Assembly: GCA_963823655.1 (NCBI GenBank)
Contig: CAWGMK010000013.1
Span: forward strand, 352,001 to 416,000
Length of the DNA: 64,000 nucleotides
Reading direction: 5' to 3'
Source: an uncultured Bacillota bacterium
GTDB taxonomy: Bacteria > Bacillota > DTU025 > MWDF01
The position numbers and the translations under genes were made by a program. The notes beneath the pieces are model-generated. The model saw nothing but the letters and a program-made list of their open reading frames with translations. It was not told the DNA's origin and made no database searches. This document shows positions 1 through 64,000 of this stretch, one piece after another (within the stretch, counting starts at the first letter, position 1; each line of letters begins with the position of its first letter).

Positions 1-2310
1 CCAGCTCGGCGATGATCGCCATTGCCTGTGAGAACTCCTCGTCCGTGACGTTCATTATTATCTTGTTGGTCCTGGCGTCTACGTTGATCTTGGCGCCAGA
101 TATCACGGCTTCAAGGGCCTTGCCTACTTCTACGGCGGGGGCGTACTTCAGCTGTACTATCTGCAGAGCCTCGACTCCGGTCGCCAAGGCGACTACTGGC
201 TGCACTTTTGGTGCAACTTCGACGTCCAGGTTGCCGATTATGTCCAGGGCTACTGCCTTGCCTGCAGGAGTCACCATGACGATGACCTTGTTGGTGCGCT
301 CGTCGATGTTGACGTTGGCGGCGCCCAGCACCCCGTCCAGGACTCTCTTCACGTCCGCTGCGACGGCGTATTTCAGCTGTACCATTTCGAGAGTAGGCTC
401 GATAGTCGCAACCGCAGTGGTGGCGACGGGCACGTCGAGGGCGCTGATGATGCTCATGGCAAGCTGCTTCTTCGCCGGTGTTACGATCATCAGTACCTTA
501 TTGCTGCGATCGTCTACGCTTACCTTGCCCTGTCCAAGGGCTGCGTCCAGCGCCGGTTTCACGTCAGCAACTTTAGCGAACTTAAGCTCTACTACCTCAA
601 GGTTTTCAACCTCGACCGGAGCTACCGCTGTATCTATCCTTACATCCAGTTCATTGATGACGGCCATAGCAAGCAGCTTTTCCTCCGGGGTGACCTTCAA
701 AAGCAGCTTGTTGGTCCTCTGGTCTATTGATATGCTCGACGGCGCAAGTACTGCGGCAAGTGCCTTTTGTACGTCGGCGGCCTGAGCGTACTTGAGCTGC
801 ACTACTTCAAGCGAGCTTATGGCTGGCTTGACGGATACTGAAGCCATCTCTATGTCCAGGTTCTGTATGATCTGGGCTGCTAGGGCTCTCTCATCAGGAG
901 TGCCCAGTATGATTACCTTGTTGGTGCGCTCGTCGATGTTGACCTTGTCTGGGCCTAGAACACCGTCTAATACCTTCTTGGCGTCAGCGGCGTTGGCGTA
1001 TGTTAGGTTCATCACCTCAAGGCTGGGAACCACTGCAATAACGGCCGGCTGGTCCACCTTTACATCGATTGCGCCGATTATCTCCATAGCCATCAGCATC
1101 TCAGCCGGTGTTACCTTAAGCAGGACCTTATTTGTCCTCTCATCAATAGTCACATTCTCGGCGGGAAGCACTGATGCCAATGCCTTCTGTACGTCGGCGG
1201 CCATTGCGTGCTTGAGCTCAACGACCTCCATGGACACTGCCGGTTGTATTGCTGCAGCGTTCTTCACTGAGAGCGCCTCTTCGTCGAGCTTCTTGAGAGC
1301 CTCAGCAATTAGCGCATGGTCGGCATCTGTGCCGTAGGCTACAAGGCTGTTGTTGCTTTCGATCACCTGCAGCTTGGCTCCGGATGCGACAAGCCTCACG
1401 ACTGCTTCGATATCCTGGGCTTTGGCGTGCACCGGGCTGTAATAGCCGAGCCTTAGGATAGGAGCTGCCACGGACGCAACAGCAGCTACATCTGCGACTT
1501 TGACGTCCAGCTCCTTTATTAGGGCCATTGCCTCGGCGCTTTTTGCGGCGTCGACGAGCATCACTATCTTGTTTGTGCGCTCATCTATCGCGATCTTATT
1601 TGCGGGCAGGACGACGGTCATGGCTTCCGCCACATCCGCGACTTTCGCATATAGAAGAGTCACTACTTCAAGCTTCTCCTGGACAGTAGCCACGGCGGCT
1701 GATTTCGGTGTAGCGGCCTCAATGTTCTTCACAAGGTCGCTTACCCTGGTGTATTCCTCAGGAGTCGCTTTGATGATTAGCGTATTGCTCTTTGCGTCCG
1801 CCTGTATCCTATCGGCGGGGATTATTAGTGAAGCTACAGCCTTTACTTCGGCTGCGGCAGCGTTAGTCAGTTGTATGACGCGGATCTCCACCGGTTGAGT
1901 AGTGACTGATTCAGCTTTCTTTACGATGTCAAGTTTCTCAATGATGCTCCTGGCAGCCTTTACGTCAGTCAGCTTGCCGCCGGCGAGTATCGCATTGAGC
2001 CTTGTATCAACCGCAAGCGACGCCTTCAGCAGCTTGGATACTGCGTCAAATACGCCCTGTGCCTCTGCGTTCGAAAGCTGGATTATATCGATTACTTCCT
2101 CTTCGGAGACGGTCATCTTGGTTACAGGCAAAGGCGCATCTACCTTGGCGAGGAACGCCTTGGCGAGCGCGATATCCGCCTGATTGCCCCTTATGAGCAG
2201 CGTGCCGGACTTGTCGTCTGGCTGGGCCGCTATTCCGGGGATGGCGAATGATAGCTTGGTCGCGGCATCAGTTGCGGAGATGTTCAACAGCTCTACTTTC
2301 TCCACTACTG
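1..2310 (-). repeat. Tandem ~210-225 nt (70-75 aa) Secretin_N domain repeats, 11 copies visible
   Basis: D-x-R-T-N-K-like cores at about 63, 288, 498, 708, 918, 1128, 1347, 1569, 1782, 1992 and 2202, all in one frame. An identical 29-nt stretch occurs at 285-313 and 915-943. Confidence 0.9.
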
Positions 2311-2650
2311 CCTTGTCCATAAGCTTGCTGACAGTCCCCTTGGGGCCTACCATAATCGTTCCGTTCATATATATGTACTCAAGGTCTGACACGGAGCAGA
2401 TTATATCGAGTGCCTCTTCAACGGGTACGTTTGTCAGCTTGACCGTAATTTTGCCCGATACCGCCGGGCTTACTACTATATTGGATCCGCCTACTTGTGC
2501 GAGGACCCTGAATACTTCAGCTAGCTCCGCAAATTTCAAATCAAGGCTTACCTTGGCGGGCGAGCTCGCTGCGAATGAGCGCACGCCCAGCGTTAGCATC
2601 GCAAGTACCAGGGTTAGCGCAAATATCGCCCTAATCTTACTTGGCTTCAA
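1..2650 (-). CDS. pilQ: Giant secretin (PilQ/GspD-like), 3'-truncated by the window edge: signal peptide + STN/N0 domain + >=11 Secretin_N repeats
   Basis: Manual translation from TTG at 2650 (overlapping the stop of the upstream pilP-like gene): MKPSKIRAIFALTLVLAMLTLGVRSFAASSPAKVSLDLKFAELAEVFRVLAQVGGSNIVVSPAVSGKITVKLTNVPVEEALDII. Repeats follow, e.g. LEVVQLKYAQAADVQKALAAVLAPSSISIDQRTNKLLLKVTPEEKLLAMAVINELDV. The frame stays open to position 1, so the ORF track misses it. Lies after pilMNOP. The C-terminal secretin barrel is not in the window. Confidence 0.85.
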   Translation of the reverse strand, partial: MKPSKIRAIFALTLVLAMLTLGVRSFAASSPAKVSLDLKFAELAEVFRVLAQVGGSNIVVSPAVSGKITVKLTNVPVEEALDIICSVSDLEYIYMNGTIMVGPKGTVSKLMDKAVVEKVELLNISATDAATKLSFAIPGIAAQPDDKSGTLLIRGNQADIALAKAFLAKVDAPLPVTKMTVSEEEVIDIIQLSNAEAQGVFDAVSKLLKASLAVDTRLNAILAGGKLTDVKAARSIIEKLDIVKKAESVTTQPVEIRVIQLTNAAAAEVKAVASLIIPADRIQADAKSNTLIIKATPEEYTRVSDLVKNIEAATPKSAAVATVQEKLEVVTLLYAKVADVAEAMTVVLPANKIAIDERTNKIVMLVDAAKSAEAMALIKELDVKVADVAAVASVAAPILRLGYYSPVHAKAQDIEAVVRLVASGAKLQVIESNNSLVAYGTDADHALIAEALKKLDEEALSVKNAAAIQPAVSMEVVELKHAMAADVQKALASVLPAENVTIDERTNKVLLKVTPAEMLMAMEIIGAIDVKVDQPAVIAVVPSLEVMNLTYANAADAKKVLDGVLGPDKVNIDERTNKVIILGTPDERALAAQIIQNLDIEMASVSVKPAISSLEVVQLKYAQAADVQKALAAVLAPSSISIDQRTNKLLLKVTPEEKLLAMAVINELDVRIDTAVAPVEVENLEVVELKFAKVADVKPALDAALGQGKVSVDDRSNKVLMIVTPAKKQLAMSIISALDVPVATTAVATIEPTLEMVQLKYAVAADVKRVLDGVLGAANVNIDERTNKVIVMVTPAGKAVALDIIGNLDVEVAPKVQPVVALATGVEALQIVQLKYAPAVEVGKALEAVISGAKINVDARTNKIIMNVTDEEFSQAMAIIAEL

Positions 2651-3231
2651 TTGGACTCACCCCCCAAGACGAATTCCTTCTGGAACCCTTTATATGATAG
2701 TGTAAGTTTGCTTTCATTAATCTTAGTGACTACAATGTCTCCAACTAGTATGTCTCCTGGCCTTGCGCTGTATGTGGTCTGTTCGACTTCAATAATCGCG
2801 TATATCTTGTTGCTAGCCCTGATGATACCCGCATACCTTATGTTGGGCCATTCAGGCTCTGGCGGCAGGGGCTCCGGCATCAGATTATCGAAAGGATCCC
2901 ATCTTCCTATTGTCAGTGCAGATAGCGCTTGATCCTTCCTGTCTCCTGATGTGTCCTCGGCATCCTTGAGGCTGCTGTTGAGAGTATCGCCGATCTTCTG
3001 CTGCAGCTTATATTTGGCCTCGATCAACAGCGAGTCGTCCGAAGCCGGTTTTGCATATGGCAGAATATACCTAACAAAACCGACTGAAAGTGCTGCTAGG
3101 ATAATTATTAGCAGTACGACGATCAGTATTATCTGATTCCTGAGGTTTTTCCGGGCTCTTTCGGCAGGCGTCAGAGGCATCTTGCCGCGAGGCAGCTCCG
3201 GGCGCGGACTTACGCTATTGGGCACTGCCAT
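2647..3231 (-). CDS. PilP-like pilus assembly protein (N-terminal TM anchor)
   Basis: TM helix, GRWDPF motif, Pro-rich linker, C-terminal beta domain (YAGII...AIIEVEQTTYSARPGD); located between pilO and the secretin. Confidence 0.65.
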   Translation of the reverse strand: MAVPNSVSPRPELPRGKMPLTPAERARKNLRNQIILIVVLLIIILAALSVGFVRYILPYAKPASDDSLLIEAKYKLQQKIGDTLNSSLKDAEDTSGDRKDQALSALTIGRWDPFDNLMPEPLPPEPEWPNIRYAGIIRASNKIYAIIEVEQTTYSARPGDILVGDIVVTKINESKLTLSYKGFQKEFVLGGESN

Positions 3232-3823
3232 TCTGAGCACCTCCCTTCGGACGAATGAACAGGCTTAAGTTGCATATCGAGTGAAGCTTGTCAATTTGCT
3301 TTGTAGTACCATCTTCAGCGATCTTCGTTTCGGCCTGTAAGTCGAAGCTGTAGCTATTGACGGCAAGTTTCCTGTTCAGAATCTCTAATGAAATCATAGA
3401 AAGCTTTGATACCAGCATAGCTTCCTGTGATTTCGACATATGTGCCAACATCTAGGAATCTGCCAAGGGGTTTTGCATTATTGAACCTGACTGAACCGAG
3501 CTCAACTCCGGCCCTCTTCGCCATTGACTCAAGATCCCGAATGAAGAATGCTTGTTTCTCCTCGTCGGCGATGAACGTTTCCTCATTTCTGAGTTGCTCC
3601 AAAGCCAGTCTTTAAGGAAGCATCTGCTTCATCAGCCTTATTCAGCTTATTCAAATCGGCTCTAAGCTGCATTTCTGAAGTCTTGAGCTCTTCGCGCGCC
3701 AGTTCGAGCCTTTCTTGCTGAGGCGCAAAAACGTACACATATAACGCCACCAAGCCCGCCAAGACTAGAAAGACCCCTAAGTATCTTAAGTGCTCTGATA
3801 TCTCTGCTACCTAGCTTTGCCAA
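3215..3823 (-). CDS. pilO: Type IV pilus assembly protein PilO (several frameshifts, likely sequencing indels)
   Basis: Stitched: MAKLGSRDIRALKI-LGVFLVLAGLVALYVYVFAPQQERLE, then ORF 3354..3602 (FIRDLESMAKRAGVELGSVRF...EITGSYAGIKAF), then the tail of ORF 3215..3451; follows pilN. Confidence 0.7.
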
Positions 3824-3828
3824 ACCCC

Positions 3829-4383
3829 TCACCTCCTCCTTTCAAGGGCTCCGGTGATAACGAAGTCCTCATAGGAAGTAGCGGTTTCTCTATCCTCTGT
3901 TGTTGTTACTGAGCTGATCTTTATATCCTTATAGGCATTTGATGATTCAAGCGAGAATACAGATCTGGCTACTGACTGATAGCTGTATGTCACTCCATTA
4001 ATTGTAATTGTTTCCTGAGGGTTGACATTGGCACTGGTGAGCCAGACGTCAGCAGGAACTTTTGCCTTTAACTCTGCCAAAAACATGGCAGGACTCAAGT
4101 GCGGATTCTCTAAAGCAATTACCTCGTCATACAACTTCTTAATTTCCAGAGTCCTTGCTTCCACGTTTGCAACTGCCTGAACATCCTTCTTAATCATTGC
4201 TATGGATGTCTTGACTTCCTCTGTCCTCTCTTGAGTCTTGATTATTGCCAGCCGCCTGTAGGAATAGAGCCCTGAGAGGCAGGCAATGAGCACAACACCT
4301 AGGATTATCAGTGCAAGCGCTATAGGTCCCAGCGATTGCCTTATTTTTGGTCTAGCGGGAAGAAGGTTGATGTTGTTCCTCAT
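3829..4383 (-). CDS. pilN: Type IV pilus assembly protein PilN
   Basis: N-terminal INLLP motif, TM helix, coiled coil, VPADVWLTS PilN domain. Confidence 0.88.
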   Translation of the reverse strand: MRNNINLLPARPKIRQSLGPIALALIILGVVLIACLSGLYSYRRLAIIKTQERTEEVKTSIAMIKKDVQAVANVEARTLEIKKLYDEVIALENPHLSPAMFLAELKAKVPADVWLTSANVNPQETITINGVTYSYQSVARSVFSLESSNAYKDIKISSVTTTEDRETATSYEDFVITGALERRR

Positions 4384-5508
4384 TCCTCCACCACCTCCCT
4401 AAGTGCCAGCCCTACAGCCACTGACATTACAGGGGACATCTTTTCTACATCTAGCCCGTCTACCATTGTAGAAGAGACCTTTATAAGTTTATAGGGATTG
4501 CCTAAGCCTACGGGAAGCCCTGTTACATTGCTTAATAGTTCTCCAAATCCCTTAAGTTTAGAGCCCCCTCCTGCAAGTACTATCTCTTTCACAGCCAAGT
4601 TTTCGACTTTGCTTTGTAGTTGAGCGTCATGGTATGTGATGCTTCTCTTGCATTCTAGGCACAGCCCGTGAGCTACATCATAGATACCCTCAAGTAGCGC
4701 TCTCCTCTTTGGGCTTTGCTCCGATATATACTCTTCTTCGGCAGAAACCACTTCAGCTTCGGCAATTTTCAGTGCCTCAGCTTCATCTGCTTCTAATTGC
4801 ATTGTCTTCATGACCACTTCAGTAAAGTGATTACCGCCGATTTGCACAATTCTTGTCATCCTGAGATTTTCTCCATTGCAGATGACAAGATCCGTCGTGC
4901 CGCCCCCGATGTCAATGTATGCAGTGCTGCCGGTCTCATCTGAACCACTTAATCCATAAGCCCTCATCATGCAGAAAGGCTGGATATCTATTGCTATCGG
5001 ATTTAGGCCCGCAAGCTCAAGTGCCGCAGCGAAGCTCTCAACTTTACTTTTGAGCGCCGCAACTAAGCATAACTTCTACGTCCGCAGTTGCATCCTGAAG
5101 GAGCAATGTCGGATCAGGCATGACTACATCAATTACTGCTTCTTCAGCCGGGAATGGCAGATACTTGTCCGCTTCCCACTTGATTGCTTCCTTTAACTCG
5201 TCATACGGCATGTGAGGGAATACGACGGGGCGAACGATTACGTCCTGCCCTGCAATCGCACATGATACATCTCTGCTTCTGAAACCTGCTTCCCGCCACA
5301 TCTTCCTGATTACATCTGCTACTGCTGCTGTATCGATGACCGAACCTTCTCTTACACCTTCAAAAGGAGTTTTCGCAGAAGCAATGCCTACCAATTCGAT
5401 ATCGCCATGCAAATTCGCAACCTCAGCGATTTTTATCGAGGTAGTGCCTATGTCAACACCAATTGCTGTCGAACCTTTTCTAATGAATGGTTTTCGGGTT
5501 GGGCTCAA
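4380..5508 (-). CDS. pilM: Type IV pilus assembly protein PilM (frameshift near 5045)
   Basis: Actin-like GVDIGTTSIK, IDIGGGTTD and LAGGGSKL motifs, C-terminal AVGLALR; split over ORFs 5044..5517 and 4380..4970. Confidence 0.9.
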
Positions 5509-5552
5509 GCAGCTCACCTCCGAATTTCTAGGAATTAACTATAACTGATACA

Positions 5553-5581
5553 TTATTCTACCCACATATGCTTTCACCTGC
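5553..5581 (-). promoter_or_regulatory. SigH-like promoter upstream of pilM
   Basis: Minus strand GCAGGTGAA-N11-GTAGAATAA versus SigH consensus RNAGGAWWW-N11/12-RNNGAATWW (mismatches in -35). Confidence 0.45.
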
Positions 5582-6359
5582 TAATGTGGGAAAATTATCG
5601 CACTTATTGATATATTCGAAACAATAATTGCAGCTACTGCAAGGTACGGGCCAAATGGTACAGGTTGTCCTTTGCTCGCTTTGCCCAGCTTAATAAGTAT
5701 AAATGTCCCAATTAGTCCGAGTATAGAGCCTAAAAGCAAAACAATGACCGTTTGATACCATCCCAAGTAGGCGCCTACCGCTGCGATATACTTGATGTCA
5801 CCTCCGCCCATTTTTCCGTTGGAAATTTCGGCAAGTATAAGAAGAAAACCCCCACATGATACTGCACCGAGAATTGCATTCAGGAGTAATTTTACCCCTG
5901 GATCAGCCCAGATATAAAGGCTAAAGGGTTGATGAATGGAATTCCTAAAAGGTGAGGCTAAGATAAAAATAGACATAAGAGGAATCGTTATTATATCGGG
6001 TATCATTTGTGTTCTAAGTCAGTAAGCGCGATTATTAATGATGCCGACATGAAAATATAAAGAAGCGCCATCTCCAAACCCATTCCATATTTGTAATAAG
6101 CGATCAAGGCAAATAGCGCTGAAGCAATCTCAACCAAAGGATACTGGATGCTAATTTTAACCTCGCAGTATCTGCATCTTCCTTTAAGCATCAGCCAGCT
6201 GAAAACTGGTATAAGGTCTCGGGGAGCTAAGACTGTTTTGCACTTCGGACATATGGACCTTTCACCCTTGAGATCCATATCTCCAGGAAGACGGTAAATT
6301 AGAACGTTGTAGAAACTGCCAAGCAGGACTCCCAGAATAACAAGAAAAATATACATCAT
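5581..6359 (-). CDS. pilD: Prepilin peptidase/N-methyltransferase PilD (one frameshift at about 6006)
   Basis: GSFYNVLIYRLP, CPKC/CRYC Zn motif, D-LEHK-(M)IPD catalytic Asp, MGGGDIK and PFGPYL; split by a missing A in an A-run. Confidence 0.92.
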
Positions 6360-6504
6360 ATATGAAGGTTTACCCCTCTAATTAATCGCAGAGTAATTCC
6401 CGCTCTGCGTTTATTCCCCCTAACACTCATAAGGATTATCTAAAAACCATAAATCCTAAAATCCATGTATAAATACCAACAATAAAACTACTCCCATTAA
6501 TAAA

Positions 6505-6542
6505 AACACACCTGAGGAAACCTTGGCTTCCTCAGGTGTGTT
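6505..6542 (-). terminator. Intrinsic terminator after the pilin gene
   Basis: aacacacctgaggaa / ttcctcaggtgtgtt inverted repeat, followed by a T-rich tract on the minus strand. Confidence 0.8.
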
Positions 6543-6549
6543 AACAATA

Positions 6550-6896
6550 TTAGTGCACGCTGCAGTCAACTAATCCTGTAGTAGCAGAAATTGATAAAGT
6601 ACCGGTAGTTGAGCAAAGTATAGCTGCATCGAGATACTTTTGACCTGGGACAGCACCGTAGCCGGAGTTGTCGTCCATAAATCGGCAATAGCAGTTGGCC
6701 ACGCACCTTGATCTGCAAAGTAAATGCCCGCAGCAGAGTAAATAGTCCGACGATTTGCGTCGCAGGCAGCTTGTTGAGCTCTCGTTCTGAAGCTTTGATA
6801 AGCCGGTACTGCTATTGCGATTAGAATACCGATAATGATGATTACAATCATAAGTTCCATAATGGTAAAGCCTTTTTGATTCCTAGTCTTTCTCAT
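6550..6896 (-). CDS. pilA: Type IVa major pilin (one frameshift near 6657)
   Basis: Class III signal QKG|FTIMELMIVIIIIGILIAIAVP. Corrected C-terminus is GAVPGQKYLDAAILCSTTGTLSISATTGLVDCSVH*. Has its own terminator. Confidence 0.88.
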
Positions 6897-6934
6897 TTTC
6901 TGCACCTCCATATAAATTGGTATAACGCGAATAA

Positions 6935-8147
6935 TTACACGAAACTCGCCATTGAAAACATAGGCAACATTATCGATGCTACTAGTATTCCGGCAATTCC
7001 GCCTATGAACAGGATCATTATCGGTTCTATCATTGATGTCATTGCTTTTAGCGCTACATCGGTCTCTTCGTCGTAGAAGTCGGCCACCTTCTCTAACATT
7101 GTATCCAAAGCTCCGGTTTCTTCACCTATTGCCACCATATGTCCTAACATAGGCGGGAATATCGTAGACTGTTTCAGAGGTTTTCCTAAGCCTGATCCTT
7201 CTTTAACACCTAATCTTGCAGCTTCAATATCCTTCCTCATTACATAGTTGCCAGCTGTTTTCTCAAGCAACTCAAGTCCTTGAAGCATTGGGACTCCACT
7301 TTGCACCATCATTCCAAATGTTCTTGAGAACATCGCTGTACTACTCTTTCTAATAACTGGTCCAATGATAGGTACTCTGATTATTAGCCTATCAAACCAT
7401 GGCTTTAATGGCTTTGTTATTAGCCATCTAACACTAAAGAATAGAGCTACGAGTCACTATTGCAATAACATACCAATAATTCTGCATAAACTCCGCGGCT
7501 CCGAATACAACTTTCGTAATCGTCGGTAACTCAGTATCGAAGCTATCGAACATGTCTACAAAGGCCGGAAGCACAAAAGTCATTAATATTCCTACTGCAA
7601 TGATTGCCACTCCAACTAGGAAAAAGTGGATATGCCAAAGCCCCTTTACCTTGTTGATATTCTTATTGCTGTTCTCATAATATCTAGCTGTTCTATCAAG
7701 TACTCTATCAAGAGCTCCGGCAGTCTCACCAGCTTCTACCAAATTCGTAAACATGGGTGGGAATATTCCAGGATAGTTCCTAATAGCATTTGAAAACGAT
7801 TCTCCACCTTCTACTCTTTTCCTAACATCATTAATAACTGCAGCCAAATTTTTTCTTTCCACTTGGGCAGCAAGTACATTTAAGGCACTCACTAACGGAA
7901 GGCCTGCTTCAATCATTGTTGCCAACTGTCTGCTAAGAAGCGAAAGCTCTTTAACACTAACTTTCTTCGCCTTTGGACGTTATCAGAGCTGGAAGTGGCT
8001 GTTTTAGTTGCCTCCGCCTGAAGTAATGCTTATCGGGATATTGCCCTGCTGACGAAGTCGATCAACAACAATCTGCCTCGATTCAACATCCATAACGCCT
8101 TCAATGGAATGACCTTTGCTGTCTCTAGCCTTATAGGTGAACTGCAA
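6935..8147 (-). CDS. pilC: Type IV pilus platform protein PilC (T2SSF family; frameshifted)
   Basis: AGGAGGTG RBS, TTG start MQFTYKARDSKG, RQLATMIEAGLPL, AGETAGALD, GEETGALDTML...SMIEP. Confidence 0.92.
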
Positions 8148-8193
8148 TTTCTCACCTCCTGTTTGTTGGCAGATTGTCCCCTCAAGTACTTAC

Positions 8194-8223
8194 TAATTCT
8201 TCAAGTTACTCGAAATATCCTTC
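8194..8223 (-). promoter_or_regulatory. SigH-like promoter upstream of pilC-pilA
   Basis: GAAGGATAT-N12-GAAGAATTA matches the SigH consensus. Confidence 0.55.
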
Positions 8224-8236
8224 TTTGTTAACTGTA

Positions 8237-9294
8237 TTAACTGCCAATCATTCTTTTAAGCTCTTCTTGATCAATTGCCCTACCCATAGCCTCTTCCTTA
8301 CTAATTTGTCTATTGAGGAAGAGATCCCTAAGTGAGCTGTCCATCGACTGCATACCATATTTGCCACCAGTTTGAATAACCGAATATATCTGATGAGTCT
8401 TGCCTTCCCTAATAAGGTTTCTGGCGGCAGCTGTCGCCATCATCACTTCCACTGCAACACACCTGCCGCTATTATCCTTATTGGGCATGAGCTGCTGAGA
8501 AAGGACCCCAATAATACTCCGGCAAGCTGTATCCTTATCTGCCCCTGCTGGTTCCCCGGGAACTGGTCGATAATCCTGTCAATTGTCTGGACTGTATCCA
8601 CCGTATGAAGAGTTGCCAGAACCAAATGCCCAGTTTCAGCTGCAGTGACAGCAATCGAAGTAGTTTCTGGATCTCGCATTTCTCCTACGAGTATCACATC
8701 CGGATCCTCACGAAGAGCAGCCCTCAATCCATTTGCAAAGGTCTCTGTATCATTGCCAACCTCTCGCTGGTTGACCATCGCCTTCTTATGCTTATGCAAG
8801 TACTCTATAGGGTCCTCGAGAGTGATGATATGGCACGCTCTAGTGTTATTTATGATATCGATAATTGAGGCCAGAGTAGTCGACTTGCCGCTGCCAGTAG
8901 GGCCAGTGACCAGGAACAAGCCTCTTTGCTTCTCGGCTATGGCATTTACGGAAGCAGGAATACCCAACTCCCTCAATGTCCTGATTTCCGTCGGTATAGT
9001 CCTGAATGCTCCTGCCAATGTCCCTCTTTGGTGGTATATGTTCACCCTGAAGCGGCCGACTCCGGCAATAGAATAAGAAAGGTCGACTTCGCCTTTCGAA
9101 TCTAAGCGCTTCTTCTGTTCCTCATTCAGCAATCCCATGAAAAGCTGCCTGATATCGTTCGGAAGAAGCTTCGGCAAATCGCCAACTGGCATGAGGTCGC
9201 CAACGTTCCTGGCCATAGGCGGAAGGCCTACGGTGAAGTGAACATCCGAGGCACCCATGGAAAACCCCTGTGTCAAGATGTCATCCAGTTCCAT
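8237..9294 (-). CDS. pilT: Retraction ATPase PilT (frameshift near 8505)
   Basis: GASDVH, GPTGSGKST, TLEDPIE, LREDPDVILVGEMRD, AAETGHLV and the AARNLIRE motif. Confidence 0.95.
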
Positions 9295-9320
9295 TTCGCA
9301 CCTCCATGCCTATTTAAATG

Positions 9321-11149
9321 TTACTCGGCAATCATGGACACCCTTAATATCTCCTGCATCGTAGTTATACCCATCGTAGCTTTTATTGCGCCATCCACTA
9401 TCATGGGTTTCATGCCATTTCTCATGGCAACCTCTATGATCTGGTCCGACGTAGCCCTGGCATTGATGAGCTTCCTAATCTCCTCAGTAGTAATCATTAT
9501 CTCGAAAACGCCGGTTCGGCCGGAGTAACCGAGGCCGTTGCAGAACTGGCATCCGACCGGGTTGTACATCTTGACCGGCTCGGCCGGGTCGAATCCGGAT
9601 GACATTCCCAAGCTTCTTGACCCAGTTCCTCCACACTGCAAGGTCCGGAGTGTATTCTTTCCTGCAATGCTTGCACAAGAACGCGAACAAGCCTCTGCGC
9701 AAGGACCCCTAAGATAGAGCTGGACACCAAGAAGGGCTCGACTCCCATGTCGACAAGCCTGATCGGCGCGCCGCACGAATCGTTCGTATGCAATGTAGAA
9801 AGGACCAAATGCCCTGTCAATGCTGCATTTATCGCGATTCCGGCAGTCTCGCCGTCTCTTATCTCGCCGACCATTATGATGTCAGGGTCCTGCCTTAGAA
9901 TTGACCTCAAGCCGTTTGCGAAGTTCAATCCCGCCCTGGCGTTGGTCTGCACCTGGTTGATGCCGTCCAGCCTGTACTCAACAGGGTCTTCTACTGTAAT
10001 GATATTCAATGACGAGTCATTTATCTTGTTTAAACTGGAGTACAGCGTTCTCGTTTTTCCGGATCCTGTAGGGCCCGTAACCAGGATTATCCCGTAAGGC
10101 TTCTCCAACAGGTACCTCCACTGCTCCATGTTATCCTGCAGGAAGCCAAGCTGCTCAAGCTGCGTCTTCGCGCCTTTCTTAACCAAAAGCCTGCAGACGA
10201 CCTTCTCGCCGTAGATCGTAGGCAGCGTCGATACGCGAAGGTCCAGCTCCTCGTTCTCAATGACCAGCTGTATCCTGCCGTCCTGCGGCACACGCTTTTC
10301 AGCGATGTCCATGTTCGACATGACCTTGAACCTGGAAGCTATCGCATACCTCAGGTTTCTGGGCAGCTTCATCTGCTCGTGCAGTATGCCATCCACCCTG
10401 AAGCGCACTATAACAAAGTCCTGCCTCGGTTCCACATGTATGTCGGATGCGCCTTGTTTGTAGGCCTCGGATATGAGGGAGTTTACTATCCTGACAACTG
10501 GTCCCTCATCCCCGGCCACGTAGGAGGCCATATCGGTATCCTCATCCGCTGCTATGGTAGATACGCGCTCGTCGGATATCGACTTTATGATATCCTCAAG
10601 CCCTGATTCAGGATAATACCTGTTCAGGGCCATGCGCACATCCTCCTCCTTGGCGATGTAGGGGATTATGTTCATGCCCGTGATTATCTTTACATCATCG
10701 ATGGCGAAAACATTGATGGGATCCGCCATCGCGAGCTTCAGCTTGTCATTCACTATATCGATGGGGATTACCAGGTGTTTTCTGGCGATAGAACCGGGTA
10801 CAAGATCGAGGACGTCTGTAGGTATGATCTTATCCTTGAACGCGAACACCTCGAGGCCGAGCTGTTCTTTGAGGATTTCGACGATATCATCCTCAGTAAC
10901 CAGGTTTAAGGAGAGCAGGACTTTGCCTATCCTCTCCTTGGTTTTCTTCTGTTCCTCCATGGCGTTTTTAAGCTGATCATCAGTGATGACGCCCGTGGCG
11001 ACAAGAGCTTCACCAAGCCGCATCCTCTTATGGAAACCGGCGTATGCCTGCTTGCCGTTGGATCCGTTTCCGTTTACAGCCGATTTGGTCGCGCTGCCAT
11101 TTGGATCCTGCTCTTTGCCGGTAAACATCTTGCTATCGTTTTCAGGCAC
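9321..11149 (-). CDS. pilB: Extension ATPase PilB with N-terminal MshEN domain (frameshifts near 9670 and 9625)
   Basis: RLGEALV...QL..A..EQ MshEN motif, ASDIHVEP, GPTGSGKT, LRQDPDIIMVGEIRD; CKHC/CQFC Zn motifs lie in shifted frames. Confidence 0.95.
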
Positions 11150-11197
11150 TGTGCCACCCCCTGACTGAAAGCCTTGTGCGGGTCGCGTGCTTCTATC

Positions 11198-12409
11198 TTA
11201 GCCCTGAATTTCCATCATCCTGTCCAGTATGATGTGTGATAGCTCCGCCTTGCTCATCCTGGGAAGGGATTCTACATTGCCCTCACCCCTGATAATGCTC
11301 ACAAGATTGTCCTCAGAGCCAAAAGGCTGATTTGCAGGCCCAATCTCGTTTACAACTATCATATCGAGCCCCTTGCGGGAATATTTCTTGAATGCGTTGT
11401 CGATCGCATCCTCCGTCTCGGCAGCAAAACCCACCATCAACTGGTTGGATTTCCTCCCTGACAGGGATTTTAGTATATCCGGGTTCTCAGTGAGTTGTAA
11501 ATCGATATCTTCAGAAAAACCCTTCTTCATCTTGCCTTTTCGGTTCTCGGCCGGCCTGTAGTCAGCCACCGCCGCCGTCGCTATGAAAGCGTCGCAGCCA
11601 TCGAAACCGGAGGAGAGTGCATCCATCATCTGGATTGCAGTTTCGACTCTGATCACCGACATGCCGAGCGGGTCTTTTAATGCAGTAGGCCCCGAAACGA
11701 GCGTTACCTCAGCTCCCCTGGCAGCCGCTGCGCTTGCCATGGCGTAGCCCATCTTGCCGGACGACCTGTTTGCGATATATCTTACCGGGTCTATCGGCTC
11801 GACAGTCGGCCCAGCCGATACTAAAACCTTCATGCCCTTAAGAGAGGGCCTGCCGTTTGCGAAATATGCGTGCCTTACGACTTCGAAAATCTCTTCCGGC
11901 TCCGCCATGCGTCCGGGGCCCTCTGTGCCGCAGGCAAGCCTGCCCTGCACCGGCCCTGCGAATACATATCCGAGCCCTCTCAGCTTATCAACGTTGCCGC
12001 GCACAACGGCGTTCTCCCACATCGCATCGTTCATCGCGGGAGCCACTACCACAGGGCACCTGGATGCCATGAGCGTCGTCGTGAGCATATCGTCCGCGAT
12101 GCCGTTTGCCGCCTTGCCCAGGAAGTTCGCAGTCGCCGGGCAGACGAGGAAAAGCTGCGCCCTCTTGGCCAGGGACACATGCCTTACATCCCATTCCTCC
12201 GGCTCATCGAACATGTCGGTGACGACGGGGTTTCCGGTCAGGCTCCTGAAAGTAAGGGGCGCCACGAACTTCTGGGCGTTCGCGCTCATAATCACATGTA
12301 CATCGAAGCCGGCCTTGTTAAGCCGGCTTGCGAGCAGGGTCGACTTCGCAGCAGCTATGCCGCCTGTCACTCCCATGATTATTGAAGGTCTCGTTTTATC
12401 TTCAGTCAT
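11198..12409 (-). CDS. coaBC: Phosphopantothenoylcysteine decarboxylase/ligase
   Basis: GVTGGIAA, PATAN, APAMN, GPTVEPIDPVRYIANRSSGKMG, VGFAAET. Confidence 0.96.
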   Translation of the reverse strand: MTEDKTRPSIIMGVTGGIAAAKSTLLASRLNKAGFDVHVIMSANAQKFVAPLTFRSLTGNPVVTDMFDEPEEWDVRHVSLAKRAQLFLVCPATANFLGKAANGIADDMLTTTLMASRCPVVVAPAMNDAMWENAVVRGNVDKLRGLGYVFAGPVQGRLACGTEGPGRMAEPEEIFEVVRHAYFANGRPSLKGMKVLVSAGPTVEPIDPVRYIANRSSGKMGYAMASAAAARGAEVTLVSGPTALKDPLGMSVIRVETAIQMMDALSSGFDGCDAFIATAAVADYRPAENRKGKMKKGFSEDIDLQLTENPDILKSLSGRKSNQLMVGFAAETEDAIDNAFKKYSRKGLDMIVVNEIGPANQPFGSEDNLVSIIRGEGNVESLPRMSKAELSHIILDRMMEIQG

Positions 12410-12716
12410 TCGGCTCAGCGCCATCCTCCATGTCGGTAGCGCCTTCCTCGGACCCTTCCTCGAACTCCTCGAGAAGCTCTACCTGTTCTTCAGCGATGTC
12501 CGGGATCTGCTCGTCGGCCGCGGGCGCATAGGATATAAGATCCTCTGCGATCTCGCGGAAGGCTCTGGAGACGGGCTTCTCCTGTATCCAGTCATCGTTG
12601 GGCGCATCGGGGCTCTTCACAAGGTTTCTCGCCCGCTTTGAGGCCATGACGACCAGCGTGTACTTGTTCTCGGCCTTTGGCATCAATTCTTCGATGGAGG
12701 GCTTTATCATAGACAT
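12402..12716 (-). CDS. rpoZ: RNA polymerase omega subunit with acidic C-terminal tail
   Basis: PSIEEL...NKYTLVVMASKRAR...KPVSRAFREI; between gmk and coaBC. Confidence 0.92.
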   Translation of the reverse strand: MSMIKPSIEELMPKAENKYTLVVMASKRARNLVKSPDAPNDDWIQEKPVSRAFREIAEDLISYAPAADEQIPDIAEEQVELLEEFEEGSEEGATDMEDGAEPND

Positions 12717-12793
12717 GTATCTAACCACCTCATAGACATATTAGGCCGGTCTTCCGGCTTTGCAACTATATATTATAACACGGCGCAAGGCCC

Positions 12794-13399
12794 TTATTCC
12801 GCAGGCTTCTCAAGCCTCGATACTTTTAGCCTCTCCGCGCCGATAATGTTCCTGACCAAGCCGACCGCCTTCTGGAGGTAGTCGTTGATGACGTAGTAAT
12901 CGTAGCCGTAGATCTCCTTCATCTCCTGCTCGGCCTTCCTGATGCGCATCTCAATCACTTCCATGGAGTCTGTGCTCCTGGCGATGAGGCGCGATTTCAG
13001 TTCGTCGAAGGAAGGAGGCGTAAGGAAGATGAGCACGGCCCCGGGCATCTGCCTTTTGATCTCTGCCGCCCCGCGGCACTCGATATCGAGGACGACGTCC
13101 TTGCCCTCCTCGACCATCCTCTCGATGTAGTCCTTAGGGGTTCCGTAAAGGTTTCCCACATATTCCTGGTACTCGAAGAATTGGCCCTCGGCGGCCTTCT
13201 TAAGGAAGTCCTCACGGCTGAGGAAGAAATAGTTGATGCCGTCCGCTTCGCCCTTCCTGGGCTTTCTTGTTGTCGCGGATATCGAATAACAAAGTTCGAG
13301 GTCCTCCTTCAGGAGTGAGGCAAGCACTGAGTTCTTTCCCACCCCTGAAGGCCCCGAAATGACGAAAAGTATGCCCTTTTTGCGCTTTAGTCCCTGCAT
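12794..13399 (-). CDS. gmk: Guanylate kinase
   Basis: SGPSGVGK, SATTRKPRKGEADGINYFF, YGTP. Confidence 0.96.
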   Translation of the reverse strand: MQGLKRKKGILFVISGPSGVGKNSVLASLLKEDLELCYSISATTRKPRKGEADGINYFFLSREDFLKKAAEGQFFEYQEYVGNLYGTPKDYIERMVEEGKDVVLDIECRGAAEIKRQMPGAVLIFLTPPSFDELKSRLIARSTDSMEVIEMRIRKAEQEMKEIYGYDYYVINDYLQKAVGLVRNIIGAERLKVSRLEKPAE

Positions 13400-13446
13400 A
13401 GCCTCTACCTCAAAGTTTTCGCGGCTATGCCGCGGACAGATGGATG

Positions 13447-13761
13447 CTATTTCTTCGCAAAATGCTCCCTCAGAGCTTCGATCTGACGCGTGCCGAGGCC
13501 CTGTACCCTGCGGTTCTCGTCGATTCCGATCTCATACATGATCTTCGCGGCGCGGACCTTGCCTATCCTGGGCAGGGACTGGAGTACATAGGAGACCCTC
13601 ATCTTTCCGATGACTTCGTCTCCCGTCTTCTTGAGGATCTGGTCGAGGGTTATCTTGCCCTTTTTCAGCTCGGCACGGATCTTGGCCCTCTCGGATCTGA
13701 CCTTCTGTGCCTTCATCAAGGCCTTTTTCTTCTGCTCCGGTGTCAGTTTGGGAAGCGGCAT
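13447..13761 (-). CDS. mihF: Actinobacterial-type integration host factor (mIHF/sIHF; H2TH nucleoid protein)
   Basis: MPLPKLTPEQKKKAL.KA...R.ERA..LK.G...GKMRVS.VLQSLPRIGKVRA..IM.EIGI.ENRRVQGLG. Confidence 0.85.
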   Translation of the reverse strand: MPLPKLTPEQKKKALMKAQKVRSERAKIRAELKKGKITLDQILKKTGDEVIGKMRVSYVLQSLPRIGKVRAAKIMYEIGIDENRRVQGLGTRQIEALREHFAKK

Positions 13762-13819
13762 TCTAAGCACCTCCATTTTCTTATATCGCATTATCGACGG
13801 TTCGTTCCGCCGTACGCGC

Positions 13820-14692
13820 CTATTCGATGTTCTGGATCTGCTCTCTTATCTTCTCTATCTCGCTTTTGAGATCCAAAACTATGCCCGTTATCCTGATATC
13901 CTGCGATTTGGACCCTATTGTGTTCGTCTCCCTGTTCATCTCCTGCACAAGGAAATCCATCTTGCGGCCAATGGGACCGTCCACTCTCAGCATCCCGGTA
14001 AATTGCGAAAGGTGGCTTCTGAGCCTTACGGTCTCCTCGGTGCAGTCGCACTTCTCCGCCATGAGGGCCGCCTCCTGGGCGAACCTCTGCTCATCCACGG
14101 TGAGCTTGATCTCCTCGAGCTTCTTCATGAGCTTCTCTCTGTATGCGGGAGCTCCTTCAGGCATGACCCTTTCGATTTCCGTAAGGCCTTCCTTTATAAG
14201 CCCAAGCCTGGACTCGATATCCTTTACGAGGGACTTGCCCTCGGACGATCTCATTACTATCAGGCTTTCAAGCGCTTCCTTGGCGGCGGCCGACAGGACC
14301 TCCCAGATAAGCTCGACGTCAGCGGGAATGTCCTTCAGGCTGATTACATCCGGAAACGATGCCAACCTGGATACTCCGGCATCTGACTCCTGACCCAGCT
14401 CCTCAGCTATTTCAAGCAGTGCCTCATGGTAAGCCTTGGCAAGAGCCTTATCGACTACGACTTTCCTAGGGGCGCCTGCAAGCCAGTCGACAGTGACGTA
14501 CATGTCTATCTTGCCGCGGTCTAGCATCTGCGTAATGAGCTTTCTTAGTCTGTCCTCAAGCGCCGAGAGCTCACGCGGCATCCTTATGTTCGTGTCAAGG
14601 AACTTGTTGTTGACCGCCTTGATCTCCACGAGGATGTCGATCAAATCGGACCGGGACTCCCCTCTTCCGTATCCGGTCATGCTTCTTGGCAC
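13820..14692 (-). CDS. yicC: YicC/YloC family endoribonuclease
   Basis: SMTGYGRG, EIKAVN, RGKID, EE..RL.SH, GRKMDFLVQEMNRETNTIGSK, EKIREQIQNIE. Confidence 0.95.
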   Translation of the reverse strand: MPRSMTGYGRGESRSDLIDILVEIKAVNNKFLDTNIRMPRELSALEDRLRKLITQMLDRGKIDMYVTVDWLAGAPRKVVVDKALAKAYHEALLEIAEELGQESDAGVSRLASFPDVISLKDIPADVELIWEVLSAAAKEALESLIVMRSSEGKSLVKDIESRLGLIKEGLTEIERVMPEGAPAYREKLMKKLEEIKLTVDEQRFAQEAALMAEKCDCTEETVRLRSHLSQFTGMLRVDGPIGRKMDFLVQEMNRETNTIGSKSQDIRITGIVLDLKSEIEKIREQIQNIE

Positions 14693-14838
14693 TCGTACAC
14701 TCTCCTGTTCAAAGCCTTATTTACGCTTATCATAGACACGACTTCACTTATTTGTAAATGCATAATCCTTCACGCTGCGCTTTAGTGGCCCTTATGCCCC
14801 GTTTACTGCCTCTTAGCAAATACCGCATTATGCTGTCA

Positions 14839-14867
14839 TTATTCAACCCATTCAGTAAAAATCCTTC
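14839..14867 (-). promoter_or_regulatory. SigH-like promoter upstream of the yicC operon
   Basis: GAAGGATTT-N11-GTTGAATAA. Confidence 0.5.
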
Positions 14868-14929
14868 TTTGTGGGGACAAAATACATTAAAATATAGATA
14901 ATTCTTGATTTTAGCGGGTTTTTACCGGG

Positions 14930-16630
14930 ATGGAGGGCGAAATGAGGCTTGACGGCCTTACCTTGAACGAACTTGCCAAGGAGATCGACCTTCGATGCAA
15001 GGGCTTAAGAGTCGAGAAGGTCACTTCCGCGGGCAGGCATGCGGTGCTCATAAGCCTTCAGAGGGGAAACGACCTTCTGGTAAGCTCTTCCCCCAATGGG
15101 GCAAGGGCGGTGCTCACATCCGCAAAGACCGGGGCAAGGGCCGAGTCCGTGGGCTTCGTAATGGTGCTGAGGAAATATATCGAGGGCGGAAGGTTCCTCA
15201 GGGCTTCGAAGAGAAGCCAGGAGAACGCGATAGAGCTATGGTTGCAGGGATGGGACGACGACGAGGGCATTAAGCCCAAGTTGCTTCTGCTCGAGGCAGT
15301 GGGGCCGAAGTCCAACATCTTCTTCCTCGATGAAAACAATACCATCCTTGGCTCCCTGAAGGGCACGGATGACAGAAGGGCAGGCGCCCCCGGCCAGATT
15401 TTCGAGCCCCTGCCGCCTTTCGATATGCCGGACGCGCTAAGCTGCACAAAAGACGCCTTCATCGCCTCAGCACTGCGCAGAAAGGCTGAGAAGGGCGATA
15501 TTGGCCCCGCCAAGGCGATCGCTGGCGGGCTTTATGGGCTATCTGTGGAACATGCGGCCGATTTGATCGCCGCATCGGGCGTTCGCGGCGCGGACGTCTC
15601 TGCCGCTGCTGAAAGCGCATACTTGCTTCTCAGAAGAAGGCAGGAGGAGTTCGGTTCGGATGTGTGGCCTTGCTGCGAGGCATCCGGTGAAAAGGGACCT
15701 CGGGCATCTCTTATCCTTTGCGCAAGGGGCGCGGGATCGGGGCCATCGGAATGCGTTGAGGGCATTCTCGGAAGGCTGGAGAAGGACGATCAGGTATCGC
15801 AAAGGAAAGCGAAGCTCTTAAAGACCGTGGAATCTGCCCTTTCAAGGGCTGTCGGGAAATCCCATGCGAGGCGCACGGAGCTGGCATCTTCCAAGAAAAG
15901 CGACACTTACCGCATATGGGCGGACGCGATACTCTCCTCCATGCACGAGCTGCCCAAGATGCTGCCTGCTACCGCAACCCTTCCCGATTACTCAGTTGAC
16001 GGTGACAAGCTCATTGAAGTCCCCCTGGATGCAAGGTTTGGCGCTTCGCAGAACGCCGAGCGCTACTATCAGATGTACAACAGGGGCAGGCGCGCCGAAA
16101 AGGCACTCGCTGAGCTTATTAGCTCGGCAGATGCCGAATGCGAATACCTGGCAGGTGTAAAGGATGCCTGCGAAAGGGCGGAGGATGAGATAGTGCTCGA
16201 CCAGATCCGGGAGGAGCTGGAGATGGCGGGCTACTTGAAGCGCGAGGGGGGCAAACCGGGCAAGAAGCAGGATAAGAAAGCCGCGCAACCCGTGCAATAC
16301 CCGCTCTCTACCGGACATAAGGCGCTAGTGGGCAGGAACAATGTGCAGAATGAGGAGCTTACTTTCAAGATAGCCAACCCCTGGGACATTTGGCTTCACA
16401 TAAAAGGCGCCCCTGGCTCTCATGTTGTAATAAGGCTCGACAAGGGCGAAAAGGTGCCGGAGGCGGCGCTTGAGCAGGCAGCAAGCCTTGCCGTCATGAG
16501 CTCGTCGCTCAAGGGCAAAGGCAGGGCCGAGGTGGATTACACAGAGGTTCGCAAAGTGAAGAAGATAAAAGGCGGGTTGCCTGGGGCAGTAACCTATACT
16601 GACCAGCGCACGATTAATGTAAAGCCTTAG
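14930..16630 (+). CDS. rqcH: Ribosome quality control protein RqcH (FbpA/NFACT)
   Basis: LDGLTL N-terminus, NAERYY, VGRNNVQNEELT, DIWLH..GAPGSHV, VDYT. Confidence 0.92.
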   Translation: MEGEMRLDGLTLNELAKEIDLRCKGLRVEKVTSAGRHAVLISLQRGNDLLVSSSPNGARAVLTSAKTGARAESVGFVMVLRKYIEGGRFLRASKRSQENAIELWLQGWDDDEGIKPKLLLLEAVGPKSNIFFLDENNTILGSLKGTDDRRAGAPGQIFEPLPPFDMPDALSCTKDAFIASALRRKAEKGDIGPAKAIAGGLYGLSVEHAADLIAASGVRGADVSAAAESAYLLLRRRQEEFGSDVWPCCEASGEKGPRASLILCARGAGSGPSECVEGILGRLEKDDQVSQRKAKLLKTVESALSRAVGKSHARRTELASSKKSDTYRIWADAILSSMHELPKMLPATATLPDYSVDGDKLIEVPLDARFGASQNAERYYQMYNRGRRAEKALAELISSADAECEYLAGVKDACERAEDEIVLDQIREELEMAGYLKREGGKPGKKQDKKAAQPVQYPLSTGHKALVGRNNVQNEELTFKIANPWDIWLHIKGAPGSHVVIRLDKGEKVPEAALEQAASLAVMSSSLKGKGRAEVDYTEVRKVKKIKGGLPGAVTYTDQRTINVKP

Positions 16631-17766
16631 TGCATGTAGCCGCTGCTTTCCGAAAGCAGCCTTTCGATTAGCATACCGGGCGTTTCGGAAGCAGCCGAAA
16701 TGTAACCCCACCCCATATGAGTAAACAGGTCGGTCCCAAGCTTGCCGGTGTCCTTCCTCAATGCCGCAATCGACGTGCGCGCATCCTTCAGGCTCATCGG
16801 GGCGGGCCGTCCATCTGTTATCCTCAAAGGCGTAATCTCGGCCTCGGGCCGCTCTCCGAGGCTCAGCTTGATGCGCGCTATCATGCTTTCTGTGGTGTTT
16901 CCGAAAGCCTGGTCGAATACGAAGTTTCCGAGCGAGTAGAATATGAGCCCTCCCTTGTAGGCCTCGAAGGGCTGAAGAACATGCGGGTGATGCCCCAGCA
17001 CGATGTCCGCGCCCGCTTCTATTGCCGCGTGCGCCCGCTCTATCTGCGCTTTTTCCGGCATCCTCATGTATTCCTGCCCCCAATGTATAGACACGACCAC
17101 GAAATCGGCAGTCCTTTTCATGCGGGAGATGTCCTCCTGCATCATCCAAATGAGTGCCGGCGCCATGCCGGGCACGTTCTTACCTGCGGCGAAGGTCCTG
17201 GTGTAAAAAAAGGACCAGAATATGTCGTGGAAGTCCGAGTAGGCAAGAAAGCCCACCTTCACACCGCCTGCCGTGATCACTCTGCCCATACGCGCAGATG
17301 CAATATCTGCTCCTGCGCCAACATAAGCGATGCCGGCATCATCCAGGTGGGACATCGTATCCAAGAGCGAAATCTCATCGTAATCCATGATGTGGTTGTT
17401 GGCGGCGGATACAATGTCGATGCCGGCGTCCTTGAGCAGGCCCAGCCTCTCCGGCTTCGTCCTGAACCATATGCCCTTGCCGGGCATCCTGCGCCCTCTG
17501 TTTGAAACCGACGTCTCTAAGTTCACGAAGGCGATGTCGGCGCCCTCAAGAATGCCCGAAACTGCAGAAAACGGCCAGCTTTCGCCATGCTTGAGCATAG
17601 CTGTTGCCACGCCCCTGTCAAGCATGACGTCCCCCGCCGCGGCAAGGATTATGCCTTCAGCTTTGCTTGCTTCATAAGGCAGGCTCTGCAAAGGCGCTGC
17701 AATAGAAATCCCCGCCGCAAGAAGAGCGGCGAGGATCGATGAAATTAGGATCCTTATTTTCAACAT
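16627..17766 (-). CDS. CapA/PgsA family metallophosphoesterase-like secreted protein
   Basis: Signal peptide, GDVMLDRGV, NLET, ANNHIMDY, SIHWGQE, GHHPHV, YSLGNFVFDQ. Confidence 0.9.
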   Translation of the reverse strand: MLKIRILISSILAALLAAGISIAAPLQSLPYEASKAEGIILAAAGDVMLDRGVATAMLKHGESWPFSAVSGILEGADIAFVNLETSVSNRGRRMPGKGIWFRTKPERLGLLKDAGIDIVSAANNHIMDYDEISLLDTMSHLDDAGIAYVGAGADIASARMGRVITAGGVKVGFLAYSDFHDIFWSFFYTRTFAAGKNVPGMAPALIWMMQEDISRMKRTADFVVVSIHWGQEYMRMPEKAQIERAHAAIEAGADIVLGHHPHVLQPFEAYKGGLIFYSLGNFVFDQAFGNTTESMIARIKLSLGERPEAEITPLRITDGRPAPMSLKDARTSIAALRKDTGKLGTDLFTHMGWGYISAASETPGMLIERLLSESSGYMH

Positions 17767-17770
17767 GGAC

Positions 17771-19064
17771 CTATTCTTCGAACCTTGAGAATATTTCGTC
17801 TACGAAAGCAAGGTGCCTGTCGTAACCGAAGCACTCGTCAAGCTTATCCGATGAGAGCCTGCCGCTCACCTCCGGATCCTGCTCGCACAGCTTCCTGAAG
17901 GATGATCCCTCGTCCCAAGCCTTAAGGGCGTTTCTCTGCACTATTGCGTAGGCGGCGTCCCTCATAAGCCCCGAAATCTACTAGGGCGAGCATAACAGAT
18001 CCCGAGAAGACCAGGCCTCCTGTGGATTCCAGATTTCTTATCATCCTGTCCGGCCTAATGACTAACCCCTCTACTATCCAGGTGAACTTCCTGATTATAT
18101 AGTCGGCGATTATGGTGCTGTCGGGGATGATCACCCTCTCCACTGAGGAATGGGAGATGTCCCTCTCGTTCCAAAGCGCTACGTCCTCAAGGGCCGCCAT
18201 GTGGTTCGACCTCAGAAGGCGCGCCATGCCGCAGACCCTCTCGCAAGTTATGGGGTTCTTCTTGTGGGGCATCGCCGATGAGCCCTTCTGGCCTTTGCCG
18301 AAAGGCTCCATGAGCTCGGAGATCTCGGTCCTTTGCAGGGATCTGATCTCCGTTGCGAACTTCTCAAGCGAGCTTCCCAGAAGCGCTAAGGAGCCGGTAT
18401 AGGCCGCATACCTGTCGCGCTGTATAACCTGGGACGACACCTTGGCAGGGCTAAGGCCCAGCCTTGTGCAGACATACTCCTCCACGTAAGGCGGCACGCC
18501 GGCGTAAGTGCCCACCGGGCCCGAAATCTTGCCCACCGATATTTCGATGCTAGCGGCCTCGAGCCTCTCCTTTGCCCGTAGAAGCTCCGAGTACCAATTG
18601 ATCAACTTCAGGCCCAAAGTGATGGGCTCCGCGTGTATGCCGTGCGTCCTTCCCACCATAATGGTCTTCTTGTGCTCATCCGCCTTTATCTTGACTGCGT
18701 CTAGCAGCCTGTCGAGCGAGCCCAGGATTATGCCCATAGCCTCTTGCATGTTGACCGCCATCGCCGTATCAAGCATGTCCGAGCTTGTCATGCCAAGATG
18801 CAAGTGCTTAGCGGGCTCGCCTACCTGTTCTGCGACCGCACTGAGGAACGCTATTACGTCGTGGTTCGTCGTGCGCTCGATTTCGGCAACCCTTTTGGGG
18901 TCTATCCTTATGGGATCCTTGAAGGCACGAAGCTCGTCCTTCGGCACCCTGCCCAGATTGCTCCAGGCCTCGGCTGACAGCACCTCCACTTTAAGCCATG
19001 TCTCGAACCTGTGCTCATCGCCCCAAATAGCCTTCATCTCGGCGTAGCCGTATCTGTCAATCAT
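17771..19064 (-). CDS. purB: Adenylosuccinate lyase (frameshift near 17970)
   Basis: MIDRY, HDVIAF, TSSD, GRTHGIHAEP, GSSAMPHKKNP. Confidence 0.95.
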
Positions 19065-19990
19065 CTTTTGGCACCCCCCTGGTACTGCCTGAGAATCGAT
19101 AATGCTTTCTTGAACTCGGCGCCCGGCTCGGAATTGAACTCCATCGCCCGCCCGTCGGCAGGATGGCTCAGCTGCAGCTTCACGGCGTGCAGTGCCTGCG
19201 AGCTCAAGGCCAATTCCCCGCTCGTCCCGCCGTACTGCAAGTCCCCTGCGACTGGATGGCCAATATAGCTCATGTGCGCCCTGATCTGGTGCGTCCGGCC
19301 CGTCTGCAGTTTAAGCTCCACCAGCGTATAGCCCTGGAACCTCTCGAGAACCTTGAAGAAGGTAACGGCGCTTCGCCCGTCGGGTTTTGCCGACATCTTC
19401 TTCCTGTCATTTGTGTTTCTACCTAAGGGCACGTCAATCCTTCCCGATTCCTCCCCAAAGCCGCCCTTTACTATCGCATGGTAGGTCCTGCCCATCCTGC
19501 GCGCCGCAAGATCTGCCGAAAGCTTGATATGGGAGTTGTCGTTCTTGGCTACGACCATCAGGCCGGATGTGTCCTTGTCCAAGCGGTGGACGATTCCGGG
19601 CCTTGCCACCCCGCCGATGGAAGAAAGGCCGCCCTCCCTGCCCAAAAGCAGGTTCACGAGAGTCCCCGTGCTTCTGCCGGCCCCCGGGTGCACCGTAAGC
19701 CCTTTAGGCTTGTCGACGACTATGATATCCTCATCTTCATACACTACGGCCAGCTCGCCGGATTCTGCCGCTAATTCTGACTTTCCAGGCACGTCAGGGA
19801 AGTCCACCAGGACCTCATCCCCTGTTTGCATCCTGTATGAAGCCTTCTCTGCCCTGCCGTTTACGCCCACTTTGCCGGTTTCGATAAGCTTTGCTGCAAA
19901 AGAGCGCGAAGGGGCCAAAGACCCCTTCGCAAGGAAAGTATCCAACCTTGTCCCCGAATCCTCGGAGGCTGCGGTTGCGTTGCGGAACAT
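19061..19990 (-). CDS. rluD: RluD/RluA family pseudouridine synthase
   Basis: S4 domain, RPGIVHRLDKDTSGL, TGRTHQIR. Confidence 0.93.
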   Translation of the reverse strand: MFRNATAASEDSGTRLDTFLAKGSLAPSRSFAAKLIETGKVGVNGRAEKASYRMQTGDEVLVDFPDVPGKSELAAESGELAVVYEDEDIIVVDKPKGLTVHPGAGRSTGTLVNLLLGREGGLSSIGGVARPGIVHRLDKDTSGLMVVAKNDNSHIKLSADLAARRMGRTYHAIVKGGFGEESGRIDVPLGRNTNDRKKMSAKPDGRSAVTFFKVLERFQGYTLVELKLQTGRTHQIRAHMSYIGHPVAGDLQYGGTSGELALSSQALHAVKLQLSHPADGRAMEFNSEPGAEFKKALSILRQYQGGAKR

Positions 19991-20742
19991 TATCCCCTAG
20001 CCTTCCTCTTCCCCAGCTCGATTACTATCACGCCCACTGCGGCCAGGAAAGTCACCACTGTGAATACCTGTGTCAGCGTAAGCGGAGAGAAGTAGTCCCT
20101 AGGCCCCACCCTGAAGAATTCTATCGCGAACCTTCCGGCGGAGTATATTGCGACGTACAGCCAAATGAGCAGTCCCTTGAACTTCTCGGACTTCTTAAGG
20201 AACAGGAACAGGAGCACTGCGAACATCAAGAATCCCAGTATCGATGCATACAGCTGGGTAGGATGCCTTAGCACCTCGCCGGGTCCGCAGGCAAGCGCCC
20301 ACGAGACGTCGGAAGGAAGGCCATAGCAGCAGCCATTGGCAAGACAGCCGAGCCTTACGATGCCGTAGCCTAGCGTAAGTACTACTGCGCCGACATCGGA
20401 TCCGTCGGCGAAGCTTACCTTACGCACCCTTGTGAACAGCCAGCCGGTCAGGATGCCGCCTATCGCGCCACCTATGAAGGAAAGGCCGCCGTCACGAAGG
20501 TATATGATGCTAATCGGGTCCGAGCTGTACTGGTCGAAGTTGAGGATGACGTACAGAAGCCTTGCGGTAAGTATCGAGACGATGCATATTATCAGGGCAG
20601 CGTCTATCACCGTGTCGCTCTTAAGGCCCCTCTTCTTGCCTATGATGGCCGCCACCAGCGTACAGACTATGAATGCGAGCGCAAGCGATACGCCCCAGGT
20701 AAGGATGGGATAACCTGCTACTTTGAACAAGGTCGGGAACAA
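19990..20742 (-). CDS. lgt: Prolipoprotein diacylglyceryl transferase
   Basis: ARLLYV, GGLSF.GG, RLGCLANGCCYG, HPTQLY, RFAIEFFR. Confidence 0.9.
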   Translation of the reverse strand: MFPTLFKVAGYPILTWGVSLALAFIVCTLVAAIIGKKRGLKSDTVIDAALIICIVSILTARLLYVILNFDQYSSDPISIIYLRDGGLSFIGGAIGGILTGWLFTRVRKVSFADGSDVGAVVLTLGYGIVRLGCLANGCCYGLPSDVSWALACGPGEVLRHPTQLYASILGFLMFAVLLFLFLKKSEKFKGLLIWLYVAIYSAGRFAIEFFRVGPRDYFSPLTLTQVFTVVTFLAAVGVIVIELGKRKARG

Positions 20743-20760
20743 TGAAACTCCTCCTCTCGA

Positions 20761-21270
20761 CTACGAAGCACGAAATATTGCATAGATGAATACGATCGAT
20801 CCGAGAACTATGAATGCGTCCGCGAAGTTGAACACCTGGAACAGCGGTACAATAGGGACTTCGATGAAATCAATAACGCTGCCCAGCCTGATCCTGTCTA
20901 TCATATTCCCCACGGATCCTGCCAATACCACAGCAGCAGAAACCCTTGCGACCTTTCCCATGTTCCACAGGCTCCGCCAGAAGATCAGCGCCCCTGCCGC
21001 CATAAGGACCGCTATCGCAATGATCAGCCACCTTTTCCCGGACATTATCCCGAAGGCCGCCCCGTCATTGAAGATGAGCGTGAACCTCAAGAGCCTGCCC
21101 AAAGGGGTCGCAACCGTCTGATACGGCCTGATAAGCTGCAGTGCCGCGAACTTCGACAGCTGGTCCGCCGCGAGGAGCATTCCAGAGACTATCGCAAGCC
21201 ACCTGTAAGCCCTGCCGACAACGAAATCTTCATTGCCCTTGGCACTACCGCACGAATTCGATTCTATCAC
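20761..21270 (-). CDS. lspA: Lipoprotein signal peptidase II
   Basis: DQLSK, NDGAAFG, GNMIDR, VIDF, FNFAD; exact start uncertain. Confidence 0.92.
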   Translation of the reverse strand: MIESNSCGSAKGNEDFVVGRAYRWLAIVSGMLLAADQLSKFAALQLIRPYQTVATPLGRLLRFTLIFNDGAAFGIMSGKRWLIIAIAVLMAAGALIFWRSLWNMGKVARVSAAVVLAGSVGNMIDRIRLGSVIDFIEVPIVPLFQVFNFADAFIVLGSIVFIYAIFRAS

Positions 21271-21299
21271 ACGCTTGCCTGCCCTTCAATAAAGCCGTA

Positions 21300-21902
21300 C
21301 TAAAGGCTGTAATCAATTCCTGATGTCGCCTCGAAATCGTCAATCAGCTGCTTGTAGACTTCCAAATATCCCTTCATCCTCGCCCTGAGGGCCGATTCCT
21401 GCGCCGAAAGGTCTGCTAGCCTGCGCTCTGCAGCCTTGATCTTCTCGTCCGCATCCTTGGCTATTCCTGCTGCCTCGCGGGTGGCCTCGTTGATTATCGA
21501 GGACGCCTCCTTTGATGCAGTGGACCTTGCATCCTCTGCCGCCTTCTGGGCCATGGCAAGGATCTCTTTGATGCTCTTTGCGGCATCGTCCCAGTCCGGG
21601 CCGCTATATTGTACAGGTTCGGCCAGCACGGGCTCTTGCATCCTGACCGGCATCCGCTCCTGGGCCGCCGGTTTGTCTGCGATCCTGTCTGCGGCCTCGG
21701 CAGAGCGTGCTGGAGCAGCCGGTGCCGGGGGGGCCATCTCGGGCGCCTCCTGGTCGGCAGATCCCGAATTCTTCCTGTAGAACCTGTACAGCGCCTCATA
21801 ATCGCCTATGAGAAGGCCCAGGAAATCGTCCACTTCATTGCGGTCGTACCCGCGCATCCTGACCGAGAACTCCTTGTTTTTCAGCTCAAGGGGAGATATC
21901 AT
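21300..21902 (-). CDS. divIVA: DivIVA family protein
   Basis: Own RBS (GGAGG) and ATG at 21902; MISPLELKNKEFSVRMRGYDRNEVDDFL followed by coiled coil. Confidence 0.9.
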   Translation of the reverse strand: MISPLELKNKEFSVRMRGYDRNEVDDFLGLLIGDYEALYRFYRKNSGSADQEAPEMAPPAPAAPARSAEAADRIADKPAAQERMPVRMQEPVLAEPVQYSGPDWDDAAKSIKEILAMAQKAAEDARSTASKEASSIINEATREAAGIAKDADEKIKAAERRLADLSAQESALRARMKGYLEVYKQLIDDFEATSGIDYSL

Positions 21903-21913
21903 CGGCAACCCTC

Positions 21914-22694
21914 CTATATCACGGAGTATCTGGAAATCCTTATCGACAGGCGCCCCTTCTTGGTGATCGGGCCCTCTTCGTCCACTGTGAGCCTGCCCCT
22001 GCCGCGCATCACGATTACATCGCCCTAGTTTGATCTTGGCAGCAGAATCTGTTACAACCCTGCCGTTGAGCTTCGCCCTGCCAAGCTCGATCTCGGCTGC
22101 AAGGCGCGTCCTGCTAGCCGGAAAGCCGCATGCCGCCACCGCATCGAACCTCATGGAATTCACCGTGGCCCTGATGGGCTTAGCCTGTTGGCCTGGCAAT
22201 GCTATATCGTAAGGGTCGACGACCTTCACCGCGAACGGCAGCCCCCTGACGTCAATACCTTTGGATGCCAGCTTCTCCGCCGCCTGAATGCTAGCTACGC
22301 CGCAGACATCGGCACCAGAGAGGAACAGGTCGCCCAGCTCGGATTCCTGTACGCCCGCCGCCTTCACATAAGTAAGCATCTCATCGACTCCGGCATCGGG
22401 CGCCTTGATGCAGAAATATCCTATCTCCGGCTCGAACCCTTCCCAGTCGTACCCAACCGGGGCGATTGCCACTTTTGCCCTGCTGGAACCGCGGTACCCG
22501 CCATAGGTCCTGTATACTGCCTCAGACGATTTAAATAGCGCGGACTTTACGGCATCGCACGATTTCGAATCAAGAAACTGGGTGAGCGCCGGCCTGTTGT
22601 GCGCCAATGCCCTGTCGAAGGCCGCCTGGGCCGCTCCCGCCGCCTGTTCGCCTGCAATTGCCGCTACCCTGTCGTAAAGTTTCAAACCGATCAC
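21914..22694 (-). CDS. ylmH: YlmH S4-domain RNA-binding protein (frameshift near 22024)
   Basis: TQFLD, YGGY, SMRFDAV. Removing one G restores KLGDVIVMRGRGRLTVDEEGPITKKGRLSIRISRYSVI* (TAG at 21914). Confidence 0.8.
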
Positions 22695-23383
22695 CTCTGC
22701 CCGAAAATGGCCCTTCCTATCCTGACCATGGTGGCGCCCTCAATGATGGCCTCCTCGAAGTCCGAGGACATGCCCATCGAAAGCACCTTCATGTCGGTAT
22801 TTGCAAAACCTGCGGCTCGCGCCCTCTCGAATACTTCCCTTGCCCTGGGAAAATAGGAGCTTGAGTCCTCGGCGGGCGGTATCACCATAATCCCTGCACA
22901 AGTGAGGCTTTTAAGCTCTGCGAAATGGGCAAGGAGCTCACCCAGCACATCCGGTCCGAGGCCGGATTTTCCCTGTTCTCCGGCTATATTTACTTCGACT
23001 AGCACTTCCATGCGCTTGCCCATGTCAGCGCAAGCACTATTCAGCGCATCCGCAAGTCCCGTCGAATTTACGCTTTGCACCATGCTGAAGATTTTAGCGG
23101 CCTTTTTGGCCTTGTTCCTCTGTAATCCTCCGACCATATGCAGAAGGGCGCCTTCGGGCATTAAAGGGGCCTTCGCCTCGGCCTCCTGCACATAATTCTC
23201 CCCGAACTCCCTAATTCCTGCATCAAAGGCCTTTAGTATGGCTTCGGCCGGCTTTCTCTTGCTGATGCCGATCAGCCGGATCTCGCCGGGCTTCCTGCCG
23301 GAGCTGATGGCCGCGCGCCTGACCCTTTCCATTACCTCGGCGGCGTTCCTGCCGACTTGGGCCAGCTCATGCTCATCCATCAT
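22691..23383 (-). CDS. yggS: PLP homeostasis protein YggS/YlmE
   Basis: FGENYVQE, LQRNK, LSMGMSSDF, GATMVRIG. Confidence 0.95.
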   Translation of the reverse strand: MMDEHELAQVGRNAAEVMERVRRAAISSGRKPGEIRLIGISKRKPAEAILKAFDAGIREFGENYVQEAEAKAPLMPEGALLHMVGGLQRNKAKKAAKIFSMVQSVNSTGLADALNSACADMGKRMEVLVEVNIAGEQGKSGLGPDVLGELLAHFAELKSLTCAGIMVIPPAEDSSSYFPRAREVFERARAAGFANTDMKVLSMGMSSDFEEAIIEGATMVRIGRAIFGQR

Positions 23384-24566
23384 ATCTCACCTTGTCGCCC
23401 TGCCTTAGGGAATTGGACCTTACGGCGGCCTCCCCGTCCACAATCCCCAGGACCTCAACTTCCACTTCTATGAAGCGGTCCTGCCTCATGACCCTGACCA
23501 CGGACTTGCCGTCCCCTGTGGAAATCGCCCTGGCGGGCACTATCAGGCCGGAGTAGCTTTCCAAAAGCAGCTCCACTTCGACTGTCCTCATGCCGGTCAT
23601 TGAGGTCACATACCTGTCCAGCGAGAGGTATGCCCTTACGGTGCCGTCGTCTGCCGTCTTGCTGGCTTTAAGCTTGGCTGCCACTTTCTCGGACGACATC
23701 CTGGTGAACCTGAGCCTGTGCATGCTGCCGGGCAATAGGAACTCAGGGTCAACGCCCTGCAGGTACAAAAGCACATCGGTGCTGAGGCTGCCCACCTCCC
23801 TGAAGACTATGTCCCCAGCTAATAGGGCATCTCCCGGCTTTCTGACATTTTCCGAGGCCTCTTCCGAAATGGAGTAGTCCATGTCCAGGAGAGTGAGATT
23901 GGCAGGGGACAGCTCGTCCTCCAGCCCGTCCCATTCAAAGCTTACAACTGCCTGCCGGCCCGTCCTCACCTTTACTCCGCCCAGCTCTGCGTCCGCGGAC
24001 ACCGGAGACGGGGCGTCCATCGCCGCCTCAAGCTTCGCGTCATATTCCTCGGATGCTGCCACTTTTGCGGCAATTGCCTCCGCTACCCTGTCCTTTGAAT
24101 CCTGGACTTCCTTTTTCAGCCTCTCGGCGCTTCTGCTGTCCCCCCGGTTCAGGTAGATGGCAAGCTCAGCCTCCTTGGCGGAAAGGAATATCCTCGCATC
24201 GCTAAGTGCAGCATCCGCTTTCTCCAAAAGAAGCAGCGCCAAATCAGCCTCGTCCTTCAGCTTCTGGGCGACGTCCACCACCTCGGCCGGCTCAGGCAGG
24301 CCGCCGATTCTTGCCGCTACCCCGCCTTTGGCCAGCCTTTCGCCCTCTTTAGCAACGGGATTGAAGCTTCCGGGGGCTGATGCCGGCACCAGCCTCTCGT
24401 CTCTGATGACAAGCGCGTTGCAGGAGGCAAACCTCTCCACAGTGCCCTCCTGGACGATGATGGTAGGCGTTACCCTGCCTATGAGCGAGTCATATACCAT
24501 GGAGTAAGCCACGGTCAGGAAGATCAGGGCCAGGGCGATAAGCACCCACAACCCGAACCTTCTCAT
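23373..24566 (-). CDS. HlyD-like membrane fusion/adaptor protein of unknown function
   Basis: N-terminal TM, barrel-sandwich motif (EGERLAKGG), coiled coil, C-terminal GLIVPARAI...LRQGDKV. Confidence 0.7.
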   Translation of the reverse strand: MRRFGLWVLIALALIFLTVAYSMVYDSLIGRVTPTIIVQEGTVERFASCNALVIRDERLVPASAPGSFNPVAKEGERLAKGGVAARIGGLPEPAEVVDVAQKLKDEADLALLLLEKADAALSDARIFLSAKEAELAIYLNRGDSRSAERLKKEVQDSKDRVAEAIAAKVAASEEYDAKLEAAMDAPSPVSADAELGGVKVRTGRQAVVSFEWDGLEDELSPANLTLLDMDYSISEEASENVRKPGDALLAGDIVFREVGSLSTDVLLYLQGVDPEFLLPGSMHRLRFTRMSSEKVAAKLKASKTADDGTVRAYLSLDRYVTSMTGMRTVEVELLLESYSGLIVPARAISTGDGKSVVRVMRQDRFIEVEVEVLGIVDGEAAVRSNSLRQGDKVRYDG

Positions 24567-24628
24567 ATATTCCCCGCCTGAGCTACGGTTTTCGACGCCG
24601 TGCCCGCCCGATTGCGCCTTATCGTCCA

Positions 24629-25444
24629 TTAGCCTTGCAGCGAGGCGGCAATCGCCGCCGAACGCCCCGTCCTTCCCTTATCTCTCCTGTGCGAGAAGAA
24701 CATGCCCTCCTCGCAGGAAGTGCACCCTTCATAGCTGGATATATGGCTCTTGGTAAAACCGAGGGATAACAGCTGAAGCTCGTTGGCATACCCAAGGTCG
24801 GCCCTTATGATGCCCGCTTCCCTGCTGATCGCAGGCGCGCAGAATTCCATCGAGGATATTGCGTCTGCGACTTCCTCCCCCACTTCATAGCAGCACGGCC
24901 TGATATGAGGGCCGATGGCGGCTATGCAGTCGGCGGCATTCTCTTTTGTGATGCCCATTGAATCTGCCAGGGCCAGGCACGCGCCAAGCGCCGTCCCTCG
25001 CCAACCCGCATGCACTACGCCTATGCGCCCTGTCTTTGGGTTTGCAATCACAATCGGCACGCAGTCAGCGAAAGTGCCAATCAGGGACACTCCCGGACGG
25101 CTTGTGAATATCCCGTCCGTCCCTGGGATCGAGCCTTCCGGCAGCATACCGCCGCCGATGGCGCCATCCTCGACTTCTTGAATCCTTACGCCATGGATCT
25201 GCCTCATGGAGGCGGCCTTTGACGGATCCAAACCCAGCTCGGTAAGCACAAGCTCCCTGTTCTTTATGACATTCGAGGGATCGTCCGGAACGCCAAAGCC
25301 CATGTTCAGCCCGTCGAAAGGAGGAGGGCTCCACCCGCCCTTCCTGGTAGTAAAGGCCGCGATGAAGCCCTCTTCGGCGAATATCCTCGATTTCAGCAGG
25401 ACCAGGCCTTCCCGGCCCTCACAAAGCTTAAAATCGCCGCCCAC
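24629..25444 (-). CDS. pgeF: PgeF/YlmD/YfiH family (peptidoglycan editing / purine nucleoside phosphorylase)
   Basis: FTTRKGG, QIHG, DG..T, ADCVPI, HAGWRG, GP.I..CCYEVG, FFSHR. Confidence 0.93.
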   Translation of the reverse strand: MGGDFKLCEGREGLVLLKSRIFAEEGFIAAFTTRKGGWSPPPFDGLNMGFGVPDDPSNVIKNRELVLTELGLDPSKAASMRQIHGVRIQEVEDGAIGGGMLPEGSIPGTDGIFTSRPGVSLIGTFADCVPIVIANPKTGRIGVVHAGWRGTALGACLALADSMGITKENAADCIAAIGPHIRPCCYEVGEEVADAISSMEFCAPAISREAGIIRADLGYANELQLLSLGFTKSHISSYEGCTSCEEGMFFSHRRDKGRTGRSAAIAASLQG

Positions 25445-25447
25445 TTT

Positions 25448-26005
25448 TCATTCCCTGCCAGTATAGGCTACTATTCCATCGGCGATTATGTCGCCGGACG
25501 CCGTCTTGATGAAGTAAAGTTTTGACCCTTCCGCGGGGTTCTTCTTCTTCTCCATGACCCCCTGATGCCTTACGATGACCTGCTTCTTGGGGTCGATATG
25601 CCCGTTTCTGAGCATCATGTAATCATGCATTATGACTGTGTCTCCGGCAGAAAGGCGCTCCACTTCTGTGCAGACTTCCTTCCCGCCCCTGATGATGGGG
25701 ATTATGGTTCCGCAGGCGAACTTCGCCTTGCCCTTCCTTACCGCAACCGTAACGGTCGTTTCGTGCTCCCAGAAGCTCCTTCTGGCAAGCTCCTCGATTT
25801 CCGTCCAGCCCGAAGCGCTAAGGACCTTTATGTTGAGCTGAGGCCAGCCTTCGGGGCACCCTTCAGCGTCAAGATAGGCATCGAACCAGCTGACATCCGT
25901 CTTCAGTATTTCCGCCCCGTCTTTTAGCAGTACGACCTCGGCCCCTTCGGGCAATCCGCCTGCAAAATTGGGATCGGCCTGCGTGATCCTGTTTTCCTGT
26001 GGCAT
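25448..26005 (-). CDS. Hypothetical protein with a degenerate HINT (intein-like) fold, catalytic residues absent
   Basis: AAGGAG RBS; 14 nt after the ftsZ stop. Block-like segments: GLPEGAEVVLLKDG (A), KVLSASGWTEI, VERLSAGDTV, LYFIKTASGDIIADGIVAYT (F/G). Confidence 0.65.
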   Translation of the reverse strand: MPQENRITQADPNFAGGLPEGAEVVLLKDGAEILKTDVSWFDAYLDAEGCPEGWPQLNIKVLSASGWTEIEELARRSFWEHETTVTVAVRKGKAKFACGTIIPIIRGGKEVCTEVERLSAGDTVIMHDYMMLRNGHIDPKKQVIVRHQGVMEKKKNPAEGSKLYFIKTASGDIIADGIVAYTGRE

Positions 26006-26019
26006 TGATTATGCTCCTT

Positions 26020-27129
26020 CTATCGCCTGAGAAACGGCGGGATATCCTCGTCGTCTTCCTGTACGGGCCCGCTGGGCGCCCTGGGTGCCTGCACCGGCTT
26101 TACATCGGCGTTATAGGTGGGCGCCTGCCTTTGCGGCGCCGTGCGCCTTTGCATGATGCCCCTCATGTTAGCCGACTGGTCGCTGAAGCCCGCGGCGATT
26201 ACGGTGATTTTCACTTTGCCCTCCATGGTAGGGTCCACGACGGATCCGAAAATGACCATGGCATCAGGGTCTACGCTGTCATGTATGTGTCCGGCTGCCT
26301 GATACACTTCGCTGAGCGTCAGGTCGTCGCCGCCCGTGACGTTGAAAAGAACGCCCTTGGCGCCTTGAATGGAGGCTTCCAGCAGAGGGCTCGAGATGGC
26401 CTCCTTGGCGGCCACAAGCGCCCTGTCCTCGCCCTCGGCGATGCCGATTCCCATAAGGGCCGAGCCCGCGTTGGTCATGATGGTCTTCACGTCCGCGAAG
26501 TCCACGTTCACCTCGCCGGCCTTCACGATTACGTCGGTGATGCCCTGTATGCCCTGCCTGAGCACGTCGTCGGCTACCCTGAAAGCTTCCGACAGCCTGG
26601 TGTTCTTCTCGACCACCGTCAAGAGCCTCTCGTTCGGTATTATTATCAGGGTGTCTACCTTGCTTCTGAGCTCCTCAATGCCTTTTATGGCGAAGTCGGA
26701 CCTTCTGGCACCCTCGAAGTTGAACGGCTTGGTAACTACGCCGACCGTCAAAGCGCCGGTCTGCCGGGCTATCTCGGCGATGAGTGGGCTTGCCCCCGTG
26801 CCGGTGCCGCCGCCCATGCCTGCAGTCACAAAGACCATGTCCGCGCCGGACAGGGCCTCAGTTATGTTATCCCTGCTCTCTTCGGCCGCCTGTTTGCCCA
26901 CCTCGGGGTTCGCGCCTGCGCCCAAACCCTTTGTGAGGTTCGCGCCCAGCTGGACTTTCTTGGGCGCCAGGCTCCTTGAGAGCGCCTGGGCATCCGTATT
27001 CATGCTTATGAATTCGACGCCGTCTATGCCTGCTTCTACCATCCTGTTTACGGCATTGCATCCGGCGCCGCCAACACCTACTACTTTTATCTTCGCCGAT
27101 CCGAGGCCCTCAGCTTCTACTACGAACAT
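26020..27129 (-). CDS. ftsZ: Cell division protein FtsZ
   Basis: [17 protein letters not shown] tubulin motif, NVDFADV, C-terminal DIPPFLRR. Confidence 0.99.
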
Positions 27130-27148
27130 TAGACTGTCCCCCTCATGC

Positions 27149-28405
27149 TCAGTTAAGGTCTATCAATCCTTTTAATAGGTTCTTCATTCCCCTGCCGGGG
27201 CTCTTTTCGCGCTTCTGGTTCGACGAATCCCCGCCTGATCTCTGATCCATAAGGCACGTCCTCACAAGGCCGGCCACTGCCGACATCTGCGGGTAGTCGA
27301 TCTCCTTCGGGAGGCTCAATGTCGCAGACGGCCTTGCCAGCCTCGCCGGGACTTTGAGGTTCTCCTGTATGTATTCCGGCAGGTAGGGCATCAGGCTTCC
27401 GCCGCCCGTAAGCACTATGCCAGAGGGGAGCCTTCCCAAAAGCCCCTCCTGCTCAAGCATCAATGCCACCTGCTCAACAATCTCGTATACCCTCGCCTCT
27501 ATGACGCGGCACAGCTCGCACCTCGAAATCGCGGATCCCAACGATGCGTCCGCACCCACCGCCATGCTAGTGGAGTCTATGATCTCGTCCTTGTCCACCA
27601 TGGCTGGCCTTGCGGTGCCGAACTTGACCTTCAGGTTCTCGGCATGCGTCACCGGCACTTGCAGCACCTGGGCGATGTCCCTGGTTATGTTGGAGCTGCC
27701 TATCGGAATTATCCCGAGGCGGATAAGGCTCTTCTCTGTATAAATCGCTATGTCTGTGGTCCCCGCACCGATGTCCACGACAGCAGCGCCCCATTCTTTC
27801 TCCTCAGGCGTAAGGACCGCTTCAGCTGAGCAGATCGCGTTTGCATATTTGCCGGCAAGCTCCGTCCTAAGGGGGCGAATCGCCGCCTCGCAGGCCTCAA
27901 GCTGGGAGGTCCCTGCGGTAAGGACAATCGCGTCCACTTCGAGCCTGACTGCGCCCATGCCTATTGGCCTGTCAATGCCTCTTTGCCCGTCGACGATGAT
28001 GTCCCTGGGCACTATGCCAAGCAGGGAGGAATCCTCAGGAAGCCTCACAACGCCGGCGTAGCCTATCACCTTGTCCAAGTCCTCCTGGGTGATGCGCCTC
28101 GGCCCCTTTTCCAGGGGGATCATGCCGTTGGACCTCTGGGAGCCGATATGCTTCCCGCCTATGCCGACGACAGCCTGTCCTGCAAGCATGCCGCTCTTAT
28201 CCTCAGCTTTGGTAACGGCCGCGGAAATTGCGGCGGCTGCGGCTTCCACGTCCGTGATCATGCCCTTTTTCACGCCCTCGGACGCGACAACCCCGAATCC
28301 TTCAACGACGGGGTTGCCAGCCAGGTCGGCTGTGAACATCAATGCCGCTATCTTCGATGAGCCTATATCGATGGCGATTATTCCGTTCTTATCGTTTCTG
28401 CCCAT
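27149..28405 (-). CDS. ftsA: Cell division protein FtsA
   Basis: [32 protein letters not shown]. Confidence 0.95.
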
Positions 28406-28424
28406 TCCACCAAAAGCCACAAGC

Positions 28425-29216
28425 CTACTTGGTACCAAGCACCGGCCTGTCGGCTATCCTCACATCTATATACTTAAATGCCTGCTTCCTGGCCCTTGCG
28501 CCTGATAGGATGTCGACGGCCATGGCCAGCTTTTCCTCTATGCCGTCAGCGGCGCCAAGCAATATTCTGGAACCCTCATTAGTAATTATAACAATATCCT
28601 GCATGTCTTTCACATTAACTTCGGAGATGTTGGGCACGTTCTTCTGGCGAAGTTGCGCGCCGAGGCTGCATGCTGCCTCGATCCTGCTTGCCGGTTTGAC
28701 CTTCTCGCCAAGCAGCGCGAAGGTGGGGACGAAGCCCGTGATTATGGGCAGGTTAGGATCGGTTATCGCCTCTGAGACTCCAATTGCGAGGCCTCCCGCG
28801 TCCAGCTCCATGAAGAATCCCCCGTAGGGCAAGTAGGCCACAGTCTGCCTTTCGACTATTGTGATCTCAAGTTTCGAGGGGTAGCTCTTCCTGATGATCG
28901 CAGACTCAATCCGGGGCGCCATCATAAGGCGCTCGGCTATGCCCTTCGATCTTATAAGCAACATGTTCCTGTCGCGCGGCACCCTGGCGAGCTCCTCGAC
29001 TTCCATGGCCGAGAAATGCAAGTTGCCGGCAACTCCTACTTCCCTTACGTCGAACGCAGGCGAATACAGGAATGTGATTACGGCGATCATGGCGAAGGCA
29101 AGGAGTATTGGCAACGCCGCAGGCCTGGGCAAAGCCCTCTGCCTGCCTCCCACCGAGAACGTGCTATTCCCTTTGCCCGCTGGCATTCCTGCCGGGCTAT
29201 CGCTCATCCCAATCAC
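28425..29216 (-). CDS. ftsQ: Cell division protein FtsQ/DivIB
   Basis: TM, POTRA domain (V.GN...YPSKLEITIVER), C-terminal YIDVR; directly upstream of ftsA. Confidence 0.85.
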   Translation of the reverse strand: MIGMSDSPAGMPAGKGNSTFSVGGRQRALPRPAALPILLAFAMIAVITFLYSPAFDVREVGVAGNLHFSAMEVEELARVPRDRNMLLIRSKGIAERLMMAPRIESAIIRKSYPSKLEITIVERQTVAYLPYGGFFMELDAGGLAIGVSEAITDPNLPIITGFVPTFALLGEKVKPASRIEAACSLGAQLRQKNVPNISEVNVKDMQDIVIITNEGSRILLGAADGIEEKLAMAVDILSGARARKQAFKYIDVRIADRPVLGTK

Positions 29217-30130
29217 CGACGAGCCTTACTTCAGGCTCCAGCCTCTCTCCGAATCTCTCGAACACTTCTTGCCTCACCTTGTCGATGAGAGCGCGTACTT
29301 CGGATGATTTCGCGTTCGCCGCGTTCACTATGAAGTTCGCATGCTTCAAGGAGACCATCGCTCCTCCGAGCCTGCTGCCCTTAAGTCCGCAGGAATCTAA
29401 TAAGCCTGCCAGCCCCCGCGCCTGTCGGGTTTCTGAAGATGCAGCCGGCATTTGGAAGCTCCAGTGGCTGCTTCGATGCCCTGTCCTTAAGAAGCTCCGA
29501 TGCTTTCGCCCTCATCGCGTCCTTGTCTGCTTTCTCGATATGGGCATGCATCGACAGGGCGATGTAGCCTTGCTTCATTAACGCGCTGGTCTTCGGGCCG
29601 AACTCCATCTGCTCGCAGTCGAGCTCGAGGCCCTCCCCCGCTGCATTCACAGCAATTACCCTCTTAGTCACCTTAGAGATGTTCCATCCATAGGCACCGG
29701 CGTTCATATGAAGGCCGCCTCCGATGGAACCGGGTATCCCGCACGCCTCGACGAAACCGGAGAAACCCTCATCCACAAGGGCCTTTGAAAGGGCCGGCAT
29801 GAAGACGCCGGATTCGGCGACAAGCGTATCGCCATCGATGCTCCATCTCTTCAAAGATGTGGTCGCAAGAACAAGGCCCCTAATGCCGGCATCTGCAACT
29901 AGCAGGTTGCTTCCGGCCCCCAGGACTAGATGCTCTATGGCATTTGCATGGGCCCAGCGTATGCAAGCGGCGAAGCTTTCGGCGTCAGCGGGGGCCGTGA
30001 ATATGTCTGCTGGGCCTCCGAGCCTGAAAGTGGTATGCAGGCTCATTGGCTCATCCATAAGCACAGGCGAGCCCGACAGGCTTTCCAGCTCCCTTTGCGC
30101 CTTATCCGAAAGCATCAGCTTAGCGCCCAT
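29197..30130 (-). CDS. murB: UDP-N-acetylmuramate dehydrogenase (frameshift near 29420)
   Basis: HTTFRLGGPAD, GAGSNLL, GIPGSIGG..MNAGAYG, QPLELPNAGCIFRNP, HANFIVN, LEPEV. Confidence 0.93.
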
Positions 30131-31506
30131 CCTCGCCCTCCTTGAGGCGTTCTGCCATAATCCTTGTAGCCTTCCAGATGTCGCCGGCGCCCATTGTAAC
30201 TACCGTATCTCCCCTTCTGGCGATGGAAAGCGCCCAAACGGCCGCGGCCTCGGCGCCTTCCGCGAAGTCCACAGTGCTCCCTCTGACCATGGAAATCCTT
30301 CCGGCCAGCACTCTTCCGTTGACCCCTTCTATGGGCTCCTCACCGGTGCCTTTGTAGTAGACTTCCGTCACAAGCAGGTAATCGGCGTCGGAGAAAGCCG
30401 TGGCGAACCGGTCCATAAGCAGCTTGGTCCTTGAGAACCTCTGTGGCTGGAAGATAGCGATAAGCCTTCCTGGCGTCGCGGATTTAAGAGCTGACAGGGT
30501 CGCCTTTACTTCTTCGGGATGGTGGGCGTAGTCATCGATCACTTCGATGCCGGCCGAAACCGATATCCTCTGGCATCTCCTGTCCGCGCCTTTATAGGCA
30601 AAAATGCCATCCCTGATCTTGTCGAAGGGCACGCCTATTTCCAAAGCCACGGCGGCCGCCCCCAAAGCGTTTGCTATGTTGTGCATGCCCGGCACTGCCA
30701 GCTTGAGCCTTCCCAGGGCAGCCCCGTGCTGAATTACCGTAAACTCCGAGCCGAAGCCCGAAACGACGACGTCCTTTGAGCCATAGCCGTTCGCCTCCGT
30801 CAGCCCGTAGCGTACCGTTTTGCATGTGGCCTTTTGCGCGGCCTCAACGGCGTCCGGAGAATTCTGAACATACAACTAGCAAGCCATCCTGCCTGATGCT
30901 TGCCGAATATGAGCCGAATGCTTCCTTGATGGCCTCATAAGTGCCGTAGTGGTCCCTGTGGTCATCGTCGACATTGGTGATTATCGCAGCATAGGGCCTG
31001 AGCTTTAGAAATGTGCCGTAGGCTTCGTCAGCCTCCACTACCATGTAGGGACCGGCCCCATACCTGCCTCCTGTGGGCATATCGGGAAGCCCGGAGCCCA
31101 CTAGAGCCATTGGGTCTAATCCTGCCTCTATGAGTATGTATGTAAGCATTGCCGTGGTGGTCGTCTTGCCATGTGTGCCTGTGACTCCAATCCCGCAAGT
31201 CGAGTTGAAGAGCATGGCCAGCAGGTCGGCCCTTGGCAGCACCTTTATACCAAGCCTTCTTGCCTCACTCAGCTCCGGATCATCCTCTGGCACGGCATTC
31301 GAGTAAATCACAGCCGTGGATGAGGCGATTCCTTCCGGGTTGTGCCCGAGCCAGACCTGCGCGCCCATCCCTTCCAGCTCCCTGAGCCCGGCGCTGTCCT
31401 TGATGTCCGAACCGGAGACCTGGTTTCCCAGCTTGAGGAGTATGGCCGCCAGCGGCCTCATGCCGTAGCCTCCAGCGCCTATGAAATGCACCCTGCCTTC
31501 TATCAT
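30120..31506 (-). CDS. murC: UDP-MurNAc--L-alanine ligase (frameshift near 30878)
   Basis: HFIGAGGYGM, GTHGKTTT, EADE, DDYAHHP, FQPQRFSRT. Confidence 0.94.
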
Positions 31507-32647
31507 CAGGCATTGCCCCCTTTCATATGGCGCAGGACAAGCTCTGCGACCGCAGGCGCTGCCGCCGGCATGGCAAGGGCTAACGCTGCCTCAGACATTC
31601 GTTTGAGCCTCGCCGGATCTGCCAGGAGGCCGTCAGCAGCGCTTTTCAAAGCAGCGCCGCCTAAAGCGTCGTTTTCTATCATTACCGCAGCTCCGGCCCC
31701 TTGCATGGCCGATGCGTTCTTCCGCTGGACATCATCGGGTACAATGGGTGCGGTATTAGTATCGAAGGAAGGCCCTTCGCCGTTATCTCAGCGAGAGTCA
31801 AAGCCCCCGAGCGGCTGACTACCAGATCGCAAACGGCAAGCGCCGAGCCCATATCATGCAGGTAGGGCACTATATAGAACTTGTGGCCCTTCTTTTCGAA
31901 GCTGTCAGCGAAAGGCAGTCCCTTCGACTTAGCCTCCACGGCTGAAGCGGTGAAGTTGGACTTTCCGGTGGCAAGAATCACCCTTATATCGTCATCAACG
32001 GAAAGCTTCATTGCGTCTATTGCCGCTCTGGTTATCTTTTGGGCGCCCTGGCTGCCACCGAAAACGAGCACCGTCTTAGAAGCCGGTTCCAATCCAAGCT
32101 TCTCAAGAGCCTGCTGCCTGTTCGTGCCCGTTATGGAGGACCTTATAGGATTTCCGGTGTGCACTATCTCGGCATTGCCTTTGAAGCCCGACCTGGAGCC
32201 CTCCCAGCTGATCGCCAGCCCTTTTGCGAACCTACCCAGCATCCTGTTGGCAAGCCCAGGATAGACATTCTGTTCGTGCAGTATAAGCGGCACTTTGCAA
32301 AGAACGGCAGCAGCCCCTACAGGAAACGACGCGTACCCGCCCGTGCCGACTACCGCATCGGGTTTGAAATCCTTGATTATCCTAATAGCCTGGAACACTG
32401 ATGTAAACGCCTTCCAGGCTGAGATTACCGCAGAAAAGCTTATGCTCCTATCGAGCCCTCTTATCTCAAGCGCCTTGAACTCGTAGCCCTCCCTGGGCAC
32501 AAGCTCTCCCTCAAGCCCCTTGCGCCCGCCTACGTAAAGCAGCGCGGCTTTTGGGTATCTTGACATCAGCTCGCCTGCTACGGCGAGCGCCGGATATATG
32601 TGTCCGCCGGTTCCCCCACCGGTCACTATGAAACGCGGATTAGGCAT
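31506..32647 (-). CDS. murG: MurG glycosyltransferase (frameshift near 31745)
   Basis: GGGTGGHIYP, GTGGY, HEQN, GNPIR, GGSQGA, RSGALT. Confidence 0.95.
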
Positions 32648-32665
32648 TTATACCTCCGTTATTTG

Positions 32666-33760
32666 TCAGATGCTCCTAGAAATGTTCAGCAGCAGGCCGA
32701 TCGCGGCCATGGTCGGCAGCATGGAAGAGCCCCCTGCCGATACCAGGGGCAATGTCATGCCTGTCACAGGCAGAAGGTTCGCGACGACGCCCATGTTTAT
32801 GAAGGCCTGCAGCGCTATCCATATGGAAAGCCCGTAGGCGAGGTTCGCCCTGAAAGTGTCGTTTGCCAGGTTCGCGAGCCTCAGGCCCCTTATTGCGATG
32901 ATGAGGAACATGAGCCCGAAGCCGGCGGTGCCCAGAAGGCCGAGCTCCTCGCCGACTACTGCGAAGATGAAGTCCGTGTGCTGTGCCGGGATATAGTACA
33001 TCTTCTGCCTTGATAGCCCCAGCCCAAGGCCCTTAATGCCGCCGGAGCCCAGAGCATAGAGCGTCTGAATGATCTGATATCCGGTAGATCTCGAATCGGA
33101 CCAGGGATTAAGGAAGCCCGTTATCCTTCGCCACCTGTACGGTTCCTGTATAGCCCATATGAAACCGCCTACCACGGCAGGCGCACCAATGGCCAGCAGC
33201 ACCCCTTTGTACTTGGTGTTGGTGAATACCATGGCAAGCCCGATTACTACGAAAAGCCCCGCGGTGCTGAAGTCCGGCTCCAGAAGCACAAGCCCTGCCA
33301 TGGAAGCCGAGATCACAATCGGAACCAGGACAGAATAGATGAAGTCGTATCTGCCCTGCCCTTCCACGAAATCGTAGTACCAGGCAAGCAGATATATCAT
33401 TGCGGGCTTTGCGAACTCCGATGGCTGCAACGTGCCCAGCCCGACGTCTATCCACCTTTTGGCGCCGCCTACCGTCTTGCCAATCACAAGGACCGCCGCA
33501 AGCGCGGCAAGCGCTGCCAAAAAGACCGGTATTGCCAGCTTCTTGGCGTTGTCAAGCTTCAGGCGCATGGTGAACAACATCGTCCCGACGCCGAGCACAA
33601 CCCATATTATCTGCCTTTTGATGTAGTGGAACATGTCTCCGTAATCAGCCAGGGCCTGCATCTGCGAGGAGCTGAAGACCATGACAAGGCCGCCTCCGAG
33701 CAGCAGCATCGCGGGCACGAATATCGACATGTCATAGTCCTTGCGCCTTATATCCCTCAT
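32666..33760 (-). CDS. ftsW: SEDS family peptidoglycan polymerase FtsW
   Basis: GAKRWI, QPSEFAK, EPDF, HTDFIF, GEELG, LPVTGMTLP. Confidence 0.93.
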   Translation of the reverse strand: MRDIRRKDYDMSIFVPAMLLLGGGLVMVFSSSQMQALADYGDMFHYIKRQIIWVVLGVGTMLFTMRLKLDNAKKLAIPVFLAALAALAAVLVIGKTVGGAKRWIDVGLGTLQPSEFAKPAMIYLLAWYYDFVEGQGRYDFIYSVLVPIVISASMAGLVLLEPDFSTAGLFVVIGLAMVFTNTKYKGVLLAIGAPAVVGGFIWAIQEPYRWRRITGFLNPWSDSRSTGYQIIQTLYALGSGGIKGLGLGLSRQKMYYIPAQHTDFIFAVVGEELGLLGTAGFGLMFLIIAIRGLRLANLANDTFRANLAYGLSIWIALQAFINMGVVANLLPVTGMTLPLVSAGGSSMLPTMAAIGLLLNISRSI

Positions 33761-33761
33761 C

Positions 33762-34715
33762 CTAACCTCTTAAGAAGATTACTAGCCCGAGCGCTCCGGT
33801 TATAAATGCCGCTATCCAGAAACCGACGGCCACATGAGTCTCAGGATACCCCAACAGCTCAAAATGATGATGTATGGGGGCCATCTTGAAAAGCCGTCTG
33901 TTTAGCTTGCGGATGTAATAGACCTGTATCACCGATGAGAGCACCTCTATTACGTAGAGGAGGCCTACTACTGCGAGCAGCACTTCATTCTTTGTAAGCA
34001 CGGCGAATGCCCCCAGCGCCCCTCCCAGCCCCAACGACCCCGTGTCGCCCATGAATACCAGGGCGGGGTGTGAGTTGAACATGAGGAAGGCAAGGCATGC
34101 GCCGACGAACGCGGCCGACAATGCGGCAAGCCCGTTTTGGTACTGCAGGAAGGCTATGACACCATAGGTGCCTATAGACGCAGCTGCGGCACCTGCCGCG
34201 AGCCCGTCGACGCCGTCTGCGAAGTTCACGCCATTGGCCGAGCCGATTACGATGAACATCGCAAACGGCACATAGAGCCATCCCATCTTCAACGGTGCTG
34301 CCACGAATGGTATATGGACATCCCCGCCCGATGTCGAATACGCGAACACGGCGAGGGCCCCTGCGAACAGGATCTGCCCAAGCAGCTTGTACCTGCCCAT
34401 AAGCCCCAGGCTGGCCTTGTGCCTTACCTTGAGGAAGTCATCCACGAAACCGATTGCCGCAAAGCCCGCCGCTGTTATGCACGTGGCGAAGACTTCAGGC
34501 GAAGCCGGTATGAAGAATATGAGCGATGCGAGCACCGCAAGGGCCATTATCGTCCCGCCCATGCTGGGAGTGCCCTGTTTTACCAGATGCGTCTGCGGGC
34601 CGTCGTCCCTTACGAACTGGCCCAGCTTGAACCTCTTTAACAATTTGATCGCCCACGGGGCCGCAAGTACCCCTACAAGGCAGGAAGCGGCGAATGAAAG
34701 AACGATGCTTTCCAT
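33762..34715 (-). CDS. mraY: Phospho-MurNAc-pentapeptide transferase
   Basis: GPQTH..KQGTPSMGG, GFVDD, NFADGVDGL, FMGDTGS, MAPIHHHFE. Confidence 0.96.
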   Translation of the reverse strand: MESIVLSFAASCLVGVLAAPWAIKLLKRFKLGQFVRDDGPQTHLVKQGTPSMGGTIMALAVLASLIFFIPASPEVFATCITAAGFAAIGFVDDFLKVRHKASLGLMGRYKLLGQILFAGALAVFAYSTSGGDVHIPFVAAPLKMGWLYVPFAMFIVIGSANGVNFADGVDGLAAGAAAASIGTYGVIAFLQYQNGLAALSAAFVGACLAFLMFNSHPALVFMGDTGSLGLGGALGAFAVLTKNEVLLAVVGLLYVIEVLSSVIQVYYIRKLNRRLFKMAPIHHHFELLGYPETHVAVGFWIAAFITGALGLVIFLRG

Positions 34716-34730
34716 GTCTCACCTCAAATC

Positions 34731-36149
34731 TTAGTGGGCCGTTTCCTTCTCGCCTGTTAGCATCCTTACCACATGGTCCATGCCCACAGACCGGCTTCCC
34801 TTAACGAGGACCAGGCTTCCGGGCGTGGCTATTTCCAGTATCTTGTCCTTCGCCTGCTCATATGTGTCGGTGTGCTGCACTTTCTTATAGCCGCCCATTA
34901 GAAGCCCCTCATAAGTTCCATGGCCGAGCTTGCCCATGGTGACTATTCCGGCGATAGGCAATTTCGCAAGCTTCATTCCCAGCTCGTGATGCAAATCGAG
35001 CGACCTGGTGCCAAGCTCTACCATGCCGCCAAGCACCATGAACAGAGGCCGGCCGGCTGCCAGCGCGAAGGCCGATTCTGAGGCCGCCGGGACCGATTCC
35101 GGGTTGGCGTTGTAGGAATCATCGAGCACCTCGAAACCGAACAGCGATTTCTTGAGCGTCATCCTCATCGCTGAGGGTGTGAATGTGGCTATCGCAACCT
35201 TGGCATCCTCCGCCCCGACCCCTTCTGAAAGCCCCGCGCACAATGCTGCAAGCGCATTTCTTACCTGGTGAGATCCGGCAAACGGGACCTTCATGCCGGG
35301 GATGCTCGATGAAGATACCTTGAGAAGCTCAGTCGCCTTCTTAGATAGGACCACATCAAACGAGGTCCCTTCGCTGTCAGTGGCAAGATTTATGGCCCTG
35401 ATATCTGCGCACTCGCCGAGGCCATATGTAAGATATGGGCACTTGGCTGCCTCTTTCATGGCGAACACCCTTTGGTCGTCGCAGTTGATTATCGCAAGCC
35501 CGTCCTCAGGGAGGGCTTCTACAAGCTCCCTTTTCGCCTTCGCTATGCCCTCCTGGGAACCCAAAAACTCCATATGCATGCTGCCGACTATGGTGACTAT
35601 GCCCTTCTTAGGCTTCGCCAGCTCCGTAAGGTACTTGATCTGGCCGAAGTCAAGCATGGCCATCTCGATGACTGCCGCCTCGTGATGGTGCTCCATATTC
35701 AAAAGCGTAAGCGGACACCCTATCTCCGTGTTCAGGTTGCCCATTGTCTTGAGCACCTTGTACTTCTTCGACAGGACTGCCGCCGTCATGTCCTTTGTGG
35801 TGGTCTTTCCGGCGGATCCGGTCACGCCGAAGACGATCGGGCTGAAGCGTTCCCTGTGGTGCTTCGCCATCAGGCCCAGGGCAAGGATTACGTCTTCTAC
35901 CAGTATCAGGCTCATGCCCTCCGGTACTTGTCCGGGTATCCTTGACACCAGAGCCGCCCTGGCACCGTTTTCGAAGGCGCCGGCAAGGTGGTCATGTCCG
36001 TCGGTCTTCTCACCTTTCAGGGCGACGAAGAGCCAGGAATCCCCTTTGTGCCTGCTATCCGACGCAAAACCCTTAATGATGCTATCGGCCGGGCCACTGG
36101 CTAGCTTTCCGCCCGATACCTCGATAAGCCACGCAAGCTCGAAATTCAT
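34731..36149 (-). CDS. murF: UDP-MurNAc-tripeptide--D-Ala-D-Ala ligase
   Basis: DSR, DGH, GVTGSAGKTTTK, N.EIG.P, DDSYNANP, KGSR. Confidence 0.94.
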   Translation of the reverse strand: MNFELAWLIEVSGGKLASGPADSIIKGFASDSRHKGDSWLFVALKGEKTDGHDHLAGAFENGARAALVSRIPGQVPEGMSLILVEDVILALGLMAKHHRERFSPIVFGVTGSAGKTTTKDMTAAVLSKKYKVLKTMGNLNTEIGCPLTLLNMEHHHEAAVIEMAMLDFGQIKYLTELAKPKKGIVTIVGSMHMEFLGSQEGIAKAKRELVEALPEDGLAIINCDDQRVFAMKEAAKCPYLTYGLGECADIRAINLATDSEGTSFDVVLSKKATELLKVSSSSIPGMKVPFAGSHQVRNALAALCAGLSEGVGAEDAKVAIATFTPSAMRMTLKKSLFGFEVLDDSYNANPESVPAASESAFALAAGRPLFMVLGGMVELGTRSLDLHHELGMKLAKLPIAGIVTMGKLGHGTYEGLLMGGYKKVQHTDTYEQAKDKILEIATPGSLVLVKGSRSVGMDHVVRMLTGEKETAH

Positions 36150-37644
36150 CTTGTGATCCGCTCCTTTATCGCGGCCGCGGCCTCTTCCCTGTCGTCGAAA
36201 TGGATGACCTTCTGGCCGGTCTTCTGATATGTTTCGGCTCCCTTTCCCGCGATTAGCACTGTATCCCCGGATTTCGCTGAGCCGATTGCCTTCCTTATCG
36301 CGATTCCCCTGTCCCTTTCTATCTCGTAGGGCGTGCCTTCATTCAAGCCGGCCCTAATATCGTCGATGATATTCTCGGGCTCCTCGTCCAACGGGTTGTC
36401 ATGTGTGACGAATACCCTGTCGGCAAGCTTCTGCGAGATGCTTGCCATCCATGGCCTGTTGGTCCTGTCCCGGTTCCCACAGCAGCCGAATACTACAATC
36501 AGATCGCCTTTGGTGAACTCCCTGGCCGTGGCAAGTGCGCTTTCAAGGCTCTCAGGATTGTGCGCAAAGTCCACTATTACGCTGAAATCCTGGCCGGCAT
36601 CGACTTTCTCGAACCTTCCTGGGACCCCATGGAAGCCGGAAAGCGCCGCTGCAGATTCCTCAAGCCCCACCCCTAAGGGCAAGCACGCCCCAATCGCTGC
36701 CAGGCAGTTGTAGACGTTGAATGTTCCGATCAGCCCGGTATTGACGGCAACGTCCGCGCCATCGAGGGTCCTAACGTGGAAGCTCGTTGACGTCGGCCCC
36801 TTCTCGATTTCGTCGGCATAGAGGTAGGCCCCATTTGACAGCCCGTATGTAATGCCTCTGGCCCCGGCCTCCCTGGCCTGCCTTCCCATGTAGTCCGCGT
36901 ACTTGTCATCGGCATTAATAACTGCGGCCCTGTGCCCCTGCTTCTGGGATTCCTCCTGGCATTTCCCGAGCGAGGAGAAGAGCTTCGCCTTTGACATTAC
37001 GTAGCCCTCATATGTCAGATGGTAGTCAAGATGGTCGTGGCCCATGTTTGTAAGCACACCGACATCGAAGCAGACATCCTCCACCCTGCCCTGAGCAAGC
37101 GCATGCGAGGAGACTTCCATTATGCAGGCGGTGCAGCCTGCGATAAGCATCTCAGACATATAGCCCGCAATATCGAGCGATTCCGGCGTCGTGTTCACCG
37201 CGTTTATCTTCCTGAGGCCGGTCTTATATTCCAATGAACCCAGCATCCCGCACTTTATGCCGTTGCTGCTGAGTATTCGTTCGACAAGGTAGGCCGTCGT
37301 GGTCTTGCCCTTGGTGCCCGTAATGCCGATGACCTTGAGCCTGGCGGAAGGGTAATTGAAGAACCTTGCGGCTATCTTTGACAAAGCCGCCCTGCAATCG
37401 TCGACCTTGATTGCGACAACACCGTCAGGAATTGCGATAGCGCGGCTGTGTACGACTGCCAAGCCCCTCTTTCGCAGGCGGACTTTACGAAATCGTGCCC
37501 ATCGAGCTTCGCGCCAATCAGGGCAACATATAAGTCGCCGGGCTGGACCTGCCTTGAGTCATAGCAGACCCTGTTTATCTCGATGTCCTCGATTGCCGTC
37601 AGCTCAGACGGGCCTATTCCATCGACTAGTTCGGAAAGCTTCAT
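36146..37644 (-). CDS. murE: MurE ligase (frameshift near 37465); DNPL instead of DNPR
   Basis: YDSR, DGH, GITGTKGKTT, TTPES, MEVSSHAL, DHLDYH, GRFE, DFAHNP, AGKG. Confidence 0.93.
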
Positions 37645-37666
37645 GCCACACCTCAATGAATGCGAT

Positions 37667-39804
37667 TTACTGCTGTCTCAACCAGACAGTAATCTGTGTG
37701 CCCTTCAAGTACCTGCCCCCTGCGGCAGGCTCCTGCTTATATACTATGCCGCTTCCCACAGGCGTCAGCGAAAAGCCTGACAGACCGGCCGAAAGCGCTG
37801 CATTTTTCAAAGATTTCCCCCTCAGGTCGGGAATCGTCGCATCGAGCTTGCCCTTCTCGGAGGATGAGGCAGCATCTTGAAAGTATACCACCACGGCTGA
37901 GCCTTCAAGCGCCATCGTCCCGGCCTTGGCACCATCTCCGTCGCCCTGCTGCCGGTGCCCTCGGACGCCAGCACGAAGCCGGATGAGCGCATCGCCGAAT
38001 TTGCCTGGTACTTGGTCATGCCGATTACGTTTGGCACTTGTTTAAGCCCTGCTGCTTTCGTCTTATCCGCCTCGCTGATGCTCGGGGCTATGCCCATATA
38101 TCTCATGACTTCGGCCGCGGCCTGCTTGAAGACGGGGGCTGCGATCGTGCCGCCGTACCTGTTGGATGAGGATGGTTCGTCGACCGAAATCAGCATCACA
38201 ATCTTCGGGTCTTCCGCCGGTATGTAGCCCATGAACGAAGCAGTGTTCTCGCTGCCGTAGCCGCCCGTGGCGGCCGGTTTCTGGGATGTGCCGGTCTTGC
38301 CTGCGATGCTGTAGCCCTGCGGTATTGCCTTGCTTCCGATGATCAGCGTTACTTCATGCATCATATACTGCATCTTGGCGATAGTATCCGCCGACAGCAC
38401 CTGCCTCAGCTTCGTGGGCTTGAAGCTCTTCACCACATTGCCGTCGGAGTCCCTGAGCTCTTTGACCATGTAAGGCCTCATAAGGGAGCCTCCGTTGGCG
38501 ATTGCGCTCATCGCGGATATCAGCTGTATTCCGGTCACCGAGATGCCCTGGCCGAATGCGGATGTTGCCTGCTCGACAAGCCTGAAATTCTCGGGTTTGT
38601 GCATTATGCCGGTCGCCTCTCCCGGGAAGTCTATGCCCTGTCTTGAGGCCGAAATCCATATGCCTGGAAATAATGAGTAAGCCTGTCGGGTCCCAATTTC
38701 AGAGCAATCGAGCTGAAAACGGGGTTGCAGGAGTTGGCCATCGCTTCGACAAGCGTCTGCTCTCCGTGCCCCGGCAGCTTCCAGCAGTTTATCCTCGCGT
38801 CAGCGACTCGTATGTAGCCCGGGTCGTAGAACATCTCATCAAGCCTTACCAGGTTGTCCTCCAGGGCCGCTGCCGCAATGAAGGTTTTCATTGTGGAGCC
38901 CGGTTCGTACTGGTCAGTTATCGGCACAAGCCTTCTGTCCTTATTGGAGGTCTTCAGAGGGTCATTAGGATTTATAAACGGATAACTAGCCGCAGCAAGC
39001 ACCTCTCCTGTAAAAGGATCCATTGCCAACACGAAACCGCTTTTTGCGCCGAACTCCTTGACCGCGCTCTCCAGATGCTTCTCGCAGCTGTACTGTATGT
39101 TCTCGTCTATGGTAAGCACGACGTCGAGCCCATCCACTGCAGGCGTGAAGATCTCCTGCCCGCCGGCGATGACATTGCCCTTCGCGTCCTTCTCGACCTG
39201 CCTTAGGCCGGGCGTACCTGCAAGATAGGAATTGTAGTAGGCCTCAATCCCTTCAAGGCCCTGATTGTCGCTTCCGGCAAATCCTATCAGCTGCCCCGCC
39301 AGGCTGCCCTTGGGATAGAAACGCTGCCCCTGCTGTACGATGGTAAGGCCGCTTATCCTCTGCGTCGCTATGGTCTGCAGAGCTTCGTAGCTTACCTTCC
39401 TTCGCTATTATGCTGGGCTTCTGGCCAAGCTTGATCTGCTCGGCCAGCTTATTCTTGTCGACGCCGAGTATAGGGGCCAGCTTGGCTGCGGTAGCGGCAG
39501 TGTCCTTAAGATCCTGCGGCCTGACATAAATCGAGTTGGAAGTTGTGCTGTAGGCAAGCTCAATCCCGTTCCTGTCGAGGATCCTGCCGCGAACCGGTTC
39601 TACCGCGGACGGCTTCACCCTCTGGGCTAGAGCCTCTTCGGCATACTCGGCGGCTTTGAATATCTGTATGTAAGATAATCTGATGAAGAGTACTGAGTAT
39701 AGGAATATGACCAGGATCAATGACAACCAAATGCCATTGATCCTGGTCCTTTTAGTTCCATCTATACCCTCAGGCCTGATCTTGCGCCTGTCTTGCGGGT
39801 TCAC
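37667..39804 (-). CDS. ftsI: Class B penicillin-binding protein (FtsI/PBP2B) with two PASTA domains (several frameshifts)
   Basis: RGRILDRNG, EPGSTMK (SxxK), NSCN (SxN), GKTGT (KTG), PASTA segments VPNVIG and IPDLRG; pieces in 4-5 ORFs. Confidence 0.9.
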
Positions 39805-39824
39805 ATTGGATCAACCCCAATATA

Positions 39825-40394
39825 TCACTGCAGTACATCCGGGAGGCTGCCGTTGGAGTTGGCATGCCAGGTGGATATCATGCTTGAAGTCGCGCTGATA
39901 GCTGTGCTCCTGAGCCATGAGCCGAATACCGCCAGCACCGTGGGTACTTCGAAATTGAGCCGGGCGGTCTCCGCCTTTTCTTCTGCCGGCTTGGCAGCTG
40001 CAACCTCCACAGGTTCGTCAGAGCTGTCAACCAGCAGCACAGCCACTTTCTTGGCATCCACCATACCGAGCTTCACCCTGGCAATTGTCTCCACTTTAGA
40101 TATGGAGGTCAGCTCGGCCAGCTCCATGCTCCTCTCGTTGTAAAGCTGCTTCAATCCCGCGATCTGCTCCTCAAGCGTCTCCAAATGCGAGTAAGCCGAA
40201 ATCAGGGCAGAACGCTGGGCGAGATATCCCATGGCGACTAATACAGCAATGAATATTATAACAGAAACCGAAAGCATGATGGCGTTCGAATTGGAGACGC
40301 GAGCACGCCTTACAGCCCTGTTATCCGGCCTTTTTGCGGGCTTGGCCGTCCTCTTTAGGGAAATCGGTTTCGAGTTGGCGTATATCCTCATCAC
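39825..40394 (-). CDS. ftsL: FtsL-like cell division protein with C-terminal extension
   Basis: Basic N-terminus, one TM, coiled coil, VETIARVKLGM; between rsmH and the PBP gene. Confidence 0.75.
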   Translation of the reverse strand: MMRIYANSKPISLKRTAKPAKRPDNRAVRRARVSNSNAIMLSVSVIIFIAVLVAMGYLAQRSALISAYSHLETLEEQIAGLKQLYNERSMELAELTSISKVETIARVKLGMVDAKKVAVLLVDSSDEPVEVAAAKPAEEKAETARLNFEVPTVLAVFGSWLRSTAISATSSMISTWHANSNGSLPDVLQ

Positions 40395-40398
40395 AATA

Positions 40399-41351
40399 TC
40401 ACTCCTGCCATGTGATTTTCTCGGCTGCCCTCAATTTCGCGCTGCGTGACCTGGGGTTCCTTTCGATCTCGCCCTCGGTGGGAAGGATTGGCTTCTTTGT
40501 GATGATCTTTACCTTTGCCTTGAGCCCGCAAACGCAAATGGGTATGTCCGGCGGGCATGTACACGGGTTCTCGCTCTGTCTGAAAAGGTTCTTCACTATC
40601 CTGTCCTCGAGGGAGTGATAGCTTATAACCGCTATCCTTCCGCCGGGGTTTAATGCGTCGATTGCCTTGGGAATCCCGGCTGCGATGTTATCAAGCTCAG
40701 TGTTGACCGCTATCCTCAGGGCCTGGAAAGTCCTTCTTGCCGGATGCTGCCCTTTTTCCCGGGCCCCTTTCGGTATGGCGGCTTCGATTATTTCAATGAG
40801 CCCGGTGGTTGTGGTAATCCTTCGCTCAAGCCTTGCGGCAATTATGAATTTGGCAACTCTTACGGCCCACTTCTCTTCGCCGAAATCCCTGAGTATACTA
40901 ATCAGCCGTTTTTCATCCGCCCCGTTTACTATGTCTTCCGCGGTTCTTCCATTGGAGCGGTCCATCCTCATGTCCAGCGGGGCCTCTTCCCTGTATGTGA
41001 AACCCCTTTCCGATTTATCGAGCTGGAAGGAGCTGACTCCTAAGATCGAAAAGGATTGCATCCACACCTGCAATGCCGAGGTTCGAGAGGACGCTGTCCA
41101 ATTCCACATATGATGCCTTCACGACGCTGACTTTGCAGCCGGCTCCGGAGAGCCTTCGATTCTGCCGCCTCTATCGCGTCCTTGTCGACATCAAGGCCGA
41201 TCACCATCCCGCCCGGGGAAACCCTCTTCGCCGCCTCTATCGCATGTCCCGCGCCGCCAAGCGTGCAGTCCAGGTAGATGCCGCCGGGTCTGAGGTTCAG
41301 GATGTCAAGGATTTCGCCGATCATCACCGGCTCGTGTTCGAAGCTTTTCAT
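40399..41351 (-). CDS. rsmH: 16S rRNA m4C1402 methyltransferase (frameshifted)
   Basis: HEPVM, DCTLGGAGH, LGVSSFQLD, PLDMRM, FQALRIAVN, SYHSLEDR, NPRSRSAKLR. Confidence 0.95.
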
Positions 41352-41792
41352 AACCCCTTCTTGTAGGCGGCATCGGCAAGGCCCTCAGCCATCTTCTCGT
41401 AAAGGGGAAGCGTCTCTTCCTCGTATTTCTCGTAAATCTCCGCGGCCCATATCTCAAAGCGGTTGTTGGCGCCCTGCGATTACGATGTCTTTTGTTATGG
41501 ATGCCGCTTCGCGCAGCCTCTGGGGCAATACGACCCTTCCTTGCTTGTCGAGCTCGCACTCCTCAGCCTTGGCCATGATCGTCCTTATGTACTGCCTTAC
41601 GTCCTTGCTTTCGATTGGCATTGAGCTTAAGCTTTCGATGTATTTCTGGAATTCCGCTGTCGGGTAGCAAGCAAGGCAGCCGTCCAGACCCCTTGTGGCC
41701 ATGAACTTGCCCTGAAGAGATGAGCGATACTTGGATGGGACGATGATTTGGTTCTTCTCGTCCAGCGAATGCCTGTATTCACCCGTGAACAT
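41348..41792 (-). CDS. mraZ: Transcriptional regulator MraZ (frameshift near 41473)
   Basis: MFTGEYRHSLDEK, TRGLDGCL, DKQGRV; corrected tail GANNRFEIWA...KKGL* overlaps the rsmH ATG. Confidence 0.93.
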
Positions 41793-41810
41793 CCTCCCAC
41801 CTCCCATGTA

Positions 41811-41836
41811 CTCCATTTTACACCACTTCACTCCAC
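41811..41836 (-). promoter_or_regulatory. MraZ-binding direct repeats
   Basis: Minus strand GTGGAG-TGAA-GTGGTG-TAAA-ATGGAG, 10-nt periodic GTGG boxes just upstream of mraZ. Confidence 0.8.
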
Positions 41837-41846
41837 TACGCCATAA

Positions 41847-41875
41847 TTTTTCGCTATCAAATGCCAGATTCCTGC
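41847..41875 (-). promoter_or_regulatory. SigH-like promoter for the dcw operon
   Basis: GCAGGAATC-N11-AGCGAAAAA (imperfect -10). Confidence 0.35.
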
Positions 41876-41941
41876 AAAAGAAAAATAAAAAAACGCCGAT
41901 TGTAAAATCGGCGCCTAAATGCCCATTATATTGGCCTTTAT

Positions 41942-42715
41942 TTAGATTACGAAGTTCACCCTGTTGATGGATCGGGCCTTCCCGGTGGAATGGTCGATGT
42001 CGATCATCACGCCGTTTATCATAGGCCGCCCTCCACCGACTTCGAATTTGGTGGGCATCCCGTTTAAAAACCTGGGAATGACCGTCTCGCTTGCCATGCC
42101 TATAACCGAGTCAAGGGGCCCGCACATGCCCGCGTCCGAGATATATGCAGTGCCGCCCGGCAGCACCCTGTCGTCGGCCGTCTGCACATGTGTGTGCGTT
42201 CCTATTACTGCGGCCACCTTCCCGTCAAGGTACATGCCAAGCGCAACTTTCTCTGAGGTGGCTTCCGCATGGAAGTCCACAAGTATGGCATCCGCATCGG
42301 AGCCTATTTGCGAGATCAGCTGATCGGCCTTCCTGAAGGGGCAATCGTTTCCTCCCATGAAGACCCTTCCCTGAAGGTTTACGACAGCGAGCCTGAAGGA
42401 GTTAGATTTGACTATGCAGTAACCTTTGCCCGGTACTCCTTCCGGGTAATTGGCAGGGCGGACTATCCGGTCCATGTCCGAAATCCTCTCTGCCATCTCC
42501 TTCTTGTTCCATACATGGTTTCCCGTAGTAATGGCATGCACGCCCAGCTCGAGAAGCTGCCTTGCCGTATCGGGGGTTATGCCGATACCGCCTGATGCGT
42601 TCTCGCCGTTTATAATGACAAAGTCGGCGCCCAGAGACCCTGCATAATCTATGCCTGCCTCAAGCGCCGCCCTGCCCGGTTTCCCTACTATATCGCCGAA
42701 GAAGGCCACCTTCAC
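41942..42715 (-). CDS. ymdB: YmdB/TIGR00282 metallophosphoesterase
   Basis: GDIVGKPGR, NGEN, TTGNH, RPANYP, DFHAEATSEK, GTHTHV. Confidence 0.94.
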   Translation of the reverse strand: MKVAFFGDIVGKPGRAALEAGIDYAGSLGADFVIINGENASGGIGITPDTARQLLELGVHAITTGNHVWNKKEMAERISDMDRIVRPANYPEGVPGKGYCIVKSNSFRLAVVNLQGRVFMGGNDCPFRKADQLISQIGSDADAILVDFHAEATSEKVALGMYLDGKVAAVIGTHTHVQTADDRVLPGGTAYISDAGMCGPLDSVIGMASETVIPRFLNGMPTKFEVGGGRPMINGVMIDIDHSTGKARSINRVNFVI

Positions 42716-43263
42716 TTGGCAGCGGCCCCCTTCCCGTTGATCAGCGGTTTGTCGAAAACGACTATCCTGCCTTCGTCCCTGTAACCTATGATATTCTTCT
42801 CCCCCGTAGACGTCTTCACGTCTATGAGCATATTGTTGATCGCATCGTCGCTCGGGAAGGCATCGTATTCGTCCTCCGGCGTGTCCTTAAGAAGGCCCGT
42901 TTCGAAGAACTCCTCCATGATGCCAACGATAAGGGCTATTTCTTCGCTGGTTACGCTCAGGATGTCCCTCATCATGGTGAGCCTCGTGTATTCCCCGAGG
43001 TCCTCCACCCTTAGTTCCACCTTGCCGCCCGTGGGCATCCTCAAGATATCCCAAATCGCTTCGATGCTGTGGCCCATCCTGCTCCTCAGGGCGTTCACCT
43101 CGTCGGAGCCCACCTTCTTGCAGACAAGAAAGGAGATGCCGAGCATGGTGTCGTCCGGAGAATAGGTCGCGGAGCAAATCTCGTTATATCTGGTTAACAG
43201 GGAGAAAAGGAGGCCAATACCGCTGTTTGCCGGCTCGTAATCCTGTTTTCCGAAGTCTCTCAT
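42712..43263 (-). CDS. Hypothetical protein between rny and ymdB
   Basis: GAGGAGGGG RBS, ATG at 43263; stop overlaps the ymdB start; acidic C-terminal half. Confidence 0.75.
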   Translation of the reverse strand: MRDFGKQDYEPANSGIGLLFSLLTRYNEICSATYSPDDTMLGISFLVCKKVGSDEVNALRSRMGHSIEAIWDILRMPTGGKVELRVEDLGEYTRLTMMRDILSVTSEEIALIVGIMEEFFETGLLKDTPEDEYDAFPSDDAINNMLIDVKTSTGEKNIIGYRDEGRIVVFDKPLINGKGAAAK

Positions 43264-43292
43264 ATTCTCCCCTCCTCTTTCACATTGCTTAA

Positions 43293-43316
43293 GGACGGGC
43301 GGCAAGCCGCCCGTCC
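43293..43316 (-). terminator. GC-rich hairpin after rny (terminator or processing site)
   Basis: ggacgggcggc-aa-gccgcccgtcc perfect inverted repeat; weak U-tail. Confidence 0.55.
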
Positions 43317-43324
43317 AGGCTATT

Positions 43325-44875
43325 TTACTTTGCGAAGTCCACAGCCCTTGTTTCCCTTATGATCGTCACTTTGATCTGTCCGGGGTACTCGAGCTCGCCT
43401 TCTATTCTCTTCACTATGTCCTTGGCCAGAGTCATGGTCGCATAATCGTCTATCTTCTCCGGCTTCACCATGATCCTGATCTCGCGCCCTGCCTGAATGG
43501 CGAAGGCACGCTCAACTCCCTCGTAGGAGTCCGCAATCTCTTCAAGCTTCTCGAGCCTCTTTATATAGGTTTCGAGAGTCTCGCGCCTGGCGCCCGGCCT
43601 TGCGGCAGAGATGGCGTCGGCCGACTGTACCAGTATCGATTCTACGCATATGGGCTCTACATCGCCGTGGTGGGATTTTATGCCGTTAATAACGAGCGCG
43701 GATTCCCTGTACTTCTTGGCGAGGTCTGCGCCGATGGTGACATGAGGTCCTTCGACTTCATGGTCGATCGCCTTGCCTATGTCGTGAAGCAGCCCTGCCC
43801 TCTTGGCCAGGGCGACGTCGGCACCGAGCTCCGATGCCATGGTCCCGGCAAGCCTTGCGACTTCTATTGAATGATTGAGGACGTTCTGGCCGTAGCTTGT
43901 CCTGAAACGGAGCCTTCCGAGCAGCTTCTGCAGCTCGGGATGCAGGCCGATGACGCCGGTTTCGAGTATGGCCCTCTCGCCTTCGTCGCGGATGACCATC
44001 TCTACTTCTTTCTGCGCCCTCTCAACCATCTCTTCTATCCTTGCGGGCTGTATGCGGCCGTCCTGGATGAGCCTTTCAAGGGCAATCCTGGCCACTTCGC
44101 GCCTTACGGGATCGAAACTGGACAATATAACAGCCTCTGGCGTATCGTCGATTATCAGGTCTACGCCGGTGAGGGTTTCAAGCGCCCTTATGTTCCTGCC
44201 TTCCCTGCCGATTATCCTGCCCTTCATCTCGTCGCTGGGAAGCGGCACCACCGATACGGTAGTTTCAGTCACATGCTCTGCAGCGCAGCGCTGGATCGCC
44301 TGGGTGATGATGTCCCTTGCCTTTTTGTCGGCTTCCTCTTTGGTCTGGGCTTCTATGTCCTTGATCATGATCGCCGCATCATGCCTGATTTCAGTCTCAA
44401 TTTCCCTGAGAAGTTCCTGCTTCGCCTGATCGCTCGTCAGGCCGCTGATCCTTTCGAGCTCAAGTCTGTGTTTGGCGTATACTTCGGTTATGTCCTGTTC
44501 CAGCTTCTTTACGTCTTTTTCCCTTTTATCGAGGTCGTTTTCCTTCTTCTCTATGCTTTCGGTCTTCCGGTCGATCGCCTCTTCCCTCTGTATGAGGCGT
44601 CTTTCGACTCTTTGCATCTCAAGGCGTCTTTCCTTGTTCTCCCTATCGGCTTCGGCCCTCATCTTGTGGGCTTCTTCTTTAGCATTGATAAGAAGCTCGC
44701 GCCTTTCGGCTTCTCCCGCCCGCTGGGCTTCTGCGACTATTTCCTTCGCGCGTTCTTCCGCGCTGCCCATTTTGGCCTCCGCGAATTGCCGCCTCAGGAA
44801 ATATCCAGCCGCAAAGCTTAAAACGCCGGCGATTGCTGCTATGCCGATGACAATCAATGTATCCAGCAAATTCAC
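43325..44875 (-). CDS. rny: Ribonuclease Y
   Basis: TM anchor, coiled coil, KH domain ([14 protein letters not shown]), HD domain (LLHDIGK). Confidence 0.97.
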
Positions 44876-44981
44876 CTCCAGTTTTCAAAGATCTCCAAAG
44901 GCCGGCAAGACACAACTTGCCCGACCTTAGTCTCTATCGTTGCCGCCTTTAGGGCGGAATACTACAAACTTAACAATACAA

Positions 44982-45018
44982 CGGCCGGGGCTCCTAGTCA
45001 AATAGGATACCTCGGCCG
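44982..45018 (-). terminator. Hairpin after recX
   Basis: Minus strand cggccgagg...tcctatttgactagga...ccccggccg, followed by a T-rich tract. Confidence 0.5.
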
Positions 45019-45026
45019 CATAAGCC

Positions 45027-45497
45027 TCATTCGATGTGATCGGGCAGCTTTCGAAGCGCCTTCGAAATGGCGTCGGAGCTGAAACCTTTGGCTTTGAGGT
45101 GTCTTGCCTGCTTTGCCAGCAGTTTCTCGTCCTGTTCCTTGTCTCCTGTAAACGAAGCTGATTTCGAGATAATTTCGAAAGCGGCCCCGGCTTCATCCGT
45201 GCCCTCCCAGGCGATGTCGACTGCAGCATGGGCCGACTCCTTGGGAATTCCCCTCTGCATGAGCTTGTAGACCGCCATTGCTCTGCCGATCCTGCCGCTT
45301 TCAGCAAGCTGCGCGGCCCATCTGCCGGCAAGGGCGTCATCGTCGATTAGCCTCTCGGCCCTTAGTTGGCCCAGCACCTCCGCCACTTCCTCGGGCTCAT
45401 GCCCTTTGCGGGCCAGGTATGAGGCGATTTCGGACTCCGACCTGGATCTCATCGAAAGGTACTTTATTGCGTCTTTCAGGCAATTTTTGCCCTTCAT
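45027..45497 (-). CDS. recX: Regulatory protein RecX
   Basis: YLSMRSRSESEI, LIDD, KLMQRGI, L.AKGFS; directly after recA. Confidence 0.88.
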   Translation of the reverse strand: MKGKNCLKDAIKYLSMRSRSESEIASYLARKGHEPEEVAEVLGQLRAERLIDDDALAGRWAAQLAESGRIGRAMAVYKLMQRGIPKESAHAAVDIAWEGTDEAGAAFEIISKSASFTGDKEQDEKLLAKQARHLKAKGFSSDAISKALRKLPDHIE

Positions 45498-46562
45498 GCC
45501 TGTTGCTTCTTGACCTCGCTTGACTCCGGCTTGGCCTCCGGATCGGCAGCTTCCCTGGTGATGCCGGTGCCGCCCCAGATTATTCCGAGCTTCTCCTTGA
45601 TCTTGAGCTCGATTTCATCGGACATCGGTTTGTTCGCCTTAAGAAGCTGCCTTGTGTTCTCCCTGCCCTGGGCGAGCCTCGTTTCGCCGTAGGAGAACCA
45701 TGTCCCGCTCTTTGACTAGGATCCCGTTGGCCTCGCCTATATCGATGAGCGAGCCCTCCCTGGAAATCCCGTCGCCGTATATGATATCGAACTCCGCCTC
45801 CCTGAAAGGAGGGGCCACCTTGTTCTTCACGATCTTGGCCTTGGTCCTGTTGCCGACTATTTCTGTCCCCTGTTTCAAGGACTCAATCCTTCTGACTTCC
45901 ACCCTCACGGAGGAATAGAACTTAAGGGCCCTGCCGCCGGGGGTAGTTTCGGGGTTGCCGAACATCACGCCGACTTTCTCCCTTATCTGGTTTATGAAGA
46001 TGACGCAGGAATTGGACTTGGAGATGGCGCCGGTCAGCTTCCTTAGGGCTTGAGACATAAGCCTTGCCTGCAGGCCCATAAAGGAATCTCCCATTTCGCC
46101 CTCGATTTCGGATCTGGGCACAAGGGCTGCCACCGAGTCGATGACAACGATATCTACCGCGCCGCTTCTTACAAGCGCTTCAGTAATCTCCAATGCCTGC
46201 TCTCCGGTGTCGGGCTGCGACACAAGGAGGTTGTCGATATCCACGCCCAGCCTCTTCGCGTACTTCGCGTCCAGGGCATGCTCGGCATCTATGAACGCCG
46301 CAATCCCGCCCGCTGCCTGAGCCTGTGCTATCGCATGAAGGGCTACTGTCGTCTTGCCCGAAGATTTGGGGCCGAAAACCTCAATGACCCTGCCTCTTGG
46401 AAAACCGCCCACTCCCAGGGCTATGTCTATTGCTATCGAACCGCTCGGGATCACTTCAACGGCCTTTATACCGGCCTCACCCATCCTCATGACCGTACCT
46501 TTGCCGTATTCCTTCTCTAACTGGGCAAGGGCTGCATTGAGGGCTTTTTGCCTATCGGACAA
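45494..46562 (-). CDS. recA: Recombinase RecA (frameshift near 45710)
   Basis: [49 protein letters not shown]; corrected tail [18 protein letters not shown] ends in a TGA overlapping the recX ATG. Confidence 0.97.
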
Positions 46563-46599
46563 TTCAAACTCCCCTTTCATGGAGGAAATTTACGATTTG

Positions 46600-46618
46600 A
46601 TTATAGCACATATGTTCG
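46600..46618 (-). promoter_or_regulatory. LexA (Cheo) box abutting the extended -10 of recA
   Basis: Minus strand CGAACATATGTGCT (GAAC-N4-GTTC, one mismatch) running into TG-N-TATAAT. Confidence 0.75.
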
Positions 46619-46627
46619 GTCCCCTAC

Positions 46628-47215
46628 CTAGAGGTTTTTTAGCTCGAATCTCTCCTGCATCTCATATATCGGACCCGAGGGCGTCAAAGTGCTTCTGTAC
46701 AGCGAAAACCAGGAGTGGACAACCTTGTCCTCCCACGGTGCGAAGCTGCCCTTTAACACATCCCAGCCCGGAAGCAGCGCCGGTTCTTTTACCCTTCCAA
46801 GCGTAATGTGGGGCGAGAATGGCTTGCCTTCCGGCGCAAATCCTACCTCCGCCGCCTCGGCCTCGATATCCCTCGCAAGCCTTGCCAAAGCGCCTGTTTT
46901 CTCGTTTATGCCGATCCATATAGCGCTTATGTCTTTCGCCCTTCCGAAATGTCCAATTCCGCCGTATGCGACTTCGATAGGCGAATGCCGCGGCGCTAGA
47001 GCCCGAAACCTCTCGACAAGCTGCTTTTCCCGCAATTCGTCCACATCGCCCAAAAACTTCAGCGTAAGGTGGATATTCTCGGGCTTCACCCAGGAAATGC
47101 CCCTGAAAAGGGAGCGCGCTTTCAAAGAAGAGCCCGCTAACTCCTCTCTGCACTCCAAAGGCAGGTCAAGGGCCACGAACATCCTTTTCAAAACGCACCT
47201 CACACATATTATCAA
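46628..47215 (-). CDS. thpR: RNA 2',3'-cyclic phosphodiesterase
   Basis: RMFVAL, HLTLKFLG and PHITLGR (two HxT motifs). Confidence 0.92.
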   Translation of the reverse strand: MIICVRCVLKRMFVALDLPLECREELAGSSLKARSLFRGISWVKPENIHLTLKFLGDVDELREKQLVERFRALAPRHSPIEVAYGGIGHFGRAKDISAIWIGINEKTGALARLARDIEAEAAEVGFAPEGKPFSPHITLGRVKEPALLPGWDVLKGSFAPWEDKVVHSWFSLYRSTLTPSGPIYEMQERFELKNL

Positions 47216-47280
47216 TAATGTTTGATAATATAACTATAATTCATTTATACTAGGCCTGCCATAATGCAAACGGAGGTATC

Positions 47281-48513
47281 ATGAAACGATTAATCGGAGC
47301 CATTATAGCAGCGCTGGCAAGAGTACTGCTTCCAGTATATTTCGCGCTGTTCAAGAAGACCAGAAGAGGTAAGATCGACTTGGCCGGGGTTAAGCCCCCG
47401 TTCCTGCTAATATCGAACCATCAGGCCACCATGGACCCTTTCTACCTTGGCGTGCGCCTTCCGGGCGTAACTAGTTATGTGGCAACGGATATGCTCTTCA
47501 GGCTGCCCCTTATGAATTACCTTATGTCAGCCATCGGCTCCATACCCAAAAGCAAGTTCGTAAGCGACGCCGCCTCTGTTAGGCTGATGCTGCAGAAGGT
47601 TAGGCACGGGCAATCCGTCGGCATCTTCCCGGAGGGCCAGCGTTGCGTCGCCGGATTCACTGACAGGATCATCCCCGGTATAGGGAAACTTGCTAAGATG
47701 CTGGACATACCGGTCGTTGCGGGAAAACTTGAAGGCGGCTTCCTGGCGGATCCCAGATGGGCTATCAAGAAGCGCAAGGGCGGTTCAACTGTGAGCCTAA
47801 GGTTGCTGTTAACAAAAGAGCAGCTTAAGTCCATGGACCCCGAAAAGATCGAGGAGGTCATCAAGGCCAGCTTACAGCATAGCGACTACGAGTGGATCAA
47901 GGAGCATCCTGAGTTCAAATACCCCGGAAAGAACAGGGCGCTGGGGCTTCACAATGTCATGTTCATCTGCCCGGAGTGCGGCGCCTGGGACAGCTTCGAT
48001 ACCGAAGGGGACCTTGCGAGCTGCCGCAAATGCGGATATTGCGTAAGCTGGGGCGACAGGGGTGAATTCATACTTGTAAAAGGCACCAAGCTGCATCATG
48101 AGAACTTGCAGCAGCAGGAGCTCTGGCAGAGGGCGAGGATGGATTCGGTACTAAAAGGGCATCTCGATACAAAACAAAAAGGAAGCCCGATTTACGGGCC
48201 GCAGGATATTACCATAAGAAGAAGCCACAAATCGAAGCCCCTTCTGGTGATTGGTCAGGGGAAATTGACCCTTTGCGACGACAGGTTAGTCTTGGAGACA
48301 GGCGCTGACTGTCCGTCCGAGTTCCTTCTTACGGATATCGAGGGCTTCACGGTTTCGGCCATAAAAGGCAAGCACCACAGGATAGTTGAGTTCATGTACA
48401 AGAAGAAGGCACTTTACAACTTCGTTTTCCACGACCCATTCGAAAGCACATACAAATGGAACCTGATGGTAGACAGGTTCAAGGCGGTCCTGGATAGCCA
48501 GGCAAACCTTTAA
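47281..48513 (+). CDS. PlsC-like acyltransferase with C-terminal Zn-ribbon extension
   Basis: NHQATMD (HxxxxD), GIFPEG, then CPEC...CRKC. Confidence 0.85.
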   Translation: MKRLIGAIIAALARVLLPVYFALFKKTRRGKIDLAGVKPPFLLISNHQATMDPFYLGVRLPGVTSYVATDMLFRLPLMNYLMSAIGSIPKSKFVSDAASVRLMLQKVRHGQSVGIFPEGQRCVAGFTDRIIPGIGKLAKMLDIPVVAGKLEGGFLADPRWAIKKRKGGSTVSLRLLLTKEQLKSMDPEKIEEVIKASLQHSDYEWIKEHPEFKYPGKNRALGLHNVMFICPECGAWDSFDTEGDLASCRKCGYCVSWGDRGEFILVKGTKLHHENLQQQELWQRARMDSVLKGHLDTKQKGSPIYGPQDITIRRSHKSKPLLVIGQGKLTLCDDRLVLETGADCPSEFLLTDIEGFTVSAIKGKHHRIVEFMYKKKALYNFVFHDPFESTYKWNLMVDRFKAVLDSQANL

Positions 48514-49634
48514 TGCAGGGATTTAAGCCCCGCCCCGCACATCGGCACAACAACGCTGCCGTCGAAGCCTGTGGCCTTCATCCATGATTTCACTCCCGCA
48601 AGCGTTGCGGCGCTAGTCGGCTCGACGAAAATTCCGGAGTAAGCGAGCCCCCTGCCTGTTGGGTTGATTTCATATTCCTGCGCCTGGACCATGACCCCGC
48701 CAAGCTCTCTTAATGCTGAAATTATCTGGCCGCCTCTCATCGGGGCGGCTATTGCTATTCCTTCTGCCACGGTGCCCTCGTTTTTTACCTGCGCAACTAC
48801 ATCCAAGCCGGCTTTGAAGGCTCGGAATATCGGGGCGCACTTCGCCGCCTGAACTGCCACAACCATGGGATACTTGTCGATTGCCCCTCCTGCCATGAGC
48901 GACTTCAGGCCGTAATATACGCCAAGTAGCAAAGTGCCGTTGCCGACAGGGACTGCCAGCACGTCGGGCAACTTGCCTTTCATCTGCTCCCATATCTCGT
49001 ACACATAGGTCTTTGTCCCCTGGTAGAAGAGCGGATTATACACGTGGCTGGCATAGAACCTGCCCTCGCGCGCCGCTTTTAGGGCGGCGGCCGCCGTATC
49101 CTCCCGGCTTCCGGGAATCAGGCTCACCTTCGCACCATAGGCTTTAATCTGGGAAACCTTATTGGGGGAGGTGGACTGAGGGACCATTATCTCGCATGAA
49201 ATACCGAGCCTTGCAGCATACGCCGCAACGGAATTGCCTGCGTTGCCGCTTGAATCCTGCACAGCCTCCTTAATGCCTATTGCTTTCGCGGCCGCCATCA
49301 TCACTGCAGCCCCCCTGTCCTTGAAGGACAGAGTCGGCATCGCGAAATCCATCTTGCCGAGTATCTGAGCCCTGTCGGAGATGCTGACAAGCGCAGTCTG
49401 CCCCTCGCCCATGCTCGCCGCTTCCCAAAAGGCGTCCACTAAGGAGGGCATCATCATCCTGTAGCGGAAGATCCCCTTCACATCGTGATCGATAAGCCCT
49501 GCTGAGAATCCATCTTCAAGGCCTGATAGGTCCAGAAGGCCGCCGCAGTCGCATTCAAATCTCGCCTCTTCCATGCCATAGCTTTTACTGCAGCTGCGGC
49601 AGGTCAGGAACGCGTCCCTTTTTGGAGCTCCCAT
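48510..49634 (-). CDS. Threonine synthase-like PLP (fold type II) enzyme
   Basis: N-terminal CRSC...CDCG, PTLSFKDRG, SSGNAG, PVGNGT, VEPTSA. Confidence 0.85.
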   Translation of the reverse strand: MGAPKRDAFLTCRSCSKSYGMEEARFECDCGGLLDLSGLEDGFSAGLIDHDVKGIFRYRMMMPSLVDAFWEAASMGEGQTALVSISDRAQILGKMDFAMPTLSFKDRGAAVMMAAAKAIGIKEAVQDSSGNAGNSVAAYAARLGISCEIMVPQSTSPNKVSQIKAYGAKVSLIPGSREDTAAAALKAAREGRFYASHVYNPLFYQGTKTYVYEIWEQMKGKLPDVLAVPVGNGTLLLGVYYGLKSLMAGGAIDKYPMVVAVQAAKCAPIFRAFKAGLDVVAQVKNEGTVAEGIAIAAPMRGGQIISALRELGGVMVQAQEYEINPTGRGLAYSGIFVEPTSAATLAGVKSWMKATGFDGSVVVPMCGAGLKSLH

Positions 49635-49637
49635 GGA

Positions 49638-50021
49638 CTATTTCCTCCGTTCGGCTACGAAATCCATCTCAACGTCCAGCCCGTGGTGGAGCTTGCCTCC
49701 CAGGGGCAGCACCGTCCTTGCAGGTTTATGCCCGCCGAAATAGGCGCTGTAAGCCGAGTTGAACGAATCCCAGAGCGATATGCTCGAAATATAGGCATTA
49801 GTCCTGACAACATCAGTTTTGTCGCACCCCGCCGACTCAAGAAGGGACGTGACGTTGCCGAAAAGCACATTGAGCTGCTCTTCAAAGCTGGAGTCCACGG
49901 CTTTGCCGCTTACGGGGTCTAACGGCAGTATGCCGGATGCGAATATCAGCCCGCCTGCTTCCATAGCGGGAGTGTAGTGTCCTTTCGGTTCGGGCCTACC
50001 TGCTATTGTGATCCTCTTCAT
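49638..50021 (-). CDS. RidA/YjgF/UK114 family protein
   Basis: P.GHYTPA, FASGILP, FN..Y..YF..HKPART, VEMD. Confidence 0.9.
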   Translation of the reverse strand: MKRITIAGRPEPKGHYTPAMEAGGLIFASGILPLDPVSGKAVDSSFEEQLNVLFGNVTSLLESAGCDKTDVVRTNAYISSISLWDSFNSAYSAYFGGHKPARTVLPLGGKLHHGLDVEMDFVAERRK

Positions 50022-50506
50022 AAGGATTTCGCCCCCCTCAGCCTTTCAATGGCCAGATCTATTGCCAGCTGCACGGCTGCTTCTCGGATCGCACCGCGCC
50101 CGCCTGGCAGCCTGTATTCCTTAACAACCGTTTCCAGCCCGGTCATGGCGCAGGCTATGAAAACCAAGCCCTCAGGGTTTCCACAAGGATCCGGGCCAGG
50201 CCCCGCAACTCCCGTAATCGAGCAGGAGATATCAGCGCAAGAAAGGTCTCTTGTGCCTTCTGCCATCAGGATTGCCACATGGGCGCTGACCGCCCCCCAC
50301 TTCTCAAGTATGTGTTCGGGTATTCCAAGCATATCGTGCTTCGCTTTATTGGAATATGTGACATACGACCTGTCAAAACACAAAGACGATCCGGGCACAT
50401 CGGTTATTGCCGCTGACAGCATGCCGCCCGTACACGATTCCGCCGCGGCAAGCTTCAACCCTGCGGCAGTCAGCTCGTGCACAAGTGATTTTGCGGAGTT
50501 CAACAT
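50018..50506 (-). CDS. CinA C-terminal / PncC NMN deamidase
   Basis: AESCTGG, PGSS, TYSN, GAVS, SITGVAGP. Confidence 0.9.
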   Translation of the reverse strand: MLNSAKSLVHELTAAGLKLAAAESCTGGMLSAAITDVPGSSLCFDRSYVTYSNKAKHDMLGIPEHILEKWGAVSAHVAILMAEGTRDLSCADISCSITGVAGPGPDPCGNPEGLVFIACAMTGLETVVKEYRLPGGRGAIREAAVQLAIDLAIERLRGAKSL

Positions 50507-50510
50507 GCAT

Positions 50511-51146
50511 CTACCCTCTCAAAGACCTGATTGCCTCTTCCGGATCAACAGCCGAGAATATGTACGTCCCGGCGACAAGCACCCGGGCGCCGGCGCGTCT
50601 AGCCTTCGCCCCGGTCTGAGCGTTGATGCCTCCGTCCACCTGCACATCAATGGGCCTTCCGGAGGAGGCAGCCAATTCGCTCGCCTCAGCTATCTTCGCA
50701 AGCTGCCCCTCTATGAACGCCTGCCCGCCATAACCCGGGTTTACCGTCATGACCAGCACCTGGTCGACAATATCCAGGACATTTTCTATAAGGCATACGG
50801 GGTCTGCAGGGTTCAGTGCGACTCCAGCCTTCGCGCCCAGCTGCTTGATCAGCATGAGCTGCCTGTGAAGGTGTTTTGTCGAGTCGGGGTGGATCGTGAC
50901 TATCGACGATCCGGCGCTGATGAATTCTTCTATGTGCAGCTCCGGGTTCATGATCATAAGATGAACGTCCAGAGGTTTGTCCGTAAGTTGCGACAGCTTC
51001 CTAACCATGTCCTGGCCGAATGTAATGTTGGGCACATAATTGCCATCCATCACATCGACGTGTATGTAGTCCGCCGAAGGGATACGATTTATCTCGGCGG
51101 CCAGATTCGCGATATCCGCTGCAAGTATGGATGGCGCTATCTTCAT
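50511..51146 (-). CDS. rpe: Ribulose-phosphate 3-epimerase
   Basis: IAPSIL, HVDVMDG, DVHLM, MTVNPGYGGQ, VDGGI. Confidence 0.96.
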   Translation of the reverse strand: MKIAPSILAADIANLAAEINRIPSADYIHVDVMDGNYVPNITFGQDMVRKLSQLTDKPLDVHLMIMNPELHIEEFISAGSSIVTIHPDSTKHLHRQLMLIKQLGAKAGVALNPADPVCLIENVLDIVDQVLVMTVNPGYGGQAFIEGQLAKIAEASELAASSGRPIDVQVDGGINAQTGAKARRAGARVLVAGTYIFSAVDPEEAIRSLRG

Positions 51147-51166
51147 CCTGCCCACACCCCCGTCGG

Positions 51167-52057
51167 TCAGTCGTACTTGTTCTTTTCGGCGTCCATGCAC
51201 TCTTTCAGGAAGGCCTTGTAATGCTCATGACGTAATGATGACAGCTCCCCTGACAAAACGGCCGTCTTAACGGCGCAGCCCGGTTCGGCATTATGCCTGC
51301 AGCCGTTGAATCTGCAGCGGCCCTCGTACTCGTCGATGTCCGGCATCAGGCCCCTTATTTCGTCCGGCAGAAGGCCTGTAAGCTCCAGCGAGGAGAAACC
51401 CGGGCTGTCCGCTACGAATGAGCCTTTCCCCAGCTTAAGCAGCCTGACCTGCCTTGTGGTGTGCCTGCCCCTGCCGATGCGCTCGCTGACTAAAGCGGTC
51501 TCAAGCCCAAGCCCCGGCAGCATGGCATTTATCAGAGTGGACTTGCCTGCTCCCGACTGCCCCGCGAATATGCTGATCTTGCCCTCTAGGAAGTCCTTTA
51601 GCCGCTGCACGCCCTCGCCTTTTGGGGCCGACAGTCCGACTACCTCATAGCCGGAGGCCCTGTAATGTCCGGATACTACCTGAAGGGCCTCGTCTTCGGC
51701 GATGTCCGCCTTGGTTGCGCAGATTATCACCGACAGCATCTGTTTTTCCGCGAGTATGCACAGCCTGTCAGTAAGCATAAGATCCACTGCCGGTGTGATG
51801 AGGGGCGTGAATATCGCAACGCAGTCGACATTCGCCACAGGGGGCCTTACCAGGAAGTTCCTTCTCGGAAGGGCCTCTTCTATAACGTGGCCGCCGCCCT
51901 GTTCCGACACCTTGACGCGGTCGCCTGCGACTATCTCGTAATCCATAAGCCTGAGCTTGCCCCTGATCTTGCAGAGCATTATCTCTGACCCCGCGTCGAC
52001 TTCGGCAAAGCCGCCCTTGATCCCGATTATTACGCCTTCGGCCGTGTTATACGTCAT
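51167..52057 (-). CDS. rsgA: Ribosome small subunit GTPase RsgA
   Basis: RPPVANVD, TKAD, GQSGAGKSTL, GRHTT, DSPGF, CRFNGCRH..EPGC. Confidence 0.94.
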   Translation of the reverse strand: MTYNTAEGVIIGIKGGFAEVDAGSEIMLCKIRGKLRLMDYEIVAGDRVKVSEQGGGHVIEEALPRRNFLVRPPVANVDCVAIFTPLITPAVDLMLTDRLCILAEKQMLSVIICATKADIAEDEALQVVSGHYRASGYEVVGLSAPKGEGVQRLKDFLEGKISIFAGQSGAGKSTLINAMLPGLGLETALVSERIGRGRHTTRQVRLLKLGKGSFVADSPGFSSLELTGLLPDEIRGLMPDIDEYEGRCRFNGCRHNAEPGCAVKTAVLSGELSSLRHEHYKAFLKECMDAEKNKYD

Positions 52058-53951
52058 ATGCTTTATACAGGTTTCCGTCGACCCAGACTTCAATTCTGCC
52101 GGTGCCGAATACCTCGACTACTTCTGTGACTTCCTCGCCGCTTTTGAAGGATATCGGCCCGAAAACCGTCCTTGTGCCATATGTGTCGCTGACTTTTATA
52201 ATGATCTCCTGTATCCACGTCTCCTGCGGAACAGTGTATTTTATCTCGAATTTCTTGCTTTCTGACCCTGTCGTGACCGTGCCCTCCATGGCGATTTTCA
52301 GATCCACGGCGCTGCCTCGGTCGACTTCAGAGCCCGCCGGCGGCGTCTGCCCTATTACGGTCCCTTTGGGCGCATCGCTGGACGCCGTCTCTACCATCAG
52401 GCCCACTTCAAGCCCTCCGGCAGTGAGCGCCTCCTTGGCCGCCTCTGCGTCCATGCCTACTACATTGGGCACGACCACGGTCGGAGGAAGGCCCTGCGAC
52501 AGGACGATGATTATCGCGCCTCCCCTGTCCAATTTGCTGGCAGGTGCGGGATTCTGGCGTATGACAAGCCCTTCTTGCACGATCATGCTGTATTCAAGCT
52601 TGTTTTCGCCTATCACAAAACCTGCCGCCTCGACGATTATCCCCGCTTCCCTGAGGTCCTTGCCCGTAATGTCGGGCACTTCGCCCAGGTCCGGGCCCAG
52701 GCTGATTATAAGGCCAATAGTCGAGTTTACCTTCCGCCTGGTGCCGGCAGCAGGTTCCTGGCTGATTACTGTATCGGCCGGTATCTTCTTGTCATAGACC
52801 GAATTGACCACTTCGGCCGTAAGTGTCTGCTCCTCCAGCCTCACCTTGGCATCGATAAGGCTGAGCCCAATGACTTCGGGCACAACGACTTCATCCACGT
52901 GCATCCAGTTGTTCCAGACCTCATAAAGGCCGAGGGCCGAAGCAGCGACTACGAGTATGAAAACGGCGACTAAGATAAGCAGCTTTTTCAGGCCCTTCTT
53001 CTGGTCATAGCCTCCCTTTTTCCCTTCCGGCATGGGAGAGCCCCCTCCTTCGACCTTGCTGAATGTCTTCGTCTGACTGGACTCCAGTTCTGACAAATCG
53101 GCATCTGTACCGAACTTTCCTAAGTAGCCGTCCTCAGCTTTCATCAGCGCCGCTTTGAACTCCTCGGCGCTTTGGAACCTCTTCGAGGCGTCCTTCTCCA
53201 TCGCTTTGAATATTACCCTTTCCAGCATAGGGCTTATCGAAGGGTTCAGCTTTCTGGGAGGGACGGGCTTTTCAGAAATGTGCTTAATCGCGACGGCCAC
53301 TTCCCCTTCTCCTGTGAAAGGAAGGCAGCCTGTTAGCATCTCATATAGCATCACGCCGGTGGAGTATAGGTCCGACTTGAAAGTCGCAGTCTCACCTTTC
53401 GCCTGCTCAGGCGAGGTGTAGTTCACCGTTCCGACGACCATGCCCGTCTGGGTCAGGTCTCCTTCGCTGGCGGCCCTCGCGATGCCGAAATCGGCTATCT
53501 TCACCCTGCCGTCGGACGAGAGGAGTATGTTGTGCGGTTTGATGTCCCTGTGCACAAGCCCGTGGGAGTGTGCGTGCCAGAGCCCGTCGATGACCTGATG
53601 GATGATGCCGATGCTCTTGAGTATGGGCATCGACCCTCTGTATCCGCGCATCTCCTGGTCCAGGGTCTTGCCGGATACGAACTCCATCACTATGTAATTG
53701 AGGTTCTCGTCGGCCCCTACATCAAATACTCCGACAATGTTAGGATGCGAAAGCCTGGCGGCAGAGAGAGCTTCCTTCCTGAAGCGCTCCTTGGATATGG
53801 CATGCGAGGAGTACTGGTCGCGCAACACTTTGATTGCGACCGTCCTCGCCAGCACAGTATCATAGGCGCGGTAGACCGTGGACATACCGCCCTCTCCGAC
53901 CAACTCCTTGATTTCATATCTGCCCGATAGGACGCTGCCTACTTCCATCAA
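52047..53951 (-). CDS. prkC: Ser/Thr kinase with three PASTA domains (PrkC/Stk1)
   Basis: GEGGM, VAIK, HRDIKPHN, DFGIA, SPEQ, TM helix, three VP.(V/I).G PASTA repeats. Confidence 0.95.
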   Translation of the reverse strand: MMEVGSVLSGRYEIKELVGEGGMSTVYRAYDTVLARTVAIKVLRDQYSSHAISKERFRKEALSAARLSHPNIVGVFDVGADENLNYIVMEFVSGKTLDQEMRGYRGSMPILKSIGIIHQVIDGLWHAHSHGLVHRDIKPHNILLSSDGRVKIADFGIARAASEGDLTQTGMVVGTVNYTSPEQAKGETATFKSDLYSTGVMLYEMLTGCLPFTGEGEVAVAIKHISEKPVPPRKLNPSISPMLERVIFKAMEKDASKRFQSAEEFKAALMKAEDGYLGKFGTDADLSELESSQTKTFSKVEGGGSPMPEGKKGGYDQKKGLKKLLILVAVFILVVAASALGLYEVWNNWMHVDEVVVPEVIGLSLIDAKVRLEEQTLTAEVVNSVYDKKIPADTVISQEPAAGTRRKVNSTIGLIISLGPDLGEVPDITGKDLREAGIIVEAAGFVIGENKLEYSMIVQEGLVIRQNPAPASKLDRGGAIIIVLSQGLPPTVVVPNVVGMDAEAAKEALTAGGLEVGLMVETASSDAPKGTVIGQTPPAGSEVDRGSAVDLKIAMEGTVTTGSESKKFEIKYTVPQETWIQEIIIKVSDTYGTRTVFGPISFKSGEEVTEVVEVFGTGRIEVWVDGNLYKAYDV

Positions 53952-53955
53952 TTCG

Positions 53956-54672
53956 CTAACTCACATCGCTTTCTTCTATCAGCGCCGCTACAACAGTGAT
54001 GTTGTCCTCGCCGCCGCGGATATTCGCAAGCCTGGTCAGATCCTCGCACACCGTCATCATGTCCTGCGTCGCCGAGAACCTTTCGGCCATCTCTATATCG
54101 TTTATCTGGTCCCAAAACCCGTCCGTGCACAGCACAAGCACATCATCAGGAATAAGCGCGAACTGCTTGAGCTCGGGTTCCAGCTCGTCGCACGCTCCAA
54201 GGCAGCGTATCACCGCATGCCTTCCCGGATGCTCCGCCGCGTCCTCAAGTTTTAGAAAGCCGCTTTGGATGAGCTGCCCGGCCAGGGAGTGGTCAGTAGA
54301 AATCCTGGTTGCGGCCCCTTCCCTTACTAGGTATGCCCTAGAATCGCCGACGTGGGCCAACAGGGCGTTTCCGGACCTGACGGCGCACGCCGTCATAGTA
54401 GTGCCCATCCCTAAGAGGTCTGGAACTTCGGCCGCCTGTGCTCTTATCGCGGTGTTGGCCGCTTCAAGTATCTTTTTGAAGTCGTCCAGCGAAACCGCAT
54501 CCTTGCATCTCATGGCAAAAAGGCCGACAGCTATGTTGGATGCCTCTGTTCCGCCGTTATGGCCGCCTAATCCGTCGGCCACGGCGATGCAGCGATACTC
54601 GGACGATGCCAGTACCGAATCCTGGTTGCTTGCCCGGCTCCTGCCCTTATCTGTAGCAAAACCGATTCGCAT
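53956..54672 (-). CDS. prpC: PP2C Ser/Thr phosphatase (PrpC/Stp1)
   Basis: GR.R..NQD, VADGLGGH, MGTT, HVGDSRAY, CTDG, GGEDNIT. Confidence 0.93.
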   Translation of the reverse strand: MRIGFATDKGRSRASNQDSVLASSEYRCIAVADGLGGHNGGTEASNIAVGLFAMRCKDAVSLDDFKKILEAANTAIRAQAAEVPDLLGMGTTMTACAVRSGNALLAHVGDSRAYLVREGAATRISTDHSLAGQLIQSGFLKLEDAAEHPGRHAVIRCLGACDELEPELKQFALIPDDVLVLCTDGFWDQINDIEMAERFSATQDMMTVCEDLTRLANIRGGEDNITVVAALIEESDVS

Positions 54673-54732
54673 CGAACACCCCCGTTAGCCAAATTATATT
54701 ACAAAGGCGGCTATTCCACCATTTTCCATACG

Positions 54733-55785
54733 CTATTTGCCCTCTATGTGCCTCATACGCAGCTGCCCGCAGGCGGCCTCTATCTCTGAGCCCATCTCGC
54801 GCCTTGAGGTGACGGAAATGCCCGCCTCCTCAAGCACCTTCCTGAACGCCGCTATCTGTATGTCAGGGGATCTTTGCAGGCCGCTTTCGGGCACCGCGTT
54901 CAACGGTATGAGGTTAACGTGCGCAAGGCTGCCCTTCAGAAGCCTGATGAGCTTGGAGGCCTGCACCAGCGAGTCGTTCACGTCTTTTATCATTACGTAT
55001 TCGTAGGTGACCCGCCTTCCTGTCTTCTCCGCGTACTTCTTCGCGGCCGCGACCACTTTCCCCAAACCATAGATCCTGTTCACGGGCATTATCCTGTCCC
55101 TTATGGCATCGTCTGCCGCATGCAGCGAGACGGAAAGCGTAATCTGCATGTCCTCTTCCATGAGCTTCTCGATGCCGGGGATTATGCCGCATGTGGATAT
55201 CGTTATGTGCCTTGCCCCGATGTTGAACCCCTTGTCCCAGTTGAGTATCCTTATGAACTTCATGGTCTCGTCGTAATTCATAAGCGGCTCGCCCATACCC
55301 ATTATAACGACGGAGGATATCCTCTTGCCTCCCGTCTGCCTGCTTGCGGCCAGGAACTGGTCGCACATCTCTGAGGCTTTCAGATCCCTTCCGAAGCCTG
55401 CGATCGCCGAGGCGCAGAAGGTGCATCCCATCTTGCAGCCTGCCTGGGACGATACGCAAAGGGAAAGCCCGTAATCGTGGTCCATGAGCACGGTCTCGGC
55501 GGACTGCCCGTCGGAAAAGCCCAGAAGAAGCTTCCTGCTGTTGTCCGAGGACCTCTTGATGTCTATTATCCTGGTCCCTTCCAGGGGCGCTACTTCCTTC
55601 AGCCTGTCTCTTAATCCCTCGGGGATGTTTGTCATCTCGTCGTATGAGGCCGCCATCTTCCCGTATACCCACTCCAGGATCTGGGACGCCCTGTATTTCG
55701 GATGCCCAAGGCTTAGCATCAATGGTTCAAGGTCCGCGGGAAGCATCCCATTGACCCTTTCTTTCTGATTATCTGTCTTCGTCAT
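54733..55785 (-). CDS. rlmN: 23S rRNA m2A2503 methyltransferase (radical SAM)
   Basis: CVSSQAGCKMGCTFC, MGMGEPL, SLHA, AACGQL. Confidence 0.95.
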   Translation of the reverse strand: MTKTDNQKERVNGMLPADLEPLMLSLGHPKYRASQILEWVYGKMAASYDEMTNIPEGLRDRLKEVAPLEGTRIIDIKRSSDNSRKLLLGFSDGQSAETVLMDHDYGLSLCVSSQAGCKMGCTFCASAIAGFGRDLKASEMCDQFLAASRQTGGKRISSVVIMGMGEPLMNYDETMKFIRILNWDKGFNIGARHITISTCGIIPGIEKLMEEDMQITLSVSLHAADDAIRDRIMPVNRIYGLGKVVAAAKKYAEKTGRRVTYEYVMIKDVNDSLVQASKLIRLLKGSLAHVNLIPLNAVPESGLQRSPDIQIAAFRKVLEEAGISVTSRREMGSEIEAACGQLRMRHIEGK

Positions 55786-55805
55786 GTTCGCCTCTTTCTT
55801 TGTGC

Positions 55806-55838
55806 AAAAGCCCGGGATTTAGAATCCCGGGCACTTTT
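55806..55838 (-). terminator. Intrinsic terminator of the ABC transporter operon
   Basis: gcccgggatt-tag-aatcccgggc flanked by A and T runs. Confidence 0.75.
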
Positions 55839-55853
55839 TCCAATAAACGCCTG

Positions 55854-56921
55854 CTATACTGAACCCCTTCTTCTATATGGCAGCCCGCTTGCGGCAGGCG
55901 GCGTCAGCCTTCCGACGAAGCCTGCGAGGGCAAACATCGTCAGTATGTACGGCAGCATTAGAAGGAAGTCTGTCGGTATGGCCGTCATCCCCCACGACTG
56001 GGCGATGAACTTGAATCCCGTAGCAAGTCCGAAGAACATTGATGCGAGGAACGCTCCGATCGGAGTCCATTTGCCGAATATCATGGCAGCAATGGCAATG
56101 AAGCCCCTGCCGTCAGTCATTGCCTCTTTGAACAGGGACAGCTGCCCCAGGGAAAGCGTAACGCCCCCTAAGCCTGCGAGCGCGCCCGATAGTATTACGC
56201 AGAAGTACCTTATGCCGGTTACATTGATTCCAACCGTATCCGCAGCCTCCGGATGTTCACCGCAAGCTCTGATCCTAAGCCCGAGCGGCGTGTAGAAGAG
56301 CACGACTTGAGCGACCACCACCAGAAGCAAAGCGATGTAGACGGGGGGCGTATTGCTGCCGAAGATGTCGCCAATAACCGGAATATTCCTGAAGAAGTCG
56401 GGCAGCATCCAGTTCGCAAGCTTTGCGACCCTGTCCGTCTGGCCGGCCCTATGGAATACGGCCTTAAGCAGGAAGCCGGTCAGCGCCAGTGCGAAGACGT
56501 TAATTGCCACTCCGCTTACCGTCTGGTTGGCGTGGTAGCTTATGCACACGTAGGCATGGATTGCCGCGGTCAAGCCGCCCGCAACCATTGCCCCGAGCAC
56601 TCCCAGCCAGGCATTGCCCGTGAAATATGACACCATGACGCCGAAGAACGCGCCTATTAGCATCATGCCCTCTATGCCGATATTGACAACGCCTGCCCTT
56701 TCAGAGAAGACCGCGCCAATGCTTGCGAGTATCAATGGAGTCGCCATGAAAATGCCGGTGGAGAAGAAGTCGATGACGAGGTATCTGAAGTTCTCCCCGC
56801 CCATCGAGCGGATATTATTTATGGAGAATACTATGAAGAACACTGCGATGATAACCCCAAGCCAGAACGGCCTGGATTTCAACAGCCTGTTCCAATCGAA
56901 CTTCCTGCCTTTTCCGCTCAT
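55854..56921 (-). CDS. Nucleoside ABC transporter permease (NupC-like)
   Basis: SERAGVVNIGIEG, GLRIRACGEHP, GRGFIAIAA..FGKW, LPYILT. Confidence 0.9.
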   Translation of the reverse strand: MSGKGRKFDWNRLLKSRPFWLGVIIAVFFIVFSINNIRSMGGENFRYLVIDFFSTGIFMATPLILASIGAVFSERAGVVNIGIEGMMLIGAFFGVMVSYFTGNAWLGVLGAMVAGGLTAAIHAYVCISYHANQTVSGVAINVFALALTGFLLKAVFHRAGQTDRVAKLANWMLPDFFRNIPVIGDIFGSNTPPVYIALLLVVVAQVVLFYTPLGLRIRACGEHPEAADTVGINVTGIRYFCVILSGALAGLGGVTLSLGQLSLFKEAMTDGRGFIAIAAMIFGKWTPIGAFLASMFFGLATGFKFIAQSWGMTAIPTDFLLMLPYILTMFALAGFVGRLTPPAASGLPYRRRGSV

Positions 56922-58018
56922 ACGCTTCCCACCTCCTTGCCGGAGGCCTTACGGCCCTTTCCCAGCAGCAGCCTGACCGGCAGCCATCCTTTTACTATGC
57001 CTTCCGCGGCTACGATAAGTATTATTACGCCCTGCATTACCCCGATCGTCTCTTTGGGGACGCCGGCTAGCATCTGCATTGTCTGAGAGCCCCTCTGCAG
57101 TATGCCGAAGAGCAGCGCCGCAGGAAGCACGCCCAAAGGATGGCTCTTTCCTACCAACGCTATCGCAATGCCATCAAACCCGTAGCCCTGGAACGCGAAC
57201 AGGTCCAGGAACTTGAACTGTATGCCCATGACCTGGACGGCGCCGGCAAGCCCTGCCAGCGCGCCTGATATGAACATCGCCGCGACTACGTTCTTCTGTA
57301 CGCTGATGCCGCCGTACCTGGCAGCTTCCGGATTGAACCCGACGGCCCTTATCCTATAGCCTATCGTGGTCTTGAAAAGCAGATAATAGACTAGTATTGC
57401 AGCAGCTATGGCGATTACTATGCCGGAGTTCACCCTGATCGGGCTGCCCTCGCCGAAGAATCTCCAAAGCTTTGCCGTTGATAAAATCTCCCTGCTGTAA
57501 GGGCTCGTGATTTTCGGATCCTTAATAGGCCCGTTCACGAGGTAATGGGACAGGTACAGGGCAATGTAGTTCATCATTATGCTGTTGACCACTTCGTGGA
57601 TGCCGAAACGCGCCTTCAGGAAGCCCGGCACGGATGCCCAAATGGCGCCGCATGCCATGCCAGACAGCATTGTCAAGGGAAGGTGGATTATCATGGGAAG
57701 CCCCAGATCCATCGCACCTACAACTGCTGCTCCTATCAACCCTACTATGTACTGCCCCTCGACTCCGATATTGAAAAGCCCGCATCTGAAACCTACTGCG
57801 ATGGCAAGCCCCGTGAATATCAGAGGAGTGGTGTACACTATCGTCTCGCTCAGATACTCAAGGTTGCCGAAACAGCCCTGTATAAGAGCCTTGTATCCTG
57901 TGAAGGGGTTTACTCCCGTCAAGGCCATGAGGATCCCGCCCAGCACTATGCCAAGAAGGACTGCGGTTATCGGCACGACGAACTCCTTGAGGGCTGAGCC
58001 TTTTGCCTTGTCTGCCAT
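56918..58018 (-). CDS. Nucleoside ABC transporter permease (NupB-like)
   Basis: GLFNIGVEGQ, HEVVNSIMMNY, GY.IRAVG.N, GFDGIAIAL. Confidence 0.9.
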   Translation of the reverse strand: MADKAKGSALKEFVVPITAVLLGIVLGGILMALTGVNPFTGYKALIQGCFGNLEYLSETIVYTTPLIFTGLAIAVGFRCGLFNIGVEGQYIVGLIGAAVVGAMDLGLPMIIHLPLTMLSGMACGAIWASVPGFLKARFGIHEVVNSIMMNYIALYLSHYLVNGPIKDPKITSPYSREILSTAKLWRFFGEGSPIRVNSGIVIAIAAAILVYYLLFKTTIGYRIRAVGFNPEAARYGGISVQKNVVAAMFISGALAGLAGAVQVMGIQFKFLDLFAFQGYGFDGIAIALVGKSHPLGVLPAALLFGILQRGSQTMQMLAGVPKETIGVMQGVIILIVAAEGIVKGWLPVRLLLGKGRKASGKEVGSV

Positions 58019-59581
58019 TACCTCACCCCCCCTAATGCCTCGGGCATGGAGCCGGCCATCATTAGGCCGAGCTTCTCCTCCGTGGCATCCTTGATGTCCA
58101 TTATGCCCATGATCTTGCCTTCGTACATGACCGCGATACGGTCCGACAGCGCCATTACCTCATCAAGCTCGAGTGAAACCAGCAGGATGGCCTTGCCTTC
58201 ATCCCTTTCAGCAACCAGCCTCCTGTGGATATATTCAATGGCTCCTACATCAAGCCCTCGCGTCGGCTGTGCGATTACTATCAGCTCCGGAGACCTGGAA
58301 AGCTCCCTGGCGAGAATCGCCTTCTGCTGATTGCCGCCTGACAGCGATCCTGCCGGTGTATCCTCGTCCGGCGTCCTTACATCGAACTCGGCTATAAGGC
58401 GCTTCGCAAACGACCGTATTGCGTCCCATTTCAGGTTGATCCCGCTGCTGAAAGGCTTTTTGTCGAAAGTCTGGAGGACCATGTTCTCGGCCACTGTGAA
58501 ATCAAGGACCAAGCCATGCTTCTGCCTGTCCTCGGGAACATGCACTATGCCGGCCTCAAAGCATTTCTTGGGCGGCAGGTTCGTAATGTCCTTGCCGCTT
58601 AATGTCACTTTGCCGGAATGCAGCTTCCGCATGCCGGTAATGCACTGCACAAGCTCGGTCTGCCCGTTGCCGTCGACGCCGGCTATTCCGAGTATCTCTC
58701 CCGACCGGACGTTGAAATCAATCCCTCTGAGGGCTTGCAGGCCCCTGTCATTATGGGCTGTAAGAGCCTCCACTTTGAATACTTCCTTGCCAGGCTTGGA
58801 GGGGGATTTCTGAACCACTAGCTCCACTTCGCGCCCTACCATCATGTTGGCAAGCTGGCTTGCCGAAGTGCTCCTTGGTCTCCACGGACCCGATTATCTT
58901 GCCGTGGTTTATCACGGTTACGCGGTCCGATATCTCCATTACTTCCTTCAGCTTGTGGGATATGAATATGATCGACTTCCCGTCACGCACAAGGTTGCGC
59001 ATGATCACGAAGAGTTCTTTCGTCTCCTGAGGCGTAAGGACGGCCGTGGGCTCGTCCAGTATCAATACCTCCGCCCCTCTGTGCAGCGCTTTTAAAATTT
59101 CTACCCTCTGCTGCATGCCGACCGAGATGTCCATGATCTTGGCATCAGGGTCTATCGAGAGGCCGAATGTAGTCGATATCGCCTGTAGTTCGGCCCGGGC
59201 TTTCTTCCTGTCGATGAAGATGCCGGCCTTCCTGGGCTCATTTCCAAGCACCAGGTTCTCAGATACCGTAAGGGGCTTGATAAGCATGAAATGCTGGTGC
59301 ACCATGCCTATGCCCTGTTTTAGCGTATCCGCAGGCCCGCTTACGACAAGCGGCTTGCCCTTGAAGAAGATCTGGCCCTCTTCCTGTTTGTAGAGGCCGT
59401 AAAGTATCTTCATCAGCGTGGATTTCCCGGCTCCGTTCTCCCCGAGAAGGCAATGTATCTCGCCCTTCTTCAGGTCGAAGTCCACCTTCGAGTTGGCTAC
59501 AATCCCGGGGAAGGCCTTGGTAATCCCCTTCATCTGAAGGATTACCTCTCCGTTTTGCATTAGCCTTGATTTTTCTGACAT
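58018..59581 (-). CDS. Tandem-domain ABC ATPase (NupA-like; frameshift near 58870)
   Basis: GENGAGKST, LDEPT, LSGGNQQK, PTRGLDVGA. Confidence 0.92.
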
Positions 59582-59599
59582 GTTCTTCCTCCGTATGGG

Positions 59600-59636
59600 A
59601 AAACCGGGCGCCTGGCAAAGGCCCGACGCCCGGTCC
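59600..59636 (-). terminator. Hairpin/terminator after the BMP gene
   Basis: accgggcg...cgcccggt stem followed by a T-run on the minus strand. Confidence 0.55.
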
Positions 59637-59684
59637 CTGATACAGCAGGGCTTAAAAGCCTTGCGCTGCGTTAAGCACCAGGTG

Positions 59685-60698
59685 CTACTTTACGGGTATT
59701 CTCTCTGCTTCGTTGAGTCCCTCAGGAACGACCTTCTGGCCGTTGATGATCATGCTTGCCCATGCGTTTGCCTTTGCAATTGCGCCGGCTGCAGTGTTCT
59801 TGGCTGTCGTCGGGGCCATACCTACGCCCTGCTCTTTAAGGCCAAGGTAGGTAACGCCCGCCTTGAACTTGCCGTCAACCAGGTTCTTGCTGCCCATGAA
59901 CACGCCGTTGTCTACGCGCTTGATCATCGATGAGAGGGTCCATTTCGGCGAGAGCTCGTACTGGTCGGAGTCAACGCCCATAACCCATACGTTCTTGGTC
60001 TCGTTGGCAGCTTCGAACATGCCGATGCCTGTTCCGCCGGAGGCGTGGTAGATTACGTCGGCCTTCTTGATGATGAAGGACTTGGCAATCGCCTTGCCCG
60101 CTGCGGGATCGTTGAATGAACCGGCGTAGCTTCTAAGCAGTGTGATGTTCTTGTCTACTGCCTGGACGCCCATTTTGAAGCCGGCTTCGAAACGCCATAT
60201 GACTGGGAACTCCATGCCGCCGATGAAGCCGATGACCTTGCTCTTCGTTGTCATCGCGGCCAGGACGCCCATGAGGAACGATCCCTCGTTCTCCCTGTAC
60301 ATAACCGACATTACGTTAGGATGCTTGGCATACCAGTCTGCGTCCCATGAGTTGTCGATTATACCGAACTTGGTGTTGGGATACTGGACGGAAACCTTCT
60401 CGATGGCATCGGCCATCAGGAATCCGATTGCCCATACCATGTCGTAGCCTTCCTTAGCGAAGGCGGAGAGGTTGGGCTCGTAGTCTGAGGGGGTGCGTGA
60501 CTCGGCGTACTTCGTAACTGCTCCGAGATCCTTTGCAACCCTCTTCAGGCCCTCGTATGCGGAGTCGTTGAACGACTTGTCGCCAAGTCCGCCGACGTCG
60601 AACACGATGGCAATCTTGTACTCCTTCGAGAAGGAGGGTATCGCCACTATGGCGAGCAGTAGGGCCGCAGTGATAGCGAGAGTGATAGCGCGCTTCAT
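59685..60698 (-). CDS. BMP family (PnrA-like) ABC substrate-binding protein, no lipobox
   Basis: GGLGDKSFN, F.MAD, E.EGSFL.G, GVDSDQ, SMIKRVD; signal peptide lacks Cys. Confidence 0.92.
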   Translation of the reverse strand: MKRAITLAITAALLLAIVAIPSFSKEYKIAIVFDVGGLGDKSFNDSAYEGLKRVAKDLGAVTKYAESRTPSDYEPNLSAFAKEGYDMVWAIGFLMADAIEKVSVQYPNTKFGIIDNSWDADWYAKHPNVMSVMYRENEGSFLMGVLAAMTTKSKVIGFIGGMEFPVIWRFEAGFKMGVQAVDKNITLLRSYAGSFNDPAAGKAIAKSFIIKKADVIYHASGGTGIGMFEAANETKNVWVMGVDSDQYELSPKWTLSSMIKRVDNGVFMGSKNLVDGKFKAGVTYLGLKEQGVGMAPTTAKNTAAGAIAKANAWASMIINGQKVVPEGLNEAERIPVK

Positions 60699-60970
60699 TG
60701 AGGACATTACCTCCATTCGCTGGGGCCCGGGTATTGCCCGGCAGCTCCCGTTTTTGTTATGCACTAGCGCATTTTGAGAAACATGTCCCGCTATGCACTA
60801 TGCATGCTTCCACAGTTATTATAATTAATACCGCTAGTTAATTGCTATGCTTTAATGAAAGTTTCCAATATATGTGACGCGGCAGGCCCCCATTTTGAAT
60901 GTTCTTTTAATAGAACAAGCCCGTACAAGCAAAACTCCAGCTAATAGAGGTTTTTAAAAGACTTCCGCCC

Positions 60971-61010
60971 TTTGTGCAAAATTGCATAAAAACCGACATG
61001 GGCTTAAAAT
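60971..61010 (+). promoter_or_regulatory. SigA-like promoter of gdh with an inverted repeat over the -35
   Basis: TTGCAT-N17-TAAAAT (60982-61010); imperfect palindrome TTTGTGCAAAATTGCATAAA (60971-60990). Confidence 0.5.
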
Positions 61011-61061
61011 TGTATGTGTACGTGTATTCTGTATACATGTAAATTTCAGGAGGTGCGGAAT

Positions 61062-62321
61062 ATGGCTCAGAGCACATACGAACAGGTCCTGGCAAGGCTG
61101 AAGCTTGCAAAGGAAATCCTGAACCTCGACGAAGGCACTTACGCAATGCTATGCGAACCCGAAAGGGCGCTGGAGGTTAATGTACCGGTCAAGATGGACG
61201 ACGGCAGCATCAAGTTATTCAAGGGCTACAGGGTGCAGCACAGTACAGCCAGAGGGCCGGCAAAGGGCGGAATCCGCTATCATACGGACGTTAACTACGA
61301 CGAGGTCAAGTCCCTGGCAGCGTGGATGTCATTCAAATGCGGCGTGGTGGACATCCCCTACGGCGGCGCAAAAGGCGGCATATGCGTAGACGTAACGAAG
61401 CTCTCCGAGGGCGAGCTTGAGCGCCTGACCCGCGGCTATACATCGAAGATAGCGCCGATCATCGGGCCCATGAAGGACGTGCCCGCCCCCGACGTGAACA
61501 CGAGCGGCAAGATCATGGCATGGATCGTCGATACTTATTCTGCGATCACAGGACAGTACCAGCCCGCCGTCGTAACCGGCAAGCCCCTTACCATGAACGG
61601 CTCACTGGGCAGGAACGAAGCTACAGGGCGCGGCGTATCGTTTGCGGCCCGCGAGCTTCTCAAGAGGCTTAACGTGGATGCCAAGAACGTATGCGTGGCA
61701 GTGCAGGGCTTCGGCAATGTCGGCGGCATCGGCGCCATCATGCTCCACAACATGGGCATGAAGGTTGTCGGTATCAGCGACATTTCGGGCAACTACTACA
61801 ATCCTGCGGGCATCGATGTTAACGCCGCATTCGCGTACGCCGGCAAGAACCCCAAGAAGGTTGTCGAAGGCTACGTCGAAAAGGGATTGGTCAAGCTTGA
61901 CGACCCGAAGGGCGTATTGTATTTGGACTGCGACCTGCTAGTGCCCGCAGCCCTCGAAAACCAGATAACTGTGGAGAACGCTTCCAAAATCAAGGCTAAG
62001 TACATTGTCGAGGGAGCCAACGGCCCCATAACCGCCGAAGCCGACGAGATATTGAACAAGGCCGGCAAGATCATAATCCCCGACATCCTATCAAACGCCG
62101 GCGGAGTCACAGTCTCCTACTTCGAGTGGTGCCAGAACCTCAGCGGCTACTATTGGACTGAGAAGGAAGTCAATGACAGGCTAGACGTCAAGATGAGCCA
62201 GGCTTTCAATTCCTGCTGGGACTTCGCCCAGGAGAAGAAGGTCACGATGCGCATCGCCGCCTACTGCCTGGCGATCAAACGCATAGTGGATGCGATGCAC
62301 GCAAGGGGCATATTCCTCTAG
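61062..62321 (+). CDS. gdhA: Glu/Leu/Phe/Val dehydrogenase (glutamate dehydrogenase)
   Basis: GGAGG RBS; GPAKGGIRY, GGAKGG, DVPAPD, ATGRG, QGFGNVG, EGANGP, NAGGVTVSYFEW. Confidence 0.93.
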   Translation: MAQSTYEQVLARLKLAKEILNLDEGTYAMLCEPERALEVNVPVKMDDGSIKLFKGYRVQHSTARGPAKGGIRYHTDVNYDEVKSLAAWMSFKCGVVDIPYGGAKGGICVDVTKLSEGELERLTRGYTSKIAPIIGPMKDVPAPDVNTSGKIMAWIVDTYSAITGQYQPAVVTGKPLTMNGSLGRNEATGRGVSFAARELLKRLNVDAKNVCVAVQGFGNVGGIGAIMLHNMGMKVVGISDISGNYYNPAGIDVNAAFAYAGKNPKKVVEGYVEKGLVKLDDPKGVLYLDCDLLVPAALENQITVENASKIKAKYIVEGANGPITAEADEILNKAGKIIIPDILSNAGGVTVSYFEWCQNLSGYYWTEKEVNDRLDVKMSQAFNSCWDFAQEKKVTMRIAAYCLAIKRIVDAMHARGIFL

Positions 62322-62344
62322 ATCGGGATTTCAGTCGAAATAGC

Positions 62345-62374
62345 AGGGGGCCCGGCTTGTAAGCCGGGCCCCCT
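62345..62374. terminator. Hairpin between convergent gdh and rimO
   Basis: agggggcccggctt-gt-aagccgggccccct perfect inverted repeat. Confidence 0.75.
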
Positions 62375-62390
62375 TGATTCGCATTGAGTC

Positions 62391-63725
62391 TTATATTATG
62401 TCAGCGCCGAGGTCGTAATCCGAAGCGCTCGAAATCCTGACCTTCAACATGGTACCGGCCTTAAGCTCGGCATCCCCGATTAGTATCTTTCCGTCCTCCT
62501 CGGGGGCTTCCGCATACGACCTTGCATCGACGAGCAGGTCCGATTCCTCTGAAGGGCCGTCTACTATGACTAGCGGTTCCTCACCCACCCTGGATTCATT
62601 GTATTCGCGGCTTATGCAAGCAAGCAGGGACATGATCGTCCGCTCCCTGTCTATCTTGGCCTCTTCGGGCACCTGGTCCGGCATGGAGGCGGCGGGCGTA
62701 CCCTCCTCGGGGCTGAATTTGAACACCCCGGCCCTTTGAGGCCTTATCCTCTTTATGAACCCGACCAGCTCCTCGACGTCCTCTTCGGTTTCACCGGGGA
62801 AGCCTACCATGAACGTAGTGCGAATTACGATCTCAGGCCTTGCCGCTCGGAGCCTATCCACCAAGCCTATGATGTCCCCGGAGGTCCCCTTCCTGTTCAT
62901 TGAAGCCAGCACCCTGTCCGAGCCGTGCTGCATAGGAAGGTCGATATAGGGAACAAGCTTTCCTCCGAGCCCATCCTTGAAGAGGCCGACGAGCTCATCG
63001 TCCACTCTTTCAGGATAGGCGTACATGAGCCTTATCCATGTCAAACCTTCGATTTGCGCAAGGGCGCGAATTAGCTCCGCTATCCTGGGTTTCCCGTAAA
63101 GGTCGGTCCCGTATACGGTCGTATCCTGGGCGATAAGGACCAGCTCCTTCACGCCTTTGCCTACGAGTGACTTAGCCTCGGCGACGATCTGCTCGAAAGG
63201 CTTACTAACGAGCCTGCCGCGGATTTCCGGGATCATGCAGTATGAGCACCTGTTGTCGCAGCCGTCGCAAATCTTAAGATAGGCATAGTGACCGGAGCTT
63301 GTGAGCACTCTCTCGGCACCTTCCCCAAGGTAGCCTCTGCCGCCCATCAGTACCTGCTTCTTGCCCAGCGACGCTCCTTTGACGAAATCGGCCACTTTGC
63401 CGTATTCGCCGGGAGATATTATGCCGTCAATTTCGGGCATAAGCTCAGTAAGCTGCGAACCGTACCTGTTGGGCAGGCAGCCTGCCACGAGCACGGCTCC
63501 CACTTCGCCGCGCCGCTTCTGGTCAGAGCACTCCAAGATAACTTCAATGGCTTCCTCGCATGCGCTTTCGAGGAAACTGCAGGTGTTTATAACCACGGCA
63601 TCTGCCTTCTCGCCTTCCGAAACCAGCTCGAGGCCCGCTGCCGCAAGATTTCCGAGTATGTATTCGCTGTCCACCCTGTTCTTGGCACAGCCCAGAGATA
63701 TCATCCGAACCTTCAGACCGCTCAT
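62391..63725 (-). CDS. rimO: Ribosomal protein S12 methylthiotransferase
   Basis: SLGCAKN.VDSE, INTCSF, YLKICDGCDNRCSYC, RLMYAYP, APEEDG TRAM domain. Confidence 0.93.
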   Translation of the reverse strand: MSGLKVRMISLGCAKNRVDSEYILGNLAAAGLELVSEGEKADAVVINTCSFLESACEEAIEVILECSDQKRRGEVGAVLVAGCLPNRYGSQLTELMPEIDGIISPGEYGKVADFVKGASLGKKQVLMGGRGYLGEGAERVLTSSGHYAYLKICDGCDNRCSYCMIPEIRGRLVSKPFEQIVAEAKSLVGKGVKELVLIAQDTTVYGTDLYGKPRIAELIRALAQIEGLTWIRLMYAYPERVDDELVGLFKDGLGGKLVPYIDLPMQHGSDRVLASMNRKGTSGDIIGLVDRLRAARPEIVIRTTFMVGFPGETEEDVEELVGFIKRIRPQRAGVFKFSPEEGTPAASMPDQVPEEAKIDRERTIMSLLACISREYNESRVGEEPLVIVDGPSEESDLLVDARSYAEAPEEDGKILIGDAELKAGTMLKVRISSASDYDLGADII

Positions 63726-63997
63726 ATCTTCCCCCACACCAAAAGCACGCCCATTATGATCATCGCTGAGCCTGATATGTATTTAAGCACTTTCTCCGGT
63801 ATGAATTTTCCGACTACCCCGCCGGCAAGCACGCCAATTATCGAAGTGGATACCAGTGCGAGCGATGCGCCAAGGAGCACGCCCCATCTAGCGTTGGGCG
63901 TGCATTTCGCGGAAAGTACTAGGGTTGCCAGCTGGGTCTTGTCTCCCAGTTCCGCCAGGAAGACCACAGCGAATGTGCTAAGAGCCATCTTAATCAT
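63722..63997 (-). CDS. UPF0016/TMEM165/GDT1 family single-domain membrane protein
   Basis: FLAELGDKTQLAT motif and three TM helices. Confidence 0.88.
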   Translation of the reverse strand: MIKMALSTFAVVFLAELGDKTQLATLVLSAKCTPNARWGVLLGASLALVSTSIIGVLAGGVVGKFIPEKVLKYISGSAMIIMGVLLVWGKI

Positions 63998-64000
63998 TAG

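Follow-up and report, generated by a model that had tools for sequence, protein, structure and literature searches.

A predicted type IVa pilus secretin with 16 Secretin_N repeats in a putatively diderm Bacillota lineage

The window analyzed here, a 64,000-nt stretch from an uncultured bacterium whose label, DTU025, is presumably linked to GTDB class SHA-98, begins with a type IV pilus operon (Table 1). Its genes follow the order pilB-T-C-A-D-M-N-O-P with pilQ last, and the same synteny holds in each of the 7 class loci tabulated. pilQ starts at a TTG that shares bases with the stop codon of the pilP-position gene upstream, whose product had no Pfam or NCBIfam match. Rfam searches returned no match within the window.

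Table 1. Predicted features of the pil locus, in window coordinates.
Feature	Position	Strand	Remarks
pilQ, in-window part	2..2650	-	residues 1-883 of ~1,472; continues left to G000:C13:350231
R11	2..169	-	first repeat of conserved C-terminal block R11-R16
Secretin_N R6-R10	227..1234	-	variable middle block; 1234-1067, 1024-857, 814-647, 604-437, 394-227
29-nt stretch in R10	285..313	.	identical to 915-943 in R7
Secretin_N R1-R5	1280..2308	-	2308-2141, 2098-1934, 1888-1712, 1675-1508, 1453-1280
STN / N0 domain	2339..2554	-	residues 33-104; PF07660 E 1.6e-10, PF21305 E 2.4e-6
Sec-type signal-peptide-like N-terminus	2570..2650	-	basic residues, hydrophobic helix at residues 6-21 in model, no lipobox Cys; cleavage site by eye
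pilP-position gene, 197 aa	2647..3240	-	one membrane helix, 142 residues after helix; named by position and layout
pilO-position gene	3218..3820	-	three frames here; intact, 204 aa, in two same-genus genomes
pilN	3829..4383	-	PF05137 E 1.9e-12
pilM, two frames	4380..5520	-	PF11104 on both pieces; TIGR01175 above cut-off in intact ortholog
pilD prepilin peptidase, two frames	5581..6359	-	named from sequence and position
pilA major pilin candidate	6570..6911	-	PF07963 E 8e-9
pilC platform protein, split	6935..8171	-	intact ortholog
pilT retraction ATPase, split	8243..9294	-	intact ortholog TIGR01420 478 bits, cut-off 319
pilB extension ATPase, split	9321..11149	-	ortholog with c-di-GMP-binding MshE-type motif

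From the TTG at 2650 an open frame of 883 aa runs to the window edge with its repeats still continuing, as the first-pass annotation had described, and the signal peptide and STN/N0 domain that it placed at the N-terminus are both found. Its count of 11 repeats, with starts 210-225 nt apart, holds inside the window, but the gene as a whole has 16. Left of the window, R12-R14 follow in frame and bring this first frame to 1,119 aa and 14 repeats; after a one-base insertion at contig position 351318 (~680 nt beyond the edge), a second frame encodes R15, R16 and a complete secretin barrel (PF00263, E 6e-38, positions 1-169 of 169), with only a short tail after it. The whole product of ~1,472 aa thus consists of a signal peptide, STN/N0, 16 Secretin_N repeats and the barrel, and the earlier alternative of a barrel-less repeat protein is ruled out. 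A structure model of the first frame (mean pLDDT 75) shows 14 of 14 repeats as separate beta-alpha-beta-beta-alpha domains, and its best fold matches are secretins. A search of the ESM Atlas with the window protein returned small Secretin_N clusters only (0.87-0.90), and joint folding of four R7-R9 copies (score 0.00, mark 0.42) carries no weight either way.

The insertion is probably an assembly error, since the extra base is absent from all seven read contigs that cover the site (4 runs, 3 studies) and 38 of 187 orthologous genes of this assembly are split likewise, including ones that we take, from their sequence, to be groEL, rpoD, infB and aspS. The ompM and lptFG-D genes are also split. 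Relatives lack the extra base, and a programmed frameshift was set aside. That the locus is decaying in this strain, leaving a barrel-less pseudogene, strikes us as very improbable. The pil genes do carry 8 frame breaks in ~12.5 kb where the genome-wide rate would give ~3 (Poisson p 0.015), and none of the public runs is near-identical to this strain (none holds half of the words of pilQ, with a best share of 0.24), so that the covering reads come from relatives and we claim no habitat from them; against decay, however, stand the widespread splitting of other genes and the unanimity of the covering contigs. The contigs of one RNA library also cover pilQ, an observation that cannot show expression.

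Because the gene closes a pilB-T-C-A-D-M-N-O-P operon, its product is, judged from sequence and gene context, the type IVa pilus secretin PilQ. In profile searches both pilM and pilT score above curated cut-offs, and the presence of PilT and PilM sets the operon apart from a GspD-type context, that is, a gsp operon without a retraction ATPase. On the intact ortholog, the PilQ model TIGR02515 falls just below its cut-off (279.7 vs 284.35), while the GspD model reaches 280 against a cut-off of 351. AMIN peptidoglycan-binding domains are common, though not universal, in proteobacterial PilQ; a profile search with PF11741 found none in this product.

Long secretins of this kind recur within the class. 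In 13 of 20 other class genomes, repeats and PF00263 barrel share one unbroken frame of 1,204-1,775 aa with 11-20 repeats, whereas 387 genomes outside the class had at most 9 Secretin_N matches. The intact orthologs of G001 and G002 have 13 and 15 repeats, respectively. Short secretins also occur in several class genomes, where they lie in other gene contexts. Among same-genus proteins, R1-R5 keep orthologous positions in most cases (61-86% identity; P0005 is one protein that departs from this), and the middle block R6-R10 ranges from 0 to 9 copies.

The six most distal repeats of the window had been singled out as especially similar, and with 38-63% protein identity R6-R11 do form a group, but one that also takes in R4 and R13. 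The 29-nt identity between R7 and R10 is exact, and is the only exact repeat longer than 15 nt within pilQ; one in 500 synonymous-codon shuffles yields a repeat of that length. The recent expansion read from it does not hold up, as even the two closest repeat pairs share only 66-68% of their DNA sequence and this genome contains no long block of near-identical repeats. On this sequence evidence the expansion here is old, although block duplications of recent date are seen in two relatives. This divergence, together with the 11-20 repeats of independently assembled relatives, also disposes of an assembly artefact for this genome. The exception may be G004: part of its 20-repeat array is a 1,092-nt duplication, 99.4% identical between copies and possibly a misassembly.

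The genome carries an outer-membrane cluster, bamA-ompH-lptFG-lptC-lptA-lptB-DUF3084-ompM, and we infer an outer membrane from its BamA, OmpH, Lpt and OmpM genes. In this genome, which is 97% complete, searches detected no LpxC, FlgI, TamB, flagellin or Spo0A_C. We are aware of no images of cells from this class. With these diderm markers, the STN domain, repeats and barrel, and the pil operon, the earlier proposal that a diderm Bacillota encodes a giant PilQ secretin is borne out. OmpM matches PF00395 (SLH) and is encoded in one frame in relatives. A model of the protein from one relative (G001) combines SLH, long helices and a barrel of 28 strands, and Deinococcus SlpA occupies ranks 2-4 among its matches; confidence is low over the stalk (pLDDT mostly <50). 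The OmpM stalk measures ~578 residues in this genome and 419-754 in the 17 class genomes measured, as against ~40-270 in most outside genomes read.

Secretin periplasmic length and OmpM stalk length vary together across 11 class genomes (rho 0.80, p 0.003). Contrasts on a tree built from the barrel regions of pilQ and ompM themselves gave r 0.94, with two contrasts dominating; of 10, 8 had the same sign and 1 the opposite. Dropping G004, whose stalk value includes a 44-residue offset for a missing 5' end, left rho at 0.73 and r at 0.84, and collapsing its duplication gave rho 0.67 and r 0.53 (p 0.09). Repeat count alone, again with G004 dropped, gave rho 0.53 (p 0.12). The slope corresponds to ~35-44 stalk residues per repeat, and genome size tracks neither length. 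In all 7 class genomes compared, the part of the PilP-position protein that follows the helix is 142-155 residues long. This set of 11 leaves out genomes with unknown bases in ompM (G002), ompM at a contig end (G011), a cut pilQ (G015) or no complete giant pilQ (G005, G006, G008, G013, G014, G017 and G020). Of these, G008 has a 487-residue stalk and a short secretin only, but it lacks a convincing PilM and therefore does not count against the relationship. In genomes outside the class, the length of PilQ is not tied to that of the stalk, and an attempt to extend the proportionality across the phylum failed.

The first-pass annotation had linked the length of the secretin to a very wide periplasm or a thick wall, with repeat number as a possible ruler. 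The tie to a (predicted) envelope width gains independent sequence support from the OmpM stalk. A thick wall becomes less likely, since this stalk measures the gap between outer membrane and peptidoglycan, and a causal role for repeat number is unlikely: more probably, the abundant OmpM tether fixes the spacing. The SlpA coil of D. radiodurans, at 28 nm, agrees with the outer-membrane-to-wall distance of 30 nm measured in that species, according to the available part of PMC9388160; compact OmpM stalks have also been reported (PMC10628300). A wide periplasm does not require a giant secretin, as D. radiodurans has one of 740 aa despite a periplasm of 121 nm (width from the same part of PMC9388160) and Thermus PilQ covers only about half of a 70-nm periplasm (PMC4463427, available portion).

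We consider it fairly probable that the locus encodes a retractile type IVa PilQ forming a conduit of ~55-90 nm across a wide outer-membrane-to-wall gap. The C-terminal domain would form the gated outer-membrane barrel of ~12-15 subunits established for the family, and N0 and the 16 beta-alpha-beta-beta-alpha domains, on short linkers, would stack as rings below it. The resulting sleeve would be roughly 55-90 nm long, because Thermus PilQ measures 35 nm for six rings plus barrel. It would guide the pilus from an ordinary-sized PilM/N/O/P platform over a gap probably set by the OmpM tether, and the secretin would more probably follow that spacing, being refitted through gain or loss of whole repeats in the middle block while the N- and C-terminal sets stay fixed. 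Likely uses of such a pilus, as predicted from the genes, are DNA uptake together with adhesion or twitching. ComEC is encoded in the genome, where no flagellin was found.

An unlikely alternative is that the extra N-domains build no continuous ring stack, only N0 and the barrel-proximal domains being structural and the rest serving as a flexible beaded tether or binding scaffold from secretin to PilP or the wall, in place of the absent AMIN domain. The linkers of ~10-19 residues are modelled at low confidence, the model as a whole has a pTM of 0.27, R5, R12 and R14 form a distinct sequence subtype, and solved secretin structures often leave the distal N-rings unresolved (PMC5745081, available text). 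Yet every repeat keeps the full ring-building fold and conserved motif positions, Thermus PilQ makes five such rings with linkers of up to 17 residues (same text), and the length of the secretin keeps pace with that of the OmpM stalk. That co-variation might itself mislead if tandem duplications in envelope proteins are simply tolerated in this lineage, with a folded-back OmpM stalk, an envelope of no unusual width and a correlation arising from shared ancestry and few assemblies; we judge this less likely still. Recent duplications are present in both pilQ and ompM of G012, the contrasts weaken to p 0.08-0.09 once suspect duplications are collapsed, n is only 11, and the relationship is confined to the class. 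However, under each of the drops and collapses tried the rank correlation remains within 0.67-0.80, and rho is 0.75 (p 0.052) in the 7 genomes outside the genus of the window; PilN, PilO, PilP and both barrels (secretin and OmpM) are not lengthened; and the slope is of the order expected if both proteins span one distance.

Returning to the ring-stack conduit, we tentatively suggest that it may extend to the entire class: an LPS-lacking group of diderm Bacillota with a gap of ~70-100 nm, among the widest known, in which two independent rulers readable from the genome, the OmpM stalk and a secretin of 12-21 rings and up to ~90 nm, change in step. On this view, other diderm Bacillota with medium stalks would lengthen PilP instead, and there could thus be two interchangeable ways to match envelope width. 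If the co-variation holds, the envelope width of uncultured bacteria could be estimated from sequence, and the secretins of the class, with 11 to 16 or 20 repeats, would supply a natural series for testing how a trans-envelope machine is matched to membrane spacing. The model also implies that the envelope is extreme in a lineage of diderm Bacillota that bears on the diderm-to-monoderm transition, and the secretin could serve as a modular protein tube of tunable length.

Proteobacterial PilQ and GspD have one to three N1-type domains. The protein described here shares with them (PDB 6W6M, 6VE2, 3JC8, 5WQ7) the secretin barrel (profile E 1e-34 to 1e-25) and N0 and N1-type domains, but not the AMIN domain (PilQ) or S-domain and pilotin (GspD) that they often have, of which AMIN was the one searched for. 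Giant GspD-like secretins of 1,494-1,653 aa (P0041, P0042, P0047, P0052, P0077) likewise place 11-15 Secretin_N repeats before the barrel; they differ in a barrel only 26-28% identical, longer repeats and no STN match, and their nearest Atlas clusters are mostly Planctomycetota, with few labelled members. From sequence, they are probably an independent expansion. The OmpM partner has the SLH, helical stalk and barrel layout of Deinococcus SlpA and Veillonella OmpM (available parts of PMC9388160 and PMC10628300; PDB 8AE1, 8BYS). Its stalk, 63-110 nm if fully extended, compares with 28 nm in D. radiodurans and 45 nm in Thermotoga Omp-alpha in those same parts, and a 28-strand barrel, as predicted here, is said to be confined to Deinococcus-Thermus (PMC10628300). 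The literature search, with most subscription journals outside its reach, found no description of a secretin with more than six N-domains. The longest characterized secretin has six rings and is called one of the largest known in the available text of PMC5745081; the secretin here has about three times its number of ring domains, and a repeat number that varies between close relatives. The closest likeness is to Thermus thermophilus PilQ (757 aa), as described in the available portions of PMC5745081, PMC4463427 and PMC13039148: a type IVa secretin whose additional beta-alpha-beta-beta-alpha N-domains are presented as adapting it to a periplasm ~70 nm wide, and a pilM-N-O-(W/P)-Q gene order. 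Those portions mention neither a middle block of variable copy number nor a co-variation with OmpM stalk length for Thermus PilQ. There, five N1-type rings compare with 16 here and 11-20 in the class, and Thermus bridges the remaining distance by a long flexible PilW, whereas the PilP-position protein here is short.

The minus-strand frame that the first-pass annotation described from position 2650 stays open up to the window edge and totals 1,119 aa in the contig, with the claimed STN domain (N0; Pfam E 1.6e-10) and 11 repeats at 210-225 nt spacing within the window. The window corresponds to G000:C13:352001-416000, G000 being the assembly under study. The repeats also continue past the edge as anticipated, giving 14 Secretin_N stretches by Pfam, and the leftward extension brings in a second frame, overlapping the end of the first, that holds 2 more Secretin_N stretches and the complete secretin domain (E 6e-38). 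When one extra base is removed, pilQ comprises 1,472 codons encoding a signal peptide, N0, 16 repeats (R1-R16) and a barrel. AlphaFold2 models the first frame as 14 separate beta-alpha-beta-beta-alpha domains joined by low-confidence linkers, with fold matches to secretin N-domains; a Pfam scan of the secretin frames returned no AMIN domain. The gene is the last of an operon ordered pilB-pilT-pilC-pilA-pilD-pilM-pilN-pilO-pilP; a peptidase gene and efp come next. At least the 7 class loci listed share this order. PilM and PilT of one orthologous operon, which is intact, score above their NCBIfam cut-offs, and its secretin reaches 279.7 for TIGR02515 (cut-off 284.35). Taken together, the operon and the fold matches identify the product as a type IVa pilus PilQ. 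The same assembly encodes ComEC and has no match to flagellin, FlgI or, though its phylum is Bacillota, Spo0A_C.

The giant form is widespread in the class, which comprises the same 21 genomes as its order. In 13 of the 20 other genomes the secretin frame is unbroken, at 1,204-1,775 aa, with repeat counts of 13, 20, 15, 13, 16, 15, 11, 11, 14, 13, 13, 12 and ≥13, and contig ends interrupt secretin pieces in 4 more. No such secretin was found in 2 genomes with completeness of 72-77%, and 1 has a short secretin only, without a convincing PilM. At the genus level, most proteins retain R1-R5 and R11-R16 at orthologous positions, and variation is confined to the block between R5 and R11, giving totals of 11, 13, 15, 16 and 20 repeats. 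Near-identical block duplications are present in pilQ of two genomes, G012 (462 nt, 98.7%) and G004 (1,092 nt, 99.4%), the latter of which may be a misassembly. The 29-nt stretch reported as shared by two repeats is indeed identical, and one as long arose in just 1 of 500 codon shuffles. The recent expansion proposed for this gene did not hold up: DNA identity is no more than 68% for R7/R10 and 66% for R6/R8, and a diagonal scan of the gene found no long near-identical block. Its duplications are old, with a short conversion tract at most. One low-depth contig of public read run X2 skips 674 nt of the gene and has 23 other letters in their place, which amounts to a net loss of three repeats; this signal is weak (its short side has 32 letters) and possibly reflects a shorter allele.

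A many-repeat design is not unique to the class, since five unrelated, GspD-like secretins (P0041, P0042, P0047, P0052 and P0077) have 11-15 Secretin_N matches (24 proteins scanned, among 120 listed of 241 long homologues). The nearest Atlas clusters of these giants are mostly from Planctomycetota, probably their source. Outside the class, 84 of 387 genomes in a phylum sample have a Secretin_N match, with a maximum of 9 per genome. Two further secretin arrangements were observed: short secretins of 482-521 aa beside large secreted proteins, outside any pil operon in three class genomes, and clusters of 1-2 secretins of ~360-430 aa amid several signal-peptide genes, with no obvious ATPase in the vicinity.

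The diderm, Bacillota-like host proposed from the window is borne out by a diderm-Firmicutes cluster of bamA, ompH, lptF/G, lptC, lptA, lptB, DUF3084 and ompM; LpxC has no match in this genome. LptF/G runs into an LptD-like region, and a secreted protein 13 kb before the cluster has, by inspection, a TPR-like N-terminus and many Ig/fibronectin-like repeats. The stalk of OmpM, from SLH to barrel, has ~578 residues here (419-754 across 17 class genomes) and would span at most 71-87 nm at 0.15 nm per helical residue. In D. radiodurans a 28-nm coil fits a measured 30-nm gap (PMC9388160). A model of the G001 ortholog (a second class genome) combines an SLH domain with long helices, modelled as a monomer at low confidence, and a barrel predicted to have 28 strands, and D. 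radiodurans SlpA stands at ranks 2-4 of its fold matches; barrels of 28-30 strands are reported, in the accessible literature, as confined to Deinococcus-Thermus. One Bacillota protein instead ends its SLH and long coiled coil in a membrane helix, a layout resembling Thermotoga Omp-alpha.

Coordinates of envelope, secretin and pilus features (G000, assembly under study; C10, one of its contigs; L, extracted loci)
Feature	Coordinates	Remark
OmpM gene	G000:C10:450100-453719 (L051:6101-9720)	split by frame breaks in the G000 assembly
OmpM ortholog in G001	L076:281-3649	
Long low-complexity PilP-position proteins	L101:8399-9454, L128:2016-3479, L130:2001-3203, L132:1786-3651, L152:2694-3707, L154:2798-4558	diderm Bacillota, medium OmpM stalks
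Short secretins with secreted proteins	L094:3-6693, L095:108-7608, L096:7439-12999	secreted proteins >1,300 aa
Second secretin cluster type	L098:6076-12779, L100:3546-14359	
LptF/G-LptD-like frame, G001	L120:8043-11279	single 1,079-aa frame
LptF/G-LptD-like frame, G000	G000:C10:443138-446395	split
Secreted repeat protein	G000:C10:421686-427718	2,011 aa
SLH-coiled-coil protein	L155:207-1778	
Segment skipped in X2	window 948-1623 (L074:3448-4123)	

Secretin and stalk lengths vary together. Across the 11 genomes in which both genes are measurable, secretin periplasmic length correlates with stalk length (rho 0.80, p 0.003), and phylogenetic contrasts give r 0.94 with the same sign in 8 of 10. The values are rho 0.73 and r 0.84 with G004 left out; once its duplication is collapsed, rho is 0.67 and r is 0.53 (p 0.09). 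Genome size accounts for neither length, and a pair outside this test shows the same trend: G015 has 13 repeats with a stalk of 562 residues, its congener G012 15 repeats with 609. Per repeat, the slope amounts to ~35-44 residues of stalk (5-6.5 nm), somewhat above the ~4 nm per ring that would follow by analogy from Thermus PilQ (35 nm for six rings in the accessible text of PMC5745081). PilN, PilO and PilP of the class are of ordinary size, so the secretin must cover the distance. We consider it fairly likely that 17 stacked rings would form a sleeve of ~55-90 nm guiding the pilus across a wide gap between outer membrane and wall, its width fixed by OmpM, and that the secretin would be refitted to this gap by gaining or losing repeats; envelope width and rings in the class are inferred from genes.

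Against this wide-gap sleeve stand the 121-nm periplasm of D. radiodurans with its 740-aa secretin, the dependence of the phylogenetic test on few contrasts, and the compactness that OmpM stalks can have (PMC10628300, in the part available). A flexible beaded tether lacking a complete ring stack is an unlikely alternative reading of the same protein, and neutral co-expansion of both proteins with no wide envelope is somewhat less likely again.

Decay of the locus in this strain seems very improbable. At contig position 351318, one base is absent from all 7 covering contigs (4 public runs, 3 studies, aligned to the locus), which stem from relatives of the strain, and five more listed indels lie in pilO, pilT, pilB and adjoining pilT. 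The pil genes carry 8 breaks against ~3 expected (p 0.015), which leaves decay a small chance of being real. Yet 38 of 187 orthologues of a same-genus genome are split, housekeeping genes included, and this rate of 0.25 breaks per kb predicts ~1 break in a 4.4-kb gene such as pilQ. Because single-base indels split many ordinary genes of this assembly, its apparent pseudogenes and fusions need care.

Outside the class, the proportionality between PilQ and stalk fails. Six genomes of four families with stalks of ~235-400 residues pair a short PilQ with a PilP-position protein of >300 residues after its helix, and 8 genomes, 7 with stalks below ~190, have 147-191 residues there, in a rough reading with uncurated starts and non-independent kin (G030 is unclear and the G149 frame is fused to pilO). 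The combination of medium stalk, short PilQ and long PilP-position protein is offered as a sequence-based lead only. These long proteins resemble Thermus PilW, which extends across the half of the 70-nm periplasm not spanned by PilQ (PMC4463427, PMC13039148, in the text accessible). No published account of a secretin with >6 N-domains was found in literature searches with thin coverage of subscription journals; sources consulted include PMC11456536, PMC12475490 and bioRxiv 10.1101/2021.05.31.446380. That additional rings can serve a wide periplasm is already published for Thermus. As far as found, its scale here, a middle block that varies and co-variation with OmpM have not been published.

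Follow-up and report, generated by a model that had tools for sequence, protein, structure and literature searches.

A predicted HINT-fold protein encoded in the ftsZ/ylm gene neighbourhood of one order of uncultured Bacillota

Gene X and its neighbours

The window, a 64,000-nt stretch of DNA from an uncultured Bacillota bacterium, carries a cluster of genes whose products were identified with Pfam as FtsQ, FtsA, FtsZ, PgeF, an HlyD_2-like protein, a YggS-type PLP protein, DivIVA, LspA and Lgt. On the minus strand of this cluster lies an open reading frame of 185 aa (25448..26005, including the stop codon), here called X, whose product P0001 is described below as a stand-alone HINT-fold protein on the evidence of its reading frame, orthologues, profile alignment (hhalign), AlphaFold2 and Foldseek models and dN/dS. 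Upstream on the same strand is ftsZ (26020..27129; Pfam Tubulin and FtsZ_C). The ftsZ stop codon is 14 nt from the ATG start codon of X, and an AAGGAG ribosome-binding site (26014..26019, minus strand) sits directly past that stop codon, 8 nt 5′ of the ATG. A pgeF/yfiH-type gene (24629..25444, minus strand; PF02578) begins with GTG at 25444, 3 nt downstream of the X stop codon. It is followed on the minus strand by an HlyD_2-like membrane protein gene (23373..24629; Pfam), a yggS/ylmE-type gene for a PLP-binding protein (22691..23383; Pfam) and a single 464-aa frame (21300..22694) that reads ylmH-like and divIVA sequences together, where relatives have two separate frames.

The original prediction, made from the letters of this DNA, had given the same frame length, ribosome-binding site and spacings, and every peptide string it quoted is present in the translation: GLPEGAEVVLLKDG at residues 17–30, KVLSASGWTEIEELARR at residues 60–76, GKAKFACGTIIP at residues 92–103, VERLSAGDTV at residues 115–124 and LYFIKTASGDIIADGIVAYT at residues 163–182. 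X is a real gene, with 13 close homologues, a single copy in each of the order's 21 sampled genomes and a dN/dS of about 0.19. The family is unnamed, being a hypothetical protein in every source with no Pfam or NCBIfam model. Because members contain no hydrophobic segment and have a pI of 4.8–8.6, the protein is taken to be soluble. Three metatranscriptome runs from one study, containing only ~5% of the sampled words, yielded a 303-nt contig, ~91% identical, that runs from the 3′ end of ftsZ into X as far as its nucleotide 78, for which DNA carry-over is possible; RNA contigs cover parts of ftsZ and these 78 nt, and the rest of X and pgeF are without coverage. Promoter and terminator scans gave signal at chance level, and an Rfam search of two sister loci returned no match.

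Fold and catalytic positions

Searched on its own against Pfam, NCBIfam and PDB (phmmer), P0001 had no match, with 0 Pfam matches at E ≤ 10, and single-sequence and HMM-to-sequence tests were sub-threshold throughout. Weak hints came from the family. The Pfam model Intein_splicing (PF14890) touched 6 of 21 members (best E 0.0016) and Hint (PF01079) 1 of 21, the best orthologue scoring 15.8 bits against a gathering cut-off of 35.8; five of the 11 sub-threshold matches in a PDB profile search were inteins, as were four of the six non-self matches (intein ORFs) in a spiked genome background search. The profile comparison was stronger when the alignment was broadened to the order. Aligned by hhalign with 12 real inteins extracted from the phylum, the order-wide profile A2 gave a probability of 84.9% and an E value of 6.5e-6 over 111 columns, Cys falling on Cys, against an E value of 0.25 for the reversed control; the genus-only alignment reached E 0.0056 and a probability of 6.5%.

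Structure prediction followed the same pattern. AlphaFold2 returned a poor fold from the genus-only alignment A1 (pLDDT 39.4) and a pLDDT of 85.4 with a pTM of 0.81 from A2, so the fold discussed here is a predicted structure that depends on the order-wide alignment. The A2 model had 38 Foldseek matches in PDB at E ≤ 0.001, led by 5o9i_A (E 2.3e-7) and including 7oec (TM 0.70/0.77), and all 43 rows among the matches listed were inteins, Hedgehog or BIL domains. A viral library gave 45 matches at E ≤ 0.001, among them short stand-alone proteins labelled ‘Hint module’. The model and the profile similarity to inteins together support a HINT/intein fold for X, as had been proposed from the letters alone; the assignment of the window protein leans on alignment to sister-family orthologues, because the tests of X alone or of its genus were weak.

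Splicing depends on Cys or Ser at position 1, Thr and His in block B, Asp in block F and a terminal His-Asn. In the putative block A remnant (residues 17–30, GLPEGAEVVLLKDG; 25916..25957, minus strand), Gly17 stands in the Cys column, where all but one of the 19 rows from orthologues of other genera have Cys (18 of 19) and which is paired by hhalign with the Cys of real inteins. The block B remnant (residues 94–106; 25688..25726, minus strand) has Ala97 and Thr100 where orthologues carry Thr and His, and ends with Arg106, invariant across the family. In the block F/G remnant (residues 163–182, LYFIKTASGDIIADGIVAYT; 25460..25519, minus strand), Phe165 aligns with the block F Asp and Tyr181-Thr182 with His-Asn; only three residues follow, with Gly183 at +1, and the 12 real inteins end in HN followed by C, S or T. 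In the four genus rows, Cys1/Thr/His are replaced by G/A/T, the block F Asp column holds Phe, His or Asn, and the His-Asn columns hold Tyr-Thr or Leu-Thr. As aligned, all canonical splicing residues are shown to be replaced in the window's genus, in exactly the way that had been described (Gly, Ala and Thr, Phe, Tyr-Thr).

The rows outside the genus are graded. Cys1 is kept in 18 of 19, the block B Thr in 19 of 19 and the block B His in 10 of 19 (replaced in nine), and neither the block F Asp nor an Asn at the aligned terminal column occurs in any of the 19; four f3-type rows have Asn one column further on. Distant orthologues place the Cys three residues after the start Met and have a T-x-x-H and an F/G-like C terminus, and block A is preceded by 16 residues in the window protein and three in family f4. 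Judged by these alignment columns, the sister families show a decay series in which Cys1 and Thr are kept, roughly every second row still has His, and the block F Asp and terminal Asn are gone. The chemistry could still matter in those families, as the retained Cys1 and Thr suggest. Class 3 inteins use a Trp-Cys-Thr triad in blocks B, F and G. Cys98 of X, invariant in the window's genus, sits in block B and not in block F (the WCT motif is named in an excerpt of PMC7664689).

X is not an in-frame insertion, and the expectation of no exteins and no homing endonuclease held: it has its own ribosome-binding site, start and stop. Measured against class 1 inteins it has Gly17, Ala97, Thr100, Phe165, Tyr181, Thr182 and Gly183 at the canonical positions, and against BIL/Hedgehog-type domains the window protein has no cargo domain and no nucleophile. 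A leftover of an intein formerly inside a neighbouring gene was considered, and nothing supports it. The family has an invariant motif of its own, G66-W67-T..R75-R76-x-x-W79-E80-x-E82 (25760..25810, minus strand), seen in the alignment rows and placed by the AlphaFold2 secondary structure on a long strand (residues 66–77) followed by a loop (78–82). None of the 12 real inteins examined showed this motif, which we regard as a candidate binding surface.

Distribution, selection and synteny

We sampled 61 genomes, 21 from the order of the window (families f1–f4) and 40 from other families of the phylum. Orthologues of X were found in all 20 other genomes of the order, with a single match per genome in 21 of 21 including its own, and in none of the 40 outside it. 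A search for loci related to P0001 returned five close ones, all in metagenome-assembled genomes of an uncultured Clostridia or Bacillota bacterium. The family is small, comprising 19 clusters among 5.8 billion proteins, and a phmmer search against representatives returned only five proteins. One of these, P0016, was judged spurious, being a repetitive protein of 3023 aa with nine short matched stretches. No longer, fused relatives were found, which is weak evidence. PHROGs gave 0 matches for 21 family members. A PADLOC link to homing endonucleases (one of 21 members, E 0.0035) was treated as noise.

Sister-family orthologues are 20–26% identical to X, and all 23 aligned rows agree in eight columns (W67, R76, W79, E80, E82, R106, G149 and T168). 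Of the 20 loci examined, 19 have an intact reading frame and one (L020) diverges close to its C-terminal end; the twenty-first genome, G017, yielded a contig-end fragment only. Median dN/dS was 0.185 in the window's genus and 0.204 in f4, compared with 0.079 for FtsZ and 0.243 for PgeF, all approximate because dS is near saturation (about 1.1–1.3). X is under purifying selection, and the label ‘domesticated’ given to it in the original prediction is fair for that reason; sporadic, decaying homologues were not what we found.

The link to ftsZ is secondary. X adjoins ftsZ in seven of seven loci of the window's genus and only there; the other three families have 3.9–5.8 kb between the two genes in 7 of 7 informative loci, and in the one locus profiled (L021, f4) the intervening DNA carries spoIIGA, two sigma genes, spoIIR and the PRC-barrel gene ylmC. 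What is constant across the order is a place at the head of a (pgeF)–HlyD-like–yggS–ylmH–divIVA operon. The most constant downstream neighbour of X is the HlyD-like gene, present behind it in 16 of the 17 non-own loci with enough sequence. It comes directly after X in f4 (in L021, X ends at 10148 and the HlyD-like gene starts at 10163), and pgeF lies between them in f1 and f2 and likewise in f3, in the longer locus L025. Of the proposed ftsZ–X–pgeF order, the ftsZ–X junction thus holds within the genus and the X–pgeF junction in f1–f3, but ftsZ adjacency is absent from the informative loci of the other families. Conserved beside X are pgeF and the HlyD-like gene, of which the latter is an ancestral ylm-operon gene in the phylum. 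X is not specific to sporulation, because genome G000 retains it without any match to SpoIIGA or Spo0A. A predicted complex of X (A2) with FtsZ residues 316–369 (A3) scored 0.00 and 0.00, which counts neither way on binding.

Interpretation and comparison with known systems

X is probably a free-standing, domesticated HINT-fold protein that acts, without catalysis, as an adaptor or binding module on a component of the division/envelope (ylm) gene set. An intein-like autoprocessing domain would have been its ancestor and would have entered the locus, between ylmC and pgeF, at the root of a single order of uncultured Bacillota/Clostridia. The GWT..RR.LWE.E stretch together with R106 would be the probable contact surface. 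In the window's genus the sporulation block from spoIIGA to ylmC would have been lost, bringing X beside ftsZ, whose transcript it probably joined. Because selection persists where the chemistry cannot work, we infer that the conserved function is non-catalytic. Most likely X is soluble in the cytoplasm and binds a ylm component or serves as its adaptor, a role argued by elimination.

The original prediction had called a replacement factor for SepF and YggT conceivable in this cluster. SepF (PF04472) and YggT (PF02325) had no match in the cluster, as the original prediction had noted, or anywhere in the 97%-complete genome. SepF was found in one of 21 genomes with X against 36 of 40 without it, and YggT in 0 of 21 against 32 of 40. 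This complementary pattern over the same 61 genomes, the place of X in an operon that normally carries sepF and yggT and, in the window's genus, directly after ftsZ, and, weakly, the RNA contig joining the two genes (possible DNA carry-over) would fit a substitute for SepF and/or YggT that binds FtsZ, for example at its DIPPFLRR tail, in Z-ring assembly or anchoring. We consider this improbable. The genomes with X form one clade, so the pattern reflects one or two events and no correlation; four other families without SepF also have no X, and G008 (f3) has SepF, in its usual yggS–sepF–ylmH slot, together with X. That coexistence, and the lack of any amphipathic or hydrophobic membrane-targeting segment in X, weaken the idea, and X has no PF04472 similarity. 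FtsA, whose presence makes SepF dispensable in Bacillus subtilis, is encoded in the window cluster, YggT, unlike the soluble X, is an integral membrane protein, and outside the genus ftsZ is kilobases away. A bolder form, which we rate as unlikely, makes X a lineage-specific division/envelope factor from a domesticated intein that rendered SepF (and YggT) dispensable by connecting FtsZ or DivIVA with the membrane via another ylm-operon protein, docking by RR.LWE.E; if true, it would be the first HINT fold recruited into a bacterial divisome.

The constancy of the downstream neighbourhood would instead fit a partnership with the HlyD_2-like protein and/or PgeF, X acting for instance as a cytoplasmic adaptor or regulator rather than at the Z-ring. 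This is possible but rather unlikely: the HlyD-like gene is older than X and, in 11 of the 40 genomes from other families, stands beside yggS/sepF without X, most of its product lies past an N-terminal membrane segment, and the short cytoplasmic N terminus differs greatly between the two orthologues of the window and L021. Continued autoprocessing, in which Cys4 and T-x-x-H would form a thioester for Hedgehog-like cleavage or transfer of a 3-residue leader, with the activity lost or changed in the window's genus, draws on the Cys1, Thr and His retained outside the genus and on the partial chemistry known for Hedgehog and BIL domains (PMC7664689, in excerpt). It is inapplicable to the window protein, which has Gly, Ala and Thr at those positions, and for the family as a whole is quite unlikely. 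Even outside the genus His is often replaced, the block F Asp always is and no row has the aligned terminal Asn; the ‘N-extein’ would be Met and two residues, there is no cargo domain and, weakly, no fused form, and selection is equally strong in the catalytically dead genus. The eroded catalytic residues, the small family and the existence of stand-alone HINT proteins in phages could also mark a decaying, functionless remnant of a mobile intein/BIL element or phage HINT gene, but a single copy at the same locus in all 21 genomes of four families, the dN/dS of about 0.19–0.20, the eight invariant columns, the intact frames and the lack of a PHROG match make this very improbable.

To our knowledge, nearly all HINT domains described so far are modules that process themselves (inteins, BIL, Hedgehog and pretoxin HINT), and a search of an open-access library brought up no account of a HINT-fold protein encoded in a dcw/ylm cluster. 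Here a HINT domain on its own appears as a normal host gene, passed on vertically and kept under purifying selection. Read as a non-catalytic module, X and its decay series would offer a natural case of a selfish autoprocessing fold turned to such use in bacteria, and with X the conserved ftsZ/ylm division neighbourhood gains an order-wide gene that had no annotation, in a clade without SepF and YggT across nearly the whole order. SepF itself shares this operon with X, in a clade mostly without sepF, and differs in fold and family (no PF04472 match); X has no membrane-targeting helix, and the two coexist in G008.

Among known HINT proteins, the class 1 mini-inteins at the top of the fold search (TFIIB, RadA and DnaB) have the same horseshoe fold as the X model (E 2.3e-7 to 1e-3, TM 0.5–0.77), a similar size (about 140–185 aa) and the same A, B, F, G block order, and their Cys1 and T-x-x-H are also kept in the sister-family orthologues. 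Unlike them, X lies outside any host protein, with 0–16 residues before block A and 1–8 after block G; it lacks the terminal Asn and a +1 nucleophile, retains no catalytic residue in the window's genus, is passed on vertically at a single locus, not scattered sporadically, and carries its own GWT..RR.LWE.E motif. BIL and Hedgehog structures (1at0, 6tyy, 2lwy, 6y75 and 6tmm) are also among the fold matches, and the Hedgehog pattern of Cys1 and T-x-x-H without a terminal Asn, judged partly from general knowledge, resembles that of the sister families. An excerpt of PMC7664689 describes both as non-splicing HINT members with partial chemistry, Hedgehog domains using only the N–S acyl shift and BIL domains mainly cleaving. 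BIL and Hog domains sit in larger proteins and release or modify cargo; X lacks a cargo domain, and its form in the window's genus lacks a nucleophile as well.

Yeast HO endonuclease, intein-derived, non-splicing and kept for a host function according to an excerpt of PMC7282813, is a precedent for X, but it is eukaryotic and functions as a homing endonuclease, whereas X is a bare HINT domain. Phages and Bacteroidota also have HINT-only proteins, of 137–172 aa, that are free-standing like X. The 143-aa protein A0A1S5RCV4 of Lactobacillus phage P1 matches the X model with TM 0.60/0.76, another match is a 144-aa ‘Hint module’, and stand-alone HINT clusters in the Atlas scored 0.86–0.92, as leads only. 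They have no detectable sequence relation to X (0 PHROG matches for the 21 members) and are carried by phages or occur sporadically; X, in contrast, is a chromosomal operon gene found throughout its order.

X and its neighbours in the window

X (protein P0001) is a 185-aa ORF at 25448–26005 (−) with an ATG start and an AAGGAG ribosome-binding site 8 nt upstream (26014–26019 (−)). It starts 14 nt from the stop of ftsZ (26020–27129 (−), Pfam), and 3 nt after its own stop lies the first GTG of pgeF (24629–25444 (−), PF02578), followed by a gene for an HlyD_2-like protein (23373–24629 (−), Pfam) with an N-terminal membrane segment. Coordinates, length, ribosome-binding site and both spacings are all as originally predicted, and every peptide string quoted for the protein is found in its translation. 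By Pfam, the gene order in the window is FtsQ, FtsA, FtsZ, X, PgeF, HlyD_2-like, a YggS-type PLP protein, a DivIVA-containing ORF, LspA and Lgt. The reported absence of sepF and yggT extends from this cluster to the whole genome (2.31 Mb, 97% complete), where SepF (PF04472) and YggT (PF02325) have no match. Co-transcription of ftsZ, X and pgeF in the genus, which had been called probable, fits two observations and is proven by neither: a scan at chance level found no promoter- or terminator-like site on the coding strand between the three genes, and a 303-nt RNA-library contig, ~91% identical, spans the end of ftsZ and the first 78 nt of X.

Some neighbouring frames are broken. murC (30120–31506 (−)) consists of two overlapping ORFs (30844–31506, 220 aa; 30120–30875, 251 aa), the break falling within the Mur_ligase_M domain (Pfam); the gene is essential, and its frameshift is probably due to an indel in the assembly, although it could be real. 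murB (29197–30130 (−)) is also split, within its MurB_C domain (29381–30130, 249 aa; 29197–29451, 84 aa). The ylmH-like gene and divIVA form a single 464-aa ORF (21300–22694 (−)), whereas in relatives the two are distinct ORFs with a slight overlap; the S4 domain present in the ylmH-like orthologue of L021, a locus from family f4, is not detected in the N-terminal 235 aa of the window's ORF, and the fusion is likely a third indel within 10 kb. The three likely indels suggest assembly errors in this contig. Unlike these split or fused genes, X agrees in length with its orthologues.

Fold and active site

Searched alone, X matches no Pfam family at E ≤ 10 and returns only noise from NCBIfam and PDB sequences. 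A word-seeded search gave 13 close homologues, each either without a name or labelled 'hypothetical protein', and an exhaustive phmmer search of 1.84 billion representatives gave five matches, one of them spurious. Distant orthologues from the same order are 20–26% identical to window X. They start behind a GGAGG site with Met and two residues, then Cys (MQNCLPENT.., MQGCVSEDT..), contain LTGEH/LTGDH-type strings and have C-terminal stretches such as ..VYQVETADHTLVANDFLTHTV, motifs that can be read as intein blocks A, B and F/G. Several f4 genera (L008–L015) also show nucleotide-level conservation of the ribosome-binding region (..TGG AGG CGA TG..), some 20 nt ahead of the X start; in some of these it is in frame with X and would encode a Cys/Trp/Arg-rich peptide, and we take it as a translation-initiation region, not coding sequence.

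Inteins are described by named blocks with the canonical residues Cys/Ser1, T-x-x-H, block-F Asp, His-Asn and a +1 Cys/Ser/Thr. As a reference we cut 12 real inteins from genomes of the same phylum; where the N-terminus was captured it begins at ..C, and every one of the 12 terminates in ..HN followed by C, S or T. With hhalign, the order-wide alignment (A2, 21 rows) matches this set at E 6.5e-6 (Prob 84.9%); the 111 matched columns run from block A, where Cys falls on Cys, across block B as far as the ..GD.. strand. Reversing the intein alignment raises E to 0.25. With the genus-only alignment (A1) the match is no better than E 0.0056 (Prob 6.5%), and for the window's genus the putative HINT assignment runs via its alignment to the sister families. 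Weak, concordant matches to Pfam Intein_splicing (6 of 21 members, best E 0.0016) and Hint (1 of 21, 0.002) were seen; P0014 scores 15.8 bits, well under the 35.8-bit gathering cut-off. Against the PDB, five of 11 sub-threshold matches to the A2 profile are inteins (9hth, 8ubs, 2cw7, 2jmz and 5oxx, a split-intein half). When the intein loci were added to 17,421 six-frame ORFs of the own genome as a search background, four of six non-self matches were intein ORFs, albeit at E 0.42–3.6.

AF2 on the shallow A1 alignment of close homologues gave a pLDDT of 39.4; with A2 it gave an all-beta model with two short helices (pLDDT 85.4, pTM 0.81). Searched with this model, a check proposed with the original prediction, Foldseek returned 38 matches from the PDB at E ≤ 0.001, and all 43 listed rows are intein, Hedgehog autoprocessing or BIL domains, the best being the TFIIB mini-intein 5o9i_A (E 2.3e-7, TM 0.66/0.71) and 7oec (TM 0.70/0.77). 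A viral library added 45 matches at E ≤ 0.001, namely intein-bearing terminases, polymerases and reductases and short free-standing proteins of 143–172 aa, one of which is named 'Hint module', and the Atlas gave leads to stand-alone HINT clusters of phages and Bacteroidota. The predicted HINT fold of the family is thus well supported by profile and modelled structure, and we consider it very probable.

The active site was read from a 23-row alignment (A4; four genus rows and 19 others, some near-duplicates). In window X, Gly17 takes the place of Cys1, Ala97 and Thr100 that of T..H, Phe165 that of the block-F Asp and Tyr181-Thr182-Gly183 that of His-Asn-(+1), exactly the replacements first described. 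Of the 19 rows from outside the genus, 18 retain Cys1, all 19 the block-B Thr and ten the block-B His (Gln in eight, Ala in one); none has the block-F Asp, and none has the terminal Asn at its aligned column, although in the four f3-type rows an Asn stands one column further on. The predicted lack of exteins is borne out, with 0–16 residues before block A, 1–8 after block G, nothing extein-like among them, and no longer fused relatives found in a weak search. With catalytic residues replaced and no exteins, the sequences indicate that no family member can splice and that window X cannot even begin the reaction. Eight residues (W67, R76, W79, E80, E82, R106, G149 and T168) are invariant in 23/23 rows; the GWT..RR.LWE.E signature, not seen in the 12 real inteins examined, runs in the AF2 model from a long strand (66–77) into the next loop (78–82).

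Distribution, selection and locus

When 61 genomes (own, same genus, same order, same phylum) were searched with a profile, X turned up in single copy in each of the 21 sampled from the order (f1, the window's own family, 6/6 besides the own genome; f2 1/1; f3 1/1; f4 12/12) and in none of 40 genomes each from a different other family of the phylum. X is a living gene. Its locus is the same throughout the 21 genomes, and its frame is intact in 19 of 20 fetched loci; the 21st genome, G017, gave only a 100-aa fragment at a contig end. Pairwise Nei-Gojobori estimates (usable dS in 16/21 genus pairs and 21/45 f4 pairs) give a median dN/dS of 0.185 in the genus and 0.204 in f4, against 0.079 for FtsZ and 0.243 for PgeF from the same loci, figures that are approximate because dS is ~1.1–1.3. 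Single copy and constraint agree with the domesticated, retained gene proposed originally. The proteins are soluble, mildly acidic in most rows and without a hydrophobic segment. The orthologue at L020 778–1527 (G020) departs from the family after ..VYQVETAD and continues with ~80 unrelated residues, a probable frameshift or assembly error.

The order ftsA-ftsZ-X-pgeF-HlyD-like holds in 7/7 genus loci. Among nine longer loci from the other three families, seven extend to ftsZ, and in all seven X lies 3.9–5.8 kb from it, so that, of the ftsZ-X-pgeF synteny proposed as a check, the adjacency to ftsZ is seen in the genus only. In L021 the gap contains SpoIIGA (PF03419), two sigma-70-family genes, SpoIIR and the PRC-barrel YlmC, a block that the window's genus lacks; ftsZ and X are adjacent in the window because this sporulation block was lost. 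SpoIIGA and Spo0A have no match in the own genome, which nevertheless carries X, and X is therefore not sporulation-specific. The genus is probably an asporogenous lineage in a spore-gene-bearing order.

Downstream of X outside f1 comes pgeF (f2, f3) or the HlyD_2-like gene directly (f4), and then yggS, an S4-domain ylmH-like gene and divIVA. The seven f4 loci examined (L021–L023, L026–L029) have no pgeF in its usual position, between X and the HlyD-like gene. Many families of the phylum conserve the HlyD_2-like membrane protein in their pgeF-yggS-sepF-divIVA operon (window 23373–24629 (−); L021 10163–11512; L068–L073). Six loci from X-less families read ..ylmC-pgeF-HlyD-like-yggS-sepF.. with no X-like ORF (best A2 HMM E 1.1), and the HlyD-like gene occurs in 17/20 other genomes of the order and 11/40 outside it, there always within ~1–3 kb of sepF. 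An order-specific insertion thus placed X between ylmC and pgeF, where it heads an older operon.

Possible roles and known relatives

For X the analysis shows a HINT fold, a dead active site, purifying selection and a fixed operon position. X may act as a non-catalytic binding or adaptor module within the division and envelope gene set, with the invariant GWT..RR.LWE.E stretch as candidate contact surface; taken whole, we hold this reading to be somewhat better than an even bet. A special case of it, in which X pairs specifically with the HlyD-like protein or with PgeF, is rather unlikely. Replacement of SepF or YggT by an FtsZ-binding X, which had been raised with the original prediction, has the phyletic pattern in its favour, since across the 61 genomes SepF occurs in 1/21 with X and 36/40 without, and YggT in 0/21 and 32/40. 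All X genomes form one clade, however, so this complementarity amounts to one or two events; four other families without SepF also lack X, FtsA is present in the window, and G008 (f3) carries X and SepF on one contig, with SepF at its usual yggS-sepF-ylmH place; X was thus gained, or at least present, alongside SepF. We regard the substitution as improbable. The loss of YggT, a widely conserved small membrane protein, is order-wide. Residual N-terminal autoprocessing, excluded for window X, has an equally small chance in the sister families, and a functionless remnant is very improbable for a gene under such constraint.

In structure, mini-inteins are closest to the X model. In concept, BIL and Hedgehog domains come closest; they employ just a part of the chemistry and have a flanking cargo (PMC7664689). 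The yeast HO gene, a domesticated intein-derived host gene (PMC7282813), is also close in concept. Some phage HINT proteins are free-standing like X, and standing alone is therefore not in itself new. The open-access literature searched gave no description of such a HINT-fold protein in an ftsZ/ylm neighbourhood. What sets X apart from these systems is an unannotated, order-wide, selected chromosomal family of putative HINT proteins at the ftsZ/ylm neighbourhood, with graded loss of the catalytic residues.
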